From Acidobacteriota bacterium (GTDB lineage Bacteria; Acidobacteriota; UBA6911): a stretch of 64,000 bases of DNA. Made by a program: the position numbers and the translations under genes. Positions within the stretch are counted from its first letter, which is position 1; every line of letters begins with the position of its first letter. Shown piece after piece: positions 1-64,000 of this stretch. Where the stretch lies: assembly GCA_963664705.1 (NCBI GenBank), contig OY761556.1, positions 4,640,001 through 4,704,000 of the forward strand, read 5' to 3'. Under the pieces are notes generated by a model. That model worked only from the letters and a program-made list of their open reading frames with translations. It was not told the DNA's origin and ran no database searches.

Positions 1-1
1 T

Positions 2-652
2 GTCGCTGCGGCCAATAATATGGGCCTGATCGCAATGAAGGTTTTTGCCGACGGAGCGATGTATGCAAAAGACGCGGTTTTTACTTCGAAGCCGGAGCAG
101 GTGGTTCGAACCGTCGGAAGCAAAACGCTGCCGAGCCGCCAATTGATTGAATATTCATTGAGCACACCTGGAATCCACACGGCCATCATCGGTACCGGTC
201 ACATCGATTCCGATCCCGAAGCGTGCCAGTTGAATCAAAATCTCATCGCGGCACAAATCAAGCCCAACGGCCTCGCCGTCTCTGATCGGAGGGAAATTGA
301 AAAACTGGCCGGTGCTGTCAAGGGAGGAAAAACCAATTACTTCCAAGCGCCCGCCCAACCACTCACGGCTCCGCGCAATGCAGCGGTCAAACAGGAAATG
401 CAGGGGCAGAAACGCGTAGCTAAGCTGCAATGGCAGACCGCCTACGCGGGCGACGAACCCATCGCACATTACGAAATATGGCGTGACCAGAAGAAGGCGG
501 GCCAGATTATACACAAGCCGCAGGTTACCCTAGCTCCATTTGCGTTTGAAGAAGCTCTGTCGGACAAAGGAGCGCATCGTTACCAGGTTGTGTCGGTGGA
601 TGCGGCCGGGCGCAATGCCAAAACCGAAGAGATTCTGCTCCCATCCCTCTAG
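2..652 (+). CDS. 5'-partial aldo/keto reductase-family protein with C-terminal fibronectin type III-like domain
   Basis: Frame is open from the window edge (VAAANNMGLIAMKVFADG). IAMKVF...YSLSTPGIHTAIIG is an AKR C-terminal signature. The tail (LTAPRN...LQWQ...IAHYEIWRD...YQVVSVDAAG) looks like FN3. Confidence 0.65.
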   Translation, partial: VAAANNMGLIAMKVFADGAMYAKDAVFTSKPEQVVRTVGSKTLPSRQLIEYSLSTPGIHTAIIGTGHIDSDPEACQLNQNLIAAQIKPNGLAVSDRREIEKLAGAVKGGKTNYFQAPAQPLTAPRNAAVKQEMQGQKRVAKLQWQTAYAGDEPIAHYEIWRDQKKAGQIIHKPQVTLAPFAFEEALSDKGAHRYQVVSVDAAGRNAKTEEILLPSL

Positions 653-666
653 ATTCGTTCGCATAA

Positions 667-715
667 TCCGTGAAATTCGTGGCCGTCGGCGCCTTTTTGC
701 CACGAATTTCACGGA
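667..715. repeat. Palindromic REP-like element, family A (AATTCGTGGC...GCCACGAATT), copy 1
   Basis: Perfect 17-bp inverted arms at 667-683 and 699-715, just after the stop at 652. Confidence 0.8.
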
Positions 716-879
716 GCTGCCCAAGATCCGGCAAAAGATAAATCCATGTAAATTCCAGACTCGCGCAGCTCGGCGCCGGCGTTTTGTTGCAACTTTTTGG
801 GACCGGCATTCGTATTGATTGCTGTTGTGAATGAAACGAAGGGCTTTCAGGAGCTTCTTTCCTGATACGGAGATCGAAA

Positions 880-1167
880 ATGCTGTCCGTCGTCGCAAAA
901 ATGGATCGAGAAAGTCTGGTCAGGGAAATTTTCGCTGCGCTGCATCAATGGCCTGAGCTGGATCGCCATATCTTCTCTCAAGCTCATTATCATGGGCAAT
1001 CACTGGAGACGATTTCTCGCTCTGTCCAGTTGAGCGTTGAAGAAGTAAGCGGGATTCTCAGACGGTGTGACCGGCAGTTGCATGAATCGTTGAAAGCGTT
1101 CCGAAAGGATAGCGACTGCGGGAAGTCTTTTCCCTTCGACAGTGCAATTTCGCGTCCGGCAGCCTGA
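880..1167 (+). CDS. Small protein resembling a standalone sigma-70 region 4 helix-turn-helix
   Basis: ALHQWPELDRHIFSQAHYHGQSLETISRSVQLSVEEVSGILRRCDRQL matches the ECF sigma region 4 pattern; no region 2 is present. Confidence 0.6.
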   Translation: MLSVVAKMDRESLVREIFAALHQWPELDRHIFSQAHYHGQSLETISRSVQLSVEEVSGILRRCDRQLHESLKAFRKDSDCGKSFPFDSAISRPAA

Positions 1168-1186
1168 AGAGTGCAACCCTCCGAAG

Positions 1187-1702
1187 CTACCGCCCGCCGT
1201 TGAGGGGTTTATCGAGGGTGAGCGGTTTCATGCGCATGTGAATTTCGGTCCCCCCCTTCTCAAACCGGACCTCATCCGCCAGTTGATTGATCAGGTAGAT
1301 GCCGCGGCCGCCGGCCGAAAAAAGGTTCTGGCCGGCAATGGGGCTCGGAATGGATTTGGGATCAAATCCGGGTCCGGGATCACGAACAATAATCAGCATG
1401 CCTCGCTGCTGATCGCAGGCAACACAGCATTGGACCTGCTTCGCAGGGTCGTTGGCACTCCCATGCCGGATTGCATTGGCAAGAGCTTCGGATAATACCA
1501 GCTCAATTTCAAATTCGCGTCCCGCGGCGCAACCCATCCCGCTGATTACTGCCATGATCTTCTGGACAACACCGGCAATCGCGCCAATCTCTCCCGGCAG
1601 GATTACCTCGAGTTTCACCAGGAGATTACTGCAATCGAAATCACAGTGCGTAACGGATTCGGTCAACATGTCGGCGATCCTCATACCCGCTTCCGGGCAC
1701 AC
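1187..1702 (-). CDS. RsbW-like anti-sigma factor / serine kinase (HATPase_c_2)
   Basis: ELVLSEALANAIRHG (N box), VRDPGPGFD (G1), GGRGIYLI (G2), GTEI; true start may be the ATG at 1684. Confidence 0.85.
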   Translation of the reverse strand: MCPEAGMRIADMLTESVTHCDFDCSNLLVKLEVILPGEIGAIAGVVQKIMAVISGMGCAAGREFEIELVLSEALANAIRHGSANDPAKQVQCCVACDQQRGMLIIVRDPGPGFDPKSIPSPIAGQNLFSAGGRGIYLINQLADEVRFEKGGTEIHMRMKPLTLDKPLNGGR

Positions 1703-1888
1703 CCGCTCAAATAAAAACTCTCTTTCTCCTTTATCGGTGCTTTGGCATATTCTGTTTACCTGACTGGAGTATATAACGATCGCTTATCGACGGCAAATTG
1801 GAGGCCGCTTTTCAATGATGTGCTCGGCCGCCGGGAATTGAGCCGCGGACTCAGGCACGCGCCGGAAGGCGGCGCAACGTTTCCCAAA

Positions 1889-2638
1889 ATGAAGACACTT
1901 CACCGCACCAAGGGACTTGTCCAGGAGCTGCACGTCACCAGCAATGGCCCGATGGTTACGCTGTGGTCTGAAGCGGGAATCCGCCATACGGTCTTGGATA
2001 GTGTTTCTCCTCATACGCCCGGGCTTGAATACGCGCGTAATATGCTGGCGGTACTCGCGTTTTGCCCGCGGCCTCAATCATGCCTGATCCTGGGACTGGG
2101 CGGAGGATCCATTCCACGCATGCTGATGGCGGCATGTCCTCATTTGCAGGTGGATGCGGTTGAGATTGATCCTGCGGTTGTGAGGTTGGCCGCGGAATAC
2201 TTTAGCATCGGTTCACTGCCCCGCCTCGCAATTCACCTGGATGACGCGGCCGCGTTCCTGCATCGCTGCACAACACGATATTCATTGATCATCATCGACA
2301 CCTATATCGGAGAACGATTCCCCGACCAATGCACGACGCGGGAGTTTATTGTGGATGCCCGGAAATGCCTGATTGACAACGGCGTGCTGGCTTTGAACTG
2401 GTTGAGTGATGACCTGCAGATTCGGGATCAGCTGTTGGACTGTCTCGAATCATTGATTGGGCCGGTCTGGCAATTGCCCTGCCTGGACTCCGGGAATATG
2501 CTGTATTTCGCTACGGAGGCGGCGCATACAAGATCTACGATCATTTCCGCCGCGGGGGCCGTCGGAGCCGAACTCCCTTTCGAGAATTCGCTCAAACGGC
2601 TCTCGCAGCGGTTGCGGAAGGACACGAGAGGAGATTGA
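1889..2638 (+). CDS. Spermidine synthase-like SAM-dependent methyltransferase
   Basis: LILGLGGGS, VEIDPAVV, DDAAAFL and YSLIIID motifs; ATG 1889 preferred over the ORF start at 1742. Confidence 0.75.
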   Translation: MKTLHRTKGLVQELHVTSNGPMVTLWSEAGIRHTVLDSVSPHTPGLEYARNMLAVLAFCPRPQSCLILGLGGGSIPRMLMAACPHLQVDAVEIDPAVVRLAAEYFSIGSLPRLAIHLDDAAAFLHRCTTRYSLIIIDTYIGERFPDQCTTREFIVDARKCLIDNGVLALNWLSDDLQIRDQLLDCLESLIGPVWQLPCLDSGNMLYFATEAAHTRSTIISAAGAVGAELPFENSLKRLSQRLRKDTRGD

Positions 2639-2707
2639 GACTGGATTTCGTTAACGCTACATTCCAAGGGCTCGGACGCACTATCCGAGCCCGAAAGTTT
2701 TTTTACT

Positions 2708-4666
2708 TTACCTGGAGGGATAAAACCAGGCTCCCTGTGGACCGAGGACAAGTCCGGAGATAGAACCGCTTGTCCCTTTACACAAAACGCTCTCACCGGA
2801 ATCAACCATTGAATTGGGATCAAGCAGCGCCGGATACCATTGCAAGGAGGTAGCCGTTCGGATCTTTCCCGTGCTTGCTTTGCCCTGTAGCAAGACACTG
2901 GACCCGCTGACAAAGCCATCCCCCCACAGGACGCCGTCACCCCACAGAACGCCGGTTCCAAAAGCGTTCTGCTTGATTTTCATCAATGAATCACCCCACA
3001 GGACACCATCGCCCCACAGAACACCATCGCCCCACAGGACGCCATCGCCCCACAGAACGCCGTCACCCCACAGGACGCCATCGCCCCACAGGACGCCATC
3101 GCCCCATAGAACACCGTCGCCCCACAAGACAGACTGGCCGCTGATAGTGCTGTAGTTCTTGACGGCCGAAGGATTTGCGATCAGTTGCGTCCCGACGGCC
3201 AGGGTATTTGAATTCTGCGAGATCGCTGAAGCCAGCCGCACTGCCCCTTCCGCATTGAGATAGCCATTGCCCTGCTCAATAATGCTGGGAGTGGTCATCC
3301 TTTGCGCGGTATAGGCAAGAACCGCTTTCACCAGGTTCGGCGTTAATGAAGGGTTGGCCTCCAACATGAGCGCCACCGTTCCTGAAACGGCCGGCGCAGC
3401 CATCGATGTTCCGCTCAATGTAAAGTAAGCATAGGAATCCACATTCTGCCCGGTGGGATATACGCGATTGGCCGGATTGTTAACAAAAAGGCTGGAGCCT
3501 TCATTGATAAAGGCAACCACCTTGTTGCCCGGAGCCACGAGGTCGGGCTTTACAATTCCGTCAATCACCGTCGGCCCACGCGAACTGTAACTGGCAACCG
3601 TATCATCACTGCGAATGCTGGTGCCTTTGGTGTCGGTGGCCCCGACGGTGATGACCGCAGGGTCGTTGGCCGGGCTCAGGATGCTTCCATACGCCTTTGC
3701 ACCATTGCCCGTCTGGCCATAATTGCCTGCAGCAACGACCACAACGATTCCCGCTTTGACACATCTTTCCACAGCCTGGCAGAGAGGATCCGTCTTGTAG
3801 GACTCGTATACCGGATGCCCTAAAGACAGATTGATGATCCGGATGTTATAGGCGCTCTTGTTGGCGATGCACCAGTCCAGAGAGGCAATGACATCCGAGG
3901 TACTGCCTGAACCAAGCTTGGTGAGAACTTTGAGATTGATGAATTTGACTTTAGGCGCCACGCCCTTATAGGTATGGCTTGCACCAAGAGAACTCCAGGT
4001 TGCGCGGATTCCATCCCCGCCAATGATGCTGGCAACGTGCGTTCCGTGGCCATAATCATCATAGGTTGTTCCCGAATGGGAAAAATCCGCCGCAGCAACC
4101 ACGCGCTGAACATCCGAATAACCGGCGTTGCCCGAATCGATAATGGCAACGCCAATTCCATTGCCGGTCAATGCCTTCCCGGTAGAGGCTCCGCTCCACA
4201 CCTGGTCGGCCCCAATAGAGGTGGTCGTATTGAAGATGCTGCCTTTGATTTCGTGGTCGATGGAAATCCGAGTCACGTGGGGATGCTTCTCAAGGTTCTT
4301 CAATTCCCCGAAGTGAACCCTGGCCACGGCGATCGGCAGGTTTTCAAATTCCTTCGACACGCTTCCGCCGGCATCGAGAATCGCCTGCTTGCGGGCAATT
4401 TTGGCTGCCTGCCGGAGTTCTCTTTCTCCTGCCGCCGCCCTCACAATGGATTCATCATCCAGGTACTGAACAATCACATCGGCGGTGGCATTGGGATCCA
4501 CCTTGGAGCCGTCAAGAACTTCCAGTGCCGGCTCAAGTTTGCCTAGCCCCAATGTCTGGTTATGCCTGCTTTGCGACTGGCCGATGCCGGCCATGGCAAT
4601 GCACAAAGCAAGTATGGCGAAAACGCCAAGTATGGATTTCGTGCGGACCGCTTTTTGAGCGCTCAT
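2708..4666 (-). CDS. Secreted S8 (subtilisin/AprX-like) serine protease with C-terminal WGDGVL repeats
   Basis: Signal peptide, prodomain, catalytic motifs IIDSG, GHGTHVA and SGTSMA, oxyanion VAAGN; start placed at MSAQ (4666). Confidence 0.92.
   Translation of the reverse strand: MSAQKAVRTKSILGVFAILALCIAMAGIGQSQSRHNQTLGLGKLEPALEVLDGSKVDPNATADVIVQYLDDESIVRAAAGERELRQAAKIARKQAILDAGGSVSKEFENLPIAVARVHFGELKNLEKHPHVTRISIDHEIKGSIFNTTTSIGADQVWSGASTGKALTGNGIGVAIIDSGNAGYSDVQRVVAAADFSHSGTTYDDYGHGTHVASIIGGDGIRATWSSLGASHTYKGVAPKVKFINLKVLTKLGSGSTSDVIASLDWCIANKSAYNIRIINLSLGHPVYESYKTDPLCQAVERCVKAGIVVVVAAGNYGQTGNGAKAYGSILSPANDPAVITVGATDTKGTSIRSDDTVASYSSRGPTVIDGIVKPDLVAPGNKVVAFINEGSSLFVNNPANRVYPTGQNVDSYAYFTLSGTSMAAPAVSGTVALMLEANPSLTPNLVKAVLAYTAQRMTTPSIIEQGNGYLNAEGAVRLASAISQNSNTLAVGTQLIANPSAVKNYSTISGQSVLWGDGVLWGDGVLWGDGVLWGDGVLWGDGVLWGDGVLWGDGVLWGDSLMKIKQNAFGTGVLWGDGVLWGDGFVSGSSVLLQGKASTGKIRTATSLQWYPALLDPNSMVDSGESVLCKGTSGSISGLVLGPQGAWFYPSR
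2915..3132 (-). repeat. 18-bp coding tandem repeat encoding (G/S)VLWGD, 8 + 2 copies
   Basis: Eight consecutive units at about 2991-3132 and two more at about 2915-2954; variation is mostly at synonymous positions. Confidence 0.95.
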
Positions 4667-4903
4667 ATCATTCCTCGAGAAAGGTAATCGTTCTTTTACA
4701 CTTGCCTTCTCGACGGATCGAAAGCCCAACTATATGGGACAATATTCTCATTTTTTTTAAGCTCTTTGTGTCGGATGGAGGGTTGTCAATGAGGCACAGT
4801 TCGCCTACCCCGGCTGGCACATTTGTGCCAGGCGTTCGCAAATGTGCTGGCAAAAGCAACGGTTGTAGACAACAATCGCCTGAACAATCAGAGGGAGATA
4901 ACG

Positions 4904-6565
4904 ATGGCTTTGAGCCGCAGGGCCTTTTTGACACAAGTTTCTCTGGCTGCGAGTGTGGCATCCACCTCTTTCTCTCGGAGAGCTGTTGCCTTCGCCCAAA
5001 CCCCGCCCAAAGAGATCCTGGGCAAAACGATCTACGGTCGTGTCCGAGGCATGCGGAATAATGGAGTCTGCATCTTTAAGGGAATTCCCTATTCCGGATC
5101 ACCCGCCGGAATCAATCGATTCAAACCCGCACCGAAACTCAAGCCCTGGACGGGTATCCACGATGCCACCTGCTATGGCGCGCAGTCCATTCAGCCGGCG
5201 GATCCGGCATGGCCGAAGGAATGGAAGCCGGCCATTTCTAGTGAAGACTGTCTCTATCTGAATGTCTGGACTCCGCGCGTGGGGAAAGGCAGCAAAAGGC
5301 CTGTCATGTTTTACTCACACGGGGGAGGATTTGCGACCGGAAACGGCGGTGCCGATGTGGCACCTCAGGATGCCTTTCATGACGGGGCTGCGCTTGCCCG
5401 GGATTACGACGTGGTGGTTGTCACCCATAATCATCGTTTGGGACTGATGGGATACCTCTATCTCGGGGAACTGCTGGGAGACGAATATGCCGCGTCGGGC
5501 GCGGCCGGCATGATGGATATTGCCGCTGCACTCGAATGGGTACGCGACAACATCGAGGAATTCGGCGGGGATCCCGGCAATGTCATGATCTGGGGAGAAT
5601 CGGGCGGCGGCGCCAAGACCACAACCCTTACCGCGCTTCCCAGGGCGAAGGGCCTGTTTCACAAGGCGAGTATAGAAAGCGGCGCCACCCTGCGCTTGCG
5701 TAGCCGCGAATCGGCGGTCGAAACCACTCTGGCAGTATTGAATGCGCTCGGATTGAAGGAAAGCCAGGCACGCAATCTGCTCACCCTGCCGGCTGAAAGG
5801 CTCTGCGCTGTGCAGCAGGAACTTCCCCGGCGCGCATCGCCAACAACATCGGTTTCCAGGGCGCTGGCTGAGGGACTGGGCTTCAGCCCGGTAGTGGATG
5901 GGCATCATGTCCCAAGCCACCCCTATGATCCGGCTGCACCGGCCATGTCTGCCGGTATCCCAATGATTGTCGGGACGAATAAGGATGAAACGCTCTTCAT
6001 GTTCCGCTCGATGCCCGAGCTTTTTTCAATGGATGAGGCGGGCCTTCGCCGGAGGCTGCAGGAGGCGTATAGGGACAACTCGGACAGAATCCTTGCTGTC
6101 TATCGCCGATCAAGGCCCGGGGCATCTCCCACCGACCTGTATGTGGCAATCACAACCGCTCAATGGATGGGAATGAACGCGATTACCATGGCTGAGCGCA
6201 AAGCCGCTTTAAGGGCAGGCCCGGTTTTCATGTACATATTTGCCTATGAATCCGATACTCCTGTTGCACCCGGAATTTCCTACCGGATGAAAGCGGCTCA
6301 TGCATCCGAGATCCCGTTTAAGTTCAACCATCCTGAATCCAATGCATCGGATTCGCGACAGGCTGAGCTGCGGCAGGCGACCAGGAATATGAGCAAAGCC
6401 TGGGCTACATTCGCGCACACAGAAAACCCCAGCCATGCGGATATTCCGAACTGGCCGGCATACACCCTCGACCGGCGTGCAACGATGATACTGGATGCTC
6501 AATGCAGGGTTGTGGACGATCCTTATCGCGAGGAGCGCCTGCTTTGGAATGAGCTTCGGCCGTAA
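4904..6565 (+). CDS. Tat-exported type-B carboxylesterase (para-nitrobenzyl esterase-like)
   Basis: SRRAFL twin-arginine signal, EDCLYLNVW, HGGGF, GESGGG nucleophile motif, HASEI; RBS GAGGGAG before ATG 4904. Confidence 0.9.
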   Translation: MALSRRAFLTQVSLAASVASTSFSRRAVAFAQTPPKEILGKTIYGRVRGMRNNGVCIFKGIPYSGSPAGINRFKPAPKLKPWTGIHDATCYGAQSIQPADPAWPKEWKPAISSEDCLYLNVWTPRVGKGSKRPVMFYSHGGGFATGNGGADVAPQDAFHDGAALARDYDVVVVTHNHRLGLMGYLYLGELLGDEYAASGAAGMMDIAAALEWVRDNIEEFGGDPGNVMIWGESGGGAKTTTLTALPRAKGLFHKASIESGATLRLRSRESAVETTLAVLNALGLKESQARNLLTLPAERLCAVQQELPRRASPTTSVSRALAEGLGFSPVVDGHHVPSHPYDPAAPAMSAGIPMIVGTNKDETLFMFRSMPELFSMDEAGLRRRLQEAYRDNSDRILAVYRRSRPGASPTDLYVAITTAQWMGMNAITMAERKAALRAGPVFMYIFAYESDTPVAPGISYRMKAAHASEIPFKFNHPESNASDSRQAELRQATRNMSKAWATFAHTENPSHADIPNWPAYTLDRRATMILDAQCRVVDDPYREERLLWNELRP

Positions 6566-6596
6566 ACGGTTTTCCTGGCCATCTTGCGAATCCGCG

Positions 6597-7460
6597 TTAC
6601 CTCAATTGGGAACGCATTTTTGCGAGCCGATCGGACAATGCCAGCTTTTCATCAATGACACGCCTGGGATTCGGAATAACGCCCGGCAGAGGCGCAGGCG
6701 CGTCCGAAATCAGTTTCTGCAACATCGGCAGTTCGGCGGGCTTGTTGAGAATCTCCAGATACGCGGGCGTGATCTTCGCCATTATCGGCGGGGCCTGGGC
6801 ATTGATGCCTCTCAAAAGATCCAATTCGCGCCGAATTGCCGATTGCCAATCAGGTCCATCACCCAGTCGGCTCACGGCTTTCAGCAGATCAGTGCGCTGG
6901 CCGGCAGAAAGCTGCGGCGCACGCAGGGCTGATTCGATGGCCCCCAGATGTTGAATAATGAGCCCCTTCGCCGCAAGGGCCGAGAATAGAGTCCCGCCAG
7001 TCGCCACATCGCTTGAAAAACGCAGGCCGCCGGCCAGCGTGCGCACGGCGTGGTCCTTCTCTCCGGCAAGTAACAGATGAAAGCCATACAGCACATTCAA
7101 CCGGCCTAAAGCCAATGCCTTTCGAACGTACTCCACCGGCGTGTTGGCCCCAAGTTGATAATCCAGACCCCAGTCGCATTCGGGAAGAGTGGTGCCACGA
7201 AGCATAGCTTCCAATGCAGGCCGGTTCCTTTCAACAAGGCTCCGATATTTCGCGTCAGCATAGGGGGTTGTTCCTTCCAGAACAGCCGTTAGCGCTTTTG
7301 CCTGTTCATCCGGCATGGCCGCATCCTGCATTTGAGCGAAGGCCGACCAATAGCGAAGGGCGGCATTCGCACCAAGCCCAGCCCTTTGTTCAGTAGAAAA
7401 CCCACTCAATGAAAAGGTCAGAAGAATAATTGCGGGATAGATCTTGCGCGTCCTCATCAT
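6597..7460 (-). CDS. Secreted all-helical hypothetical protein
   Basis: 287-aa ORF with N-terminal signal peptide and an upstream AGGAG-like RBS; no family recognised. Confidence 0.7.
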   Translation of the reverse strand: MMRTRKIYPAIILLTFSLSGFSTEQRAGLGANAALRYWSAFAQMQDAAMPDEQAKALTAVLEGTTPYADAKYRSLVERNRPALEAMLRGTTLPECDWGLDYQLGANTPVEYVRKALALGRLNVLYGFHLLLAGEKDHAVRTLAGGLRFSSDVATGGTLFSALAAKGLIIQHLGAIESALRAPQLSAGQRTDLLKAVSRLGDGPDWQSAIRRELDLLRGINAQAPPIMAKITPAYLEILNKPAELPMLQKLISDAPAPLPGVIPNPRRVIDEKLALSDRLAKMRSQLR

Positions 7461-7726
7461 CGATATCCTCCTAAAACCCTGCAGCCAATCTTTTCGCCTG
7501 CCACCGGGGTGCGGGAAGCATTCTTACCTGGTTCTATTCATGCACCATCCTTATCGGCAGAATTCGCAGGCTGATACCGGGGATTGGGCAGAACACAGAA
7601 AAAGAAAGATGCGGGCAAAATCAGGGAAATCCGCTCCAGAACATGCTTTGCGCCAAGAAATACATACATACGGGAACAAATTGGGCTCTCCGACGTCTAT
7701 TAAAACTATCCTGAAAGGCCAGTTCT

Positions 7727-9265
7727 ATGTCCTGTTCTAAAGCCCTGATTCAGATTTGCCTTCTTTGTTCCGTCCTCGTACTGATGGCCTGCAAACCAAA
7801 ACCGGTCACTGTTGCGACGCCTGCCATTCGCCCGGAGGTTGCCGAAATTGTGGCCCAGGCAAATGCCCGAATGCGGGAATCGCACCTTTACGCATGGAAG
7901 CAGGCTGAATCCCTATATCAAAAAGCCTATGCGCTCGCGCCCGCCAAAGAGATCCAAAGCGACCTGATGCTGGCTCGTTTTCTGACTCTCGTTCGACAGA
8001 TCGATGAAGATATCCCCTGCCCTGAAGCGGAGACACTCATTAGGGAGTTGGGGACGGGTGATGCATATCAGAGAAATCTGGGCATCATGGCAGAGTGGAT
8101 TCTGAATGGAAGAAAAGTGGGGCAACTCAAACTCAACGCGCCCATCTTCAGAGGACAGGACCCGGCGCTCGAAAGCTATATCAACCTGCTTCTGTTCGAA
8201 GCAACGCCCAGGTTTGACGCATTTTCTTCCCAAAGCCCACAGCCAACCGCCCAGGAATCGCCCCTATTTCTCTATCTGAACACGGCAAAGCTGACCTCCA
8301 TCGATTCGGCGGAATTTGAAAGACGGTATCCGCAGTTTGCCGAAGGATATGCATGCCTGGCGGATCACTATTATCAGAAGAAGCAATATCGTAAGGCTTT
8401 GAGCTTTTACGAGAAAGCCGTCGATCTTATCCCGGAATACATCAATGCACTGGTCGGACTGGGCAACCTGAATTTCTATATCCTCGAAGACTATGCACGC
8501 GCGATGCGTTATTACGACACGGCTATCAAACGGGACACTTCAAGCGCCGCGGCTCTGTTTGGCAAAAGCCTGGTGCTGCAGCAATTGGAGGAATATTCGG
8601 AATCGAACGCCCTCCTTGACCGGATGCTGTCCGGCAGACTCGCGCGTCACAGGTGGATCGAGGGCGTGCCGGATGCGCAGTATTACCAGGGCGAAGGACA
8701 CTATCTGAAGGCTTATAACCATTATCTGATGAACGATCCGGTCAAGGCGCGCGAGTATGTCGATATCGCTGCCAAATTCCTTCCGGATGCCGCGGAAATC
8801 CGCTACCTGTCCGGACTTCTATATTACGAATCAAAGAACATGGAACCCGCGCGCAGAGACTTCCTGCATGTCACCCAAATGGGGAACTACAACTGTAACG
8901 CACAAATGAATCTCGGATTCATCTACGAGCAGTTCAAAGAGACCTACGGGACTCAGCCATTGCCAGGTGACAAAGAACCTGCCGCAAAGAAGTCCCTCCA
9001 GTATTTTGTGGCTGCGGCCGGGTGCATGGAGGCTGTTTCCGGTTCCCTGAGCTACCAGATAAAAAACCTGAACACCCTCGATCTGGACCCAAAGGAAATT
9101 GCCGCTCTCAAGGTGCGGCTGGAGCAAAAATTGACGGATGTTCGGTCGTCATCTGCCACAAACATCGGGAAAATCACCAGCCGCGTTTCGGCAAGTTCCG
9201 AACCTGAGAAAGATGTATTCCTAAAGCACCTGCAGGATATTCTTACGCGCCTCCGCTCCACTTAG
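7727..9265 (+). CDS. Tetratricopeptide-repeat lipoprotein
   Basis: Lipobox LMAC; several TPR-like units (ALSFYEKAVDLIPEY, AMRYYDTAIKRD). Confidence 0.8.
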   Translation: MSCSKALIQICLLCSVLVLMACKPKPVTVATPAIRPEVAEIVAQANARMRESHLYAWKQAESLYQKAYALAPAKEIQSDLMLARFLTLVRQIDEDIPCPEAETLIRELGTGDAYQRNLGIMAEWILNGRKVGQLKLNAPIFRGQDPALESYINLLLFEATPRFDAFSSQSPQPTAQESPLFLYLNTAKLTSIDSAEFERRYPQFAEGYACLADHYYQKKQYRKALSFYEKAVDLIPEYINALVGLGNLNFYILEDYARAMRYYDTAIKRDTSSAAALFGKSLVLQQLEEYSESNALLDRMLSGRLARHRWIEGVPDAQYYQGEGHYLKAYNHYLMNDPVKAREYVDIAAKFLPDAAEIRYLSGLLYYESKNMEPARRDFLHVTQMGNYNCNAQMNLGFIYEQFKETYGTQPLPGDKEPAAKKSLQYFVAAAGCMEAVSGSLSYQIKNLNTLDLDPKEIAALKVRLEQKLTDVRSSSATNIGKITSRVSASSEPEKDVFLKHLQDILTRLRST

Positions 9266-9280
9266 GTCTCTTTTTGCGGG

Positions 9281-9399
9281 ATTTCAGATTCCAGATTCCA
9301 GATTTCAGATTTCAGATTCCAGATTCCAGATTCCAGATTCCGGATTCCAGATTCCGGATTCCGGATTTCAGATTCCGGATTTCAGATTCCGGATTCAAG
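9281..9399. repeat. Heptamer tandem repeat ATT(C/T)C(A/G)G, 17 units
   Basis: 16 units of ATTCCAG/ATTTCAG/ATTCCGG plus a degenerate ATTCAAG, in the intergenic space between convergent genes. Confidence 0.95.
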
Positions 9400-9426
9400 A
9401 CTGGAACTTGAATCGCAATGCATATC

Positions 9427-9528
9427 AGCCCCGGAGGGGCGATCAGAAAGTAGCCAGGGGTGAGCGCAGCGAACCCCTGGTAAAACAGTGAAAAAATAGC
9501 AGCCCTGAAGGGGCGAAAGAACGGCAAT
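9427..9528. repeat. REP-like element, family B (GCCC...GGGGCGAAAGA with central CCAGGGG/CCCCTGG hairpin)
   Basis: Two GCCCNNNAGGGGCGA units flank a hairpin at 9454-9480; related copies at 14345-14391 and 49837-49864. Confidence 0.7.
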
Positions 9529-9560
9529 TGCAAAAAGGCAAATGGCATTAGGCGAAAATA

Positions 9561-10613
9561 TCAACCGCAGGAACAGCCGCCGCCGGACCCGCAGTCCGAT
9601 TCCCCGGAGGCACTCTCAAACGGACCATAATGGATGCTGGTATCGCCCAGCACCCTGAAGTGCTTGCGATACCGTGTCTCGCTGATCATCGCCGCGGTAT
9701 TGCCACAGACCAGCATGGGTTTGTTGGTCTCAAACGTATGCTGATTATCCAGCGTGAACTGGAACGGACAATCGGCGATGGTGCCGAGATAGCAGGCTAC
9801 CTGGCCATAGTCTTCACAGATATCTTCCAACGACGATAGCTTGAAAGCTCGCACGGTCAGGGAGAAGAAATCTATCATCCCGACTTTCGCTTCAATGTCA
9901 GGATTGCCTATATGAACTGGGGTTGCAGACAGGATCCGATGATCCATGCACCCAACGTTACGCAGGAGTCTTCGGAAGTCCTCGATATACATGGCGCCGC
10001 CAAAACGTTCCCGCAACAGTATCAGATCGTCACTCAAAGCCGGTGGAACGCGGCGACCGGCAAAGATATCGGCAAACAGAAGCTCTCCGCCCGGCTTCAA
10101 AACGCGGAAAATTTCGGAGAAAACCTTCTCCTTCATTGGAGAAAGGTTGATAACGCAGTTGGAGATCACCACATCGATGGAATTGTCTTCAATGCCCGCA
10201 GAAGCGAGATCTTCAATATATCCCACTCGAAAATCGACATTGGATTTCTTCAATCCAAATCGTTTTGCCTGTCGCGCCTGATGCCGTCTGGCTACCTTTA
10301 TCTGTTCACTGGTCATGTCAATACCAATGACCGAGCCTTTCGGACCTACAAGCTTGGACGCGAGGTACACATCCCTTCCGCTGCCACAACCCAGATCCAA
10401 AACCGTGCAACCTTCAAGATCGGAGGGTATGGGGGAGCCGCAGCCATAGTATTTCTTGAGGACTTCATCATCGATCTCGGACAGGATCCTCCGATGGCTT
10501 TCCAAAGGAAAGTCTCCGCACATGCAGGCATTGCTCTTTAGGTCGGCGGTCTTTTTCAGAATCTTGCCATAGTACTTTTTTACATTTTCCAGTACGGCCC
10601 CGGCATTTTGCAT
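9561..10613 (-). CDS. arsM: Arsenite S-adenosylmethionine methyltransferase-like protein (ArsM/AS3MT family)
   Basis: [39 protein letters not shown] and a Cys-rich C-terminus; AGGAG RBS before ATG 10613; fourth catalytic Cys is absent. Confidence 0.82.
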
Positions 10614-10916
10614 CACTCCTCCTGACAGTAGTGGCGATCTACTCAACGTGCAATTAAATCCCAAATGTATTTGTGTTATCAAGAACTGATCGATGAAAAA
10701 CCGCTGGAGTAGAGGGAGGAATCTCTTGAGATTCGCGAGAAATAGGCGCCCTTTTTGAGGCAAATTTCACAAAATGCAAACTCGTAGCCTGGATCTCGCT
10801 AGGTAGTTTTGCCCCCGCGCAATTGCGTATTCCCCTCAATTGATCCAGGACCTTTCATCGCATCTAATGCACAACATATTTGTTCTGCTTCGGAGGCGGG
10901 TAACCGGACAGCAGCG

Positions 10917-11270
10917 ATGAGATATGTCACGGCGGCAATAATAGGGATTCTATTCGTGGGCAGTTTCTCCATGTCCATGATTGCCATGCTTCCGGACCAG
11001 CCTTTTGAAGATGCAGTCTGCTCCTGCCCGATGTGCAAGTTGGGTGATCCGGGTCATCATTGCAGTTGCTGCCTCAAAGGTCCAACCTGTACCTGCCGGA
11101 TGTCGACAGGAACTCCGGATCAGCCGCATTCGCAGGCATGGAAGCCGGCACTTCTGCGTGCCTTCTCGGGGCTTCTTCCAAAGCAGGTATTTGGAATTCT
11201 CCTTTTGCCTCTGTCCATTTCTTTGCGCTCGCCATTCCTTCCCGTTCCAACCCCACCTCCCAAGTTTTAG
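10917..11270 (+). CDS. Cys-rich small membrane/leader protein (DUF2946/CruR-like)
   Basis: N-terminal hydrophobic helix, CSCPMC / HHCSCC / CTC, ends PVPTPPPKF; lies directly upstream of a copper TonB receptor. Confidence 0.65.
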   Translation: MRYVTAAIIGILFVGSFSMSMIAMLPDQPFEDAVCSCPMCKLGDPGHHCSCCLKGPTCTCRMSTGTPDQPHSQAWKPALLRAFSGLLPKQVFGILLLPLSISLRSPFLPVPTPPPKF

Positions 11271-11436
11271 CCTGCAATCATAACGCGCCCATCACACGTG
11301 ATCAGGGATAGTCGAACTCGACCGACTCGCTTCGATATGCGGACAACGTCTGTACCTGATCATACTTCCAATGGATCCGTCCCTTACGAGGGAGCGAGGA
11401 GAGAACCCTCTCTTTCGCTTAAAAAACGGAGGCATT

Positions 11437-13743
11437 ATGCATACGACTATCCGCATCACGCTTCTATTTGTTTTGTTGATTGCCGCCACTGCAGGCATAT
11501 CCGCTCAATCCGCGCAGGGTGGAAGCATTGCCGTGACCCTGAAAGACCCGAATGGATCGGTTATCCGCGGGGGCGAGGTACTTATCAGAAACCTGGATTC
11601 TGAAACAACCGAATCTGCCTTTACCGACCAGGAAGGATGGCACATCTTTAAGTCTGTTCGTGCGGGAAGGTACCGCGTTTCGGCCTCCTATGAGGGCTTT
11701 GAAACGGCGGCCCGGGAGAATGTATCCGTTTCCGAGAAGAAAACATCTGTCGTGGATTTTGTGCTGAGCGTGCGTCAGAAAAACATTACGGTCGTTGTGA
11801 CGGCCCCCGCAATGATCCGGCCACTGATGGTGGAAACGGACCCCAGGGCACCCCGTCAACCCATCCCTGCCCAGGATGGAGCGGACTATCTGCAATCCGT
11901 TCCCGGTTTTTCCACCATCCGCAAGGGAGGTACGGACGGAGATCCTGTATTGCGCGGCATGGCCGGCTCGCGTCTGAATTTTCTATTGGACGGCCAGCAG
12001 ATTCTGGGCGGCTGTGGCGGCCGGATGGATCCGCCTACCGCCTATGTTTTTCCTGATGTTTACAAACGAATTACTGTGCTGAAAGGACCCCAGACTGTTT
12101 TGTATGGCCCCGGTGCATCGGCCGGAACGGTCCTGTTCGAAAGAGAGAGAAGGCGTGCGGAACTGGCGGAAATCAGGCTGGACAGTTCCGGCACCGTGGG
12201 CAGCTATGGCCGCCATGACGAAATGGTGGATGTGCGAACCGCGCTTCCGGCAGGATATGTTCAGGGAATTGCCACACGCTCTCATTCAGACAATTATCGC
12301 GATGGTACAGGAGCAGCGATCCATTCCTTCTACACCAAATGGAGTGGCAGCGCGGAATTAGGCTGGACGCCCGGCCCCGACACATCTCTTGCCGTATCGT
12401 TCCTGAAAAGCGATGGAGAGGCTGCCTACGCTGACCGCACAATGGATGGCTCCAAGTTCGCGCGCGATACTCTTAGCCTCCGCTTTGACAGGCAGCACAT
12501 TTCGTCTTTGCTGGATCGCCTGGAAACACAGGTTTTTTATAATTACATAGACCATGTAATGGACAACTACAACCTGCGCACACCCAGCATGATGTTTTCG
12601 GCCATGAACCCCGATCGTCAGACGATGGGTGGCCGCGCGGCCGCGACCCTATCGGTAAGCAAAACAACAACGCTGGTGATTGGGCTGGACTCCCAGCGCA
12701 ACATTCACAGAGGACGCAGTATCATGGGGGGAACATCAGCCAGCCAGGCAACAGCAGCCCTTTATGCATCCACTCGAAGAGAAGACATGCGCTTCTCGCA
12801 AATCGGAGTTTTTGGAGAGATCACGCATTTCTTTGGTACACGCAGCCGGCTGATTGGCGGTGTCCGGTCTGATTGGTTCAAGGCGACCGATAACAGGATG
12901 TGCGTGAATGCCATGATGTGCCCGGGAGCTTCACCGCTCAAGAATGATACGATGGGCGCGACAGATCGCAGGGCACTCCCGAGCGGATTCGCAAGGTTCG
13001 AGCGCGATTTCCGTCGAGGCAGTACCTTTTATATTGGGATGGGTCATGCAGAACGATCTCCGGACTACTGGGAGCGGCTCTACCAGGACTCGGTAACACT
13101 CAAAAGCGCCTTCCTGTCCACAAAACCTGAAAAGACTACGCAGCTTGACACGGGAATCGTCTGGAAATCGGATTCCTTATCGGGATCCATTTCGGGCTTT
13201 TACGGCAAAATAGGTGATTACATCCTGATTCGATGGAATCCGGCCCCGGTGCTGACCCGCAATGTCGACGCCACAACCATGGGAGCCGAAGGCGACGTGA
13301 CCTACAGGATCACGGACAATCTCAAAAGCAATGTCACCCTTGCCTACGTGCGATCCGACAATGACACAGATAATAAACCGCTGGCCCAGCAACCTCCGCT
13401 CGAAGCCATGATTGGATTGAATTACGACAACCATGCCTATTCCATCGGAGCCCTGGCCCGCCTGGTCGGAGCACAGCACCGCGTAGACATCGGTTCCGGG
13501 AACATTGTAGCCAACGGCATGGACTTGGGCTCAACGCCGGGATTCTCCATTTTCTCAATCAACGGCGGGTACCGGATCCGGCATGCAGTATTGTTTTCAG
13601 CCGGAATCGATAATCTGCTGAACAAAACCTATGCCGAGCACTTGAGCAAATCCGGAGCTCCAATTCCCGGATTTATCAGTCAACTGCGGATTCATGAACC
13701 GGGAAGAACCTTCTGGCTCAAAGCAAATTTCCTTATGGATTGA
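11437..13743 (+). CDS. TonB-dependent copper receptor (OprC/NosA-like) with N-terminal carboxypeptidase-regulatory-like domain
   Basis: GGCGGRMDPPTAY (OprC CxxxM copper motif), DHVMDN, YAEHLS, EPGRTFW C-terminus; GGAGG RBS before ATG 11437. Confidence 0.9.
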   Translation: MHTTIRITLLFVLLIAATAGISAQSAQGGSIAVTLKDPNGSVIRGGEVLIRNLDSETTESAFTDQEGWHIFKSVRAGRYRVSASYEGFETAARENVSVSEKKTSVVDFVLSVRQKNITVVVTAPAMIRPLMVETDPRAPRQPIPAQDGADYLQSVPGFSTIRKGGTDGDPVLRGMAGSRLNFLLDGQQILGGCGGRMDPPTAYVFPDVYKRITVLKGPQTVLYGPGASAGTVLFERERRRAELAEIRLDSSGTVGSYGRHDEMVDVRTALPAGYVQGIATRSHSDNYRDGTGAAIHSFYTKWSGSAELGWTPGPDTSLAVSFLKSDGEAAYADRTMDGSKFARDTLSLRFDRQHISSLLDRLETQVFYNYIDHVMDNYNLRTPSMMFSAMNPDRQTMGGRAAATLSVSKTTTLVIGLDSQRNIHRGRSIMGGTSASQATAALYASTRREDMRFSQIGVFGEITHFFGTRSRLIGGVRSDWFKATDNRMCVNAMMCPGASPLKNDTMGATDRRALPSGFARFERDFRRGSTFYIGMGHAERSPDYWERLYQDSVTLKSAFLSTKPEKTTQLDTGIVWKSDSLSGSISGFYGKIGDYILIRWNPAPVLTRNVDATTMGAEGDVTYRITDNLKSNVTLAYVRSDNDTDNKPLAQQPPLEAMIGLNYDNHAYSIGALARLVGAQHRVDIGSGNIVANGMDLGSTPGFSIFSINGGYRIRHAVLFSAGIDNLLNKTYAEHLSKSGAPIPGFISQLRIHEPGRTFWLKANFLMD

Positions 13744-13786
13744 GGGCAAAACGAAAGGATGACCTGACGCATCGACGCGGATGCAT

Positions 13787-13816
13787 TTGACATGGAGACC
13801 TGTTGCTCCATACAAT
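13787..13816 (+). promoter_or_regulatory. Sigma-70-type promoter with a palindromic operator in the spacer
   Basis: TTGACA (13787-13792), 18 bp, TACAAT (13811-13816); ATGGAG-N8-CTCCAT at 13792-13811. Confidence 0.6.
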
Positions 13817-14028
13817 AGCGCCGTTATGTGCGACATGCACCGCATCTACTCTATCCTGATTCGAGGTACCGTCGTCCGCCCGGACGACTTTCCGGATTTT
13901 ATGGCGGCTTAGTGCCTTTCTGCCTGGGCAACTCAATATAGGAAACTGAATGAGGCACTTTGCCGCCTGATCGGCTATTCCTGCCCGCAATTGAATTATC
14001 TGCAATCCATTGAGACAGGAGACGGTTG

Positions 14029-14301
14029 ATGAGTACTTTGAAGACAAGAACCATTAAGGAAATGGTGGAGAATAATCAGAAGGTTAGGTTCCGGTTTTAT
14101 CGCGATGGACAGCTCTGGTACGGAACGGAATGCGGTTTTGAGTTTCCGGTTCCCATCGCCGATGCCGGCACAGCCACCTTCCTGGCTGAAGACAAGGCGA
14201 TTCTTTTCATGCGCTATATTCGGAAACACCTGGAGTTCCTGAAGAAAAGTATAGAACAAAAGGGGAGTCTCGAATTCGGCGAAGGATCGATCCCTTCTTA
14301 G
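14029..14301 (+). CDS. Small hypothetical protein (LWYxTECGFEFPVP...FMRYIRK)
   Basis: 90-aa ORF with AGGAG RBS and protein-like composition; function unknown. Confidence 0.75.
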   Translation: MSTLKTRTIKEMVENNQKVRFRFYRDGQLWYGTECGFEFPVPIADAGTATFLAEDKAILFMRYIRKHLEFLKKSIEQKGSLEFGEGSIPS

Positions 14302-14344
14302 TGTAGTCGGTAAGAAGTCCCTTGCCATTTGGGCTTCATTTATT

Positions 14345-14391
14345 AGCGCCGGAGGGGCGAAAGAAAATTGCTTCTTTCGCCCTTCCAGCGC
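14345..14391. repeat. REP-like element, family B, hairpin copy
   Basis: AGCGCCGGAGGGGCGAAAGA ... TCTTTCGCCCTTCCAGCGC inverted pair. Confidence 0.65.
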
Positions 14392-14520
14392 CCGGTAATT
14401 CCTCCTTCAGATCCGGGGTTCACAACGCAGGGATGACCTGACCCGGACTTTCTTGTTCTCTTGCAGAAGACAAACTGCTAGCCTAGAACCATGTCCGAAA
14501 ATTAGGATACCGTTTCGCCC

Positions 14521-14862
14521 ATGCACGAACAGAGCATCGTTGAATCGATTCTGACGCTGGCACTCCAGAATGCCGAGAAGGCTGACGCCCATAAGATCAT
14601 ACGCATCGATCTCGTGGTTGGCGATTTCACCGGCGTAGTTGAGGATGCAGTTAATTTCTATTTCGGTTTCCTGAGCCAGAACACTATTGCGGCCGGAGCC
14701 GCAATCCGCTACACACATGTTGCCGCGCAACTGCGCTGTCGCGACTGCGATCTGCTTTTCCCGCTGCAAAAGCGCAACTATCGCTGTCCCAAATGCGATG
14801 GCGTACGAGTAGAGATCGTCGGCGGGAGAGAGCTTTATATCGAGAATATGGAGGTGGAATAA
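14521..14862 (+). CDS. hypA: Hydrogenase maturation nickel metallochaperone HypA
   Basis: N-terminal MHE, CRDC...CPKC zinc finger, GRELYI. Confidence 0.95.
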   Translation: MHEQSIVESILTLALQNAEKADAHKIIRIDLVVGDFTGVVEDAVNFYFGFLSQNTIAAGAAIRYTHVAAQLRCRDCDLLFPLQKRNYRCPKCDGVRVEIVGGRELYIENMEVE

Positions 14863-15524
14863 TGGCCGCCAGGACATTGACCATCAAAGCAAATATCCTC
14901 GGTGCGAATGCGGAAAAAGCCGAAGGCATCCACCAGTTGTTAAACCGTCATAATGTGCGGATGATCAACCTCATGTCCGCGCCGGGCTCCGGCAAAACCA
15001 GCCTCATTCTGCGAGCCATTGAACGATTGCGCGAAAAATACAGAATTGCCGTAATAGAAGGCGCCATTGCTTCATCCATCGATGCCGACCGGATTGCCAA
15101 ACAGAATATTCCCGCCATCCAAATCAACCCCGAAGGGGGATGCCATTTGGACGCGATCATGGTCCAGAAGGCTCTGCATGCTTTGGACCTGGATCACCTC
15201 GACCTGATATTTCTCGAAAACGTGGGCAACCTGGTCTGCACAGCCGACTTTGATCTGGGCGCACACAAAAATGTCGTGATTTTGAGCATACCGGAAGGGG
15301 ATGACAAGCCGCACAAATATCCAATCGTGTTTGTAGACGCAGATATTGTCCTGGTGAACAAGATCGATGTTCTACCCTATTTTGATTTTGATCTGAAAGC
15401 CTTTCCCGGGATAATCAGCGGCATGAATCCCACGGCCAGAGTTTTTGCCGTTTCTGCCAAAACAGGGGAAGGCATGGAAAACTGGCTGACATGGATTGAA
15501 AAAATGCTGTCATGTACCGTATAG
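14862..15524 (+). CDS. hypB: Hydrogenase nickel incorporation GTPase HypB
   Basis: SAPGSGKTS P-loop, GCHLDA, ENVGNLVC, EGDDKPHKYP, NKID; TAATG overlap with hypA. Confidence 0.93.
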   Translation: MAARTLTIKANILGANAEKAEGIHQLLNRHNVRMINLMSAPGSGKTSLILRAIERLREKYRIAVIEGAIASSIDADRIAKQNIPAIQINPEGGCHLDAIMVQKALHALDLDHLDLIFLENVGNLVCTADFDLGAHKNVVILSIPEGDDKPHKYPIVFVDADIVLVNKIDVLPYFDFDLKAFPGIISGMNPTARVFAVSAKTGEGMENWLTWIEKMLSCTV

Positions 15525-15540
15525 CATCTGGGAGGAGCTT

Positions 15541-16644
15541 ATGGTGGGCAATAGCTATAAAGAGCTGTCTGATAAACTGGGAGTCTGGGAATCCGAGCGT
15601 TTCCTGAAAATACTGGCCGAGATGATGACGGCCGAAGAGGCAAAGATCTGCCTGGAATTGTTTGAGCCCGCCACCTGCAAGGAGTTAGCAGACAGACTGA
15701 GCTTGAGCGAGAAGGATCTCTCCGGACAGCTGGATGTTCTGGTGGATAAAGGAATGCTGACCAGGGGATTAACTCAATACGCTTTCCACACTACCCTGCT
15801 GGCATTTCATCATGAATGCGTCGCCGACACAGCACCGCACACCGGACCTTACGCCCTGTCTCAGAAAGCCAAAGAACTCTGGGCCGACTTTTTTTACAAC
15901 GAGTGGTCGTACCACTTCCTGACCCATTGGGAGGAATTCGTAAAGAAGACCGGCCGAAGTCTCCCGATTTGGCCGGCCATAGGAGCGCTGGAACGAAGTC
16001 CCAATATCAAACCGGAAGATCTTCTCCCTGAAGAAAACTGGAAACTGCGGATTGAAAACGCCAAAAGCAGAATTCTGGCGCCGTGCGGATGCCGGATATC
16101 CTGGGGACACCAATGTGACCTGCCGCTGATGACCTGTTTTGCCTGCTTTGACCGGCCCAGGGGCGAATATTACCTCAATCAGCCCGGCAGGCTTCTGAAA
16201 GAGGTCACACTGGAAGAGTCTCTTGAAATTGTAAAGCAGGCAGAAGAGGCCGGACTGGTCCATTGGGGAGACTGCTATTGCTGTGATTGCTGCTGTGAGA
16301 ACCTTTATCCGGTAAAACGGGATAAACGTTGGGATCTGATGACGCCAAATCGGTTTTTGGCGGTGGTGGACGAAGAGACCTGCACCGGCTGCGGGATATG
16401 CGTTGATCGTTGCCCGTTTGAAGCAATCGAGATGAAGCCTGACGCATCTTCAAGCGAACAGAAATGCTCCGTCAATCCGGAGCGGTGCAAAGGTTGCGGT
16501 CTTTGTATCATCACCTGCGCCCCCAATGCCCTGACCTATGAGATCGTTAGACCGCCGGAATACCTGAAGCCAAAGCCTCCCGAAGGACAATCGGAGGAGC
16601 CCGTACACTTTATCCCTGTCTGGGGACAATATTTCCTCAAATAA
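15541..16644 (+). CDS. 4Fe-4S dicluster protein with N-terminal winged-helix-like region and Cys-cluster domain
   Basis: CTGCGICVDRCP and CKGCGLCIITC ferredoxin motifs, plus CGCR, CFAC and CYCCDCCC; GGAGG RBS. Confidence 0.82.
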   Translation: MVGNSYKELSDKLGVWESERFLKILAEMMTAEEAKICLELFEPATCKELADRLSLSEKDLSGQLDVLVDKGMLTRGLTQYAFHTTLLAFHHECVADTAPHTGPYALSQKAKELWADFFYNEWSYHFLTHWEEFVKKTGRSLPIWPAIGALERSPNIKPEDLLPEENWKLRIENAKSRILAPCGCRISWGHQCDLPLMTCFACFDRPRGEYYLNQPGRLLKEVTLEESLEIVKQAEEAGLVHWGDCYCCDCCCENLYPVKRDKRWDLMTPNRFLAVVDEETCTGCGICVDRCPFEAIEMKPDASSSEQKCSVNPERCKGCGLCIITCAPNALTYEIVRPPEYLKPKPPEGQSEEPVHFIPVWGQYFLK

Positions 16645-16656
16645 GCGCTTTGTCCA

Positions 16657-16698
16657 ATTTGAGAAATTCGTGGCTTTTGCGCCACGAATTTCTCAAAT
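16657..16698. repeat. REP-like element, family A, copy 2 (may act as a bidirectional terminator)
   Basis: Perfect 18-bp inverted arms at 16657-16674 and 16681-16698, between convergent genes. Confidence 0.8.
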
Positions 16699-16709
16699 GC
16701 AGCGTCTCG

Positions 16710-19037
16710 CTATCTGGATCTTTTGTATTTTTCAGTGCGGCTGTCCCGGATAGCCCCGCTCCAGTTCAGTCCATATCCGAAATCGTACGCATTGCCGGCA
16801 GAATCCACGTAGCACCTGAGATCGAAGGGAACATCCTCTTTCTGCTCCTCCACGGTTTTCATGTCTGCCGGCATCTGCAGAGGCAACAATCCGGAAGGCT
16901 CCACAACCCCTGTGAGGACATCCATCAGCGCCTGATCCTGGACATCGAAAGCAGCCACAATCGCATCTGCCTCTTTCTCAAACTCACCGAAGATCATGGG
17001 CTTGGAAATATTGACGATGACGATGACCGGCTTTCCTCGCATGACTTTCCTGGCATCCAAAACCATCTTGAGGTCTCCCGCGTTGGTCGAGACAACCGAC
17101 TTGCCTTTGTAGGTTCGGTTGGTGAATTGTTCAAAGGGATCGCCGCCGGCCAGGCTCGGATCACGCGCATCGGTCGCCCTATAGGGACTGTACTGCAAAC
17201 TGATCGGTACATATCCGGTTCCTCCCTTTGAAACATCAGTCCCGTCATAACCGCTGCCCGCATTGGGGCTGTTGATGACAACCAGGGCAAAGTCCGCCTC
17301 AGCCGGATTATCGGTAACCGGGAAAAACTTTCCCACAATGGCCATGTTGATGGGGTATGCGAGAGAGGCGGGTGTTTCCATGCCAAAGAAGTCTCTGCCC
17401 GCCGGCGTGAACCTCTTTGGCACATAAACGATTTTGCGGCTGCGGATGGGAAGAGCCTTGTCTCTGTTCTTCAGCATCACGAGCGATTTCAACTGCGCAG
17501 CATAGCCTTGCCTCATAAAGTCCGGATTCCCTACCGTAGACTTGGTTGCGGCGACATCCAGGTAGGGATTCTCAAACAGACCGACACGAAACATGTTCCG
17601 CAGCAGGCGAACCGCCGATAGTTCCATGCGTGCACGCATCAGCTTTTCGCCATGCTCCTTGACGCCCATGTTGTAGGCTTCAATTACCGGTCCGGCTTCA
17701 TTATTTCCTCCGAACTGGTCGACCCCGGCCATGATGATTTTGTAGTGCCTTTGAACAACCGTCAGCTTTTCTGAGCCCCAGCAGGTGGTTCCGAAACTCG
17801 TAACGGCCGCTTCGTCTTTGGTGACCCCCCAATCGGTGCAGACCACGCCGTCATAGGAATACCTTCCGCGCAGCAGGTCGCTGATCAGGTATTTGCTGTA
17901 GCTGTTGCCCACATTTTCCTTGCTGGCGGCATCGATACCATAGGAGATTGTGTAGTATGGCATGACCGCTGCGGCCATATGAGTACTTCCCGCAAGTTTG
18001 AATGCGCCTTCCGTAAACGGAATCAGGTGATCGGCAAAATTGTTGCCCGGATACACGGCATATTTGCCATAGGCAAAATGGGCGTCCCGGCCGCCTTCTT
18101 CCGGTCCGCCACCCGGCCAATGCTTCACCATGGCATTCACGCTGGCATAACCCCAGCCTGCCGAAATTTCCTTATCTCCCGTGGAGGTTTGAAATCCATC
18201 GACATAGGCGCGAGCCATGTCCGCGGAAAGCTGCGGGCTTTCGCCAAAAGTTCCGCTCACGCGGCTCCACCGCGGCTCCGTGGCAAGATCAATTTGAGGC
18301 GACAGTGCCGTCGTGATACCCAGCGCGCGATATTCTCTCGCCGCGATCTTCCCGAATTGTCGCACCAGTTCCGGATCAAAAGTGGCGGCCATGCCCAGGG
18401 ATCCCGGCCACATCGATATTTTTCCGCCGGAACCCGCATTGTACTCGGCGTCTGCCACTGTCCGATGCCGAGGGTCAGAACTGTTATTGGCCGGGATCCC
18501 AAGCGGGAGGCTCTCGCACAGGGCCTGCACGTTATTATTCCAGCGGGCCGCGATTTCCGGACTTTCCACCGTGGTGATGAGAATGTGCCGAAGATTGTCC
18601 TCGGTGAGGAATTTCTTCTGGTTGTCGGTCAGATCGGAGGCATCAGCGCCGCTCTCCGCAAAGGGTTTGCCTCCGTAGGTAGCGGCAAACCTCCCTCCCG
18701 CAGCCGGTATAGCCTGGTGGGCACTGTAGAGCATGAGTCCGGCGATTTGCCGGATGTCCAACCTGGAGGCAAGATCCCTCGCTCTCTCATCTGCCGACAA
18801 CCGCCAGTCCTCGTAAGGATCGAGCTTTCCATTCCGGTTCAGATCTTTGAAGGCAAAGCCCCCGGCAGTAAGCATCTTAACGCCTGAGGCAGTGGAGTAC
18901 GCCAGCGTCTGCCCGCCCTTGTTCACAACGGTTTTGATCGGACCATTGCCCGTTTCAGTCCACCGCTTGCAGCCGGATAGCGACAGACACGCCATCAATG
19001 CCGATATCAGAAAGAAACAACGCCATTCAGTTTTCAT
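16710..19037 (-). CDS. Glycoside hydrolase family 3 beta-glucosidase, lipoprotein
   Basis: Lipobox LSGC; SPQIDLATEPRWSR, KHWPG, VCTDW nucleophile, PSGLLP C-terminal domain. Confidence 0.92.
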   Translation of the reverse strand: MKTEWRCFFLISALMACLSLSGCKRWTETGNGPIKTVVNKGGQTLAYSTASGVKMLTAGGFAFKDLNRNGKLDPYEDWRLSADERARDLASRLDIRQIAGLMLYSAHQAIPAAGGRFAATYGGKPFAESGADASDLTDNQKKFLTEDNLRHILITTVESPEIAARWNNNVQALCESLPLGIPANNSSDPRHRTVADAEYNAGSGGKISMWPGSLGMAATFDPELVRQFGKIAAREYRALGITTALSPQIDLATEPRWSRVSGTFGESPQLSADMARAYVDGFQTSTGDKEISAGWGYASVNAMVKHWPGGGPEEGGRDAHFAYGKYAVYPGNNFADHLIPFTEGAFKLAGSTHMAAAVMPYYTISYGIDAASKENVGNSYSKYLISDLLRGRYSYDGVVCTDWGVTKDEAAVTSFGTTCWGSEKLTVVQRHYKIIMAGVDQFGGNNEAGPVIEAYNMGVKEHGEKLMRARMELSAVRLLRNMFRVGLFENPYLDVAATKSTVGNPDFMRQGYAAQLKSLVMLKNRDKALPIRSRKIVYVPKRFTPAGRDFFGMETPASLAYPINMAIVGKFFPVTDNPAEADFALVVINSPNAGSGYDGTDVSKGGTGYVPISLQYSPYRATDARDPSLAGGDPFEQFTNRTYKGKSVVSTNAGDLKMVLDARKVMRGKPVIVIVNISKPMIFGEFEKEADAIVAAFDVQDQALMDVLTGVVEPSGLLPLQMPADMKTVEEQKEDVPFDLRCYVDSAGNAYDFGYGLNWSGAIRDSRTEKYKRSR

Positions 19038-19187
19038 GTGCTATCTCCCGAACCCTCTCAGATTGTACCGTCCGACATCATAAGCATGTCCGCAAACTGC
19101 TTCATCAAAGGGCGCAATTCAAGTAGCCTCAAGTGTTGCTGCCGCCTGCAGCCTGTACGGTCATTATAGTTTCCTTATTCCGAATAT

Positions 19188-19205
19188 AATCCAATATTTT
19201 GGATT
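19188..19205. promoter_or_regulatory. Palindrome AATCCAA-N4-TTGGATT, candidate activator site
   Basis: Perfect 7-bp arms about 110 bp upstream of a sigma-54 promoter. Confidence 0.4.
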
Positions 19206-19313
19206 GGCCAGGCGAATTTTCTACCTTATTTTCAAAATCTATCCCATCAACTACCCCAGGAAATTCTCGATAAACCCATACCTAATAAAGGATTACCTCC
19301 AATCCGACGCAAC

Positions 19314-19329
19314 TGGCATACTTTTTGCA
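19314..19329 (+). promoter_or_regulatory. Sigma-54 (-24/-12) promoter of the Oar-type receptor
   Basis: TGGCATACTTTTTGCA = GG-N10-GC, close to the TGGCAC-N5-TTGC consensus, just upstream of the CDS. Confidence 0.75.
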
Positions 19330-19362
19330 ATCTAATTTCATAAACACCCCTTCCGAAGGAAA

Positions 19363-22300
19363 ATGAATATGGTAGCCAAAGAAAGCATGAGAAACCCTTC
19401 CGGGGTTCTCTTCACAATACGAATGTGTGGCTGGGTATCGCTTCTTGCGATTGTGTGCGCAGCAGTCGCGCTCGGTCAGGGAGGGCCTACGGGAGCGATC
19501 ACAGGCACTGTCCAGGATTCGACCGGCGGAGTGATCCCGGGCGCATCCGTCAAAATTACCAGCCAGGAAACGGGAGTGATGGAAAGAACTCTTGTTACCG
19601 GCGACACCGGCAGCTTTACGGCAACGTTGCTTCCGGTTGGAAACTATAAAGTAGAGGTCACCATGCCCGGCTTTGCCACGGCCGTCGCATCCAACATCAA
19701 GGTTCGCGTCAGCGAAGTCTCGGGTATGACCGTGACGCTGCAAGTGGGAGAACTGAGTCAGAGCGTTGACGTTGTGGGAGCTCAAGCTGCTGTTCAGCTA
19801 TCGACACCGACCACCGGTCAAACCATTCAAAATGTCGGGACGCTCCCCCTGGCCACTCGAAATTTTCTCTCTTTGCTGGCGCTGTCCACCGGTGCCAGCG
19901 GGGAAATGGCTGACACCACTGCACTGGGACGGGGCGAAGTCGCCATTGAGGTCAACGGGCAGCGAGCCGGCAACAACAACGTCCAGCTTGATGGGATCAA
20001 CGTCAATGATGTGAACGTCCCGGTTTTTGATCAGATTCCACTCCCCAATCCGCAGACGGTCCAGGAATTCAACACGCAGACCTCTTTGTATGATGCGTCA
20101 CAGGGGCGCAACAGCGGAGGGAATGTGCAGGTAACCTTGAAATCCGGAACCGATCACTACCATGGCGATGTGTTTGAGTTCTTTCGCAACGACAAGCTGA
20201 ATGCAAACGACTTTTTCCTGAATCGCAATGGCCAGAACCGTCCGGTGCTCCGCCAGAATCAGTTTGGTTTCTCGCTGGGCGGACCGATTCCAATCGGGTC
20301 CAATTTCTTCTTTTTCGCGAATTACCAGGGGACGCGGGAAGCATCCGGGATTTCCGCCGGGACCACGATTGCGACGACAATCCCCGTGCTTCCGGCCAAC
20401 CGCTCGGCAGCAAATCTACAGTCGCTTTTCTTTCCAAGCGGTCTGCCGTCCGGCGCGAGCGGGCTGGATCCGGTGGCTTTAAGCTTCCTGAATCTGCCGG
20501 CCTCGAAATGTCCTGGTTTCAATGACGGCCAGTTTTGTATTCCATCGCTGGCGGGGACGCCCGGGCTGAGTTCCATGGGCACTATCAACAAGTCCAGCCT
20601 GCAGCTTTCCGGCCTCGGCACCTACGATGACAATCAGTACACCATTGCGATCGACAAGCAGATGGGCACAAAGGATCGCCTGACCGGGCGCTGGTTCAGC
20701 TCGGATTACACGAGCCTGCGCCCGTTTGGCACCGGTTCAAGTCTTGCATTCCCGAAAAGCTTTCCCAATTCCAACCGGTTTCTGAAGCTGGGATGGTCGC
20801 GGGAGTTCTCAGCAACCGTGGTGAATGATGTGCGATTCGGGTATAACCGGCACACATTTCTCGAAGACCCGACGGAGCCAATCCTGCTTAGTGATGTGGG
20901 AGCGGTGCGAGGCAATTCCTCGCAGTTCCCGGCAGCTTATCGCATTAACGTCCAGGGCGGCGGGTCCTTCTCACTTGGAACCGGCGTTAATGACAACCGA
21001 GGCGGCGCGATCAATACCTTTGAAGGTGCGGACGATTTCTCAATGGCCATGGGAAAGCACTCCCTCCGGGCAGGAGTGGTCACGGATCGCTATCAACTGA
21101 ACCGGTTCAATAATTTCTCGTCGCGCGGCAGCGTCACCTTTGGGGATTTTGGCGGCCTGACCGGATTCCAGAATTTCCTGCTGGGAAATGTCATTACGAC
21201 GCAAGGGGCTGCCGGGATTTTCAATAATGCATTTCGAGCCTTCGACGCCGCCGCCTATATCCAGGATGACTGGAAAGCGACGCGGAGGCTGACGTTAAAC
21301 CTTGGCATTCGATGGGAGGGCATGGATACGGCCCACGACATCAATAACGTGCTGTCCAATTTTGCGGGATTGAATGATGGCGAGGCCGGACTAATCCACA
21401 TTATCCATCCGCAAGACGCCGCCAATGTGGGCACTCCGGGAGTCTCCGGATGCACCCTGACAACATGCTTCAGTTGGCGCAACTTTGCCCCGCGCTTTGG
21501 TTTTGCCTGGGACATATTCGGCAACCATAAGACAGCCCTGCGCGGTGGGTATGGGATGTTCTATGATCGGGTTTCGAATCAGATCGCGCTTCAATCCACG
21601 GGCGGATTGCCGTTCCAGGAACTCCTTAGCGCAGCCCCGCTTTCAGTGACGACGCAAAACCCGTTTCCAAACGTTCTCCCGACCTCTGCCTTCCCGCTCC
21701 CAACGGACCAGGTGATTCCAAGTCTTGTTGCCTTTAACGGTTCGAATGGAGCGCCTATCTTTAATTCGTCGGATGGATCTCCAGCATCAGGCTTTTTCAC
21801 CTTTGCGGTACGCGATTTCAGACCGCCCTATGCCCAACAATGGAATCTGACGATTCAGCAGGAGATAGCCCATAACTGGGTTCTCGAACTGGGGTATGTG
21901 GGAACACGTGGTCTATTCCTGCCCGGACCCGGCAATGCGATGAATGCCGGACAGATATGCACAGCCGCGGCTCCTTGCGTTATTCCTGCCAACATCGGTG
22001 CCAATGTCATTGTTCCGAATGGTACGCCGGGAACGATCAAAAACGCCGACGGCAGCATTTCCATCACACAGAGCACAGCGGACAATATCGATGCTCGTGT
22101 TCCGTCGCTGTTCATGGGACTGGCGAACGGACGCGGTCAGTTCACTCAGAATGGGTCGAGTTCCATTTACAATTCCGCGCAGTTAAGCTTGAGCCACCGG
22201 TATAGCAACGGCCTCTATTTCCAGGGGGCGTACACCTTTTCGCGATCCATGGACAATGCCTCCGGTTCAACGCGCCAGGACGAAATCAACGGCAACACGC

Positions 22301-23019
22301 AATTCGGCAGCCTGCTGGATCTTCAAAGCAACCGCGGCCTGTCCGACTTTGACAGGACCCATCGATTGACGGTCAGCTATCAGTATGAGCTTCCTTTTGC
22401 CCGCTGGATGAATCTGCGAAACCAGGGACTGGGGAAGCTTTTCAACGGCTGGTCTATCCTCGGATTGACGACCTTCCAATCCGGAACGCCGTTTATGATC
22501 ATCGACTCCCGTGCCTTGACCCTTCAGGATACGGCCGGCGTTAACGCTCAGAACTTCGCTACGTTGGCGCCTGGGTACAATTTGAACGATGTGATTCCGT
22601 CGGGAAGCGTAAGGGATCGACTGGACAGCTTCATCAATTTGTCCGCTTTCCAGGTTGGCGGCAATTGTGTGAACTCGCAGAATGTTGTTGTCCCTGCCGG
22701 CGATCCGACGTGCACCGGCTTCGCCGCAGTCGGGGATGTTTCCCGCAACCGTTTCCGCGGGCCGTTCCAGCAGAATTGGGACATGTCTTTCATCAAGCAG
22801 ACCAAGGTGACTGAGAAGGTAAATGCGGAATTCCGGGCTGAGTTTTTCAACATCTTCAACCACCCGGCATTCCAGAGTCCGCAGGCAACCAACCTCACCG
22901 GATTCAATCCATTTCAACAGAACTATGGACTGGTGGATGTAGCCTCCGGCGACGCCTCCATTCTCGCAACAGTGAACCGGCCGCGCATCATCCAGTTCGC
23001 CATGAAGATCAATTTCTGA
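19363..23019 (+). CDS. Oar-like TonB-dependent receptor with carboxypeptidase-regulatory-like N-terminal domain
   Basis: GAITGTVQDSTGGVIPGA, LPLATRNF, KSGTDHYHG, RQNQFG, YIQDDWK, APRFGFAW, RAEFFNIFNHP, PRIIQFAMKINF; exact start uncertain. Confidence 0.92.
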   Translation: MNMVAKESMRNPSGVLFTIRMCGWVSLLAIVCAAVALGQGGPTGAITGTVQDSTGGVIPGASVKITSQETGVMERTLVTGDTGSFTATLLPVGNYKVEVTMPGFATAVASNIKVRVSEVSGMTVTLQVGELSQSVDVVGAQAAVQLSTPTTGQTIQNVGTLPLATRNFLSLLALSTGASGEMADTTALGRGEVAIEVNGQRAGNNNVQLDGINVNDVNVPVFDQIPLPNPQTVQEFNTQTSLYDASQGRNSGGNVQVTLKSGTDHYHGDVFEFFRNDKLNANDFFLNRNGQNRPVLRQNQFGFSLGGPIPIGSNFFFFANYQGTREASGISAGTTIATTIPVLPANRSAANLQSLFFPSGLPSGASGLDPVALSFLNLPASKCPGFNDGQFCIPSLAGTPGLSSMGTINKSSLQLSGLGTYDDNQYTIAIDKQMGTKDRLTGRWFSSDYTSLRPFGTGSSLAFPKSFPNSNRFLKLGWSREFSATVVNDVRFGYNRHTFLEDPTEPILLSDVGAVRGNSSQFPAAYRINVQGGGSFSLGTGVNDNRGGAINTFEGADDFSMAMGKHSLRAGVVTDRYQLNRFNNFSSRGSVTFGDFGGLTGFQNFLLGNVITTQGAAGIFNNAFRAFDAAAYIQDDWKATRRLTLNLGIRWEGMDTAHDINNVLSNFAGLNDGEAGLIHIIHPQDAANVGTPGVSGCTLTTCFSWRNFAPRFGFAWDIFGNHKTALRGGYGMFYDRVSNQIALQSTGGLPFQELLSAAPLSVTTQNPFPNVLPTSAFPLPTDQVIPSLVAFNGSNGAPIFNSSDGSPASGFFTFAVRDFRPPYAQQWNLTIQQEIAHNWVLELGYVGTRGLFLPGPGNAMNAGQICTAAAPCVIPANIGANVIVPNGTPGTIKNADGSISITQSTADNIDARVPSLFMGLANGRGQFTQNGSSSIYNSAQLSLSHRYSNGLYFQGAYTFSRSMDNASGSTRQDEINGNTQFGSLLDLQSNRGLSDFDRTHRLTVSYQYELPFARWMNLRNQGLGKLFNGWSILGLTTFQSGTPFMIIDSRALTLQDTAGVNAQNFATLAPGYNLNDVIPSGSVRDRLDSFINLSAFQVGGNCVNSQNVVVPAGDPTCTGFAAVGDVSRNRFRGPFQQNWDMSFIKQTKVTEKVNAEFRAEFFNIFNHPAFQSPQATNLTGFNPFQQNYGLVDVASGDASILATVNRPRIIQFAMKINF

Positions 23020-23040
23020 GGAGGAGATGCAGCGGGTTAA

Positions 23041-23070
23041 TCGGGAGGGGCCTGAAAAGGCTCCTCCCGA
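23041..23070 (+). terminator. Strong intergenic hairpin (terminator or mRNA-stabilising stem)
   Basis: TCGGGAGGGGCCT-GAAA-AGGCTCCTCCCGA; no clear U-tract. Confidence 0.5.
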
Positions 23071-23100
23071 TCCGCAACCTGCATTTCTGGAAAGGAGAAA

Positions 23101-23856
23101 ATGTTGTTCGAATCTCTAAACACTCCAAAGCCTCTGAGGAAAAGGATTCTCACACTTGTGATATCGATCATCCTTCACGGGATAGGTATTATCGCCGTCG
23201 TGATCATCCCGTTGATCTTTCATGACTCGCTTCCCCAATTCGCGCTGCTAACATTCCTGTCCCCGCCGATGTACTTTGCTCCACCGCCACCGCCTCCGCC
23301 GTCACCGCGCGTTGTGACCAGGCCCAGGGATATCAACACGACATACTCGGTTCCCAAGGAATTGCCGCGAACCATTCCGCCACCCGATACCGCGCCACCG
23401 CCTATAAACGCCCCTATATCCAATATGGACAGCATTGGCAGCGCTGCGGGATCGGTTGTTGGCGTGCCGGGAGGAATCCCTGGAGGGTTGGCAGAAAATC
23501 CTCTCCCTCCTCCGCCTCCGCCTCCAACCGTCAAACTGCCGCCGGAACCGCCTCCAAAGGCTGTCTCAAAACCGATCTACGTGGGCGGAGATATTCAGGA
23601 AGCAAAGCTGATTTACAAACAGCCGGTCGTCTATCCCGACCTTGCACTGAAGGCGCGGATTACCGGGATCGTACTACTGCGGATCACTGTTGATGAAGAA
23701 GGGAAGGTGGCGGATGTCAAAGTTATAAGCGGCCATCCGGTGCTGGTGCCGGCGGCCGTGGAAGCCGTAAGTCATTGGAAGTATTCGCCTACGATGCTGA
23801 ATGGTCAGGCGGTCCGCGTCATCGCAACGGTAGCGGTGAATTTTGCGCTGCGCTAG
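23101..23856 (+). CDS. tonB: Energy transducer TonB
   Basis: N-terminal TM helix with SxxxH, Pro-rich linker, C-terminal YPDLALKARITGIVLLRITVDEEGKV. Confidence 0.9.
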   Translation: MLFESLNTPKPLRKRILTLVISIILHGIGIIAVVIIPLIFHDSLPQFALLTFLSPPMYFAPPPPPPPSPRVVTRPRDINTTYSVPKELPRTIPPPDTAPPPINAPISNMDSIGSAAGSVVGVPGGIPGGLAENPLPPPPPPPTVKLPPEPPPKAVSKPIYVGGDIQEAKLIYKQPVVYPDLALKARITGIVLLRITVDEEGKVADVKVISGHPVLVPAAVEAVSHWKYSPTMLNGQAVRVIATVAVNFALR

Positions 23857-23922
23857 ACGCCGCTCGTGAAATCCGTGGCTGACTGTTGTGTCGCAGACTC
23901 CACGAAGCCTGCCACTTGCTCA

Positions 23923-24264
23923 TCAGGCCACGAGACTGTTACTGTCTTTGATCTGGCGGCGCAATACATCGTGAATCAGATTACAGGCCTGCTTCACTTC
24001 CGGAATTGAGAGAGAACAGAAGACCCGCTTCCCTTCCCTGTGGGTATTGATCACGCCCGCGGACTTGAGTATCGCAAGGTGTTGCGAGATGTTTGGGACC
24101 GAAATCCCAAGCATTTGCTGCAACTCCGCCACTGACCAGTCCTGCTTCCCCAATTGATGCAGGATAAAAAGACGGATCGGATTTGCAAACGCTTTACAGA
24201 TCCTGGATTGTCTCTCGAAGATCTCCCAGTCGGGCTGTTCCTTTTTGGCTTTTTCCTTCTTCAT
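23923..24264 (-). CDS. ArsR/SmtB-family transcriptional regulator
   Basis: KAFANPIRLFIL, SVAEL, ISQHLAILKSAG, REGK wing. Confidence 0.92.
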   Translation of the reverse strand: MKKEKAKKEQPDWEIFERQSRICKAFANPIRLFILHQLGKQDWSVAELQQMLGISVPNISQHLAILKSAGVINTHREGKRVFCSLSIPEVKQACNLIHDVLRRQIKDSNSLVA

Positions 24265-24497
24265 TGCTCAGTTGCTCCTGGAAGCCATAGATTACCACTC
24301 CTTGGCCGGTTCTGCATCGAAGATCCACATTATCTGAATGTGCTTCGCTCTTGCTCTCCTGAGCGCGGCCCAGGGCCGCAGCCATGACAAATACCATTAC
24401 TGCGAATAGAATTGGCCTTCCGTAACGCATGAAGGTAGCCGCTATTGTGAGTTCACCGCGTATACAATATTTCCGATCTGATGAGGCTGTTTTTATC

Positions 24498-24523
24498 ATT
24501 AGTTGCGATAGTTCGCAAGTAAT
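24498..24523. promoter_or_regulatory. 10-6-10 palindromic operator ATTAGTTGCG-N6-CGCAAGTAAT
   Basis: Near-perfect inverted repeat between the divergent ArsR and cytochrome c genes; same motif recurs at 62465-62490. Confidence 0.65.
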
Positions 24524-24654
24524 ATTTTTAACAAGTCAGATAGTTGCTATTAGTTTTGCATGGCGTCGGGAATTTATTTTGATCGTGGATATGGTATAAA
24601 ATCAGTCCGGGCTCCGATGGGGCCCGGACTATTGTTGATACGGGAGAAGATAAA

Positions 24655-24957
24655 ATGAAGAAGTTATGCATCCTCGCGGCCGTTGCTGTTTGTATTGCGA
24701 CCGCTGCCTTCGTGCTTTCTGCAGAAAATGGGGCAGCCCTCTACGACTCAAAATGCTCGATGTGTCATGGCGACAAGGGAGAGGGCAATCCCGGCGCGGG
24801 TCTGCCGGCAGTCAAGGGAACATCCTTTACCGCGGAAAAGCTGGTTGCCTACATTACGAAAGGGGACAAAAGTAAAACCATCCATGCAGAGCCGGTCGGC
24901 GATCTCAATGAAGACCAGGCGAAAACTCTTGCCGAATTCATAAAAAAGATGAAATAG
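24655..24957 (+). CDS. Periplasmic monoheme class I cytochrome c (c553-like)
   Basis: Signal peptide, GAALYDSKCSMCHGDKGEG; GGAG RBS. Confidence 0.9.
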   Translation: MKKLCILAAVAVCIATAAFVLSAENGAALYDSKCSMCHGDKGEGNPGAGLPAVKGTSFTAEKLVAYITKGDKSKTIHAEPVGDLNEDQAKTLAEFIKKMK

Positions 24958-25023
24958 ACCTGGACCTTACCTCGAAGCCTCAAGACCCGTGGCAACGGGA
25001 TTTTGAGCCTTCGAGGATGCCGG

Positions 25024-25725
25024 TCAATCGATCTTGCTGCGCAGTCTTCTGTAGTAGGATCCGGATTGATACAGAGCCGCCAGCGGGTTATGCCCCAGCA
25101 CTCTGTCCTTTACAGCCAACACCGTCAGCGGCACTTCGCAATATTTGATAAACAATGTATCGTGCCCGATGCAAAGTCCAAGCAGGATGGCCATATCCAC
25201 CCTGGCACGATTCAGAATCAGGGCCTGGGCAATAGGATTGCACATGCTCTCCCACTTATCCGGTCCCGCAATTTTCTCCTCGGCTCTGATGCCGATCTCT
25301 TCTTTCGGTACACAACCGGCCTTGCATTGAACGGAAAATACTTCAAAATCATTTTCTTCCAAAATGTCCGTCAAAACAGCTGCCTCTCTTGCCAACCCGC
25401 CGCAATGGGCGATCCCCAGCGTTTTATAGCTGCACTTTCTGGCAAACTGAATGAGCTCTTCGATGCGAGGCAGCTTTGCCCTGATACCATCCGAAAGTCG
25501 TTCAAAGCACTGAAACTCCTGAACGGATGCCAGCCGGGCAAATTCCTTAATTGCGGCTTTGTCGTATTCAACGGCAGCCTCGGCAAACACATCCGGCATC
25601 ACCTTCATGGGACAATAGGGCGGATACTGTTCGGGCAAGGGCGCTGCATCTTCCGCTGAAGCTCCCCGTTTTTCACATATTTTCACCGAACATCGCGCGC
25701 ATTGAAGGCTTCTTTTCTCTTCCAT
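25024..25725 (-). CDS. DUF1847-family Cys-rich metal-binding protein
   Basis: PRIEELI, GIAHCGGL, CNPIAQA, GLCIGHD, VKDRVLGHNPL. Confidence 0.85.
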   Translation of the reverse strand: MEEKRSLQCARCSVKICEKRGASAEDAAPLPEQYPPYCPMKVMPDVFAEAAVEYDKAAIKEFARLASVQEFQCFERLSDGIRAKLPRIEELIQFARKCSYKTLGIAHCGGLAREAAVLTDILEENDFEVFSVQCKAGCVPKEEIGIRAEEKIAGPDKWESMCNPIAQALILNRARVDMAILLGLCIGHDTLFIKYCEVPLTVLAVKDRVLGHNPLAALYQSGSYYRRLRSKID

Positions 25726-25787
25726 CGGCTCATCCTATTCTGTGAAAAGCCTCAACGACCTCATTTGGCCGGGCCCGCGGCAAATAC

Positions 25788-26624
25788 TCAATCGAATTCG
25801 ACAATACTGCCAGCCTTGCAAAAAATAAATTCATCCCCAAATTGTTGAGACAAAAAGCTCATTGCTCTGAGATCCGTGCAATGGCATAAGCCCATCATCC
25901 GGACTCCAAACTCGCGCAAAGCAGCCACGGTTTGCAGGATTTGCTCCTGTTGAGCATCGAGGAGGTGCGATCCGCCGATTACCGCCAGTATCCGCGCTTC
26001 CCCGGTCAAACTCATCGCGTGCAACAAAGTATTCACCAACCCTCTGTGCGCACAACCTAAAAGCACTACTAAACCGCGGGCCGTTTTAACGATGAGTGCC
26101 TGGTCGTCCATTACCGGATCAGGTCGCAAACCGCCTTCATCTCTAACAAAAAGAGCGGAGTCTACCGCTTCGAATTCAGTAACCAGCGGGATCTCACCGG
26201 TTGTTACCATCGACCGGCTAATCTGAACTGGCCCTTTACTCGGAACAAACTCGGCACCCAGATTTTCCAGCTCCGCACGCGAAAATGGAATGCCTATATA
26301 CTTTCCCTGCTCCCCTTTCCGGAGTGAGAACTTGGCTTGCCATACATCGGGATGCGCAATTATCTCGATTTTCCTTCGCATCCGACGCAATACGTCATGC
26401 AATCCGCCCGTATGATCGAAATGGCCGTGACTGAGAACTATCTTGCTGACGCACCGCAGATCTATGCCGAGAGTATCGGCATTATACACACAGGAACTCC
26501 CTTTCCCCGCATCCAGAAGAACATTCCCTTCATCCGATTCAATGAGAATGCTCAGACCCCACTCCCCAATGTAATCTCCCATCGAGGCATTATTTTCGCT
26601 TAGCATTGTTACCCGTATTCCCAT
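25788..26624 (-). CDS. MBL-fold metallo-hydrolase (DHPS-like subgroup)
   Basis: EWGLS, SHGHFDHTGG, DDQAL, GCAHRG, GGSHL, HCT. Confidence 0.88.
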   Translation of the reverse strand: MGIRVTMLSENNASMGDYIGEWGLSILIESDEGNVLLDAGKGSSCVYNADTLGIDLRCVSKIVLSHGHFDHTGGLHDVLRRMRRKIEIIAHPDVWQAKFSLRKGEQGKYIGIPFSRAELENLGAEFVPSKGPVQISRSMVTTGEIPLVTEFEAVDSALFVRDEGGLRPDPVMDDQALIVKTARGLVVLLGCAHRGLVNTLLHAMSLTGEARILAVIGGSHLLDAQQEQILQTVAALREFGVRMMGLCHCTDLRAMSFLSQQFGDEFIFCKAGSIVEFD

Positions 26625-26742
26625 ACCTCTCCCTGGGGCAGGACCGAAACATATCCATTATCTACAGCGACTTATTCCAATATAGGGCACTAAACTCTAT
26701 TTTCGCCCTAATTATCTGTACGGTTGATATCCTTAGGTTCGG

Positions 26743-27681
26743 TCAATCCGACCCTGCGACTGTCGGGTATCCCTTGCTGCGCCAGGCGTCCAGACCACCC
26801 TCCAGCGGACGGACGGGGTGAATCCCTTTACGCTTCAAAAGCAGCGCCACCCGTGCGCTCGTCGCCTCATTGGGTCACGTGCAGTAAAGAACCACCTCAC
26901 GATGGCGGGCAAACAGGGCACTTCCTTTTCCCACCTTCGATGCATCCATGCGAACGGCGCCGGGAATCATTTCCGGATCCTCATCGAAATCCAACGCGTC
27001 GCGCAAATCGATAATCACCGGGCGCTCGCCCTCGTCCAGTCGGCTCTTGAGCTCTTCCACGCTCATTCGGGCAACCCGCAACTTTTGCACGAATCTCCGG
27101 CGGGAGAAATATTTGTAGAAAATATACCCGGCCAATCCCAACCCTGCCAAAGCCACCAGTTTCCCGGCCAGAATCCCAACGACCTGGATAGCGCGCAGAA
27201 ACTCCTCGCTGAGCAGGTAGCCCATTCCGAGAAACACGCTGGACCAGATGAGAGTTCCGGTAATATCAAAAAGCAGGAAGCGCCGAAGCTTCATATTGAT
27301 CGCACCGGCCAGAGGCGAAGCCGCCGCGTTGAGTCCGGGAAAAAATTTTGATATCAGCAAGGACCGTGCGCCCTGCTTTAAATAGATCTCCGTTGTCCTG
27401 CGTACGCAGGAATCCGGCTCCAGCGAAATCCGGCACAAGAGCTTGAGGATCTTTTTCCCTTTTAGCCGTCCAAGGTAATACCAGATCAGATCGGCAGCGA
27501 CCGCGGCAAAAACGACGCTGGCGAATATCCTCGTCAAGTCCATCCGCCCTCTTCCCGCAAGAGCACCAGCCGACAGCAGCACAGGGATTGAGGGGATCGG
27601 GAAACCCAACTGTTCCGCAAATATCCATGCAACAATCAGACTGTAGCCATGATGAAAGAGAAAATCCGCAATAGAACTCAT
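26743..27681 (-). CDS. DedA(VTT)-rhodanese fusion, probable selenoprotein (UGA at 26875-26877 read as Sec)
   Basis: DedA domain, then rhodanese (IIDLRD, IPGA, VVLYCT-UGA-PNEATSARVALLLKRKGIHPVRPLEGGLDAW); frame continues 43 codons past the UGA and completes the domain. Confidence 0.82.
26843..26859 (-). promoter_or_regulatory. Candidate bacterial SECIS hairpin
   Basis: AGCG-CA-CGGG-UG-G-CGCU stem-loop starting 15 nt after the in-frame UGA. Confidence 0.5.
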
Positions 27682-27987
27682 CAAGACTGTATACCCCGCA
27701 GAACCGAATGATTCAAATTACATTTTCGTGATCCACCAGCGTGTGCATCGAATGCCCCTGGGGATGAACTAACACGGATGAACTCGACATCGTTCTGGCC
27801 CTGGCCAGGACAAGGAATTCCCTAAGAAACACCTAAGCCGGGCCGATATATCAAAGACAGTGCTTCCAGCACAAGCAACAGCAGGTTCTTTAGCAGCAGG
27901 CAGCTTGGATTCGGGGCATTGCATATCCTGCAGCGCATCATTGACGCTGTTCCGCAGGACATACATCCGAGATCTTGGAGAGGACTC

Positions 27988-29997
27988 ATGCGCCTAAAAG
28001 TCAGTCAGAAGATATTCATCATCGGGATGGTTCCCCTGATTGCGTTTATCGGCTTTGCCGCATTCCATATCTGGCGCAGCCTGGATGAATCTACCACGAT
28101 GCAGACGATGCTGCTCAACATCGATCTGGTCAAAGCTGCATCCTCTACGATTAACGATGTTCAGCGCGAGCGCGGGCGCACCGCCTTGTTTCTTTCAGGC
28201 ACGAGCAAGTTCGAGGAGGTTGAGGCACTACGAAAGACTACGGACCAGCACATGTCCGAACTCCTGCAGACTCTCTCGCATGCAAAAATACCGGACGAAG
28301 CCAAGCAGCCAGGCGCCGATATCGCCGCCAGGCTGGAATCCATGCGCCTCGAGTATAACCGACCCAATTCAGGCCTGCGCAAACAGGAAATCCGCCAGTA
28401 TACCGAATTCATAAAAACCCTGCTGCAGCTGCAAACAGGGGCGGCCAACGCCAAAACAACAAGAGGTTTCGGAAAGGTGCTGTCAAGCCTTACGCTGCTG
28501 GAAGCTGCCAAGGAAAGCGCAGGTCAGTTGCGGGCCTGGGGATCCAGCATTCTGGCCGAAGACAAGCCGCTCGGCGATGAGGAATTCTCAATCGTACTAA
28601 AACTAAAGGCGGAAACCGATGCCCACCTTGCGTCCCCGGCCCTTATTTTGAAAAAGGAAACCTCCACAAAACTGAAAGAGCTCTCGAAATCGGAATCGTG
28701 GGTTGAAACCGACAATATCCTGAAAACCATAATTTCAAAATCACGCACCGGGAATTATGGGATTTCAGGCAATACCTTTTTCTCAACAATTTCAAACAAG
28801 CTGGACGGGATTTCCGCGCTGGTAACGATGGAAATGGAGGCAATGTCAAGCCAGCTCAAATCCGATGCGGCGGACGTGCGCCAGAGCCAACTTGCGGTAT
28901 GGGCTACGGCGATCATAATCTGTGCATTTACCATCGCCATTATCTGGATATTCACCAAAGACACCATCAACCGGCTGAAAACATTGACCGCCTCGTTAAG
29001 AGATATTTCCGAAGGCGAAGGCAATCTGACCGTAAGACTGGATGCATCCGCGCAAGACGAAATAGGAATGCTATCCGCATATTTCAATAAGTTCGTTGAA
29101 AAGATCCAGAAACTGGTGGGCGGCATTGTGGAACAAACTCACACTCTTGCCTCAACAGCCCAGGTTCTGACCGGGGTTGCAAGTCATGTCTCCTCACGAT
29201 CCACGGAAACAACGGACCGCACCTCAACGGTTGCGGCGGCAGCGGAAGAAATGAGCGCCAACACCGCATCCGTAGCTTCGGGAGTGGAACAGGCAAGCAC
29301 AAATCTTACCTCTGTGGCCTGTGCCACCGAGGAAATGAGCGCAACCGTATCGGAGATTGCGGCCAACTCTGAGAAAGCCAGAGCCATCACGGAGCAGGCT
29401 TCCAATCAGGCTCAAAGCATCTCCTCTTTGATGGAGGAATTTGGGCGGGCGGCACGCGAAATCGGCAAGGTCGTCGAAACCATCACCGATATTTCCTCCC
29501 AAACAAACCTGCTGGCTCTCAACGCCACGATCGAAGCGGCCAGAGCGGGTGAAGCGGGGAAAGGATTTGCCGTTGTTGCCAACGAAATCAAGGAACTGGC
29601 GCGACAGACTGCGGCTGCGACTGAAGACATCAAAACCAAAATCACGGGAGTTCAAACCTCTTCCGGCAGTGCCATCTCGGATATCGAAAAGATCGTGGGC
29701 GTGATCAATGAAATCGGTGGAATCGTCACAGCCATTGCTGCTGCAATCGAGCAACAGGCGACGGTCACCAAAGAAGTGGCGGGCAATATCAGCCGGGCAA
29801 CAGAAGGCGTCAAAGATGCAAGCGATCGAGTGGGTCAAACGGCATCCGTTTCAAAATCCATTGCGCAGGATATCTCCAGCGTCAATGCAGCGGTGGAGGC
29901 AATCGCACAAAACGGCCAACAGGTCCAGGCCAGCGCCAGAGAGCTGTCCACACTTGCAGAACGCCTGAATACTCTGGCCGCTCAATTCAGTATCTAA
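27988..29997 (+). CDS. Methyl-accepting chemotaxis protein with NIT (nitrate/nitrite-sensing)-like domain
   Basis: TM, VQRERG...[10 protein letters not shown] (NIT), TM, HAMP (DEIG), [34 protein letters not shown]. Confidence 0.92.
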
Positions 29998-31467
29998 ATG
30001 AACCTGTTCTTCACAAAACCACGCAGCGCAGCTTATCGGTACGGTATTGCGGTTCTTTGCGTCGTTGGTGGCATCGTCTTTCGCATCGGAGCGATGGGCA
30101 TCTTGGGCTCCCGTCTGCTCTATATCACCTTTTTCCCGGCCGTTATCCTGGCGTCTCTTTATGGCGGACTCTATGCCGGATTGCTGGCGACATTTTTATC
30201 CGCAATGGCTTCGCTCTGGTGGATGGAACCAACCACCAGTTTTTGGGCCGGAAGGCATCCGGCGGATCTCCTGGGATTTTTTGTTTTTGTCATCGCATGC
30301 ACGATGATCTCGATTGTCTGCGAAGCGATGCACCGGGCCCGGGCACAAGCGGCCGTTGCCGCTTCCTGGGCCAAGCTGGCGGATGATCGGAGAAGGGCCG
30401 AAGAAGCGGCCCGTGAGAGTGAAGCCCGATATCGCTTCCTTTCGGAAAATACCGGTGATGTCATCTGGCTCTTCGACATCGATCTCAACCGATTCACCTA
30501 TGTGAACCCTGCAGTGATTCGTTTGCGCGGATATACTCCCGCCGAAGTGATGGAACAGACCATGCAGGAGGTTTTAACGCCTGCTTCGTTCAAGATGGTC
30601 ACCGAATCCCTTCCGGCACGGATTGCCGCCATGGAATCAGGGGACGCTTCCGCCCACGTGCAGATGCATGAGGTCGATCAGCTGGGCAAGAATGGAACAA
30701 TTGTTCCCACTGAAGTCGTGACCACGCTGCTCCGGAATGACTCGGGAAAGGTGAAGCAGATCATCGGCATTTCCCGCGACATTTCCGAACGCAAAAAGGC
30801 GGCAGATGAATTGCGCCGGTCGCTCGATGAAAAGGTATCGCTGCTGAAGGAAGTGCATCATCGAGTTAAAAACAATCTGCAGGTTGTGGCCAGCCTTCTC
30901 GACCTTCAGGCCTGCCGTACCCAGGCGAAGGATGCACAGTTCGCCCTGCAGGAAACAAGGAACCGCGTGCGCTCAATGGCCCTTTTGCACGAAGTCCTTT
31001 ATCGATCCGGCAACTTCGCCAGCACCAATTTTTCGGCTTATGTCAGCGAATTGTGCAGTCAGCTTTTGGGATCCTTTGGCGTCTCCTCCGATCGAGTCAG
31101 ACTGCAGAATCTTGCATCCAGAATTGGAATGCCCCTGGACCAGGCGGTTCCCTGTGGCCTTATTATTAGTGAATTAGTCAGCAATGCGCTAAAACATGCG
31201 TTTCCCGATGAACGTCACGGTACAATTACCATTGAGTTTTTTTTAAGCGAGCCACGAATGCTCACGCTGCGCGTCAGCGACGACGGCATCGGGCTGCCGC
31301 AGGATGCAAACCGCTCCCAGGCTCGCACTTTAGGCCTTCAGTTAGTTGCCAATTTGGCCGATCAACTGAAAGGACGATTTTGTATTGAGCCCGGAATAGA
31401 TTCAGGAGTAGTCAGCACAATTGTTTTTCCAGATCCCGAGACTGTTCGTAGCAAGGGTGATTTATGA
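29998..31467 (+). CDS. Membrane sensor histidine kinase (DUF4118-like TM, PAS, HisKA_2, HATPase)
   Basis: EVHHRVKNNLQ, ELVSNALKHAF, DDGIG, LGLQLV. Confidence 0.92.
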   Translation: MNLFFTKPRSAAYRYGIAVLCVVGGIVFRIGAMGILGSRLLYITFFPAVILASLYGGLYAGLLATFLSAMASLWWMEPTTSFWAGRHPADLLGFFVFVIACTMISIVCEAMHRARAQAAVAASWAKLADDRRRAEEAARESEARYRFLSENTGDVIWLFDIDLNRFTYVNPAVIRLRGYTPAEVMEQTMQEVLTPASFKMVTESLPARIAAMESGDASAHVQMHEVDQLGKNGTIVPTEVVTTLLRNDSGKVKQIIGISRDISERKKAADELRRSLDEKVSLLKEVHHRVKNNLQVVASLLDLQACRTQAKDAQFALQETRNRVRSMALLHEVLYRSGNFASTNFSAYVSELCSQLLGSFGVSSDRVRLQNLASRIGMPLDQAVPCGLIISELVSNALKHAFPDERHGTITIEFFLSEPRMLTLRVSDDGIGLPQDANRSQARTLGLQLVANLADQLKGRFCIEPGIDSGVVSTIVFPDPETVRSKGDL

Positions 31468-34400
31468 ATCCGGTAAGTATCCTGGTAGTCGAAGACGAAG
31501 CCATCGTTGCAATGAACATTGAAGAGCGACTGCTCGCAATGGGCTATGGGCCGATTGGCCGCGTTGCCAGTGGTGAAGACGCGTTGAGTCATATACAAGT
31601 CAAGCGTCCTCACCTGATTTTGATGGATATCCAGTTGCAGGGCGCTATGGACGGCATCGAAACGGCAACGGAGATTCGTCGGCATTTTCACATACCGGTC
31701 ATCTTCCTCACCGCGTACTCCGAGGACTCCACTCTTGATCGCGCAAAAGTTGCAGAACCATTCGGCTATATTCTGAAGCCATTTGAAAATCGGGAACTTA
31801 AATCCACAATTGAGATCGCCCTTTACAAACATCAGGCCGAGGAGGAAATCCGTCGGCTCAATCAACTGCACAGCGTTCTCAGCCAGGTAAATCAGGCCAT
31901 TGTCCGAAGCCAAACCAGGCAGCAATTGCTGGAGGCAGTCTGCCGCCTGATCGTTGAACGCGCCGCAATCGGCTTTGCCTGGATCGGGGAATTGGACGAA
32001 GCGAGCAAGCGCATCATGCCGCTGGCGCAAGCCGGAGATCAACAGCAGCTTCTGGACAACGTTGAATATTATGCCGATGAAAGACCTGAAGGGCAGGGGA
32101 ACCCCGGAAAAGCGATACGGGCCGGAGTACCATTTATATGCAATGAATGCAGCAGCACAACCTGTGCTCTTCCCTATGAAAAAAGGCCGGCCCATTTCGG
32201 GTTTCAATCCTGCGGATCCTTTCCCCTTCGCTTCCGAGGCCGGATTTTCGGCTCATTGAACCTGGCAGTTGCAGAGGCGGGATTTTTCCAGGATAAGGAA
32301 ATCAGCACACTGGAAGAAATAGCCATGGATATTTCCTTCGCCATGGACAAGCTTGATGGAGATTCCAAGAGAACCGAGATTGAGGAGGCTCTTAAGCAAA
32401 GCGAAAGCCGGCTGAGGCTCGCTTTGTCAGCATCCAAGATGGGGGTATGGGAAAGAGATTTCTTGAATGACAGGGCTTTCTGGTCACCCGAATGTTTCGA
32501 AATTGCCGGAATGAAAGGTTCCGAAATTACAGCCGCAGCCTTTGAAAGACTCCTGCACCCCGACGATTCGCTTCGCGTTGCGCAGGAGATACGGAAAGCG
32601 ATTGCGGACAAAGCCCTGTTCAAATCGGAGTACAGAATTCTTCGCTCAGACAGTTCGCTTGCCTGGATCTCCGACCTGGCAAAAGCAGATTATGACGAAT
32701 CCGGAAACCCCGTTCGCATGGTTGGCATTGTACGGGACATTACCGCGCTGAAAAACTCGGAGAATGCCCTGCGCCATAGCGAGACGCGCTATCGAAAGCT
32801 GTTTGAGGAAGCCACCGAAGGTATTGCATTGGCAAATCTGGAAAACGGACATTTTCTCGACTGCAACCGGGCATTTCTGCAGATGACCGGGTATGAGAAA
32901 GAGGAACTGATCGGAAAGCCCCAGGCAATTCTTCACCCACGGCGACAGGAGGATGACGGAGTTGTTTCGCGCACATTCGCGCAGCATCGAAGCAGCCAGG
33001 AAGGCGCCACTATTACAGAATCGCTGATAACAAGATTGGGCGATGTCCGGCAGGTTGAAATCAAAGCCAACAAGCTGGAATTGGGAGAAGAGAGAATCTT
33101 GCAGGGGTTCTTCCGCGATGTTACCGATGAGCTGCGCTATCACCACGAACGAGAGACAACCCTGAAATTGCTGAGCCTGCTGAATGAGCCAACCGACATG
33201 CATCATCTGATTCGCGGGCTGACCGAATTCATACAGAAATGGACCCAATGCGAAGCTGTCGGAGTCCGGCTATGCGAAGGAGAAGACTATCCCTATTTTG
33301 AAACCAGAGGCTTTCCTTCGAAGTTCGTCGAAGCGGAAAGACAGCTTTGTTCATGCGATATGAACGGCCAAATTCTGAGAGATTCGCTTGGCCAGCCTCT
33401 TTTGGAATGCATGTGCGGAAACATCCTCCAAGGTCGCTTTGATCCCAGTTTGCCCTTTTTTACGGCAAAAGGGAGTTTTTGGACTAACTCCACAACAAAA
33501 CTTCTCAAGAGCACAACGGATGGGGATCGCCAGGGACATACACGCAACCGCTGCAATACGGAAGGGTACGAATCCGTCGCTTTACTGGCCTTACGCCATG
33601 GAAATCAGACGCTTGGGCTTCTGCAAATCAACGATATGGCAGAGGATCGTTTCACACCGGATCTGATTCACTTTCTTGAAAATGCCGCAGATCAGGTTGC
33701 AATTGCACTGGCTCAACGTCAGACCCAAAGCCAGCTGCAGGCCAGCGAGGAACGCTATCGTATCCTGGTGGAAAATGCCGGTGAAGTGGTGGCGGTAACC
33801 CAGAACGGAATGCTTCGCTTTGTAAACGCACAAGCGGAGGTTGTCAGCGGCTATAGTCGCAGTGAATTGATGGCCCTGCCATTCCTGAGCCTTGTTCACC
33901 CTGATGATCGCGGTCTTTTGGAAGGAACCCGGCAGCATGCCTCAAACCGGCAAGGCGTTCTCGAAGAGATTGTAATCCGAATCCTGCGAAAGGACGGAGA
34001 TATCCGCTGGCTGCGCATCAAGTCGCAGACCATCGAGTGGAACGACACCGCGGCAACCCTGGATATCTGTTCCGACATCACCGAATCCAGAAAGGCGGAA
34101 GAGGAACGGGAGCGATTAAAGGCACAATTATTCCAGGCGCAAAAAATGGAATCGGTAGGACGCCTGGCCGGCGGGATTGCGCACGACTTCAACAACATGC
34201 TTTTTGTGATTACAGGAAACGCCGATATCGTGCTGCAACAGACGGATGCTTCGAGTCCCATTTACCAGGACCTTCAGGAAATCAGGAGTGCAAGCCAGCG
34301 TTCCGCCGATTTAACTCGCCAGCTCCTGGCCTTTGCCAGGAAGCAATCCGTGAACCCGCAGGTAATGGATTTGAATGAGACGATCGGAAGCATGACAAAG

Positions 34401-35264
34401 ATGCTTCTCCGTCTGATTGGCGAAAATATCCACCTATCCTGGACGCCGGGAAACAATTTGCGAAAAGTGAAGATCGATCCCTCTCAAATCGATCAGATCA
34501 TCGCCAACCTGATTGTCAATGCCCGGGATGCGATCCACAGCAACGGAAATGTTTCGATTGAAACATCCAATACCCTCCTGGATGAGCGCTATTGCAGTCT
34601 TCATTTCGGTGCAAACCCGGGAGAATATGTACTGCTCGCTATCAGCGACACCGGCGAAGGAATGAGTACCGAAGTGCTGGACCACATCTTCGAACCCTTT
34701 TTTACGACTAAGGAATCCGGCCGCGGCACCGGCCTGGGACTGGCAACCGTTTACGGAATCGTTCAACAAAACAACGGCTATATCGATGTCGCAAGCGCCC
34801 CCGGACAGGGGACAACCTTCAAGATCTATCTGCCTGCGGTCTCAGAGGAGGCCGCCAATAAAGCTCAGGAGCGAGAGTCCGCCCAGGATCTGAAGAGCTC
34901 TGAAACCATTCTGGTCGTTGAGGACGAAACGCTGGTCCGTAAACTCTCCAGCCGAATTCTTCGAGATTGCGGCTACCAGGTGATTGAAGCAGCCAATGGA
35001 GCGGATGCTTTGAAAGCTGCCGCGGAATTCAAAGATGTCATCCACCTGGTTTTAACCGATATGGTCATGCCGGGAATGGATGTCCGGGATATGGTTTCCC
35101 AGCTCAAGAAAGCGCGCCCCGGCATCAAGGAATTATTTATTTCGGGATATACCGAGCATATGATTACCGACCCTACTATCCCCTTTTTGCAAAAGCCATT
35201 CACGATTGAAACGCTGGCGCGCAAGGTTCGGGAAGTACTTCTTCAGTCGAAATCAGGAAGATAA
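31464..35264 (+). CDS. Hybrid kinase REC-GAF-PAS-PAS-GAF-PAS-HisKA-HATPase-REC
   Basis: ILVVEDE/LMDI N-terminal receiver; AHDFNN; FEPFFTTK, GTGLGL; C-terminal receiver LTDMVMP; ATGA overlap with the previous gene. Confidence 0.92.
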   Translation: MNPVSILVVEDEAIVAMNIEERLLAMGYGPIGRVASGEDALSHIQVKRPHLILMDIQLQGAMDGIETATEIRRHFHIPVIFLTAYSEDSTLDRAKVAEPFGYILKPFENRELKSTIEIALYKHQAEEEIRRLNQLHSVLSQVNQAIVRSQTRQQLLEAVCRLIVERAAIGFAWIGELDEASKRIMPLAQAGDQQQLLDNVEYYADERPEGQGNPGKAIRAGVPFICNECSSTTCALPYEKRPAHFGFQSCGSFPLRFRGRIFGSLNLAVAEAGFFQDKEISTLEEIAMDISFAMDKLDGDSKRTEIEEALKQSESRLRLALSASKMGVWERDFLNDRAFWSPECFEIAGMKGSEITAAAFERLLHPDDSLRVAQEIRKAIADKALFKSEYRILRSDSSLAWISDLAKADYDESGNPVRMVGIVRDITALKNSENALRHSETRYRKLFEEATEGIALANLENGHFLDCNRAFLQMTGYEKEELIGKPQAILHPRRQEDDGVVSRTFAQHRSSQEGATITESLITRLGDVRQVEIKANKLELGEERILQGFFRDVTDELRYHHERETTLKLLSLLNEPTDMHHLIRGLTEFIQKWTQCEAVGVRLCEGEDYPYFETRGFPSKFVEAERQLCSCDMNGQILRDSLGQPLLECMCGNILQGRFDPSLPFFTAKGSFWTNSTTKLLKSTTDGDRQGHTRNRCNTEGYESVALLALRHGNQTLGLLQINDMAEDRFTPDLIHFLENAADQVAIALAQRQTQSQLQASEERYRILVENAGEVVAVTQNGMLRFVNAQAEVVSGYSRSELMALPFLSLVHPDDRGLLEGTRQHASNRQGVLEEIVIRILRKDGDIRWLRIKSQTIEWNDTAATLDICSDITESRKAEEERERLKAQLFQAQKMESVGRLAGGIAHDFNNMLFVITGNADIVLQQTDASSPIYQDLQEIRSASQRSADLTRQLLAFARKQSVNPQVMDLNETIGSMTKMLLRLIGENIHLSWTPGNNLRKVKIDPSQIDQIIANLIVNARDAIHSNGNVSIETSNTLLDERYCSLHFGANPGEYVLLAISDTGEGMSTEVLDHIFEPFFTTKESGRGTGLGLATVYGIVQQNNGYIDVASAPGQGTTFKIYLPAVSEEAANKAQERESAQDLKSSETILVVEDETLVRKLSSRILRDCGYQVIEAANGADALKAAAEFKDVIHLVLTDMVMPGMDVRDMVSQLKKARPGIKELFISGYTEHMITDPTIPFLQKPFTIETLARKVREVLLQSKSGR

Positions 35265-35279
35265 CCTGGATGCGAAAAA

Positions 35280-35741
35280 TCAATTTTTTGGTTTCGATAG
35301 GAATTCTGCCTTGATGGCCGCCACCGCTGCCGGCAGCATCTTCTGCACTTCGTCCGAAAGATCTGTCCCCCAGTCAATGCGCGCGGGTTCTACGCCAAAA
35401 ACCACCACTTCCGGGGAAGAACTGTTTCCGGCTAGAAACAGAGCTCGCGACAGGTCGAAGCCATGCAGGGACATGAGTCTTTCTGTCCTGGCACACTCTT
35501 TAAAGGGCACCCGATAGATCGTTCCAGGTGCATGCCCCGCCTGCATGGCATCGATGACAATGATGCGATCCGCGTTTTCCATCTCGGGAATGGAATCAAG
35601 AAATGCAGTCCCCACATCAAGTGCTAGAGTATCGGGCGGCAACGGCTCTTCCTGGAGGGCGCGAACGATATGTACGCCCACGCCCTCGTCACCAAGAAGC
35701 AGATTGCCTATTCCCAGGATAAGCAACCTTTCGCTCCTCAT
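35280..35741 (-). CDS. Hydrogenase maturation protease (HyaD/HybD family)
   Basis: LGIGNLLLGDEGVG, IDA, SLHG; ATGA overlap with the large-subunit stop. Confidence 0.92.
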   Translation of the reverse strand: MRSERLLILGIGNLLLGDEGVGVHIVRALQEEPLPPDTLALDVGTAFLDSIPEMENADRIIVIDAMQAGHAPGTIYRVPFKECARTERLMSLHGFDLSRALFLAGNSSSPEVVVFGVEPARIDWGTDLSDEVQKMLPAAVAAIKAEFLSKPKN

Positions 35742-37213
35742 CGTATTCCAGCCTCCGCAACAACCACAGGTTCCCCTTCCGGACGCATAACATGCACGGC
35801 GCAGGACAGGCAAGGGTCAAACGAATGCACAACGCGCAAAACTTCAATGGGTCGTGCCGGATCCGATATCTTGGTTCCTATCAGCGCCATTTCCATCGGC
35901 CCATGCACTCCACTGGTGTCTTTGGGGGAGGCATTCCAACAGGTTGGCGTAATAACCTGGTAGTTCGCGATGGCCGGTCCGCCGGCCGGGGCGGTAGGAG
36001 CGGTAATCGCGGAGGTGCTGACCCAATGGCCCAGCGCTCCACGAGGGGCTTCGGTAAGCCCGATACCGGATTTGCCATAGGGAGCGGTGTATTGCGTATA
36101 CACCGAACCGCCGACTCGCAGCTGTTTCACCCAGTCCATCATGGCATAGGCAATCTTTTGTGTCTCCAGGGCGCGCGCCAGGTGGCGGTCCATCACAGAG
36201 ATTCCATTGCGATAATCGCCATTCACCCACATGCGGGCCAAAGGACCGCACTCCATGGGAGCTCCTCCTAATCGCGGCGCCTTCAGCCACGAATAGGCAT
36301 TGGTTTTTGTCGCAGGGTCCACTGTTACGGTGCTTCCATTTGCCGGGTTCAGGCTATTTGTAGCATCGGAGTACCAGGAATAGGCCACATGCTCTGAAAT
36401 CATTTTCGTGGATACGGATTGCACCCGCGTGGGAGCGGTATTGACCACAAATCCACGCTTCAAAAGCTTGGAGGGGTTGGAACTGTCATCCAGATCAAAC
36501 ACTCCATAGGCAAGAAAATTGCCGAAGCCATCACCTATCTGGCTGTAATCCGGATACACCGCTTTCAGAATTTGGGCATCGGGCAGATAACAGTCATTGA
36601 TAAAGGTGATCAGCTCTTTGAGATAAGCAGTAAAAGAACTGATCAGGCTGCTGGTGGGCTTGGTCGTGAAGCCGCCGGCCTGAAAGGCGGGAGGCATGGG
36701 CATCCTGCCTCCGAAAAGCGCGCCCATTTCATGGGCCTTTCGGCGCATCGCAATCGCCTTCACAAAATTACTGGAGACCTGCTGAAGAGCTGAATCAGAT
36801 CTCATATCCACATCCCAGGTTGGGGTAAAGGGGGCGCTGGCAGGCGGCCTTATATAATCAAGTGCAGACAAAAGATAGAAGTGGAGAATATGGGATTGCA
36901 GGAAATTCGCGCCCAATACAAGGTTTCGCAGAATTCTGGCATTTGTCGGAATGAGCATGTTCGCCGCATTTTCCAACGCCAGATTGGCAGCCAGGCCGTG
37001 CGACACCGGGCACACGCCGCAGATGCGCTCCGTCAAATAGGGAGCATCCTTGGGATCTCGCCCTTTGAGTATCGTTTCGAATCCGCGGAATAGAGTCCCG
37101 GTACACCTGGCGTCGATGACCTGCTGTTGTCCTCCAACCGCATCAATGGTCACCTGAACTTTCAAATGTCCTTCAATCCGAGTCACCGGATCAACGATTG
37201 TAATGATTGACAT
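35738..37213 (-). CDS. Group 1 [NiFe] hydrogenase large subunit
   Basis: DPVTRIEGH, RICGVC (L1), DPCLSCAVH (L2, Cys rather than Sec) plus a cleavable C-terminal extension. Confidence 0.95.
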   Translation of the reverse strand: MSIITIVDPVTRIEGHLKVQVTIDAVGGQQQVIDARCTGTLFRGFETILKGRDPKDAPYLTERICGVCPVSHGLAANLALENAANMLIPTNARILRNLVLGANFLQSHILHFYLLSALDYIRPPASAPFTPTWDVDMRSDSALQQVSSNFVKAIAMRRKAHEMGALFGGRMPMPPAFQAGGFTTKPTSSLISSFTAYLKELITFINDCYLPDAQILKAVYPDYSQIGDGFGNFLAYGVFDLDDSSNPSKLLKRGFVVNTAPTRVQSVSTKMISEHVAYSWYSDATNSLNPANGSTVTVDPATKTNAYSWLKAPRLGGAPMECGPLARMWVNGDYRNGISVMDRHLARALETQKIAYAMMDWVKQLRVGGSVYTQYTAPYGKSGIGLTEAPRGALGHWVSTSAITAPTAPAGGPAIANYQVITPTCWNASPKDTSGVHGPMEMALIGTKISDPARPIEVLRVVHSFDPCLSCAVHVMRPEGEPVVVAEAGIR

Positions 37214-37271
37214 CTTTGACTCCTAAAAGTTTTGTTTGGCAAATCGACGGTTATCCAATTCGACTCCGCGC

Positions 37272-38234
37272 CTAATCATCATTCCCGTGACAGGTAGTGC
37301 ATGTGGACCTGGGACTGCTGATCGTTTTGTGATCTCTGGGCAGCGCACCCATTGTGCTGAAAAGCGGAGCATACTTGTCCGGGAATCCGCTTTGCGTGCA
37401 TCCATGGCAGAGCGAATCCGCGCCAACGCACCAATTTACGCCGTTGTTCCATTTGCGGCTCGAGCAGTCGCCATAGGTTTGCCGGCCTTTGCATCCAAGA
37501 TTATTGAGGCAAAGACCCGTCTGGCTGAGCGATGTCGCCCAGTTCGTTTCTCTTCTCGGGCATTTGCTATGAACCGTGGCGCCGAACAATGTCGTCGGTC
37601 GTCGGAAGGAATCCAACGCGACATTCTGGCCGGCCAGGAGTTGGGCTATCGTCCACACAATCCAGTCGGGATGAGGAGGGCATCCGGGGATATTGATGGT
37701 GGCGATACCTCCGGCGCTCATAACATCTTTGACTCCGGTTGGATTCGGGACAGCGCCGGGAATACCGCCAAAGGAGGCACAGGTTCCTATCGACAACACC
37801 TTCGCAGCCTTGGGTGCAAGCGTTTTGATGGCGGTCAAGGCTGTGACATCGACGCCTTTCTCCGTGTAGAGGGTGCAGGCGGCCCCGTTATATTGCGTGG
37901 GAATAGCTCCTTCCACCGCCAGAATGAACGATCCCGCCGATGCGCTTTTCAGGGTCTGAACCGCCTGGTCCCCCGCCGCTCCCATCAGTACCGAGTGATA
38001 AACGAGGTCGATTGTGTTGATGAGGAGATCCGCGACATCCACCGGCGCACTGCCGGATATCCTGTTCGCCAGAGAAACCGTGCATCCAGTGCAACTTGCC
38101 CCTTTGAGCCAGATGATGGGCGGGCCGCTGGAGTTGGAGAGAGCTTTTTCCAGCGGGCCAAGGCCGGAGGTCAGCCCAAGTGCGGCCGCCGACAAGGTGC
38201 AGTAGTTCATGAACTCTCGTCTTGTTACTTTCAT
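37272..38234 (-). CDS. Tat-exported [NiFe] hydrogenase small subunit with C-terminal CxxCH
   Basis: TRREFM signal; CTGC, GTCASFGG, PGCPPHP, HSKCPR, CL..LGCKG, WC..CHGC; ends PRDH...CTTCHGNDD. Confidence 0.93.
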   Translation of the reverse strand: MKVTRREFMNYCTLSAAALGLTSGLGPLEKALSNSSGPPIIWLKGASCTGCTVSLANRISGSAPVDVADLLINTIDLVYHSVLMGAAGDQAVQTLKSASAGSFILAVEGAIPTQYNGAACTLYTEKGVDVTALTAIKTLAPKAAKVLSIGTCASFGGIPGAVPNPTGVKDVMSAGGIATINIPGCPPHPDWIVWTIAQLLAGQNVALDSFRRPTTLFGATVHSKCPRRETNWATSLSQTGLCLNNLGCKGRQTYGDCSSRKWNNGVNWCVGADSLCHGCTQSGFPDKYAPLFSTMGALPRDHKTISSPRSTCTTCHGNDD

Positions 38235-38359
38235 TTCGTCATTCTCCCTTTGCCTGTTGCAGGACACACATATCCTGACTTACGGACGGTCGCAGTCCGC
38301 AAGGCCACGTGGGTCCTTGTTGAATGAGAGTTAGATGGCGCTTCGATTACGCGAAGTGG

Positions 38360-38374
38360 GCAAGGCTATGACCG
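38360..38374 (-). promoter_or_regulatory. Possible sigma-54 promoter of the hydrogenase operon
   Basis: CGGTCATAGCCTTGC = GG-N10-GC with a perfect TTGC but a weak -24 box. Confidence 0.35.
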
Positions 38375-38516
38375 ACATCTCATCTCTCACACTCGAATAA
38401 GTGTCGGAATAATAGATGAACCTCAGCCGGCCGGTCTGTGAGGGTTATCACGTGAGCGTAAAATCGCAAAAACGATGTTCAGAGCCTCCGGGAACGTTTG
38501 GTTTCCCGCATAGCGC

Positions 38517-40490
38517 CTACTTGGGCTCCATCTGGTGCGCATAAGCGCCCAGAGCAAGAATCGGGAAGTAATCTCTATATAGATGATATTGGATATAAAA
38601 AACCCTGGGGAACCCTGTTCCGGTAGTACTCGACTCTTCCCAGGTTCCGTCGGCCCGCTGATGATCCTGAAGCCAGCGAATTCCGCTTTGAACGGCAGTG
38701 CCGGCAACCTCGCCGGCAGCCATCAAGCCCAGCACCGCCCAGGCGGTTTGCGAGGGAGTGCTCGCCGCACGTTCGAATTGCTCGGTGTCATAGCTAAGAC
38801 AACTCTCGCCCCATCCTCCGTCCGGATTCTGGACTTCACGAAGCCACTTCGCACCCCGGGCCACAGCCTTTCTCGTCTGCGGTGCCCCAGTGGCGACAAG
38901 GCCGCGAATTGCCAGAAAAGTACCGTAGACGTAATTGACTCCCCACCTGCCGTACCAGCTTCCATTTGATTCCTGCCGCTGCAAAAGAAAATCAATCGCG
39001 CGGGTAATGGCAGGATCCTGATATTGGAATCCCCGGCGGCAAAGCGACTCCAGGACTCGTCCCGTAATATCCGCGCAGGTCGGATCCAGCATGGCGTTAT
39101 GATCCGCAAACGGCACTTTGTTGAGGATCTGCCAATTGTTATCCACATCAAACGCCGCCCACCCGCCATCGGAACTCTGCATCCCGAGCAACCACTGGAC
39201 GGCTCTGCGTTCGGCACGCTCCTGCTTTTCAGGTTCGCTCGATTTGGCATGCAGCAGCGCCAGGAGAACCATGGCCGTGTCATCAATGTCGGGGTAAAAC
39301 TCATTGGCAAACTCAAAAACCCATCCGGAAGGCGTCAAATCCGGACGCTTGGCAGCCCAGTCCCCCTTGCGCCGAATTTCCTTGGTCAGCAGCCAATCCG
39401 CGGCCGCCGTCAATGCCGCGGAGTTGCTTGCCGGTCCAAGCTCTCCCAATGCGAAGCTTGCAATGGCTGTATCCCAGACCGGAGATTTGCACGGCTGGAA
39501 AATCAGCCGGTCTTCAGTCTCCAGCATTAAGTCGTCAAACTGCCGGATCGCGAGTTGGAGATCCGGATGATCCCGCTCGTAGTTGAGCGCATCCATTGCC
39601 ATGATCGAATACATCATAGACGGGTAGATGGCTCCCAATCCTTCGCTGAATTGCAGCCGGTCGAGCATCCAGTGCTCGGCCTCCCGAATGGCATGCCCAC
39701 GGATCTTCTTGACGCTTTTGCGCTCCCAGCGCTTGAAAAGGGTATCCGCTTTGATGAACAGATTCGCAATCCGATCCTTGCGATGCAGCGCCAGCTTTCG
39801 GCTGGGATGCATGAGTTCATCAATGCGCAGGCCGTTCGGAGTTCGCTTTGTCCCACCAGCTGCCTGCACGATCGAAAGGGGAACAATGATGGTTCGCGTC
39901 CAGGAGGACATTTCGTACAGCAGGTTCCCGGGTATGATCATGATTTCGGGAGGGATGGTAGGACAGTACTTGCGCGGGAACAGATCGAAGAAACTGTAGT
40001 TGATCTTCGTGTAGCTGTTGCAGGACTGAATACCGCCGAGCCGAAGGATCAGATCCCGCGCTTTCCGCATCTGCGGAGCCTCCGGATCCGTCCCGGTCAT
40101 TTTCAGCATTGCATACGCCCGGACAGTGGCATTGATTTCCGATGGTCCCGGCTGAAAGATGCTCCATCCTCCATCCGGAAGCTGCGCCTCGACAATGGAT
40201 CGGACAGCCTTGCGAATCTTCGGCAGCGTGGGCGGATTCCACGTACCATCCGGCTTCGGCGGATACAGCCACATCTGCAGGAGAATGTAGTCCGATTGCA
40301 ACGTGGAATCGGCCGTAAGATCGCCACACCAGTACCCTTCGCGATATTGACGTGCCTCCAGGCTATGGGCGGCCGACTCTGCCGCGGCCCTGGCTGCATT
40401 CGCGGCAATTCGAGCTTCCGTTCGACTCGCCGGAGCCATCTCCTTTGCCGTAACCCTAAATTTTCGAACAATTCCCGGCAATTCATTCAT
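38517..40490 (-). CDS. shc: Squalene-hopene cyclase
   Basis: YPDIDDTA (DxDD), QW repeats (QSSDGGW, QESNGSW, QNPDGGW, QRADGTW), GTGFP; start uncertain (40529, 40490 or further downstream). Confidence 0.95.
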   Translation of the reverse strand: MNELPGIVRKFRVTAKEMAPASRTEARIAANAARAAAESAAHSLEARQYREGYWCGDLTADSTLQSDYILLQMWLYPPKPDGTWNPPTLPKIRKAVRSIVEAQLPDGGWSIFQPGPSEINATVRAYAMLKMTGTDPEAPQMRKARDLILRLGGIQSCNSYTKINYSFFDLFPRKYCPTIPPEIMIIPGNLLYEMSSWTRTIIVPLSIVQAAGGTKRTPNGLRIDELMHPSRKLALHRKDRIANLFIKADTLFKRWERKSVKKIRGHAIREAEHWMLDRLQFSEGLGAIYPSMMYSIMAMDALNYERDHPDLQLAIRQFDDLMLETEDRLIFQPCKSPVWDTAIASFALGELGPASNSAALTAAADWLLTKEIRRKGDWAAKRPDLTPSGWVFEFANEFYPDIDDTAMVLLALLHAKSSEPEKQERAERRAVQWLLGMQSSDGGWAAFDVDNNWQILNKVPFADHNAMLDPTCADITGRVLESLCRRGFQYQDPAITRAIDFLLQRQESNGSWYGRWGVNYVYGTFLAIRGLVATGAPQTRKAVARGAKWLREVQNPDGGWGESCLSYDTEQFERAASTPSQTAWAVLGLMAAGEVAGTAVQSGIRWLQDHQRADGTWEESSTTGTGFPRVFYIQYHLYRDYFPILALGAYAHQMEPK

Positions 40491-40704
40491 GCGACAACCC
40501 TTCCGAAGACTGTTTTCCAAAACCGTCATTCTAATACAGGTTTTAGGGAAATGCCTGTTTTTTTGGTTTTTGTGATCGAAACCCGTAACGTATGGCCAGG
40601 AATGCCCAAATTGTGCTATTCCTTATTGGAGGACAGCATGCACCGCAGACCGCCCTCCCTTGCAGGTGCCATCAGATACCATGGATGCTGGATAAGGAGA
40701 GTAT

Positions 40705-41082
40705 ATGTTGAAATCGGCGGCAGGAGTGGTCGCAGGATATGTCCTCTGGTCAGTGCTTTGGTTGCTCTATAATGCGGCACTTAAAAAGCTGGCTTTACTC
40801 CCAACCGATACGACGATTTCGATCCAGGGCAAAACAGTGCTTCTCCTGCTGCTCGCCGGCAGCATTGTGATGTCGGCGCTTGCCGGATATATAAACGCTT
40901 CCATTGCGGGATCAACCACCTACGCGCCGGTGATAACGCTGGGGCTTCTGCTGCTGGCCACGGGTATTTTCTTCCAGGCACAGTATTGGCATCTGATGCC
41001 CTTGTGGTATCACCTCTCCTTTCTGTTGCTGTTGCTTCCCCTCTGCCTGGTCGGGGCACGGCTGCACCTATCCAGGAGTTGA
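40705..41082 (+). CDS. Small integral membrane protein (about 4 TM)
   Basis: AAGGAG RBS; four hydrophobic segments; PLWY motif. Confidence 0.75.
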   Translation: MLKSAAGVVAGYVLWSVLWLLYNAALKKLALLPTDTTISIQGKTVLLLLLAGSIVMSALAGYINASIAGSTTYAPVITLGLLLLATGIFFQAQYWHLMPLWYHLSFLLLLLPLCLVGARLHLSRS

Positions 41083-41134
41083 AGCGGAGCCACGGAGCTT
41101 TCCCTGCGATGGGCCCATTCGCTGTTTGCTAAAC

Positions 41135-41779
41135 CTATAATTTCATACCGCACCAGAGGCCGTCACCCAGTGGAACAATAATGCTTTGAAGGGCGCGCTC
41201 TTTGGCCATGAGATCGTTAAAGACGCGCATGGGTTCTGAGCCGGCATCGGTCGGATCCAGGATGCGCCCGAATCCGAAGGCATTGTCCGCCATGATCAAG
41301 CCTCCGCGTCGAACGATACGCAGGCTCTCGCGAAGATAGAACGGATACCCATCCTTATTGGCGTCAATGAATGCCGCGTCGGCGGAATCGCTTTCAAATG
41401 CAGGCAGGATTTTTTCACCTTTTCCCCGGTAGACCCGTATCCTCTCCGCCACATCCGATTTGGAAATCCACTGTTCAGCGAAACCGGCATGCCGGTCTGA
41501 AACCTCGATGGTCCGGACATGGCCGTCCGGCGGAAGCGCCCGGGCCATCCATATCGAAGAATAGCCGGCCAGGGTGCCCACCTCAATGACCTGTCTGGCG
41601 CCCGAAATCTTCAGGAGCAGCTGCATGAAGCTCCCCTGCTCGGGAGAAATCCAGATGGGCGGGATGCCGGCACCTCTCGCTGCAGCTTTGAGGCGGCGAA
41701 GAAACTCATCCTCCGGAGTCGTGCGCCTGGCCAGATAGTTAAAGTGATCTGCGGTAACTGTGGTGGATGTCTCCGACAT
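41135..41779 (-). CDS. Caffeoyl-CoA-type O-methyltransferase (Methyltransf_3)
   Basis: ISPEQG, IEVGTLAGYS, FIDANK, ADN, PLGDGL. Confidence 0.9.
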   Translation of the reverse strand: MSETSTTVTADHFNYLARRTTPEDEFLRRLKAAARGAGIPPIWISPEQGSFMQLLLKISGARQVIEVGTLAGYSSIWMARALPPDGHVRTIEVSDRHAGFAEQWISKSDVAERIRVYRGKGEKILPAFESDSADAAFIDANKDGYPFYLRESLRIVRRGGLIMADNAFGFGRILDPTDAGSEPMRVFNDLMAKERALQSIIVPLGDGLWCGMKL

Positions 41780-41940
41780 GATTGGCTCCTCCTCCGACCC
41801 TCTGGATGGTGGGATCGATAGGGACTTTTCGTTCTATTGTCAGGCCGGGGGGACGATCGCAGCACAGCGTGGCTGTGCCTTCAATGTAGACAAAGTATAA
41901 CGGTTGGGATGGGCCGATGTGCAGGGGGAACTGTGAGATT

Positions 41941-42058
41941 TGCGGGTTCTATTGACTCGCATTGTTCGCGGAGATACATTTCAGTTATTCTCCCTTCCTA
42001 TTCCCGACTGGATTCTCTTTTGGAATTCCCAGGTCTGCCGGAGAAATAGTTCTTTAGC
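41941..42058 (+). repeat. 118-bp direct repeat, copy 1 (contains a sigma-70-like promoter)
   Basis: 117/118 identical to 42332-42449; TTGACT-17bp-TACATT at 41952-41980. Confidence 0.95.
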
Positions 42059-42331
42059 CCCTGACTTGACCAAATTAGTAACCCCATTAACCGCGAAGAC
42101 CGCGAAGACCTCGAAGACCGCGAAGATCTTTTTGCTCTTTTGGCTGCCGGGCAATTGGATAGTGTAATGAATGATCTGGCGAGAATGATAGGCGCAAAGC
42201 CCACAAAGATATTTTCTTTGCGGTCTTTGCGGTCTTCGCGGTTCAAATACAAAAACTAATCAACGCTATTTATTTATGGAACCTGATTGATCAAATCAGT
42301 AACCACAGATCTGACCCGCCATTTATCAATA
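42059..42331. mobile_element. 273-bp non-coding MITE-like insert with inverted 9-mer arrays
   Basis: (ACCGCGAAG)x4 at about 42089-42126 pairs with the inverted (CTTTGCGGT)x3 at about 42215-42243; internal imperfect direct repeat CCTGA(C)TTGAyCAAATyAGTAACC; no ORF of note. Confidence 0.5.
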
Positions 42332-42449
42332 TGCGGGTTCTATTGACTCGCATTGTTCGCGGAGATACATTTCAGTTATTCCCCCTTCCTATTCCCGACT
42401 GGATTCTCTTTTGGAATTCCCAGGTCTGCCGGAGAAATAGTTCTTTAGC
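42332..42449 (+). repeat. 118-bp direct repeat, copy 2
   Basis: Matches 41941-42058 except for one T/C difference (41991 vs 42382). Confidence 0.95.
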
Positions 42450-42486
42450 TTGAGCCTGTCATCGGGAACCCACGAAGGATAATGCT

Positions 42487-42924
42487 ATGGACATCACGGT
42501 TGAATCTCTCCTGCGCCGTAAAGGGCACGAGGTCTTTTCCGTCCCGCCCGACTGCATCGTCTACGATGCGCTAAAAGTACTTGCCGAAAAGGATATTGGA
42601 GCTCTCCTCGTCCTCGAATCAGGGAAGCTGGTTGGCATATTCTCCGAAAGGGATTATGCGCGAAAGATTGTCCTCAAGGGTAAAATCAGCAAAACAACCG
42701 CAGTCAGGGAAGTGATGACGGAAAAGGTTTTTGCGGTGGATGCGCGCGAGAATATTGAAAACTGCATGGAACTGATGACCGGCAAACACATTCGGCATCT
42801 GCCTGTGCTGAAAGACGGCGCCGTCGCTGGCGTGATTTCCATAGGCGACATCGTGAAAGCCATCATTTCCGAACAACAGTCGACCATCCAGGATCTTGAA
42901 AAATACATCATTGGAGGCCGATAG
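42487..42924 (+). CDS. CBS domain pair protein
   Basis: IGALLV..GKLVGIFSERDY, IRHLPV..GVISIGDIVK. Confidence 0.92.
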   Translation: MDITVESLLRRKGHEVFSVPPDCIVYDALKVLAEKDIGALLVLESGKLVGIFSERDYARKIVLKGKISKTTAVREVMTEKVFAVDARENIENCMELMTGKHIRHLPVLKDGAVAGVISIGDIVKAIISEQQSTIQDLEKYIIGGR

Positions 42925-43001
42925 CGCACCCGCTCCGAAATCTGGAATTTTGGGGAAACAGGTTGCAGGCAGAAACCTGCAACCTGTCTTGCGGATTACT
43001 T

Positions 43002-45446
43002 CTACAGGTTGTGCTCGTTTCTATTAATAACGTCGTCCTGAATATCCGGAGAAAGCTGTGTGAAGTACGCGCTGAATCCTCCGATGCGGACAATCAGATC
43101 CCTGTGATTCTCCGGGTGGATTTTGGCATCCCTCAGCTCGTTGGTATCCACCATATTATATTGAATGTGCGAGCCGCCGTTTGACAGAAACGCATTGGTG
43201 TACGTCACAAGCTTATCGATGCTCTCGGCGCTTCGAATCATTGCCGAGGAAAATTTCTGGTTCAGAACGGAGGCATGGGACTCGCTGGATCCTGCCTTCA
43301 GAACCGAACGAAGCACTGCCGTAGGTCCCTTCCTGTCGGCACCCCTCATCGGAGAGATAGAGCCGTCGTTGAGCGGTTCAAGGGCTTTTCTGCCGTTGGG
43401 CAGAGCCCCCACGCCCAGCCCGCCGAAGTAGTGCCAGGCCAGGCCTTCTCGGGCGACCATGTAATTGCGGAATGGAGCATTGTCGTAGCTCCGGATTATT
43501 CGATAGGAGTCTTCACTGATCTTCTTGGCAAGCAGATCCACATCGCTCAGATCATTCCCGAATTTGGGCTGAGCCAGGCACATCTGCCGGATTTCCTCAC
43601 CCCGCTTGCCGTCAAAGTTGGTCTCGAGGGCATTCAGCAGTTCACGCATCGACAGCTTCTTATCGTCGAATACCAGCTTCTTTACTGCCATTAGTGAATC
43701 GGCGACATCCACGATCGCCCTGTCTGAAATGCCAAACATGGAGTACACAGGATCCGGAATCACCAGATCTTGGCCCTGATCCATGCATCGCTGAATTCCC
43801 ATGGTTGATAAAAACGGGAGCCGCATATGCTTCGGTTGCTCTTTGCGGGCAATCCCGGCCAACCAGAACGAGCGGTGCGTGATGAATTGGTGCTGTTTCA
43901 TTAACGCACTATACAATTCATCAAAGCTCTTGAATTCCGCCGGATCGCCTGTTTCCAGCCCGGTGCGGTTGCCGTTTATATCGACTCCGTTATGAAGGAC
44001 CAGATGAAGCATTGCGGCCAGGTTACAGGCGGCAATACCCTCGGCTCCATAATGCTCCGCCCTTGATGGCAGACACGGATACACACAGCCCAAACCGCAC
44101 CATTCTGCCGCCTCCTCCATTGGGATCCCGTCTTCCAGGAAATGCTGAATAACGACATCGTCATTTTCAAAAAGGGGAATACCGCCTTTGGTCGCCATGT
44201 TGGTGCGGATGGCTTTGCTCATCAACCACTGGGGCGTGGCCTTGTTCCAACGCAGTCCCAAGGTGGGCGAGGAAAGCTGCAGGAGTCCGATGACGTGCAG
44301 GAAGAGATAGCTCAATTCGTTGGAGCAGTCGGTTCCGGTCTTGTCCACCCCGCCGATCATGACATTGTTAATGCCGAAATTGATCTGGTGGGATTCTTTG
44401 AGGCTCTCAGAAGCAACAAACGTCTGGGTTCCCCATCGTCCAATCAACTCTGCAAGCAACTCCGCGGCTCTCTCGACCGTGAGCATGCCGTTATTGATAT
44501 CCCGGATGAAATAGGGATACAGATATTGATCGCCGCGTCCCCATTGCGGATTGTTGTGCATCGGATGTTCGTAGAGTTTGCATACGCCGATGATGGCCAT
44601 GGCCTGCAGGGCTTCCTGAAAGGTTCTGGCCGGATGCTCGGGCACGTGTTCGCAGATGCCCGCAATCTGAAGCAGTTCGGCTTTGCGTTCCGGACGCGTT
44701 TCCGCTTTTGCCATTTCCTTTGCCAGCGCCGCATACCTGCGCGCATGGTTAATGGCCGCCTCGCTGACGATGATGGCAGACTTCCAGAAGTACAACTTAT
44801 CGATATCGGATTCGCGGTTTGCAATAAATGCATCGATATGGGCCTGCGCTTCCTGAATGAAGCCCCGAAGCCCGGTTTCGAGTATCTTTTTCCACATCAG
44901 CACGGAAGTGGTCTGTCCGTATATCGCGGTATCCAGGGTAGGATCTTTCAGTTTGGCTGCTTCGACATCTTTGATCCAGGAACCCACGACCGCTTCCCAT
45001 GCCTTATAGGTCATTTCGGGTGCGGTTTTTCCCCGAAATTCGCGCGCGCTCTCACGCAGTATCTCGAGGCTCTCGGGATCCATTCCAACATTCGCATCCA
45101 TTGTGATCTGAAGCGCGGCCGTGTCTTTCCAGATGTCAGGAACATAATCACCGCAGACGTCAAACGAGGTCGCGCATCCGATGACCCCTGGCGTCGGACG
45201 CCCTACAATCACATCGTAATCGTGAATCCGGATCTCGACATTCTCGACAATCTTCCTAAAAAGCATGGCGCGCCGTATCTGAATGTCCTCCCCCTCAGTT
45301 TCCCGCCATGACGCCACAGTCCATTTTTCCCTGTCCGCAAATAGCTTCCAGCCCGATTCCTTCATGGCCTTCTTCCACTGCTGGATCCGTTCGCCTAGCT
45401 GTACTGCATCAATTCGGTTGAGGAGTTCCCTGTTCACTTCAGCCAT
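43002..45446 (-). CDS. Glycyl-radical enzyme (PFL2 superfamily), substrate unknown
   Basis: 814 aa; PEHPARTFQEALQ, GRGDQYLYPY, Cys loop WCGLGCVYP, PKFGND, Gly loop LIVRIGGFSAYF. Confidence 0.93.
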   Translation of the reverse strand: MAEVNRELLNRIDAVQLGERIQQWKKAMKESGWKLFADREKWTVASWRETEGEDIQIRRAMLFRKIVENVEIRIHDYDVIVGRPTPGVIGCATSFDVCGDYVPDIWKDTAALQITMDANVGMDPESLEILRESAREFRGKTAPEMTYKAWEAVVGSWIKDVEAAKLKDPTLDTAIYGQTTSVLMWKKILETGLRGFIQEAQAHIDAFIANRESDIDKLYFWKSAIIVSEAAINHARRYAALAKEMAKAETRPERKAELLQIAGICEHVPEHPARTFQEALQAMAIIGVCKLYEHPMHNNPQWGRGDQYLYPYFIRDINNGMLTVERAAELLAELIGRWGTQTFVASESLKESHQINFGINNVMIGGVDKTGTDCSNELSYLFLHVIGLLQLSSPTLGLRWNKATPQWLMSKAIRTNMATKGGIPLFENDDVVIQHFLEDGIPMEEAAEWCGLGCVYPCLPSRAEHYGAEGIAACNLAAMLHLVLHNGVDINGNRTGLETGDPAEFKSFDELYSALMKQHQFITHRSFWLAGIARKEQPKHMRLPFLSTMGIQRCMDQGQDLVIPDPVYSMFGISDRAIVDVADSLMAVKKLVFDDKKLSMRELLNALETNFDGKRGEEIRQMCLAQPKFGNDLSDVDLLAKKISEDSYRIIRSYDNAPFRNYMVAREGLAWHYFGGLGVGALPNGRKALEPLNDGSISPMRGADRKGPTAVLRSVLKAGSSESHASVLNQKFSSAMIRSAESIDKLVTYTNAFLSNGGSHIQYNMVDTNELRDAKIHPENHRDLIVRIGGFSAYFTQLSPDIQDDVINRNEHNL

Positions 45447-45501
45447 TTTTCACCTCGCTGCTTGCTTTGTTGCCACCCATCCTGCGAAATAGTCCAATAA
45501 A

Positions 45502-46416
45502 TCACCTAGAAATCGTACAGTCAATGCCGTACCCGACATACGCCTGTCGAACGGCTTCCAGCTGTGCCTCATCCATGGGAACAATTTCCTCGATCGCACA
45601 CGGCACGTCCAGCGCCCGGTATTTGCTCTGGCCCATTCGGTGGTACGGCATCAGCTGCAGTCTTGCTGCTTTGCCGCCGAGATTAGCCAGAAACCTGGCG
45701 GTTGCATCTATATTCTCGCTCGAATCATTAATTCCAGGGATCAGCGGCTGTCGGAACAATACATCGCTCGCGCGCTCCACGACCAGTCTGGCATTATTTA
45801 AGATCTGATCGTTGAATTGTCCAGTGTACCGCCGGTGAACACTCGAATCCATGTGCTTCAGATCAAACAGGAAATGATCGGTCACCGGAATGACCTGGAT
45901 AAATGCCTCCGGATCGACGAACCCGCACGTTTCCACGCATGTATCAATATGCTGCTGGCGGCTCAACTCAAAGAGCTCCCGGACAAACTGCGCCCTGAGC
46001 AGGGGCTCGCCGCCGGAAACGGTCACCCCTCCGCCGGAACTGTCATAAAACATTTTATCGCGCTGAACAGCATCCCAAACCTCGGCAACGGTCATGGGTT
46101 CGCCATACCGAACCAGAGCGCCGTGATAGCACTGCTCTTTGCATTTACCGCAGGATTTGCAGCGGGAATAATCGATGCGGTGTTCCCCTTCGCCGGCCTG
46201 GATGGCATGATTGGGACAGGCATCCAGGCATTTTCCACAATTTGCGCAGAGGGTTCGGATAAAGCCGATCAGCGGCGATCCCGGCAGGCATTCCGGATTG
46301 GCACACCACTGGCATGCCAGCGGACAGCCTTTGAAAAAAACAACGGTTCGAATCCCGGGGCCATCATGAATGGAAAAGCCCTGGATGTTCGTGATGATTG
46401 CACTCTGCATCGTCAT
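45502..46416 (-). CDS. Glycyl-radical enzyme activating enzyme (radical SAM with ferredoxin insert)
   Basis: HDGPGIRTVVFFKGCPLACQWCANPE; two extra CxxCxxCxxxC motifs; GGVTVSGGEP; start 46416 or 46410. Confidence 0.95.
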   Translation of the reverse strand: MTMQSAIITNIQGFSIHDGPGIRTVVFFKGCPLACQWCANPECLPGSPLIGFIRTLCANCGKCLDACPNHAIQAGEGEHRIDYSRCKSCGKCKEQCYHGALVRYGEPMTVAEVWDAVQRDKMFYDSSGGGVTVSGGEPLLRAQFVRELFELSRQQHIDTCVETCGFVDPEAFIQVIPVTDHFLFDLKHMDSSVHRRYTGQFNDQILNNARLVVERASDVLFRQPLIPGINDSSENIDATARFLANLGGKAARLQLMPYHRMGQSKYRALDVPCAIEEIVPMDEAQLEAVRQAYVGYGIDCTISR

Positions 46417-46518
46417 TCCGACAAAGGATACATCGGCAATGATGAAATTGCTATTTCTTAGAGTCTCCACAAAGTTAGAGAAAGCTCATTAGCTCTAAGA
46501 CATAGACGCCTCGCAAAA

Positions 46519-47310
46519 TCAGCCGGCCAGTACCGAAGCATCCAGTGCATGCACACCGGCATCGCAGGTAAACTCGGAGGCGGTGGTATACGCGGATTCA
46601 TCGCTGGCCAGGTAAACAAAAAGTCCGGCAATTTCGGGTGGGAACGCAATGCGTTTGAGCGGGGCCGGTCCCGCCATGGTCTTCAGGCGTTCTTCCACGC
46701 TTATTCCGGCCGCGTGCGCCGTTTCTTCCAGCCTTCGATCGAACATTTCCGAGCGGAAGGCGCCGGGCAATATCACATTGCTGCGAATTTTTTGGTCACC
46801 GAAATCCATGGCCACCTGTCGCGAAAGCCCAAGCAATCCTGATTTTGCCGAGCAATACGCCGCTGCAAATGGAAGGCCCCGAATCGCACCAATCGATGCA
46901 ACATTAATAATGGAGCCGCCACCGGCCCGGAGCATATGCGGAATCGCATATTTCATTACAAGAAACGGTCCGGTCAGATTGGTGTCCATCACCTTTTGCC
47001 AGAGATTGATCTCCATGTCGACGACTGTTCCCGGAACTCCCATCGCGGCATTGTTTACTACGATGTCCAGTTTGCCTCCGAAAGCCGCAGCGGTTTCCAC
47101 CATGCGCTGCACATCTTCCAGCTTGCTGACATCCGCGACGCATACGGTGATCTGACTGCTGGAAAAACGCCCAGCCATCTTGTCCAGTTCTTCACGGCGA
47201 CGGCCGGTAATGCAAACCTTGGCTCCTTCGTTGATGAATGCCTCGGCAACAGCAGCGCCAATGCCCGTGCCGCCTCCGGTAATCAATGCCACCTTTCCCT
47301 GCAATCTCAT
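46519..47310 (-). CDS. Short-chain dehydrogenase/reductase
   Basis: TGGGTGIG, NNAA, YCSAK catalytic motif. Confidence 0.93.
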   Translation of the reverse strand: MRLQGKVALITGGGTGIGAAVAEAFINEGAKVCITGRRREELDKMAGRFSSSQITVCVADVSKLEDVQRMVETAAAFGGKLDIVVNNAAMGVPGTVVDMEINLWQKVMDTNLTGPFLVMKYAIPHMLRAGGGSIINVASIGAIRGLPFAAAYCSAKSGLLGLSRQVAMDFGDQKIRSNVILPGAFRSEMFDRRLEETAHAAGISVEERLKTMAGPAPLKRIAFPPEIAGLFVYLASDESAYTTASEFTCDAGVHALDASVLAG

Positions 47311-47538
47311 GCGCTTCTCCTGTTGAGTAAAGCTCGTTGGATTCGAACTGTATCTCTATACGAGGATGGGCCTTTTTGCAAATAAATTGGTGACCCTGGG
47401 GACCGGCAAAAAGTCGAACTCAAAGAGATAAGTTGAGAACCCGATTGACAGTTGATCCGGGACTGGAATTAAATGAACGGCATATCGGATGCAGGGCATG
47501 CACGCCGCATGTCTTTGCATCATCTTAAAGGAGCTAGT

Positions 47539-47997
47539 ATGGGAGACCCCAAGGAACCTAAAGCTGTGGTTAGCACTAATCTCGAATTGCCTGCGGGCGT
47601 TCACAACTTCGAAGTTGATGACCTTGCAGACAAGGCGCCCGATTCGGACCCGATCAAACGGGTTATCTATATCGACGAGAGGATCATACCGGGATCGTTC
47701 TATGTTGAAGCTTGCTGGGTCGTGGGCTCCGTACCGAGGTCCCATCCGGAACACACCCATCCGGACTACGATGAAATTGTCGGCTTTGTCGGCAGTAATA
47801 TGGAAGATCCCAATGACCTGGGTGCGGAAATCGATTTCGTCGTTGGCGATCAGAAGATGACGATCACCAAAACCTGCTTTATTCACGTGCCTGCCGGGGT
47901 CAGTCATGGCGGGCTTTGCTTCCGAAAAATTGACCGGCCGGTGTTTCAGATCGCGATGTCCCGGATGCCCGCCTTCTCAAGCATTCCACCTACATAG
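47539..47997 (+). CDS. Cupin-like metal-binding protein
   Basis: HTHPDYDE ... HVPAGVSHG cupin motifs; AAGGAG RBS. Confidence 0.75.
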   Translation: MGDPKEPKAVVSTNLELPAGVHNFEVDDLADKAPDSDPIKRVIYIDERIIPGSFYVEACWVVGSVPRSHPEHTHPDYDEIVGFVGSNMEDPNDLGAEIDFVVGDQKMTITKTCFIHVPAGVSHGGLCFRKIDRPVFQIAMSRMPAFSSIPPT

Positions 47998-48011
47998 ACA
48001 TCAGTTATTTA

Positions 48012-48047
48012 CGGAATTCGTGGCGCACATGATCGCCACGAATTCCG
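48012..48047. repeat. REP-like element, family A, copy 3
   Basis: Perfect 14-bp arms CGGAATTCGTGGCG / CGCCACGAATTCCG between convergent genes. Confidence 0.8.
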
Positions 48048-48127
48048 CAATACTCGGCAGGCTTTGCTTGCTTGCAAATTTACATCCGGCCGCCGGCCGC
48101 AATTGGACAGCCTCTTCTCGCCGAAGG

Positions 48128-49066
48128 CTATTCCGCGGCAACAGTCAACGGCTGATCGAGTTGGAAGGTCAGGATTGTCTCTGCCGGCACCTTGATCGAG
48201 CCGCCTTTTGTGATGGCCTGGGTCACCACACCTGCTCCTGCTCCGGACGCGGCACCAATAGCCGCTCCCTTTCCGCCACCGGCAATTGCTCCGATAATCG
48301 CGCCCAGCGCAGCTCCACCGCCGGTATAGGTGGCGGTACGCTTATTCGCGCCCATTCCCTGTTTCCCGACCTTGCTGATCGCGGCAGTCTGAATGGCATA
48401 ACGCTTGCCGTTGATCGTTACGGATTTCAGGTCAAGCACCAGATCTGATGTCCCACGAAAGCGCCCGCCCTTGGATGCCGATTTGATCACAATCTCCGTA
48501 TTGGAGCGAGCTGGAATGACCACGTCCCCGGATGCATCCACAACATTTTTCGTAACCTCTCCCGAGAAGGTCTGCTCTTCAGTCGCGGTTGCAGAATTGA
48601 TGGCCTCAAAAGTACGAACGGCCACCTTGGTTCCGACCGGCAGTTCGTACATCGGCTTCAATTTTTCTGCTTTCTCCGCTGCTTCCGGCTGCATTCTCTG
48701 AACCGGAGCGGCAGGAGTTTTCACGACAGCGGTCGGAGCCTTGGCGTTTGGCTCCGGCGAAGTCGATTCGGTCGAAGGGACAGCGGAGGGTGGGGTATCC
48801 ACCGCGGGAGCGGGTGCGGCATCCGCGTATTCAATGGACCGGACCTGGTCCATGGGAATCGTTCGCGTAATCTTGTCATCACCGGCAACAGCAATTTCCT
48901 TCTCCGAACTGGACACCACATTTCCTGAGGTCGTTGTCCCATCCTTCATCGTTACCGTTGCATGCTTCGGAGGCTGCGATGAGGAAGTGTCCGTCTGGTT
49001 CTTTGCGCAGGAAGCAAAAATCAGCGCCGCAAAAACAACAGCGGCAAAAGCCAAAGACCGCTTCAT
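48128..49066 (-). CDS. Lipoprotein with Pro/Ala linker and C-terminal glycine-zipper domain
   Basis: Lipobox FASC; GGGAALGAIIGAIAGGGKGAAIGAASGAGAG; GGAGG-type RBS. Confidence 0.8.
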   Translation of the reverse strand: MKRSLAFAAVVFAALIFASCAKNQTDTSSSQPPKHATVTMKDGTTTSGNVVSSSEKEIAVAGDDKITRTIPMDQVRSIEYADAAPAPAVDTPPSAVPSTESTSPEPNAKAPTAVVKTPAAPVQRMQPEAAEKAEKLKPMYELPVGTKVAVRTFEAINSATATEEQTFSGEVTKNVVDASGDVVIPARSNTEIVIKSASKGGRFRGTSDLVLDLKSVTINGKRYAIQTAAISKVGKQGMGANKRTATYTGGGAALGAIIGAIAGGGKGAAIGAASGAGAGVVTQAITKGGSIKVPAETILTFQLDQPLTVAAE

Positions 49067-49273
49067 GATAGGTGTTCCTCCTTTATTCAAGTGAAATGAC
49101 ATTACATCCCAACAGTATACACCGTCCCTACAGTGGACACGTCTTGACCTGAATTCACAAAATACGGGATGGCCAGATTTACCTATCCACAAATGAGCAT
49201 ATTTGCTTATACCAAATTCTAGAGCAACCGGGATCTAATATTATGGAGGATTATAGACAAACGGGAGGTTCTG

Positions 49274-49792
49274 ATGGTTAAGACCGTTTTAGTGAGTTTC
49301 GTCCTATCGTTATTCCTGCTCAATGCTTATGCGGGAATTCCGGAAGTCGGCATGCAAGCGCCGCCGTTTATGCTCAAGAATCAGGATGGGGTTGATGTAA
49401 AACTCAGCGACTTCAAAACGAAGTGGGTTGTCCTCTATTTTTATCCAAAGGACTTCACCTCCGGCTGCACCTTGGAAGCTCGCAATTTTCAGCATGATCT
49501 GGCGAACTATGAAAAGCTGGGCGCGGTGATTATTGGCGTCAGCGTCGACTCAGCGGGATCGCACAAAGATTTTTGCTCGAAAGAAGGGTTAGGCTTCAAA
49601 CTGCTTGCGGATACCGACCATAGGGTATCGGCGCTTTACGGCTCGCTTGGAGAGTACCAGGGAAATGCCATGGCATTGCGGAATACATTCATCATTGATC
49701 CAGGTGGGAAGATTGCCAAAATCTTTCAGTCGGTAAAGCCCGCAACCCACAGCGCTGAGGTACTGGCCGCGCTCGCCCAGCTGCAGCATTAA
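49274..49792 (+). CDS. Peroxiredoxin (BCP/PrxQ), exported
   Basis: Signal peptide; YFYPKDFTSGCTLEA; RNTFIID. Confidence 0.92.
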   Translation: MVKTVLVSFVLSLFLLNAYAGIPEVGMQAPPFMLKNQDGVDVKLSDFKTKWVVLYFYPKDFTSGCTLEARNFQHDLANYEKLGAVIIGVSVDSAGSHKDFCSKEGLGFKLLADTDHRVSALYGSLGEYQGNAMALRNTFIIDPGGKIAKIFQSVKPATHSAEVLAALAQLQH

Positions 49793-49797
49793 ACTGA

Positions 49798-49816
49798 GAG
49801 CGCCGCCGTCTCGCCC
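49798..49816 (+). repeat. 19-bp direct repeat, left copy
   Basis: GAGCGCCGCCGTCTCGCCC, identical at 58954-58972. Confidence 0.85.
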
Positions 49817-49836
49817 GATGCATTTGCTTTTTAATA

Positions 49837-49864
49837 ATTGCTGTTCTTTCGCCCCTAGGGCTGA
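49837..49864 (-). repeat. REP-like element, family B, partial copy
   Basis: Reverse complement TCAGCCCTAGGGGCGAAAGAACAGCAAT matches 9500-9528. Confidence 0.65.
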
Positions 49865-49872
49865 GATCGCCT

Positions 49873-52800
49873 TCAGGCTTGCCTGGCTTTTTGAAGTATC
49901 GCAGCCAGCTGCTGCCGCGAAAATGGCTTCTGAAGAATATAAGTTTCCGGATCCATCACTCCCTGGTGCTCGAGAATATCCGCGGTCCAGCCAGACATAA
50001 AGATACATTTCAGGCCCGGGCGTAATGACCAAATCTTGTTCGCCAGGTCGTGTCCATTCATTTTGGGCATCACAACATCGGACAGCAATACATCAATATC
50101 CCCGGGATGTGTTTGAGCCGAGCGGATCGCTTCATCCGGAGTTGCTGCCGGCAGAACCAAATAGCCCAGGTCTTCCAGCATTCTGGTGGTCAACCTCAAA
50201 ATGGAACCTTCATCTTCAACAAGCAAAACCGTTCCCTGCCCTTTTGCAGCCGACAGGGATCTATCCGATGTCCCGGCAGTGCTTCCCTGAAAACGAGGCA
50301 GATATATTTCAAACTTGGTGCCGGCTCCCTGTTTGCTTTGAACTTTGATATAGCCGCTGTTCTGTTTCACAATCCCATATACGGTCGACAATCCCAGTCC
50401 CGTTCCCTTTGTAGCATCCTTCGTTGTAAAGAACGGTTCAAAAATATGCTGCAGGGTCTGTTCATCCATCCCGACTCCGGTGTCTCTTATCGAGAGACAC
50501 ACGTAGTCGCCAGAGACCCAGTTGTCGTGCCCGGCCCCATACTGCTCCGTAACGGTTACATTTGCAGTTTCAATGGTCAACGTGCCGATCCCCTGAATCG
50601 CATCCCTGGCATTGACCGCGAGATTGGCCATTATCTGGTCTACCTGGGAAGGATCCATCCGGATGGTCCAGAGACCCTCTCCAGGATTCCATTCCATTCC
50701 GATATCTTCGCCGATGAGCCGTTTGAGCATCTTGGCCATGCCGGAAACGGTTTCGTTCAGATCCAGCACTTTGGGAACAACGGTTTGTTTCCGGGCAAAG
50801 GCCAACAACTGTCGCGTGAGATCGGCGGAACGCTGTGCTGCTTTCTGAATCTCCTTCAAATCGTCAAAGAGGGGTTGCGAGATATGCACCTGGTCCAGCG
50901 CGAGCTCAGTGTGGCCGAGAATGACGCCAAGCATATTGTTGAAGTCATGGGCGACGCCGCCCGCCAGGCGGCCGACCGATTCCATTTTTTGTGCCTGGAC
51001 AAAGAGCTCCGTCATGGTCTGCTTCTCGACTTCAGCCCGCTTGCGTTCTGTGATATCGCTGAAGATGACAGCAAATTGCCCTGGGGCGGTCTGGTAGGCA
51101 AATACATGGAACCAGTAATCCAGGGCTTCGCTATAGCCCTCAAAGTGGATGGGAGTGCCGGTCAAGGCAACCTGGCCATAATTGTCAATCCGCTGCGGCT
51201 CGATATTCGGGATCACCTCCGTAACACAGCGTCCCTGCAGTTCCGCACGCTTCAGGCCGGTCAACCGCTCAAACGCCGGGTTCACATCGAGAAACCGGTA
51301 GTCGTAGGGAATGCCTTCGGCATCCGCAATGATTTCGTGCAAGGCAAAACCCTCGGTCATGTTGTTGAACAGGGACCGATACCTTTCTTCGCTTTCCTTC
51401 AGCGCGCGCTCATCATTCTTTCTGTCAGTAATATCATGTGAGACACCGACAATTCCGATGATATTTCCTTTTTCATCCTGCCAGGGTGCCTTGATTGACA
51501 GGAATGACCGCCGTCCATCAACCGTATCAATGATCTCTTCCAGCTCCGCAGGATTTCCGCTCTCGACGATGCGTCGATCGTTTTCAAGAATGGCTTGCGC
51601 TGTCTGCGGATCATCGAAGATTTCCCGATCATTCCGGCCTAATGCCTGTGCCTCCGTTTTCCCAATAATCTGCAGCACAGCAGGGTTTGCCATCAACCAT
51701 CGACTATCCCGGCTCTTGACATAAATGGCATTCGGCGAATTCTCGATGACAGCCCGGAGCAGACTTTCGCTGCGTCGCACAGACTCTTCGGCGCGCCTGC
51801 GTTCGGAAATATCCACCAGGGTCGTCAGTGCCACCTTTTCGCCCTTGACAGTCAGCACAGACGAAGAAAACTGCGCCGTGAAGAGTTCTCCGGACTTTTT
51901 CCGGAATTCCTGCTCCCAGCCTCGAACTGAACCTTTGTCTTTCAGCGTCTGCAGGAATATGGCGGCATCTTCCTCGCTCGTCCAGATGTTCAGGTCGGTG
52001 GCGGAACGACCGATCACCTCTTCGCGATGCCGCTCATTGAGCGCCATCCAGGAATCATTCACCTCGAGAAATGTGCTGTCTTCCAAACGGGTCATCGCAA
52101 GGGCGGCGGGGTTGCCGGCAAAAGCTCTCGAGAATTTCTCTTCCGACAAGCGCACCATCTCTTCCGACTGTTTGCGTTCGGTAATGTCCCATGCCAATCC
52201 GTTTACCCAGCGCGGTTTCCCATCGGTGTCCCCAACCAGTTTTCCCCGGGCATTGATATACCGGATACTGCCATCCGGCCAAACGACGCGATATTCAACT
52301 TCCAGAGGGCTGCTCGTCTCAACGGCTCTATTCAGAGCCGCCGTAAGAAGCGGCCGATCATCCACATGCACTAACTTAAAAAACTCCTCGGAAGACACAA
52401 AGGAGCAGTCCGGGTCCATCCCCAGGCAGCGGCAGACCTGTTTATCAAAGTGCTGCGTCCTGTCCTGCAGGTCCATGCGCCAGATTCCCATTCCGGAGGA
52501 ACTCAAGGCCATTTCCAGGCTTTCATGGCTCTCCCGGAGTTCATTCTCTATCTGAACACGATCCGTGATGTCGAGACTGATACCTCCAACAAACTGCTCC
52601 CCGGCTGCGTTGCTAAAGGAAAACTTCGAAGACAACCAGAAGCTGTGAGCGCCATTGGCCTCAACCAGTTCTTCCAGAATCTTCTTCCTGGTATTTGATG
52701 CAAGAACTGCAAGATCATTGTTCCGAAACTGCCGTGCGACTTCCTGGGGGAAAAAGTCCGCATCCGTTTTTCCGAGCAGGTCCTTCTGCCGCACACCAAT

Positions 52801-53403
52801 CCGCTCTTCAACCCTGCTATTGGCATAGGCATACCGGCCATGCGCATCCTTGATCCAGGCATGCGTCGGGCTCATGTCCATAAACAGGCGGAATCTTTCT
52901 TCCGCCTCAATTCTGGCACTCTCGTTTTGTTTTCTTTTCGAGATATCCTGCAACGCCGTAATAACCAAATCTTCGCCGGCCACATTGATCAGTTCCGCCG
53001 AAAACAACGCCAGGAAAGGCTGACCCGATGATTTCTGCAGCGTTATTTCGCGATTTCGAATCTGTCCGTCAGCACGCAGCTCGTCCACAATCCTGGCTCT
53101 CAATTCCTTTTCGGGCCAAATGTTCAGAAGAGATGTTGGCCTGGCAATCGATTCGTCCCGGTTGAGTTCGAATAGGGCGGCACAGGCATTGTTCGCTTCC
53201 AATATCAGTCCGTCACTCAAACGCGTAATGGCAATGGCTACAGGGTTTGATGTGAAGGTCTTCAGGTAAACCTCGGGAGCAACGGGAGATTGAAGTGGCT
53301 TGATAGGATTATCCTCATTGGATTCCGTATGCTTTACATCGCTGTCTGGTCTTTTCGCTGGAGTAGTTTTGGGAGCGGATGATTGCATAGTGACATCTTT
53401 CAA
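49873..53403 (-). CDS. Cytoplasmic multi-PAS hybrid histidine kinase with C-terminal receiver
   Basis: About six PAS/PAC repeats (DIT/SER), AHDFNN, FEPFFTTK, GTGLGL, LSDVVMP; start may be 53388. Confidence 0.92.
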   Translation of the reverse strand: MKDVTMQSSAPKTTPAKRPDSDVKHTESNEDNPIKPLQSPVAPEVYLKTFTSNPVAIAITRLSDGLILEANNACAALFELNRDESIARPTSLLNIWPEKELRARIVDELRADGQIRNREITLQKSSGQPFLALFSAELINVAGEDLVITALQDISKRKQNESARIEAEERFRLFMDMSPTHAWIKDAHGRYAYANSRVEERIGVRQKDLLGKTDADFFPQEVARQFRNNDLAVLASNTRKKILEELVEANGAHSFWLSSKFSFSNAAGEQFVGGISLDITDRVQIENELRESHESLEMALSSSGMGIWRMDLQDRTQHFDKQVCRCLGMDPDCSFVSSEEFFKLVHVDDRPLLTAALNRAVETSSPLEVEYRVVWPDGSIRYINARGKLVGDTDGKPRWVNGLAWDITERKQSEEMVRLSEEKFSRAFAGNPAALAMTRLEDSTFLEVNDSWMALNERHREEVIGRSATDLNIWTSEEDAAIFLQTLKDKGSVRGWEQEFRKKSGELFTAQFSSSVLTVKGEKVALTTLVDISERRRAEESVRRSESLLRAVIENSPNAIYVKSRDSRWLMANPAVLQIIGKTEAQALGRNDREIFDDPQTAQAILENDRRIVESGNPAELEEIIDTVDGRRSFLSIKAPWQDEKGNIIGIVGVSHDITDRKNDERALKESEERYRSLFNNMTEGFALHEIIADAEGIPYDYRFLDVNPAFERLTGLKRAELQGRCVTEVIPNIEPQRIDNYGQVALTGTPIHFEGYSEALDYWFHVFAYQTAPGQFAVIFSDITERKRAEVEKQTMTELFVQAQKMESVGRLAGGVAHDFNNMLGVILGHTELALDQVHISQPLFDDLKEIQKAAQRSADLTRQLLAFARKQTVVPKVLDLNETVSGMAKMLKRLIGEDIGMEWNPGEGLWTIRMDPSQVDQIMANLAVNARDAIQGIGTLTIETANVTVTEQYGAGHDNWVSGDYVCLSIRDTGVGMDEQTLQHIFEPFFTTKDATKGTGLGLSTVYGIVKQNSGYIKVQSKQGAGTKFEIYLPRFQGSTAGTSDRSLSAAKGQGTVLLVEDEGSILRLTTRMLEDLGYLVLPAATPDEAIRSAQTHPGDIDVLLSDVVMPKMNGHDLANKIWSLRPGLKCIFMSGWTADILEHQGVMDPETYILQKPFSRQQLAAILQKARQA

Positions 53404-53559
53404 AAATACAGGTTTCTCCCCAATGCCTTCAGGTGGCTTGGGAGCTTTTCTCCTATTTGTGCGCGCGATGAAGGTGAGATTGTACTCCTGAAGATCCGAA
53501 AATCCGGTCGAAATCTGCGCGGGATTGTGTTTTATCGCTAATATCCCGCGATGCCGGTT

Positions 53560-55602
53560 CTAAAATCGCAGCGCCAGTTTACCGTAGGCCATGCGAGGGA
53601 CCTCAGAGGGATCGTGATTATCCCTGTCCGCCCCCCACTCCCGATGCTGTTTGTTCAGAAGATTCTGGCCTACTATGGAGAATTCCCAGTGGTCGGAAAT
53701 CTGATACCCGAACCTGGCATCCAGTTCGACATAGCCATCCACGCTCAAGACCGGCATTTCGCTTACATAGCGCGTACTGATATCGAATTCAAAGCGCCGT
53801 CTGAAATCCATGATGGATTGGAATGAAAGCTGGTTAGCCGGGTTTTGTCCCTCCTCGGCTTTTGATCGCGTATCCTTGCTATTGGCATCCGGAATGAGGT
53901 TCATGTGCAAATAGCTGTATCCCGTCTTCAGTTGCCACCAGCCCGTCAACTTCAAGTCAATTGCTATCTCCACTCCATACGTTCTGCCGCTCATCAGATT
54001 ATCCATCCGAAGTGGAATGACACGGTGCGTGGGGGAGGGTGAAGTCTCGACAAATGGAGTTTCCGGTTCAAATGTCCTGAGCTGGTCGTAGAAGTTATAA
54101 AACAGCCCCACATCAAAATAGACCCTGTTATGGGGTTGCGTGCGATATCCCGCCTCCAGGGCCAGCACATCTTCGTGATCAATCGTATGGTTGCCAAGTA
54201 TCCTCAGCACGCTGGGCATGCTGCCAGGAATAACCGTCGGGTTGTGCCGGCTGTCGGACTCGATGCGATCAGGCGTTCTTATGGCCCGGGAGATCGAGGT
54301 CCAGAAGGTATTTTTCTTATTGGGCATCCAGGCCAGATTTGCGCTGGGTTCAAGTTCCGCCCCGGTGTAGTCGTTATGCTCGAATTTTGTTCCGACGGTA
54401 AATACCAACTTGTTCTTAACCAGGGAAATGGAATCCTGCACAAATCCGCTATAAAGCTTGTCCGTTCGGCGGGCCGGATCAAAGGAAAAGAAGAACGAGT
54501 CCCCGATAGAATCATGCGTAATGCGGAATCCCAGGCCCCAGAGTATTTCGTGGTTATCACGCCAGATGAATCGTCTCTGGAAATCCACGTCAAAGGTGTG
54601 CAGCCCTTCGCTTAATCGGACGTTCTCGCGCACGGAATGATCATAGTATGCCTGCAGCTGGAAATCCGAACGCGCCGAATATCGACGCTGCCAGCGTCCA
54701 ACCGCGTTGAATCCCTTCATTGTAGCGCGGTCAATGACGTTCTGAACGTAGGGAGCGGTCAAGCTCGGCAGAGCTAACGGTTCGCCGGCCTCCCCTTTGT
54801 AAATATCAGCCTGGAACGACAATGAATCACGATTAGACAAGTTAGAGTCTGCGCGAAATCCGGCACGAACAGCTTTCCAATAATCTCCGGAGGCAGTGCC
54901 GTCGGCATCGGCAGACTCTTCGTCATTGAAATATTTGGCGTATGCCCGGTAGTAACTGCCCTGTGAAAGGCTGCCTCCATATCGAACTCCAAATGACCCG
55001 TGGTCTTTGGATCCGACAGCTGCGGTCGCAAGCGATCCCGTGGTGGCCGCCGAGTGCTTGGTAATAATATTGATGATGCCATTGACGGCATTGGCGCCCC
55101 AGAGGCTGCTCCCGGGACCACGAATAACTTCGATCCGGTCGACGTCGTCCAGCAGCATATCCTGCGTATCCCAGTAAACACCGGAAAAAAGCGGGGAATA
55201 TACGGTTCTCCCGTCGACAAGCACAAGAAGCTTGGAGGCAAAGCGGCCGTTAAAGCCTCTCGACGTAATCGCCCACTTGTTCGTATTGATGCGGGCAACG
55301 CTCATTCCCGGCACCATTCGCAGGGCATCCGGAATCGTGGTTACGCCCGACCGGCGGATGTCCTCTCCGGTGAGGACATAAGCCGCGGAAGGAGTTTCAA
55401 AGGCTTTTTGCGGTTTTCTGGATGTTGAGGTAATAGTCACATCCAGGTTCATTAGTTCTTCCAGGGATAGTTGTGTAAGCGCTCCTGCCGGGTCCTTCGC
55501 ACCATTCTGTGCGGCGGCCGGGCCGGCGGAAATGCCCAGGAAAAGAATGACGAAACAGACGGCAGCCCGCACAGGGATCAAGCTTCGCGATGAAAGCTGC
55601 AT
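53560..55602 (-). CDS. TonB-dependent receptor (YfiR-associated type)
   Basis: LSLEELMN, plug motif IPDALRMVPG...RIEVIRGPGSSLWGANAVNGIINIITK, terminal Phe. Confidence 0.92.
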   Translation of the reverse strand: MQLSSRSLIPVRAAVCFVILFLGISAGPAAAQNGAKDPAGALTQLSLEELMNLDVTITSTSRKPQKAFETPSAAYVLTGEDIRRSGVTTIPDALRMVPGMSVARINTNKWAITSRGFNGRFASKLLVLVDGRTVYSPLFSGVYWDTQDMLLDDVDRIEVIRGPGSSLWGANAVNGIINIITKHSAATTGSLATAAVGSKDHGSFGVRYGGSLSQGSYYRAYAKYFNDEESADADGTASGDYWKAVRAGFRADSNLSNRDSLSFQADIYKGEAGEPLALPSLTAPYVQNVIDRATMKGFNAVGRWQRRYSARSDFQLQAYYDHSVRENVRLSEGLHTFDVDFQRRFIWRDNHEILWGLGFRITHDSIGDSFFFSFDPARRTDKLYSGFVQDSISLVKNKLVFTVGTKFEHNDYTGAELEPSANLAWMPNKKNTFWTSISRAIRTPDRIESDSRHNPTVIPGSMPSVLRILGNHTIDHEDVLALEAGYRTQPHNRVYFDVGLFYNFYDQLRTFEPETPFVETSPSPTHRVIPLRMDNLMSGRTYGVEIAIDLKLTGWWQLKTGYSYLHMNLIPDANSKDTRSKAEEGQNPANQLSFQSIMDFRRRFEFDISTRYVSEMPVLSVDGYVELDARFGYQISDHWEFSIVGQNLLNKQHREWGADRDNHDPSEVPRMAYGKLALRF

Positions 55603-55686
55603 GCACCGCCCCCGATTATCAACAGTCACCAACCGTCTCATCCTTCAACTCCAATCCTATAACTGCGATCGCATCCTGAAAGAAAA

Positions 55687-58209
55687 TCAAACTTCTATGG
55701 ATTCATTGGTCAGCCGGCCCTGAAGTGCTGTCCGGACTTTGCCATATTCTTCAATGATCCGCGAAACCAGGTCCCCTACGTCGGACAGCTCGTCTTTTCT
55801 GCACGCATTGTCCAGTTCTCTGCTTATTTTGGAAAGATCATCCGCACCCACAATGGGGCTGCTTCCTGCGAGGCTATGCGCAGAACGGCCCATCCCCTTT
55901 GCGTCTCTTGCCTGCCAGGCATCCGTCAGCGTCTGCATCAGCATATCGGAACTCGATATATATTTTCGGATGGAGGAAACTACGTAATCCTCTTCGCCTT
56001 CTTCCTGAAGTTCGGCAAGTAGATTCAGGGCATCTTCATTGATGGGAGATCCAGTGCTTTGGCCGGGGGTATCCTGGGAGGATGTCGGCATCATTTCGCC
56101 GGAATCGGCAATCGGCTCTGAATCTGCGGATGCCTGGCCGGCTACCCAACGGTCAAGGACGGCCCTGATGCCGCCCAAATTGAACGGTTTGCTCAGATAG
56201 TCATCCATCCCGGCGTCCAGGCACTTTTCGCGGTCTCCCCGCATTGAATGAGCGGTCAGCGCGATGATGGGCACATGGATGGAATCTCCTCGTTCCTTCT
56301 CGAGGAGGCGAATCGCCGCCGTTGCCTGGTAGCCATCCATGACCGGCATCTGACAGTCCATCAGGACCAGATCATAGCGGCCCTTGGAATAGGCCTGCAC
56401 GGCATCCCGGCCATTTTCCGATATGTCCGCCCCGCACCCAAAATGCGCGAGCATTCCGGAAACCACAGTCTGGTTGACTATATTATCTTCTGCAACCAGG
56501 ATGCATCGCCCGGCAAACCTCTGACTGTTTTCGGCCGCATCATCCGAACTCAAAGCACTGAGTTGCTCTGCCATGGATGCTTCCTGAGACTCCAGCCCAT
56601 CCACATTGGGTGATAGCGACATTTCAATGTTGAAGAAGAACCGGGCGCCTTTGCCCACCTGACTTTCACAATCCAGCTGGCCGCCCATGAGGGAAACCAG
56701 TTGGCTCGATATGGCCAGGCCAAGGCCGGTGCCGCCATATTTGCGAGTGGTCGTTCCATCCGCCTGTGAAAAAGCCCGAAAAAGCCGCTTGCGATTTTCA
56801 GTCGAGATGCCAATGCCTGTGTCCGTTACCGAAATGCTCAGCAAAACTCTTCCGGCATCTGTCAAGGCAGTGGATGCCCGTAACAGGACCTCCCCCTTCT
56901 CCGTAAACTTAATGGCATTCCCAACCAGGTTGATGATGATCTGACGGAGCCGGATCGGATCCCCCTGCAAAAATGTCTGTGTTTCTTCGGGCACAACAAC
57001 GGCGAGTTCAAGCTTCTTGGCCCTGGCATGAGGCGAAAGCAGTTGTACCGCTTCGTCGATCAAGGTGCGAAGATTAAAATCGACAGTTTCCAGCTGAAGT
57101 TTGCCGGCTTCGATCTTCGAAAAATCCAGAATATCGTTGATAATCGTCAGCAGAGATTCTCCCGATCCACGGATGATTTCCGCGGACCGCCGCTGCTCCC
57201 GATCAAGCCTGGTCTCCAGAAGCAGATCGACCATCCCGAGAACACCATTCATGGGAGTGCGAATCTCATGGCTCATGTTGGCAAGAAACTGGGACTTCAG
57301 ACGACTGGCCTCTTCAGCCGCTGCTTTAGCCTTTTCCAGACTCTCAACCGTGGCTTCAAGTTCGGCCTTCGCCCGTGACAGGTCCACGGTGCGTTCGGCA
57401 ATCATAATTTCCAGGTCGGAGCTGTATCGCATCAAGACTGTATCGCGGTCATGAATCTCATGGATCATTTCATTGAAATGATCTATCAGCGCGCCAAACT
57501 CGTCATTGCTCGGTTTTTCAACGCGTACGTCATAATGTTTTTCCTGCGTCACCTTGCTCATCGAGTTCATCAAGGCCAGAAGCGGCGCGGAAAACACTTT
57601 TTGCATCTTCGCCGACAGCAGAACAACCCCAACAAGCGTTATGGCCACGACAGATATCAATACAATGGTGTAATTCTTGAGTTTGCCGCGAATTCCCTGC
57701 CTGTCATCCACAAGATGAACCGCGCCGACATACTGGCCCTGGCTTAGAACAGGCCGGATGACGTGAACATACCGTCCGGTTCGATAGGCTATCTGACTAT
57801 GCTCCTTGAGTTCCGTCGCAAGAGGCGGCCGGTTCGGATAAGCGTTTGCCAGCTCCCGCATCAATGCCTGGACATTAGTATCTCCGCGTTGATACGTGCT
57901 GTAAGGGTTGCCCTTTCCGTCATAAAGGACTGCCCCCGCAATCCCGGATCGCACGGATAACGATTTAAGATTGTCCCGGGCTGCCTGCTCATCCTGGAAG
58001 GTCATTGCGGCAGCACTATTCAAGGCGACAAGATCGGCCATAGAACGCAGTTCTTCCACCAGATTTCTTTCGGAACTGACTTTCTCGTTGATGACCAGTG
58101 CAATCGACACTGGCAACAATGCCAGAATGGCGGTGAGGCTTAGCAGCCAGAGCAGCTTGGTCCGGATTGGGAGGTCCCGCATTCGAATGGCTCTTGTTGG
58201 CATTTTCAT
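55687..58209 (-). CDS. Hybrid sensor kinase (periplasmic sensor, HAMP, HisKA, HATPase, REC, Hpt)
   Basis: [37 protein letters not shown]. Confidence 0.93.
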
Positions 58210-58787
58210 TGGGCTCCCACTACCGTAGCCAGCTTTAGGAGATGTGAACTGAAGCGAAGGTTTTGCCGGCGAGCATTTTCCACATTAATTTCAAAACCCA
58301 GTTTCCCGCCTTTATTGATCAGGCCAATCACCCCACCAATGCGGGCAAAATTATTTACCTCCCCAATGGTTAATACAGGCTTATGACTGAGGGCTGCCAG
58401 AATGCGCAGTTGATCGGCGTGATCCACTTCGCGGCTCATGAAAAGTACCTGGCATCCGTCCATGTTCGCCGAATCATTGGCATTTCGAATTCGAATGGTC
58501 TGTGAGCCCACGGGCTGACCGTTGATAGCCTCAAAGCCTGATATCGTGCTATCGCTGCCCATAAGGCAAAGGTCGCAGGTATTCGGTAACCTGGAGCCGT
58601 TCGTCGGACTCGTCCATTGGACATACCGTGCAAAATTGAGAACGAATGCGGATTTGACGGAGTACTCTTCCAGCCCACCGGCCGCCGAATCTACGCGGCG
58701 CGGCAGAAGGATATTCACTATCAACCCAAGGCTGATAAGAACTGCAGCAGCGCTATATCGATTCAGTGCGCGAGTCATAGCAGACAA
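58206..58787 (-). CDS. YfiR-family (DUF4154) periplasmic protein
   Basis: [41 protein letters not shown]; overlaps the kinase start. Confidence 0.9.
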
Positions 58788-58953
58788 CGGTTTCTGCGGA
58801 GCGAGGTGAATGCGGGCGGCAAAGCCCTATCCAGTCTTGCTTCCAGCTTAAGAAGCTAGTATCGGCATATCCAGGACTTGGCTTTAAGTATGGATAAAAC
58901 TGTAATTTATTGATATTGCAGTTTTTATCAACTTTTGAAGGGGATACTGCAGG

Positions 58954-58972
58954 GAGCGCCGCCGTCTCGCCC
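58954..58972 (+). repeat. 19-bp direct repeat, right copy
   Basis: Identical to 49798-49816. Confidence 0.85.
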
Positions 58973-59056
58973 ACTGCGGCATACTATTGGTCGAGCGCGA
59001 AGGCTTGCCACCGCCATCGGCTTTTATGGTTTTCAAAGGCGGCAGTAGCGGCTTTT

Positions 59057-59647
59057 TTAGCCCTGCCCTGACTTGCAGGCAGCAGAGGTTTGTTGGCCTC
59101 GAAACGCGGAAGCCAACAATTCTTTGATCTTGAGAACGGTGTTCCAATTACGGCCTGTTCCGCGAGTTCCAAGTTTCTGCTCCATCAGCGCATTCGTCAG
59201 CCTGGAATGACCGATCCCATCCGGAAAGGTCACATAGAGTTGCCGGCCTTTGAGCCCAACGAGTTCAGGTCCACGGATCGCCGTTCGCAGAGCCTCGACA
59301 TCCCTGGTCGCTGGCGCACTCTTCAGACAGATCACCACAAGATGGCCGGGATCCTGTGCCGCCTCCCTGGGGAAAGGATTGTCCCTAATCAGCGCAGTCC
59401 ACTCCTCCGCGGAACGAATAAAAAAATCAGTGTTCAAACCCAATCTCCTGCCGGCCTCCGATTCGAGAGTGTGTTCCAATTGTTCTTCAGATCCGGCTTT
59501 GGTGCTGAAAATCAGGTTCCCGCTTTGCAGCAGCGATTTGGGGTCAACAAAACCGCATCGAGTCAGGAGATCGCGCAAATCCTCCATCGCAACCTGCTTG
59601 TGGCCTCCGACATTGATTCCTCTCAGCAGCGCAACATAGGAGATCAT
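59057..59647 (-). CDS. DUF1697-family protein
   Basis: YVALLRGINVGG, QSGN, TGRNWNT. Confidence 0.9.
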   Translation of the reverse strand: MISYVALLRGINVGGHKQVAMEDLRDLLTRCGFVDPKSLLQSGNLIFSTKAGSEEQLEHTLESEAGRRLGLNTDFFIRSAEEWTALIRDNPFPREAAQDPGHLVVICLKSAPATRDVEALRTAIRGPELVGLKGRQLYVTFPDGIGHSRLTNALMEQKLGTRGTGRNWNTVLKIKELLASAFRGQQTSAACKSGQG

Positions 59648-59708
59648 GGGAGTTCAGCGGATGGCAAAGGGGGTCGGCACAAGAGATCCGATCCCCCTGC
59701 CTGGACGA

Positions 59709-60341
59709 TCAATGAATCGTGGATGTTTGGGATATTTCATCTTTGGCCGGTGCAACGACGTCTTCCGCGGTCCACTCATAGCCAAGATAGGAATTCCATT
59801 GCAGCAGTTCCTCCCGAAATTCATCATAGCTTTTCTGGAGTGTCTGATAGAACTTTGCACTTTCCAATGCAATGGCTCCGAAGTTAGCAGCCACACCGGC
59901 GAAGGAAGCATCCGCATCGGTAAAGGTTCGAGGGTCGGAAGAATAGACCCTCATGACACCGATGACTTCTTCCCTTAATCTCACCGGAACGCTCAGGATG
60001 GATGCAATCCCCTCCTGCGCGACCTGCTTCCTGAATTGAATCCGGTCATCGGTGGTGGCGTCCTTCACCGCCACCGCTTTGCCTTCCAGCGATTCGGACA
60101 TGCTCCTGTCGGTTAAAACGGGCCCGATTCTGGCATACCAGTTGCTCAATCCATACGCAACAATCCGAAGGAGTTCCTTTTTGTCAGGCGTAAGCAGCAG
60201 CAATGAACAGCCTTTTGCATCCATTGCCAGCGCCACATTTTCCACAATGGAGTGAAGAATATCCTCAGGAGAACGAGCGGAATTCAGCGTTGTGGCCAAT
60301 TGATACAAACTATGGAAATACGTTTTTTCGATTCCCTCCAT
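59709..60341 (-). CDS. Standalone GAF-domain protein
   Basis: KGCSLLLL, AYGLS, SILSVPV..VIGVMRVY; GAGGAGG RBS. Confidence 0.88.
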   Translation of the reverse strand: MEGIEKTYFHSLYQLATTLNSARSPEDILHSIVENVALAMDAKGCSLLLLTPDKKELLRIVAYGLSNWYARIGPVLTDRSMSESLEGKAVAVKDATTDDRIQFRKQVAQEGIASILSVPVRLREEVIGVMRVYSSDPRTFTDADASFAGVAANFGAIALESAKFYQTLQKSYDEFREELLQWNSYLGYEWTAEDVVAPAKDEISQTSTIH

Positions 60342-60434
60342 AACCGTACCTCCTCAGCCTTATTGACATAAGTATACTCTTCCGCTCGAACGGCTGCAGA
60401 GGACGCCGGTTATTTGTACGGTATATTGCTGCCG

Positions 60435-60469
60435 ACTTAAAAACTGAAGGCGGTGGCAACCACCGCCTT
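60435..60469 (-). terminator. Rho-independent terminator after the S1-like gene
   Basis: AAGGCGGTGG-CAA-CCACCGCCTT stem (60447-60469), followed on the minus strand by CAGTTTTT. Confidence 0.6.
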
Positions 60470-60502
60470 TCATATGCCTAGCCGAAACGCGGATGCTCCC
60501 GG

Positions 60503-61936
60503 CTACTTTTTGGGTTGCTTGAGCGCTGAACGCAGCTTATCTGCCAGCGTTCCAAAACCCTCTTGGGGAGAGTCCTGGCGTTCCGACCACTCGCGCACCT
60601 CTTCGGCTTCGCGTGCTTCAATGATCGCCTTGGCGCTCAGGCGGATCCGTCGTCCCGATGGGTCGACTTCAAGCACGCTGACCTCCACCTCCGCTCCAAC
60701 CGGAAAGACCTTTTGCACTTCGCTTTCCTTCCCAACTCCAGTCTCGTTCATGGGGATCAGGCCGGTTTTTCCGGGAGCAAGGAAAACGAAGACTCCAAAC
60801 TTCTCGTGTCGTTCGACCTTTCCCTTCAACCGGGCACCCGGGACAATGCCGGGTTTGCGACCGGCAGCAACACTGGTGGCCGCCGCCGAGCCCTCTCCGA
60901 CCAGCGCGACGCCGATCCGTTTTTGATCGAGATCTATAGATAGAACCTCAAAGGTGCCGGACATCCCAGGGGAAACCTGGCTGGACCACCCTCCCGACAG
61001 GGTAGGGGCAAATGTGGAAGCGTGGGCCAGCCCTTCGATTCCCGGCTCGAGTTCCACGAATGCTCCGAATTCGGCGACACGCGTAACGCGGCCGGACCGT
61101 TGTTGGCCTACCGCGTAGCTCTCTCCCACTTTCGACCAGGGATCCGCCGAGAGCTGCTTCAGTCCGAGCGCAATCTTCTGCTTGTCATCCACCCGCAGCA
61201 CTTTTACCGTGATCTCTTCGCCCGGTTTGACAATCTCGGAAGGAGAGGACACGCGTGACCATGACATCTCGGATACATGCAGCAGACCCTGAACTCCGGC
61301 ACCCAGGTCGACGAATGCGCCGAAGTCTCGAATAGAGGTCACACGCCCCGGCAAAACCGCACCGGGAACAATCTTTTCCCGAACAGCCGCGGCATTCGCC
61401 TGCTGTTCCTCCTCAAGGAGAACTCTGCGGGAAATGACGATGTTCTTGCCGCCGTCCTTATATTCGATAATCCGGAATTGATAGAGATTACCTGCATGCG
61501 GAATCGCGTCCGCGCCCCGGACATCAATCTGGGAAATCGGACAGAACGCCCGGTTGCGGCCAAGCCGCACCTCGTAACCACCCTTTACTTCGCGTTCAAC
61601 TTTTCCTTCCACGGGCAGGCCGCTGTGAAAAGCATCCTCAAACTGGCGATCGCTGGCAGCGGCTCCCGCCAATCTCCGAGAGAGTGTGATCCCGCCCGAT
61701 GTAGACAGCACCATCGCCTGAATGCGATCCCCGACGGAAACCTCTATCTGGCCCTCGGCATTTTTCACTTCATCGATATTGAGAACCGCTTCGCCCTTGC
61801 CTCCAACATCAACCAGGGCAACCTCGGGACCGATCGAAACGATAGTCCCCTCAACCAGCTCACCTTTTTCGAGCTGTTTGGTTTGAAGCGAAGCCTCGAA
61901 CATTGCGGCAAAGTCTTCTTCTTCCGGATCACTCAC
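60503..61936 (-). CDS. Ribosomal protein S1-like protein with five S1 domains (probable paralog)
   Basis: EDFAAMFE, DVGGKGE, DFGAFVDLG.GVQGLLHVSE, FGAFVELEPGIEGL, FGVFV, GFGTLADKL; GGAG RBS before GTG. Confidence 0.88.
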   Translation of the reverse strand: MSDPEEEDFAAMFEASLQTKQLEKGELVEGTIVSIGPEVALVDVGGKGEAVLNIDEVKNAEGQIEVSVGDRIQAMVLSTSGGITLSRRLAGAAASDRQFEDAFHSGLPVEGKVEREVKGGYEVRLGRNRAFCPISQIDVRGADAIPHAGNLYQFRIIEYKDGGKNIVISRRVLLEEEQQANAAAVREKIVPGAVLPGRVTSIRDFGAFVDLGAGVQGLLHVSEMSWSRVSSPSEIVKPGEEITVKVLRVDDKQKIALGLKQLSADPWSKVGESYAVGQQRSGRVTRVAEFGAFVELEPGIEGLAHASTFAPTLSGGWSSQVSPGMSGTFEVLSIDLDQKRIGVALVGEGSAAATSVAAGRKPGIVPGARLKGKVERHEKFGVFVFLAPGKTGLIPMNETGVGKESEVQKVFPVGAEVEVSVLEVDPSGRRIRLSAKAIIEAREAEEVREWSERQDSPQEGFGTLADKLRSALKQPKK

Positions 61937-62289
61937 AGCATACTCCTCCGTTTATTTGGTCTCGGTTCGCCGGGAGGCTCTTGTCAGCCTGGACGCGACG
62001 AACAAGCCCCGATTGTACCAACGGGATTCATCCAGAAGAAGCAGGAACCGCTCGGCCCCAACTTGGGCAGCCGGAGGTTAATAAGGATGCTGCTTCTGAC
62101 TTCTATACTTTTCGCAACTAATATTATTATTAAGTTATCAAGGAAATATTTCCCGATCCGAGAATAATTTCCCGCCAAACAGCCTCAAGGAACCGTAACG
62201 GCCAGTCCCCCGGATTATGCTCCGCGATACGCCCTAGGCATACGGCAAGCTGAAGATAGGGTTCATTCAGCGCCATGCCACCTCGCTTC

Positions 62290-62305
62290 TGGCCAACGAA
62301 TTGCT
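62290..62305 (+). promoter_or_regulatory. Sigma-54 (-24/-12) promoter candidate upstream of the large cytochrome gene
   Basis: TGGCCAACGAATTGCT = GG-N10-GC. Confidence 0.55.
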
Positions 62306-62464
62306 TTTATCAGGCAACTGATAACGAGTGTTGTGAAATTTCTGGGATCGTCTGGGGAGTAGTGTGCTTCCGACGCATCCCGGCGGTTCATTCCCATACA
62401 TCCAGGGAACGCGCGAAAGGCACTAAATAATAATCCAAACGTGCCGATGAGAAAGGCAGACTTT

Positions 62465-62490
62465 ATTACTTGCATTATTTCGCAAGTAAT
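62465..62490. promoter_or_regulatory. 10-6-10 palindromic operator ATTACTTGCA-N6-CGCAAGTAAT
   Basis: Perfect 11-bp arms at 62463-62473 and 62482-62492; same motif as 24498-24523. Confidence 0.7.
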
Positions 62491-62609
62491 AATATTAGTG
62501 AAGTAGCCTGGTTCCATCCACGCCTTCAATCTGGAACGGTCCTCCGACCCCACACGGGGAGACACGTACGTTGAATGTACCGTTTAGTACCCGGAAGGAG
62601 AAACCATTT

Positions 62610-64000
62610 ATGTCCAGCTGCATGGCAGATCTACGGGGAACCCCCCCGCTCAAGCCGAACATGCCTGAGAAACCGGCAAGCCCAAACTCCGGCAATCGTC
62701 TGAGAATTACCATCGGAATCGGCCTATTCCTGAGCATATTCCCGGCCGCGTTTGCGTTGAGCTCTTACCTGACTACGTTCGTCAATACCTATCCCGCAGC
62801 AAAATCGACTTCACTCAACAGCTGCGTTCTCTGCCACGTTAACCCGGCAGGAGGAGGCACGCGCAATGCCTACGGAGAGGCGTTCCGAACCGCGGGACAC
62901 AGCTTTACAGCAATCGAAGCCGCCGATTCCGACGGTGACGGATATACGAATATACAGGAGATCAACGCCGGAACATTTCCCGGAGATTCAACCAGCCACC
63001 CCGGAGGAACCACCGATACAACGCCTCCGACTGTGACCAGCTTTACCATACCTTCGACCTCGTCCTCACTGACGGTTTCGATAACCCAGTTCGTCGCAAG
63101 CGACAATATGGGCGTGACCGGCTATCTGCTGACAACCTCTTCAACAAAGCCGACTGCCTCTGCATCCGGATGGGCAACAACTCCTCCGGCCAGCTACACC
63201 TTCAGTGCAGCCGGAACGCAGACGTTGTATGCCTGGGCAAAGGATGCCGCAGCGAACGTATCGAACAGCCTGAGCCGGAGTGTTGTCATCACACTGCCGA
63301 CGGGTCCCGATACCACCGCTCCCGTTGTAAGCCAGTTCAGTCTGCCTTCAACCTCGAGCACATTGGCAGTTTCGATTCTGGCGTTTACTGCCACAGATAA
63401 TATCGGCGTGACCGGCTATCTGCTGACGGCCTCTTCAACAAAGCCGACCGCATCTGCAACCGGATGGGGAGCCACGGCGCCCGCAAGCTACACGTTCGCC
63501 TCGGTGGGAACAAAAACTCTATACGCCTGGGCCAAGGATGCCGCAGGCAACGTATCCGCGGCCAAATCGGCATCCACCAGCATCACGTTGCCTGCGACCT
63601 CTTCCATCAAGTCGATCAATTCGACCAGCCAGAACCGCTCCTCGCTGCCGCAGGTTCCGGTGTCGGAACAGAGCCGCACACAGCTTGCAGGCTACCAAAT
63701 GGTCGCCGCCAATGACCTGGGAATGCACTGTCAGGATGTCGATCAGCGCGTAGCCAGCATTCTGCCGCCATTTAATGTTCTGCATGCACAGGTCATCAAG
63801 AAAGGCCATCAACCTGTCATCCTCGATGGAACACAGGCAGAGGTGGTCTACTCAGCGGCTTCGAACCCGCAGGATCCCGCACTGGCCAACCCGGTCCCCG
63901 GGATGGTATACAAAACAAATTTCTGGGATGTCAATCCCAGGACGGGCAAACCGATTGCCTATGACGCATTCGACGCCTATTATCCGGCCGGCATCCTGCA
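62610..64000 (+). CDS. 3'-partial large secreted c-type cytochrome with Ig-like repeats (absent from the ORF track)
   Basis: Hand translation: AAGGAG RBS, ATG 62610 (or 62661), signal peptide, CVLCH (62823-62837), DSDGDGYTNIQE, two DTTxP...YAWAKDAAxNVS repeats, then ANDLGMHC...ILPPFN; frame is open to the window end. Confidence 0.85.
   Translation, partial: MSSCMADLRGTPPLKPNMPEKPASPNSGNRLRITIGIGLFLSIFPAAFALSSYLTTFVNTYPAAKSTSLNSCVLCHVNPAGGGTRNAYGEAFRTAGHSFTAIEAADSDGDGYTNIQEINAGTFPGDSTSHPGGTTDTTPPTVTSFTIPSTSSSLTVSITQFVASDNMGVTGYLLTTSSTKPTASASGWATTPPASYTFSAAGTQTLYAWAKDAAANVSNSLSRSVVITLPTGPDTTAPVVSQFSLPSTSSTLAVSILAFTATDNIGVTGYLLTASSTKPTASATGWGATAPASYTFASVGTKTLYAWAKDAAGNVSAAKSASTSITLPATSSIKSINSTSQNRSSLPQVPVSEQSRTQLAGYQMVAANDLGMHCQDVDQRVASILPPFNVLHAQVIKKGHQPVILDGTQAEVVYSAASNPQDPALANPVPGMVYKTNFWDVNPRTGKPIAYDAFDAYYPAGIL

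Follow-up and report, generated by a model that had tools for sequence, protein, structure and literature searches.

A glycyl-radical enzyme with a GCVYP cysteine loop, encoded in an Acidobacteriota genome, and the likely shift of its acid/base residue to the barrel

Members of the superfamily of glycyl-radical enzymes (GREs) share a C-terminal RVxG[FWY] motif that contains the radical Gly, and a Cys-x-Glu (CXE) motif is kept by every characterised GRE eliminase and isomerase; unannotated GRE clades are numerous (PMC13450708). The B12-independent glycerol/1,2-propanediol dehydratases, like the GRE described here, consist of a single subunit, have an activase with ferredoxin domain and carry the same Cys and Gly loops. 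CutC, HypD, IslA/IseG/HpsG and YbiW/PflD share the fold and the radical relay with our GRE but, unlike it, all keep CXE; in IslA, IseG and HpsG, arginines anchor the anionic substrate. On the other hand, the phenylacetate decarboxylase PhdB has Gln at the position of the loop Glu, and its Tyr 691 is essential and has been proposed to be the proton donor (PMC7079210). The benzylsuccinate and methylalkylsuccinate synthases (BSS, MASS) also lack Glu at C+2, and they need small Fe-S subunits.

The window analysed, a stretch of 64,000 nucleotides, contains the GRE gene at 43002–45446 (minus strand, 814 aa), and the gene is intact and has its own activase. The original prediction of a co-oriented SDR, activase and GRE with a divergent cupin held for all four open reading frames. 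The activase (45502–46470, minus strand) scores well above the TIGR02494 cut-off (331 vs 174 bits) and has a CX3CX2C motif and two ferredoxin motifs, that is, two auxiliary 4Fe-4S motifs; among 57 related loci, an activase is present within the retrieved flanks at 47. The classical SDR (46519–47310, minus strand) displays the motifs TGGGTGIG, NNAA and YCSAK. The small cupin is encoded on the plus strand in a frame spanning 47473–47997, but a GGAG motif precedes position 47539, so the gene likely runs from 47539 to 47997. A promoter scan gave no excess over shuffled sequence (2 vs 4.5). As predicted, no microcompartment shell genes accompany the GRE; none were detected in the whole host genome in a search whose control was positive in 2 of 14 genomes. 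Genes for small beta/gamma subunits are likewise absent nearby: the intergenic gaps hold no conserved small Cys-rich frame, and the only candidate (70 aa, 4 Cys) had no match across the 57 loci.

The GRE comprises Pfam domains PF02901 and PF01228, and its structural model also places it in the superfamily; it belongs to what we call the GCVYP/REGL subclade. We anchored the alignment register on C. butyricum glycerol dehydratase (GD), in whose sequence H164, H281, C433, E435, D447, Y640 and G763 were verified. The Cys loop WCGLGCVYPC (residues 449–458, positions 44073–44102, where the original prediction had placed it) contains the catalytic C454 (44085–44087), aligned with GD C433 and invariant in the clade, and Y456, at the position of GD E435. 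The Gly loop RIGGF was confirmed at residues 787–791 (43074–43088) and conforms to the usual superfamily motif, with IseG sharing its Ile. The radical site G790 aligns with GD G763. It is present in all 172 overlapping clade sequences, and we rejected an aminoacyl radical enzyme, in which Ala, Ser or Thr substitutes for the radical Gly. Among the 120 top homologues, 119 have GCVYP and one has GCIYP, an agreement that rules out a sequencing artefact.

How unusual is this loop? The proposal that Tyr replaces Glu proved correct, as the loop reads C-V-Y and lacks CXE, but Tyr is not its defining residue, since Y, T, Q and W all occur within the subclade. Nor is Tyr a clade signature: GCVY or GCIY turns up in unrelated clades too. 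Loss of the Glu itself is not exceptional, given PhdB and given that, among 141 representative GREs, no more than 64 carry it. The emphasis on extra flanking cysteines was not borne out either. CutC also has a Cys at −4, as do 16 of 141 diverse GREs, and C458 is replaced by T, S, I or V in 12 of the 172 clade sequences; these cysteines are not conserved, and we rejected them as a PFL-like pair.

Other residues turned out to be more informative. The pairs H353-Q354 (44385–44390) and D575-R576 (43719–43724) and the segment R666-E667-G668-L669 (43440–43451) are invariant in 172 of 172 overlapping clade sequences, and D575-R576 is likewise invariant in our alignment A3. Residue 469 (44040–44042), a second conserved carboxylate, is acidic throughout (Glu in 151 and Asp in 21 of 172). 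The AlphaFold model of the GRE (pLDDT 93.9) has the 10-stranded barrel fold and superimposes on solved GREs with TM-scores of 0.86–0.92. The closest solved folds are diol dehydratases, with the glycerol/propanediol enzymes (1r8w, 5i2g, 9rco) as top Foldseek matches (TM 0.90–0.92). Model strand 569–576 contains D575-R576, while R666-E667-G668-L669 lies at the end of strand 662–666, and H353-Q354 precedes the strand equivalent to that of GD Y339. Side-chain directions were deduced from the alignment and strand alternation, the inward orientation of R576 from strand register only.

Judged by alignment, both E667 and E469 would occupy pocket positions, E667 matching GD Y640 and E469 matching CutC T502. 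S574 corresponds to GD Q549, with the Cys+116 spacing of the IAD pocket residue L616. Relative to GD and CutC, several pocket residues have shrunk (Y339 to Ile, D447 to Gly and CutC Y506 to Ala); further differences from GD are Tyr for E435, Gln for H164, Asn-Asn for H281/S282, Glu for Y640 and the additional Arg 576. The position of the IslA-type Arg is A665. In BSS, Q707 packs on the catalytic Cys with a spacing (C+214) close to that of E667 (C+213). We made the comparison with PhdB through a look-alike (P0215), which is 30% identical, falls outside the clade and has GCVQS, Trp at C+13 and S-x-Y-x-V, its Tyr aligning on E667. Where PhdB needs Q484, W495 and Y691, our GRE has Tyr, Gly (or Glu one residue off) and Glu. 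Because E667 aligns with GD Y640 and, through the look-alike, with PhdB Y691, the acid/base has likely left the Cys loop for the barrel, with E667 as the candidate relocated residue and R576 as a candidate anion-binding residue. Both R576 and R666-x-G668 are found in 19 of 141 representative GREs, 18 of which lack the loop Glu, whereas the loop Glu is present in 62 of the 110 representatives carrying neither.

The prediction that the enzyme is an uncharacterised GRE was supported. CutC, HypD, IslA/IseG/HpsG and YbiW/PflD are 29–33% identical and belong to separate clades, and identity to the glycerol/propanediol dehydratases is 27–32%. AAD (7e7l), at 29%, ranks below the dehydratases and does not appear orthologous. 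No curated family cut-off was reached: bit scores against cut-offs were 383/1050 for CutC, 401/1100 for HypD, 461/1000 for HpsG, 340/1000 for HpfG and 485/678 for PFL2-3. ESM Atlas returned generic GRE clusters only, and in openly searchable text we found no literature on the GCVYP clade. In the FastTree phylogeny, which contained no BSS, HPAD, IAD, AAD or PFL anchors, the GRE did not cluster at high identity with any characterised enzyme; a search of 201 Clostridia genomes yielded no genuine IAD anchor. The larger superclade bearing the D-R / R-x-G arginines has an SH support of 1.0 and contains none of the anchors used. Two Dehalococcoidia genomes have at least eight superclade paralogues each. 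Within the clade itself, members are 73–88% identical across phyla, and the gene is present in 28 of 29 same-genus genomes and in none of the 91 other genomes searched.

We then asked which genes accompany the GRE. The host genome encodes 20 proteins of the cupin family and about 14 tannases, and genome G123 gave 52 cupin matches in 1.7 Mb. Because such genes are so abundant, mere proximity of a cupin or tannase was discounted and only orthologue-level links were counted, the 57 loci themselves being kin rather than independent samples. At this level the partners are a cupin (16 loci), a tannase/feruloyl-esterase (8), SnoaL (8), OYE-A (5) and OYE-B with SnoaL (5), each spanning two or three phyla, with about 0.15 expected per single-copy gene. 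Thus, a feruloyl-esterase-like protein, two ene-reductase-like (OYE-type) flavoenzymes and SnoaL proteins recur beside the GRE. The conserved linkage originally proposed for SDR and cupin therefore stands for the cupin, a single orthologue found in two phyla. The SDR is linked only locally, accompanying the GRE in 6 of the 29 same-genus genomes and at 5 of the 57 loci, every one of them in Acidobacteriota; confined to close relatives, it was rejected as a core partner and is better regarded as an accessory passenger. Less frequent neighbours are ALDH (one locus), AOR (three), TRAP transporter genes (two, L032 and L050) and MFS genes directly following the GRE (L048 and L123); at locus L034, Fe-ADH, activase, GRE, ALDH and OYE genes stand in a row. 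Tannase-B is present in just 15 of 29 same-genus genomes, and a tannase was not seen in any of five distant carriers, but there the search control was silent too.

MarH-type cupin epimerases and KdgF work via enol intermediates. They share with the cupin of our locus the fold and an H-x-H..E..H pattern, but identity is only 16–18% and the TM-score about 0.5. The protein has no Pfam match and belongs to a highly expanded family; its model resembles cupin folds, with a jelly-roll and a predicted His/His/Glu/His metal site (H72, H74, E79, H123). The best PDB profile matches are the 2-oxo-acid epimerase MarH (6j4b, E 1.6e-7) and 7eqk (E 2.8e-6), while the fold matches are generic. After the activase, the cupin is the best-conserved partner: it stays beside the activase in two genomes in which the GRE has been relocated, and beside the GRE in two in which the activase is not adjacent. 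However, its orthologue was not found in any of five Firmicutes/spirochaete carriers (best 42%), which argues against an essential subunit. We also considered a phloroglucinol pathway, with the SDR as phloroglucinol reductase and the cupin as ring hydrolase, and rejected it: that hydrolase is a 'cyclase'-family protein, and PMC10470551 makes no mention of a cupin.

Our preferred, though tentative, reading is radical C–O cleavage (dehydration, or ether/ring opening) of a hydroxylated organic acid of predicted plant-ester origin. By analogy with established GRE chemistry, the activase would place the radical on G790, from where it would pass to C454, and the resulting thiyl radical would abstract a hydrogen atom from the carbinol carbon. 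R576 may grip the substrate carboxylate, E667 (or E469) could act as the base in place of the absent loop glutamate, H353 could protonate the leaving group and Y456 may merely shape the pocket. The cupin would ketonise or epimerise the resulting enol or carbonyl compound, after which SnoaL proteins and OYE-type ene-reductases would take over, with the SDR or ADH/ALDH/AOR taking part locally. Candidates for the substrate are quinate/shikimate-type cyclitol acids, aryl-lactate or aryl-glycerate, and deoxy sugar acids. Counting against C–O cleavage, the characterised eliminases and isomerases all retain the CXE motif that is missing here, the fold ranking among GREs is nearly flat, the partners are not obligatory, and catabolic genes are shared around an unrelated GRE as well (described below); moreover, E667 may neutralise R576, and R666 could have a structural role.

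The main rival, which we consider unlikely, is that the enzyme decarboxylates an aromatic or other organic acid by a PhdB-like radical mechanism. Here the carboxylate would sit on the Cys-loop backbone amides vacated by Glu, E667 would give the proton and R576 would stack on the ring, a part played in IAD by R226 through cation–π interaction. PhdB is itself a decarboxylase lacking the Glu, the residue proposed to donate its proton falls where E667 lies, and the adjoining esterase and transporter genes could supply and import (MFS/TRAP carriers) the acid. However, the NCBIfam models stay below their cut-offs (351 of 1100 for IAD, 261 of 1150 for HPAD), the CXE motif is not found here either, and the PhdB resemblance runs through a distant look-alike outside the clade. 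Moreover, the predicted pocket is polar (H353, Q354, E469, R576, E667) whereas those of IAD and PhdB are hydrophobic, and the conserved cupin, SnoaL and ene-reductases would be left unexplained. We give a similarly low probability to a reaction new to GREs and common to the whole Arg-bearing superclade, such as carbon-skeleton rearrangement or the breaking of a C–N or C–S bond in an anionic substrate; the target of the cupin would then be the GRE or the activase, which it would serve in metal delivery or as an accessory subunit, rather than the product. The anchor-free superclade, its multiple Dehalococcoidia paralogues and the persistence of the cupin beside either activase or GRE are consistent with this idea, but no particular chemistry is positively supported and the distant carriers lack the cupin orthologue.

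Two further reactions appear much less probable. Very unlikely is a formate-lyase-type C–C cleavage of a 2-oxo acid (e.g. arylpyruvate), in which C450 or C458 would be the acyl carrier, Arg would bind the substrate and the cupin would give the keto tautomer. The two invariant arginines and the resemblance of the cupin to 2-oxo-acid epimerases are compatible with it, but the adjacent Cys-Cys pair of formate lyases (PFL, TdcE) is absent, 8 of the 172 clade sequences have another residue for C450 and 12 for C458, and the PFL model (TIGR01255) scores 77 against a cut-off of 994 bits. The least probable is a fumarate-adding, X-succinate synthase-like C–C bond former. BSS likewise lacks the loop Glu (Met494) and binds fumarate by its two carboxylates, one at the Cys-loop backbone and one at an Arg, and a CoA-transferase III gene lies near one of the 57 loci (L022). 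Yet small Fe-S subunits were not found nearby, identity to BSS/MASS is 23–26%, the activase reaches 194 bits where the BssD model requires 496, and beta-oxidation genes are not recurrent among the scanned neighbours.

Since each GRE has an active site shaped for a single substrate, a clade conserved across phyla and nearly universal in one genus of uncultured anaerobes probably marks one specific, abundant anaerobic reaction. The GCVYP GRE is a good lead for enzyme discovery, as specific candidate residues (E667, E469, R576, H353), a set of partners and possible classes of substrate can now be named for an unknown GRE. Should the base indeed sit in the barrel, predicting GRE chemistry by the CXE rule would overlook a whole lyase class. 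Should the enzyme act on a plant phenolic or cyclitol acid, it would bear on plant carbon breakdown in anoxic peat, sediment and rumen. More speculatively, and in our estimate improbable in its entirety, our GRE would be the founding member of a large uncharacterised GRE class, the D-R / R-x-G superclade, which reaches eight or more copies in some sediment Dehalococcoidia and would have its acid/base moved to the barrel. The GCVYP member would use radical chemistry without O2 to cleave a phenolic ether or cyclitol acid of plant origin (e.g. a beta-aryl-ether fragment or quinate) within a dispersed esterase–GRE–cupin–SnoaL–ene-reductase pathway of peat, sediment, digester and gut anaerobes.

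We also came across an unrelated GRE with a GCVDP loop that is flanked by cupin, UGSC and esterase genes too, and for which 9 of 15 surrounding open reading frames are at least 60% identical to those of the host. The two lineages share many catabolic genes regardless of the GCVYP GRE.

The GRE gene (43002–45446, minus strand) encodes an 814-residue protein matching PF02901 and PF01228, with WCGLGCVYPC at residues 449–458 and RIGGF at residues 787–791. Gene coordinates bear out the original prediction in its placement of all four genes of the cluster. The activase upstream (45502–46470, minus) scores over the cut-off of the GRE-activase model TIGR02494; the SDR (46519–47310, minus) is of the classical type and drew no specific assignment in the model search; and the divergent gene (47473–47997, plus; likely true start 47539) lacks a Pfam match and has a predicted model (pLDDT 79.9) that fits cupins. 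GC content at the cluster is unremarkable. We found no BMC genes across the 6.9-Mb host genome and no conserved small-subunit ORF near the GRE. Just past the cluster (35738–40529) lie genes for NiFe hydrogenase large and small subunits and squalene-hopene cyclase, none of them among recurring GRE neighbours.

The GRE had been taken to be uncharacterised, and a check for close clustering with a characterised enzyme upheld this. No such clustering was apparent, since none of 12 NCBIfam GRE models reached its cut-off, identity to the fetched glycerol dehydratase (GD), HypD, CutC, PflD, YbiW and HpsG/IslA-family protein was 29–33%, and the GRE clade (SH support 1.0) held none of the anchors included in the tree (FastTree, 194 sequences, 755 columns, midpoint-rooted; lengths outside 740–960 aa excluded with six exceptions; true BSS, HPAD, IAD, AAD and PFL anchors absent). 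The AlphaFold model (pLDDT 93.9) gave TM scores of 0.86–0.92 to all solved PFL-like GREs, with diol dehydratases on top. The GRE is a real, intact superfamily member outside every characterised family, and one that offers a concrete active-site hypothesis. A literature search of article texts found no paper on the GCVYP clade, whose members may figure in supplementary GRE networks; keyword searches of the accessible part of PMC11528403 gave no reference to the clade.

The idea that tyrosine and extra cysteines distinguish the loop did not hold. Among 172 clade sequences (120 proteins and 52 locus translations, the sets overlapping), position 456 is Tyr in 164, Thr in seven and Gln in one, with Trp in one further sister sequence; 164 sequences retain C450 and 160 retain C458. 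A Cys at –4 from the catalytic Cys also occurs in CutC and, within a set of 141 representative GREs biased toward relatives of the query, in 16 members. Nor is the missing Glu unusual: in this same biased set only 64/141 carry Glu at C+2, PhdB (phenylacetate decarboxylase) has Gln there (PMC7079210) and BSS has Met (PMC11194802). GCVY and GCIY loops are also found in unrelated branches of the tree. As judged from alignments, the Tyr loop is not a signature of the clade. A separate Desulfobacterota GRE clade (L098, L102, L103, L118, L119, P0195) has GCVYL or GCVYI and DGS at positions 665–667; its Tyr appears to have arisen independently.

Other positions are invariant. H353, Q354, D575, R576, R666, E667, G668, L669, W671 and H672 are kept in 172/172 clade sequences, and position 469 is acidic in all. 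With the register anchored on C. butyricum GD, whose active-site numbering agreed with the fetched sequence, E667 aligns with GD Y640, E469 with CutC T502, S574 with GD Q549 and Q178 with GD H164. The IAD pocket residue L616 has a Cys+116 spacing, the same as S574/Q549 (PMC13232127). Since R576 lies two residues beyond S574 on the same model strand (569–576), its side chain, too, is predicted to point into the pocket. The Tyr of a PhdB look-alike (P0215) aligns with E667, and PhdB Y691 is essential and a proposed proton donor (PMC7079210). Loop Glu is absent from 18 of 19 representatives with both arginine motifs (D-R, 575–576; R-x-G, 666–668) versus 48 of 110 with neither, although these are kin rather than independent cases among the 141. 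The simplest reading of these alignments is that the barrel may have taken over acid/base function from the Cys loop, an arginine being gained for an anionic substrate.

The analysis shows for this cluster the GRE fold, the radical Gly and Cys, an activase, conserved residues and linkage to partner genes; established GRE chemistry proceeds from glycyl to thiyl radical to H-abstraction (PMC13450708). On our scheme, R576 would hold a substrate carboxylate, E667 or E469 would serve as base and H353 as acid, and C–O cleavage would yield an enol or carbonyl; the cupin might then ketonise the product ahead of SnoaL and ene-reductase steps. Taken whole, this remains tentative, with somewhat less than an even chance. 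Its main rival is a PhdB-like decarboxylase using the same residues in different roles. We regard decarboxylation as rather unlikely, and would say the same of a reaction so far undescribed or of a cupin that serves the GRE itself. Formate-lyase chemistry is very improbable and fumarate addition slightly more so, as both failed their defining tests.

The best 120 of 1329 homologues are 77–100% identical to the GRE (loop GCVYP in 119, GCIYP in one). A genome scan gave 57 loci: Acidobacteriota 27, Desulfobacterota/delta 17, Dehalococcoidales seven, gut Firmicutes four and spirochaetes two (taxa as labelled). The gene occurs in 28/29 same-genus genomes versus 0/91 others of the class, and close orthologues (73–75%) in 3/201 Desulfobacterota genomes. 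According to bioRxiv 2021.04.09.439258, the UBA6911 family uses sugars and debranches side chains, and benzoate degradation is a predicted trait of the genus UBA6911. In three assemblies (L018, L027, L051) both the GRE and the activase are split across several frames, which could reflect sequencing error or decay.

Given how numerous the family's cupins are (20 in the host genome, 2–52 matches in five other carriers), only orthologues were counted as partners. The predicted conservation of cupin and SDR neighbours stood for the cupin: its orthologue is found in 22/29 same-genus genomes, each of which also has the GRE, and in 0/91 others. In 14/23 genomes it lies at most 5 kb from the GRE, and in 19/23 activase sequence is present within 1.5 kb of it. 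The same 3/201 Desulfobacterota genomes carry it, adjoining the GRE in one; it was not found in 5/5 Firmicutes/spirochaete GRE carriers. Among metagenome cupin loci, most of them short, the SDR is present in 13 of 33 and activase or GRE sequence (≥55%) in eight. The SDR fared worse, with orthologues in only 6/29 same-genus genomes and 5/57 loci. At L001 and L065 (G089:C7), cupin-SDR-activase lies ~27 kb from the GRE, with activase fragments directly upstream of the latter; an insertion possibly split the cluster. A phloroglucinol-pathway lead for the SDR and cupin roles was dropped, the hydrolase in the accessible part of PMC10470551 being of the 'cyclase' family, not a cupin. The cupin family merits separate study: members scanned (including 47539–47997) lack a Pfam match, one 1.7-Mb Dehalococcoidales genome has 52 matches, and only 5/201 Desulfobacterota genomes have one at E 1e-15.

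Other orthologue groups recur beside the GRE while their host copies sit elsewhere in the genome: a tannase/feruloyl-esterase adjoining OYE-A, an ene-reductase-like flavoenzyme (C1 4876043–4879602; 8/57 and 5/57 loci, respectively), OYE-B with SnoaL (2989151–2991784; 5/57) and a second SnoaL (3216980; 8/57, three phyla). Chance predicts ~0.15 loci per single-copy gene, and at least one partner is present in 33/57. OYE-A occurs in 22/29 same-genus genomes and the same 3/201 Desulfobacterota as the GRE, the tannase (tannase-B) in 15/29; tannase was not found in 5/5 distant carriers, where the positive control was silent as well. The closest solved relatives of the esterase and OYE partners, all distant, are feruloyl/MHET esterases and multi-flavin ene-reductases. 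TRAP genes are present at L032 and L050, and L034 reads ADH-activase-GRE-ALDH-OYE. Since Acidobacteriota and Desulfobacterota carriers have a broad catabolic gene set in common, lifestyle explains the co-occurrence at least in part. Around an unrelated GCVDP GRE, 9/15 ORFs match host genes with 60% identity or more, and cupin, UGSC and esterase genes adjoin it. Stronger evidence comes from physical linkage, which takes several different forms. In the host, three tannase-family genes and OYE-A share the region C1:4853542–4879602, 170–190 kb away from the GRE gene, with a sigma-54 activator, a gene of the 2-hydroxyacyl-CoA dehydratase family and an ALDH 85% identical to that adjoining the GRE in L034.

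The host encodes eight GREs versus only four activases over the cut-off; therefore, some activases likely serve several GREs. One GRE, a 58%-identical paralogue (G000:C1:2693193–2695682), has GCVQP and shares the D-R and REGL motifs; no activase adjoins it, and carboxylesterases and a flavoprotein lie on its flanks. Some Dehalococcoidia genomes (L166–L192; G561, G579, G605) carry at least eight paralogues of the Arg-bearing superclade (eight scored out of 29 and 17 candidates). Some of them stand in tandem; D-R and R-x-G are kept, with varied Cys loops. At L124 (G269:C4:45000–58629), an unrelated GCVEM GRE and its activase stand in a co-oriented run with, by eye, ketosynthases, a cyclase, an SDR and a B12 radical-SAM enzyme, possibly a biosynthetic cluster.
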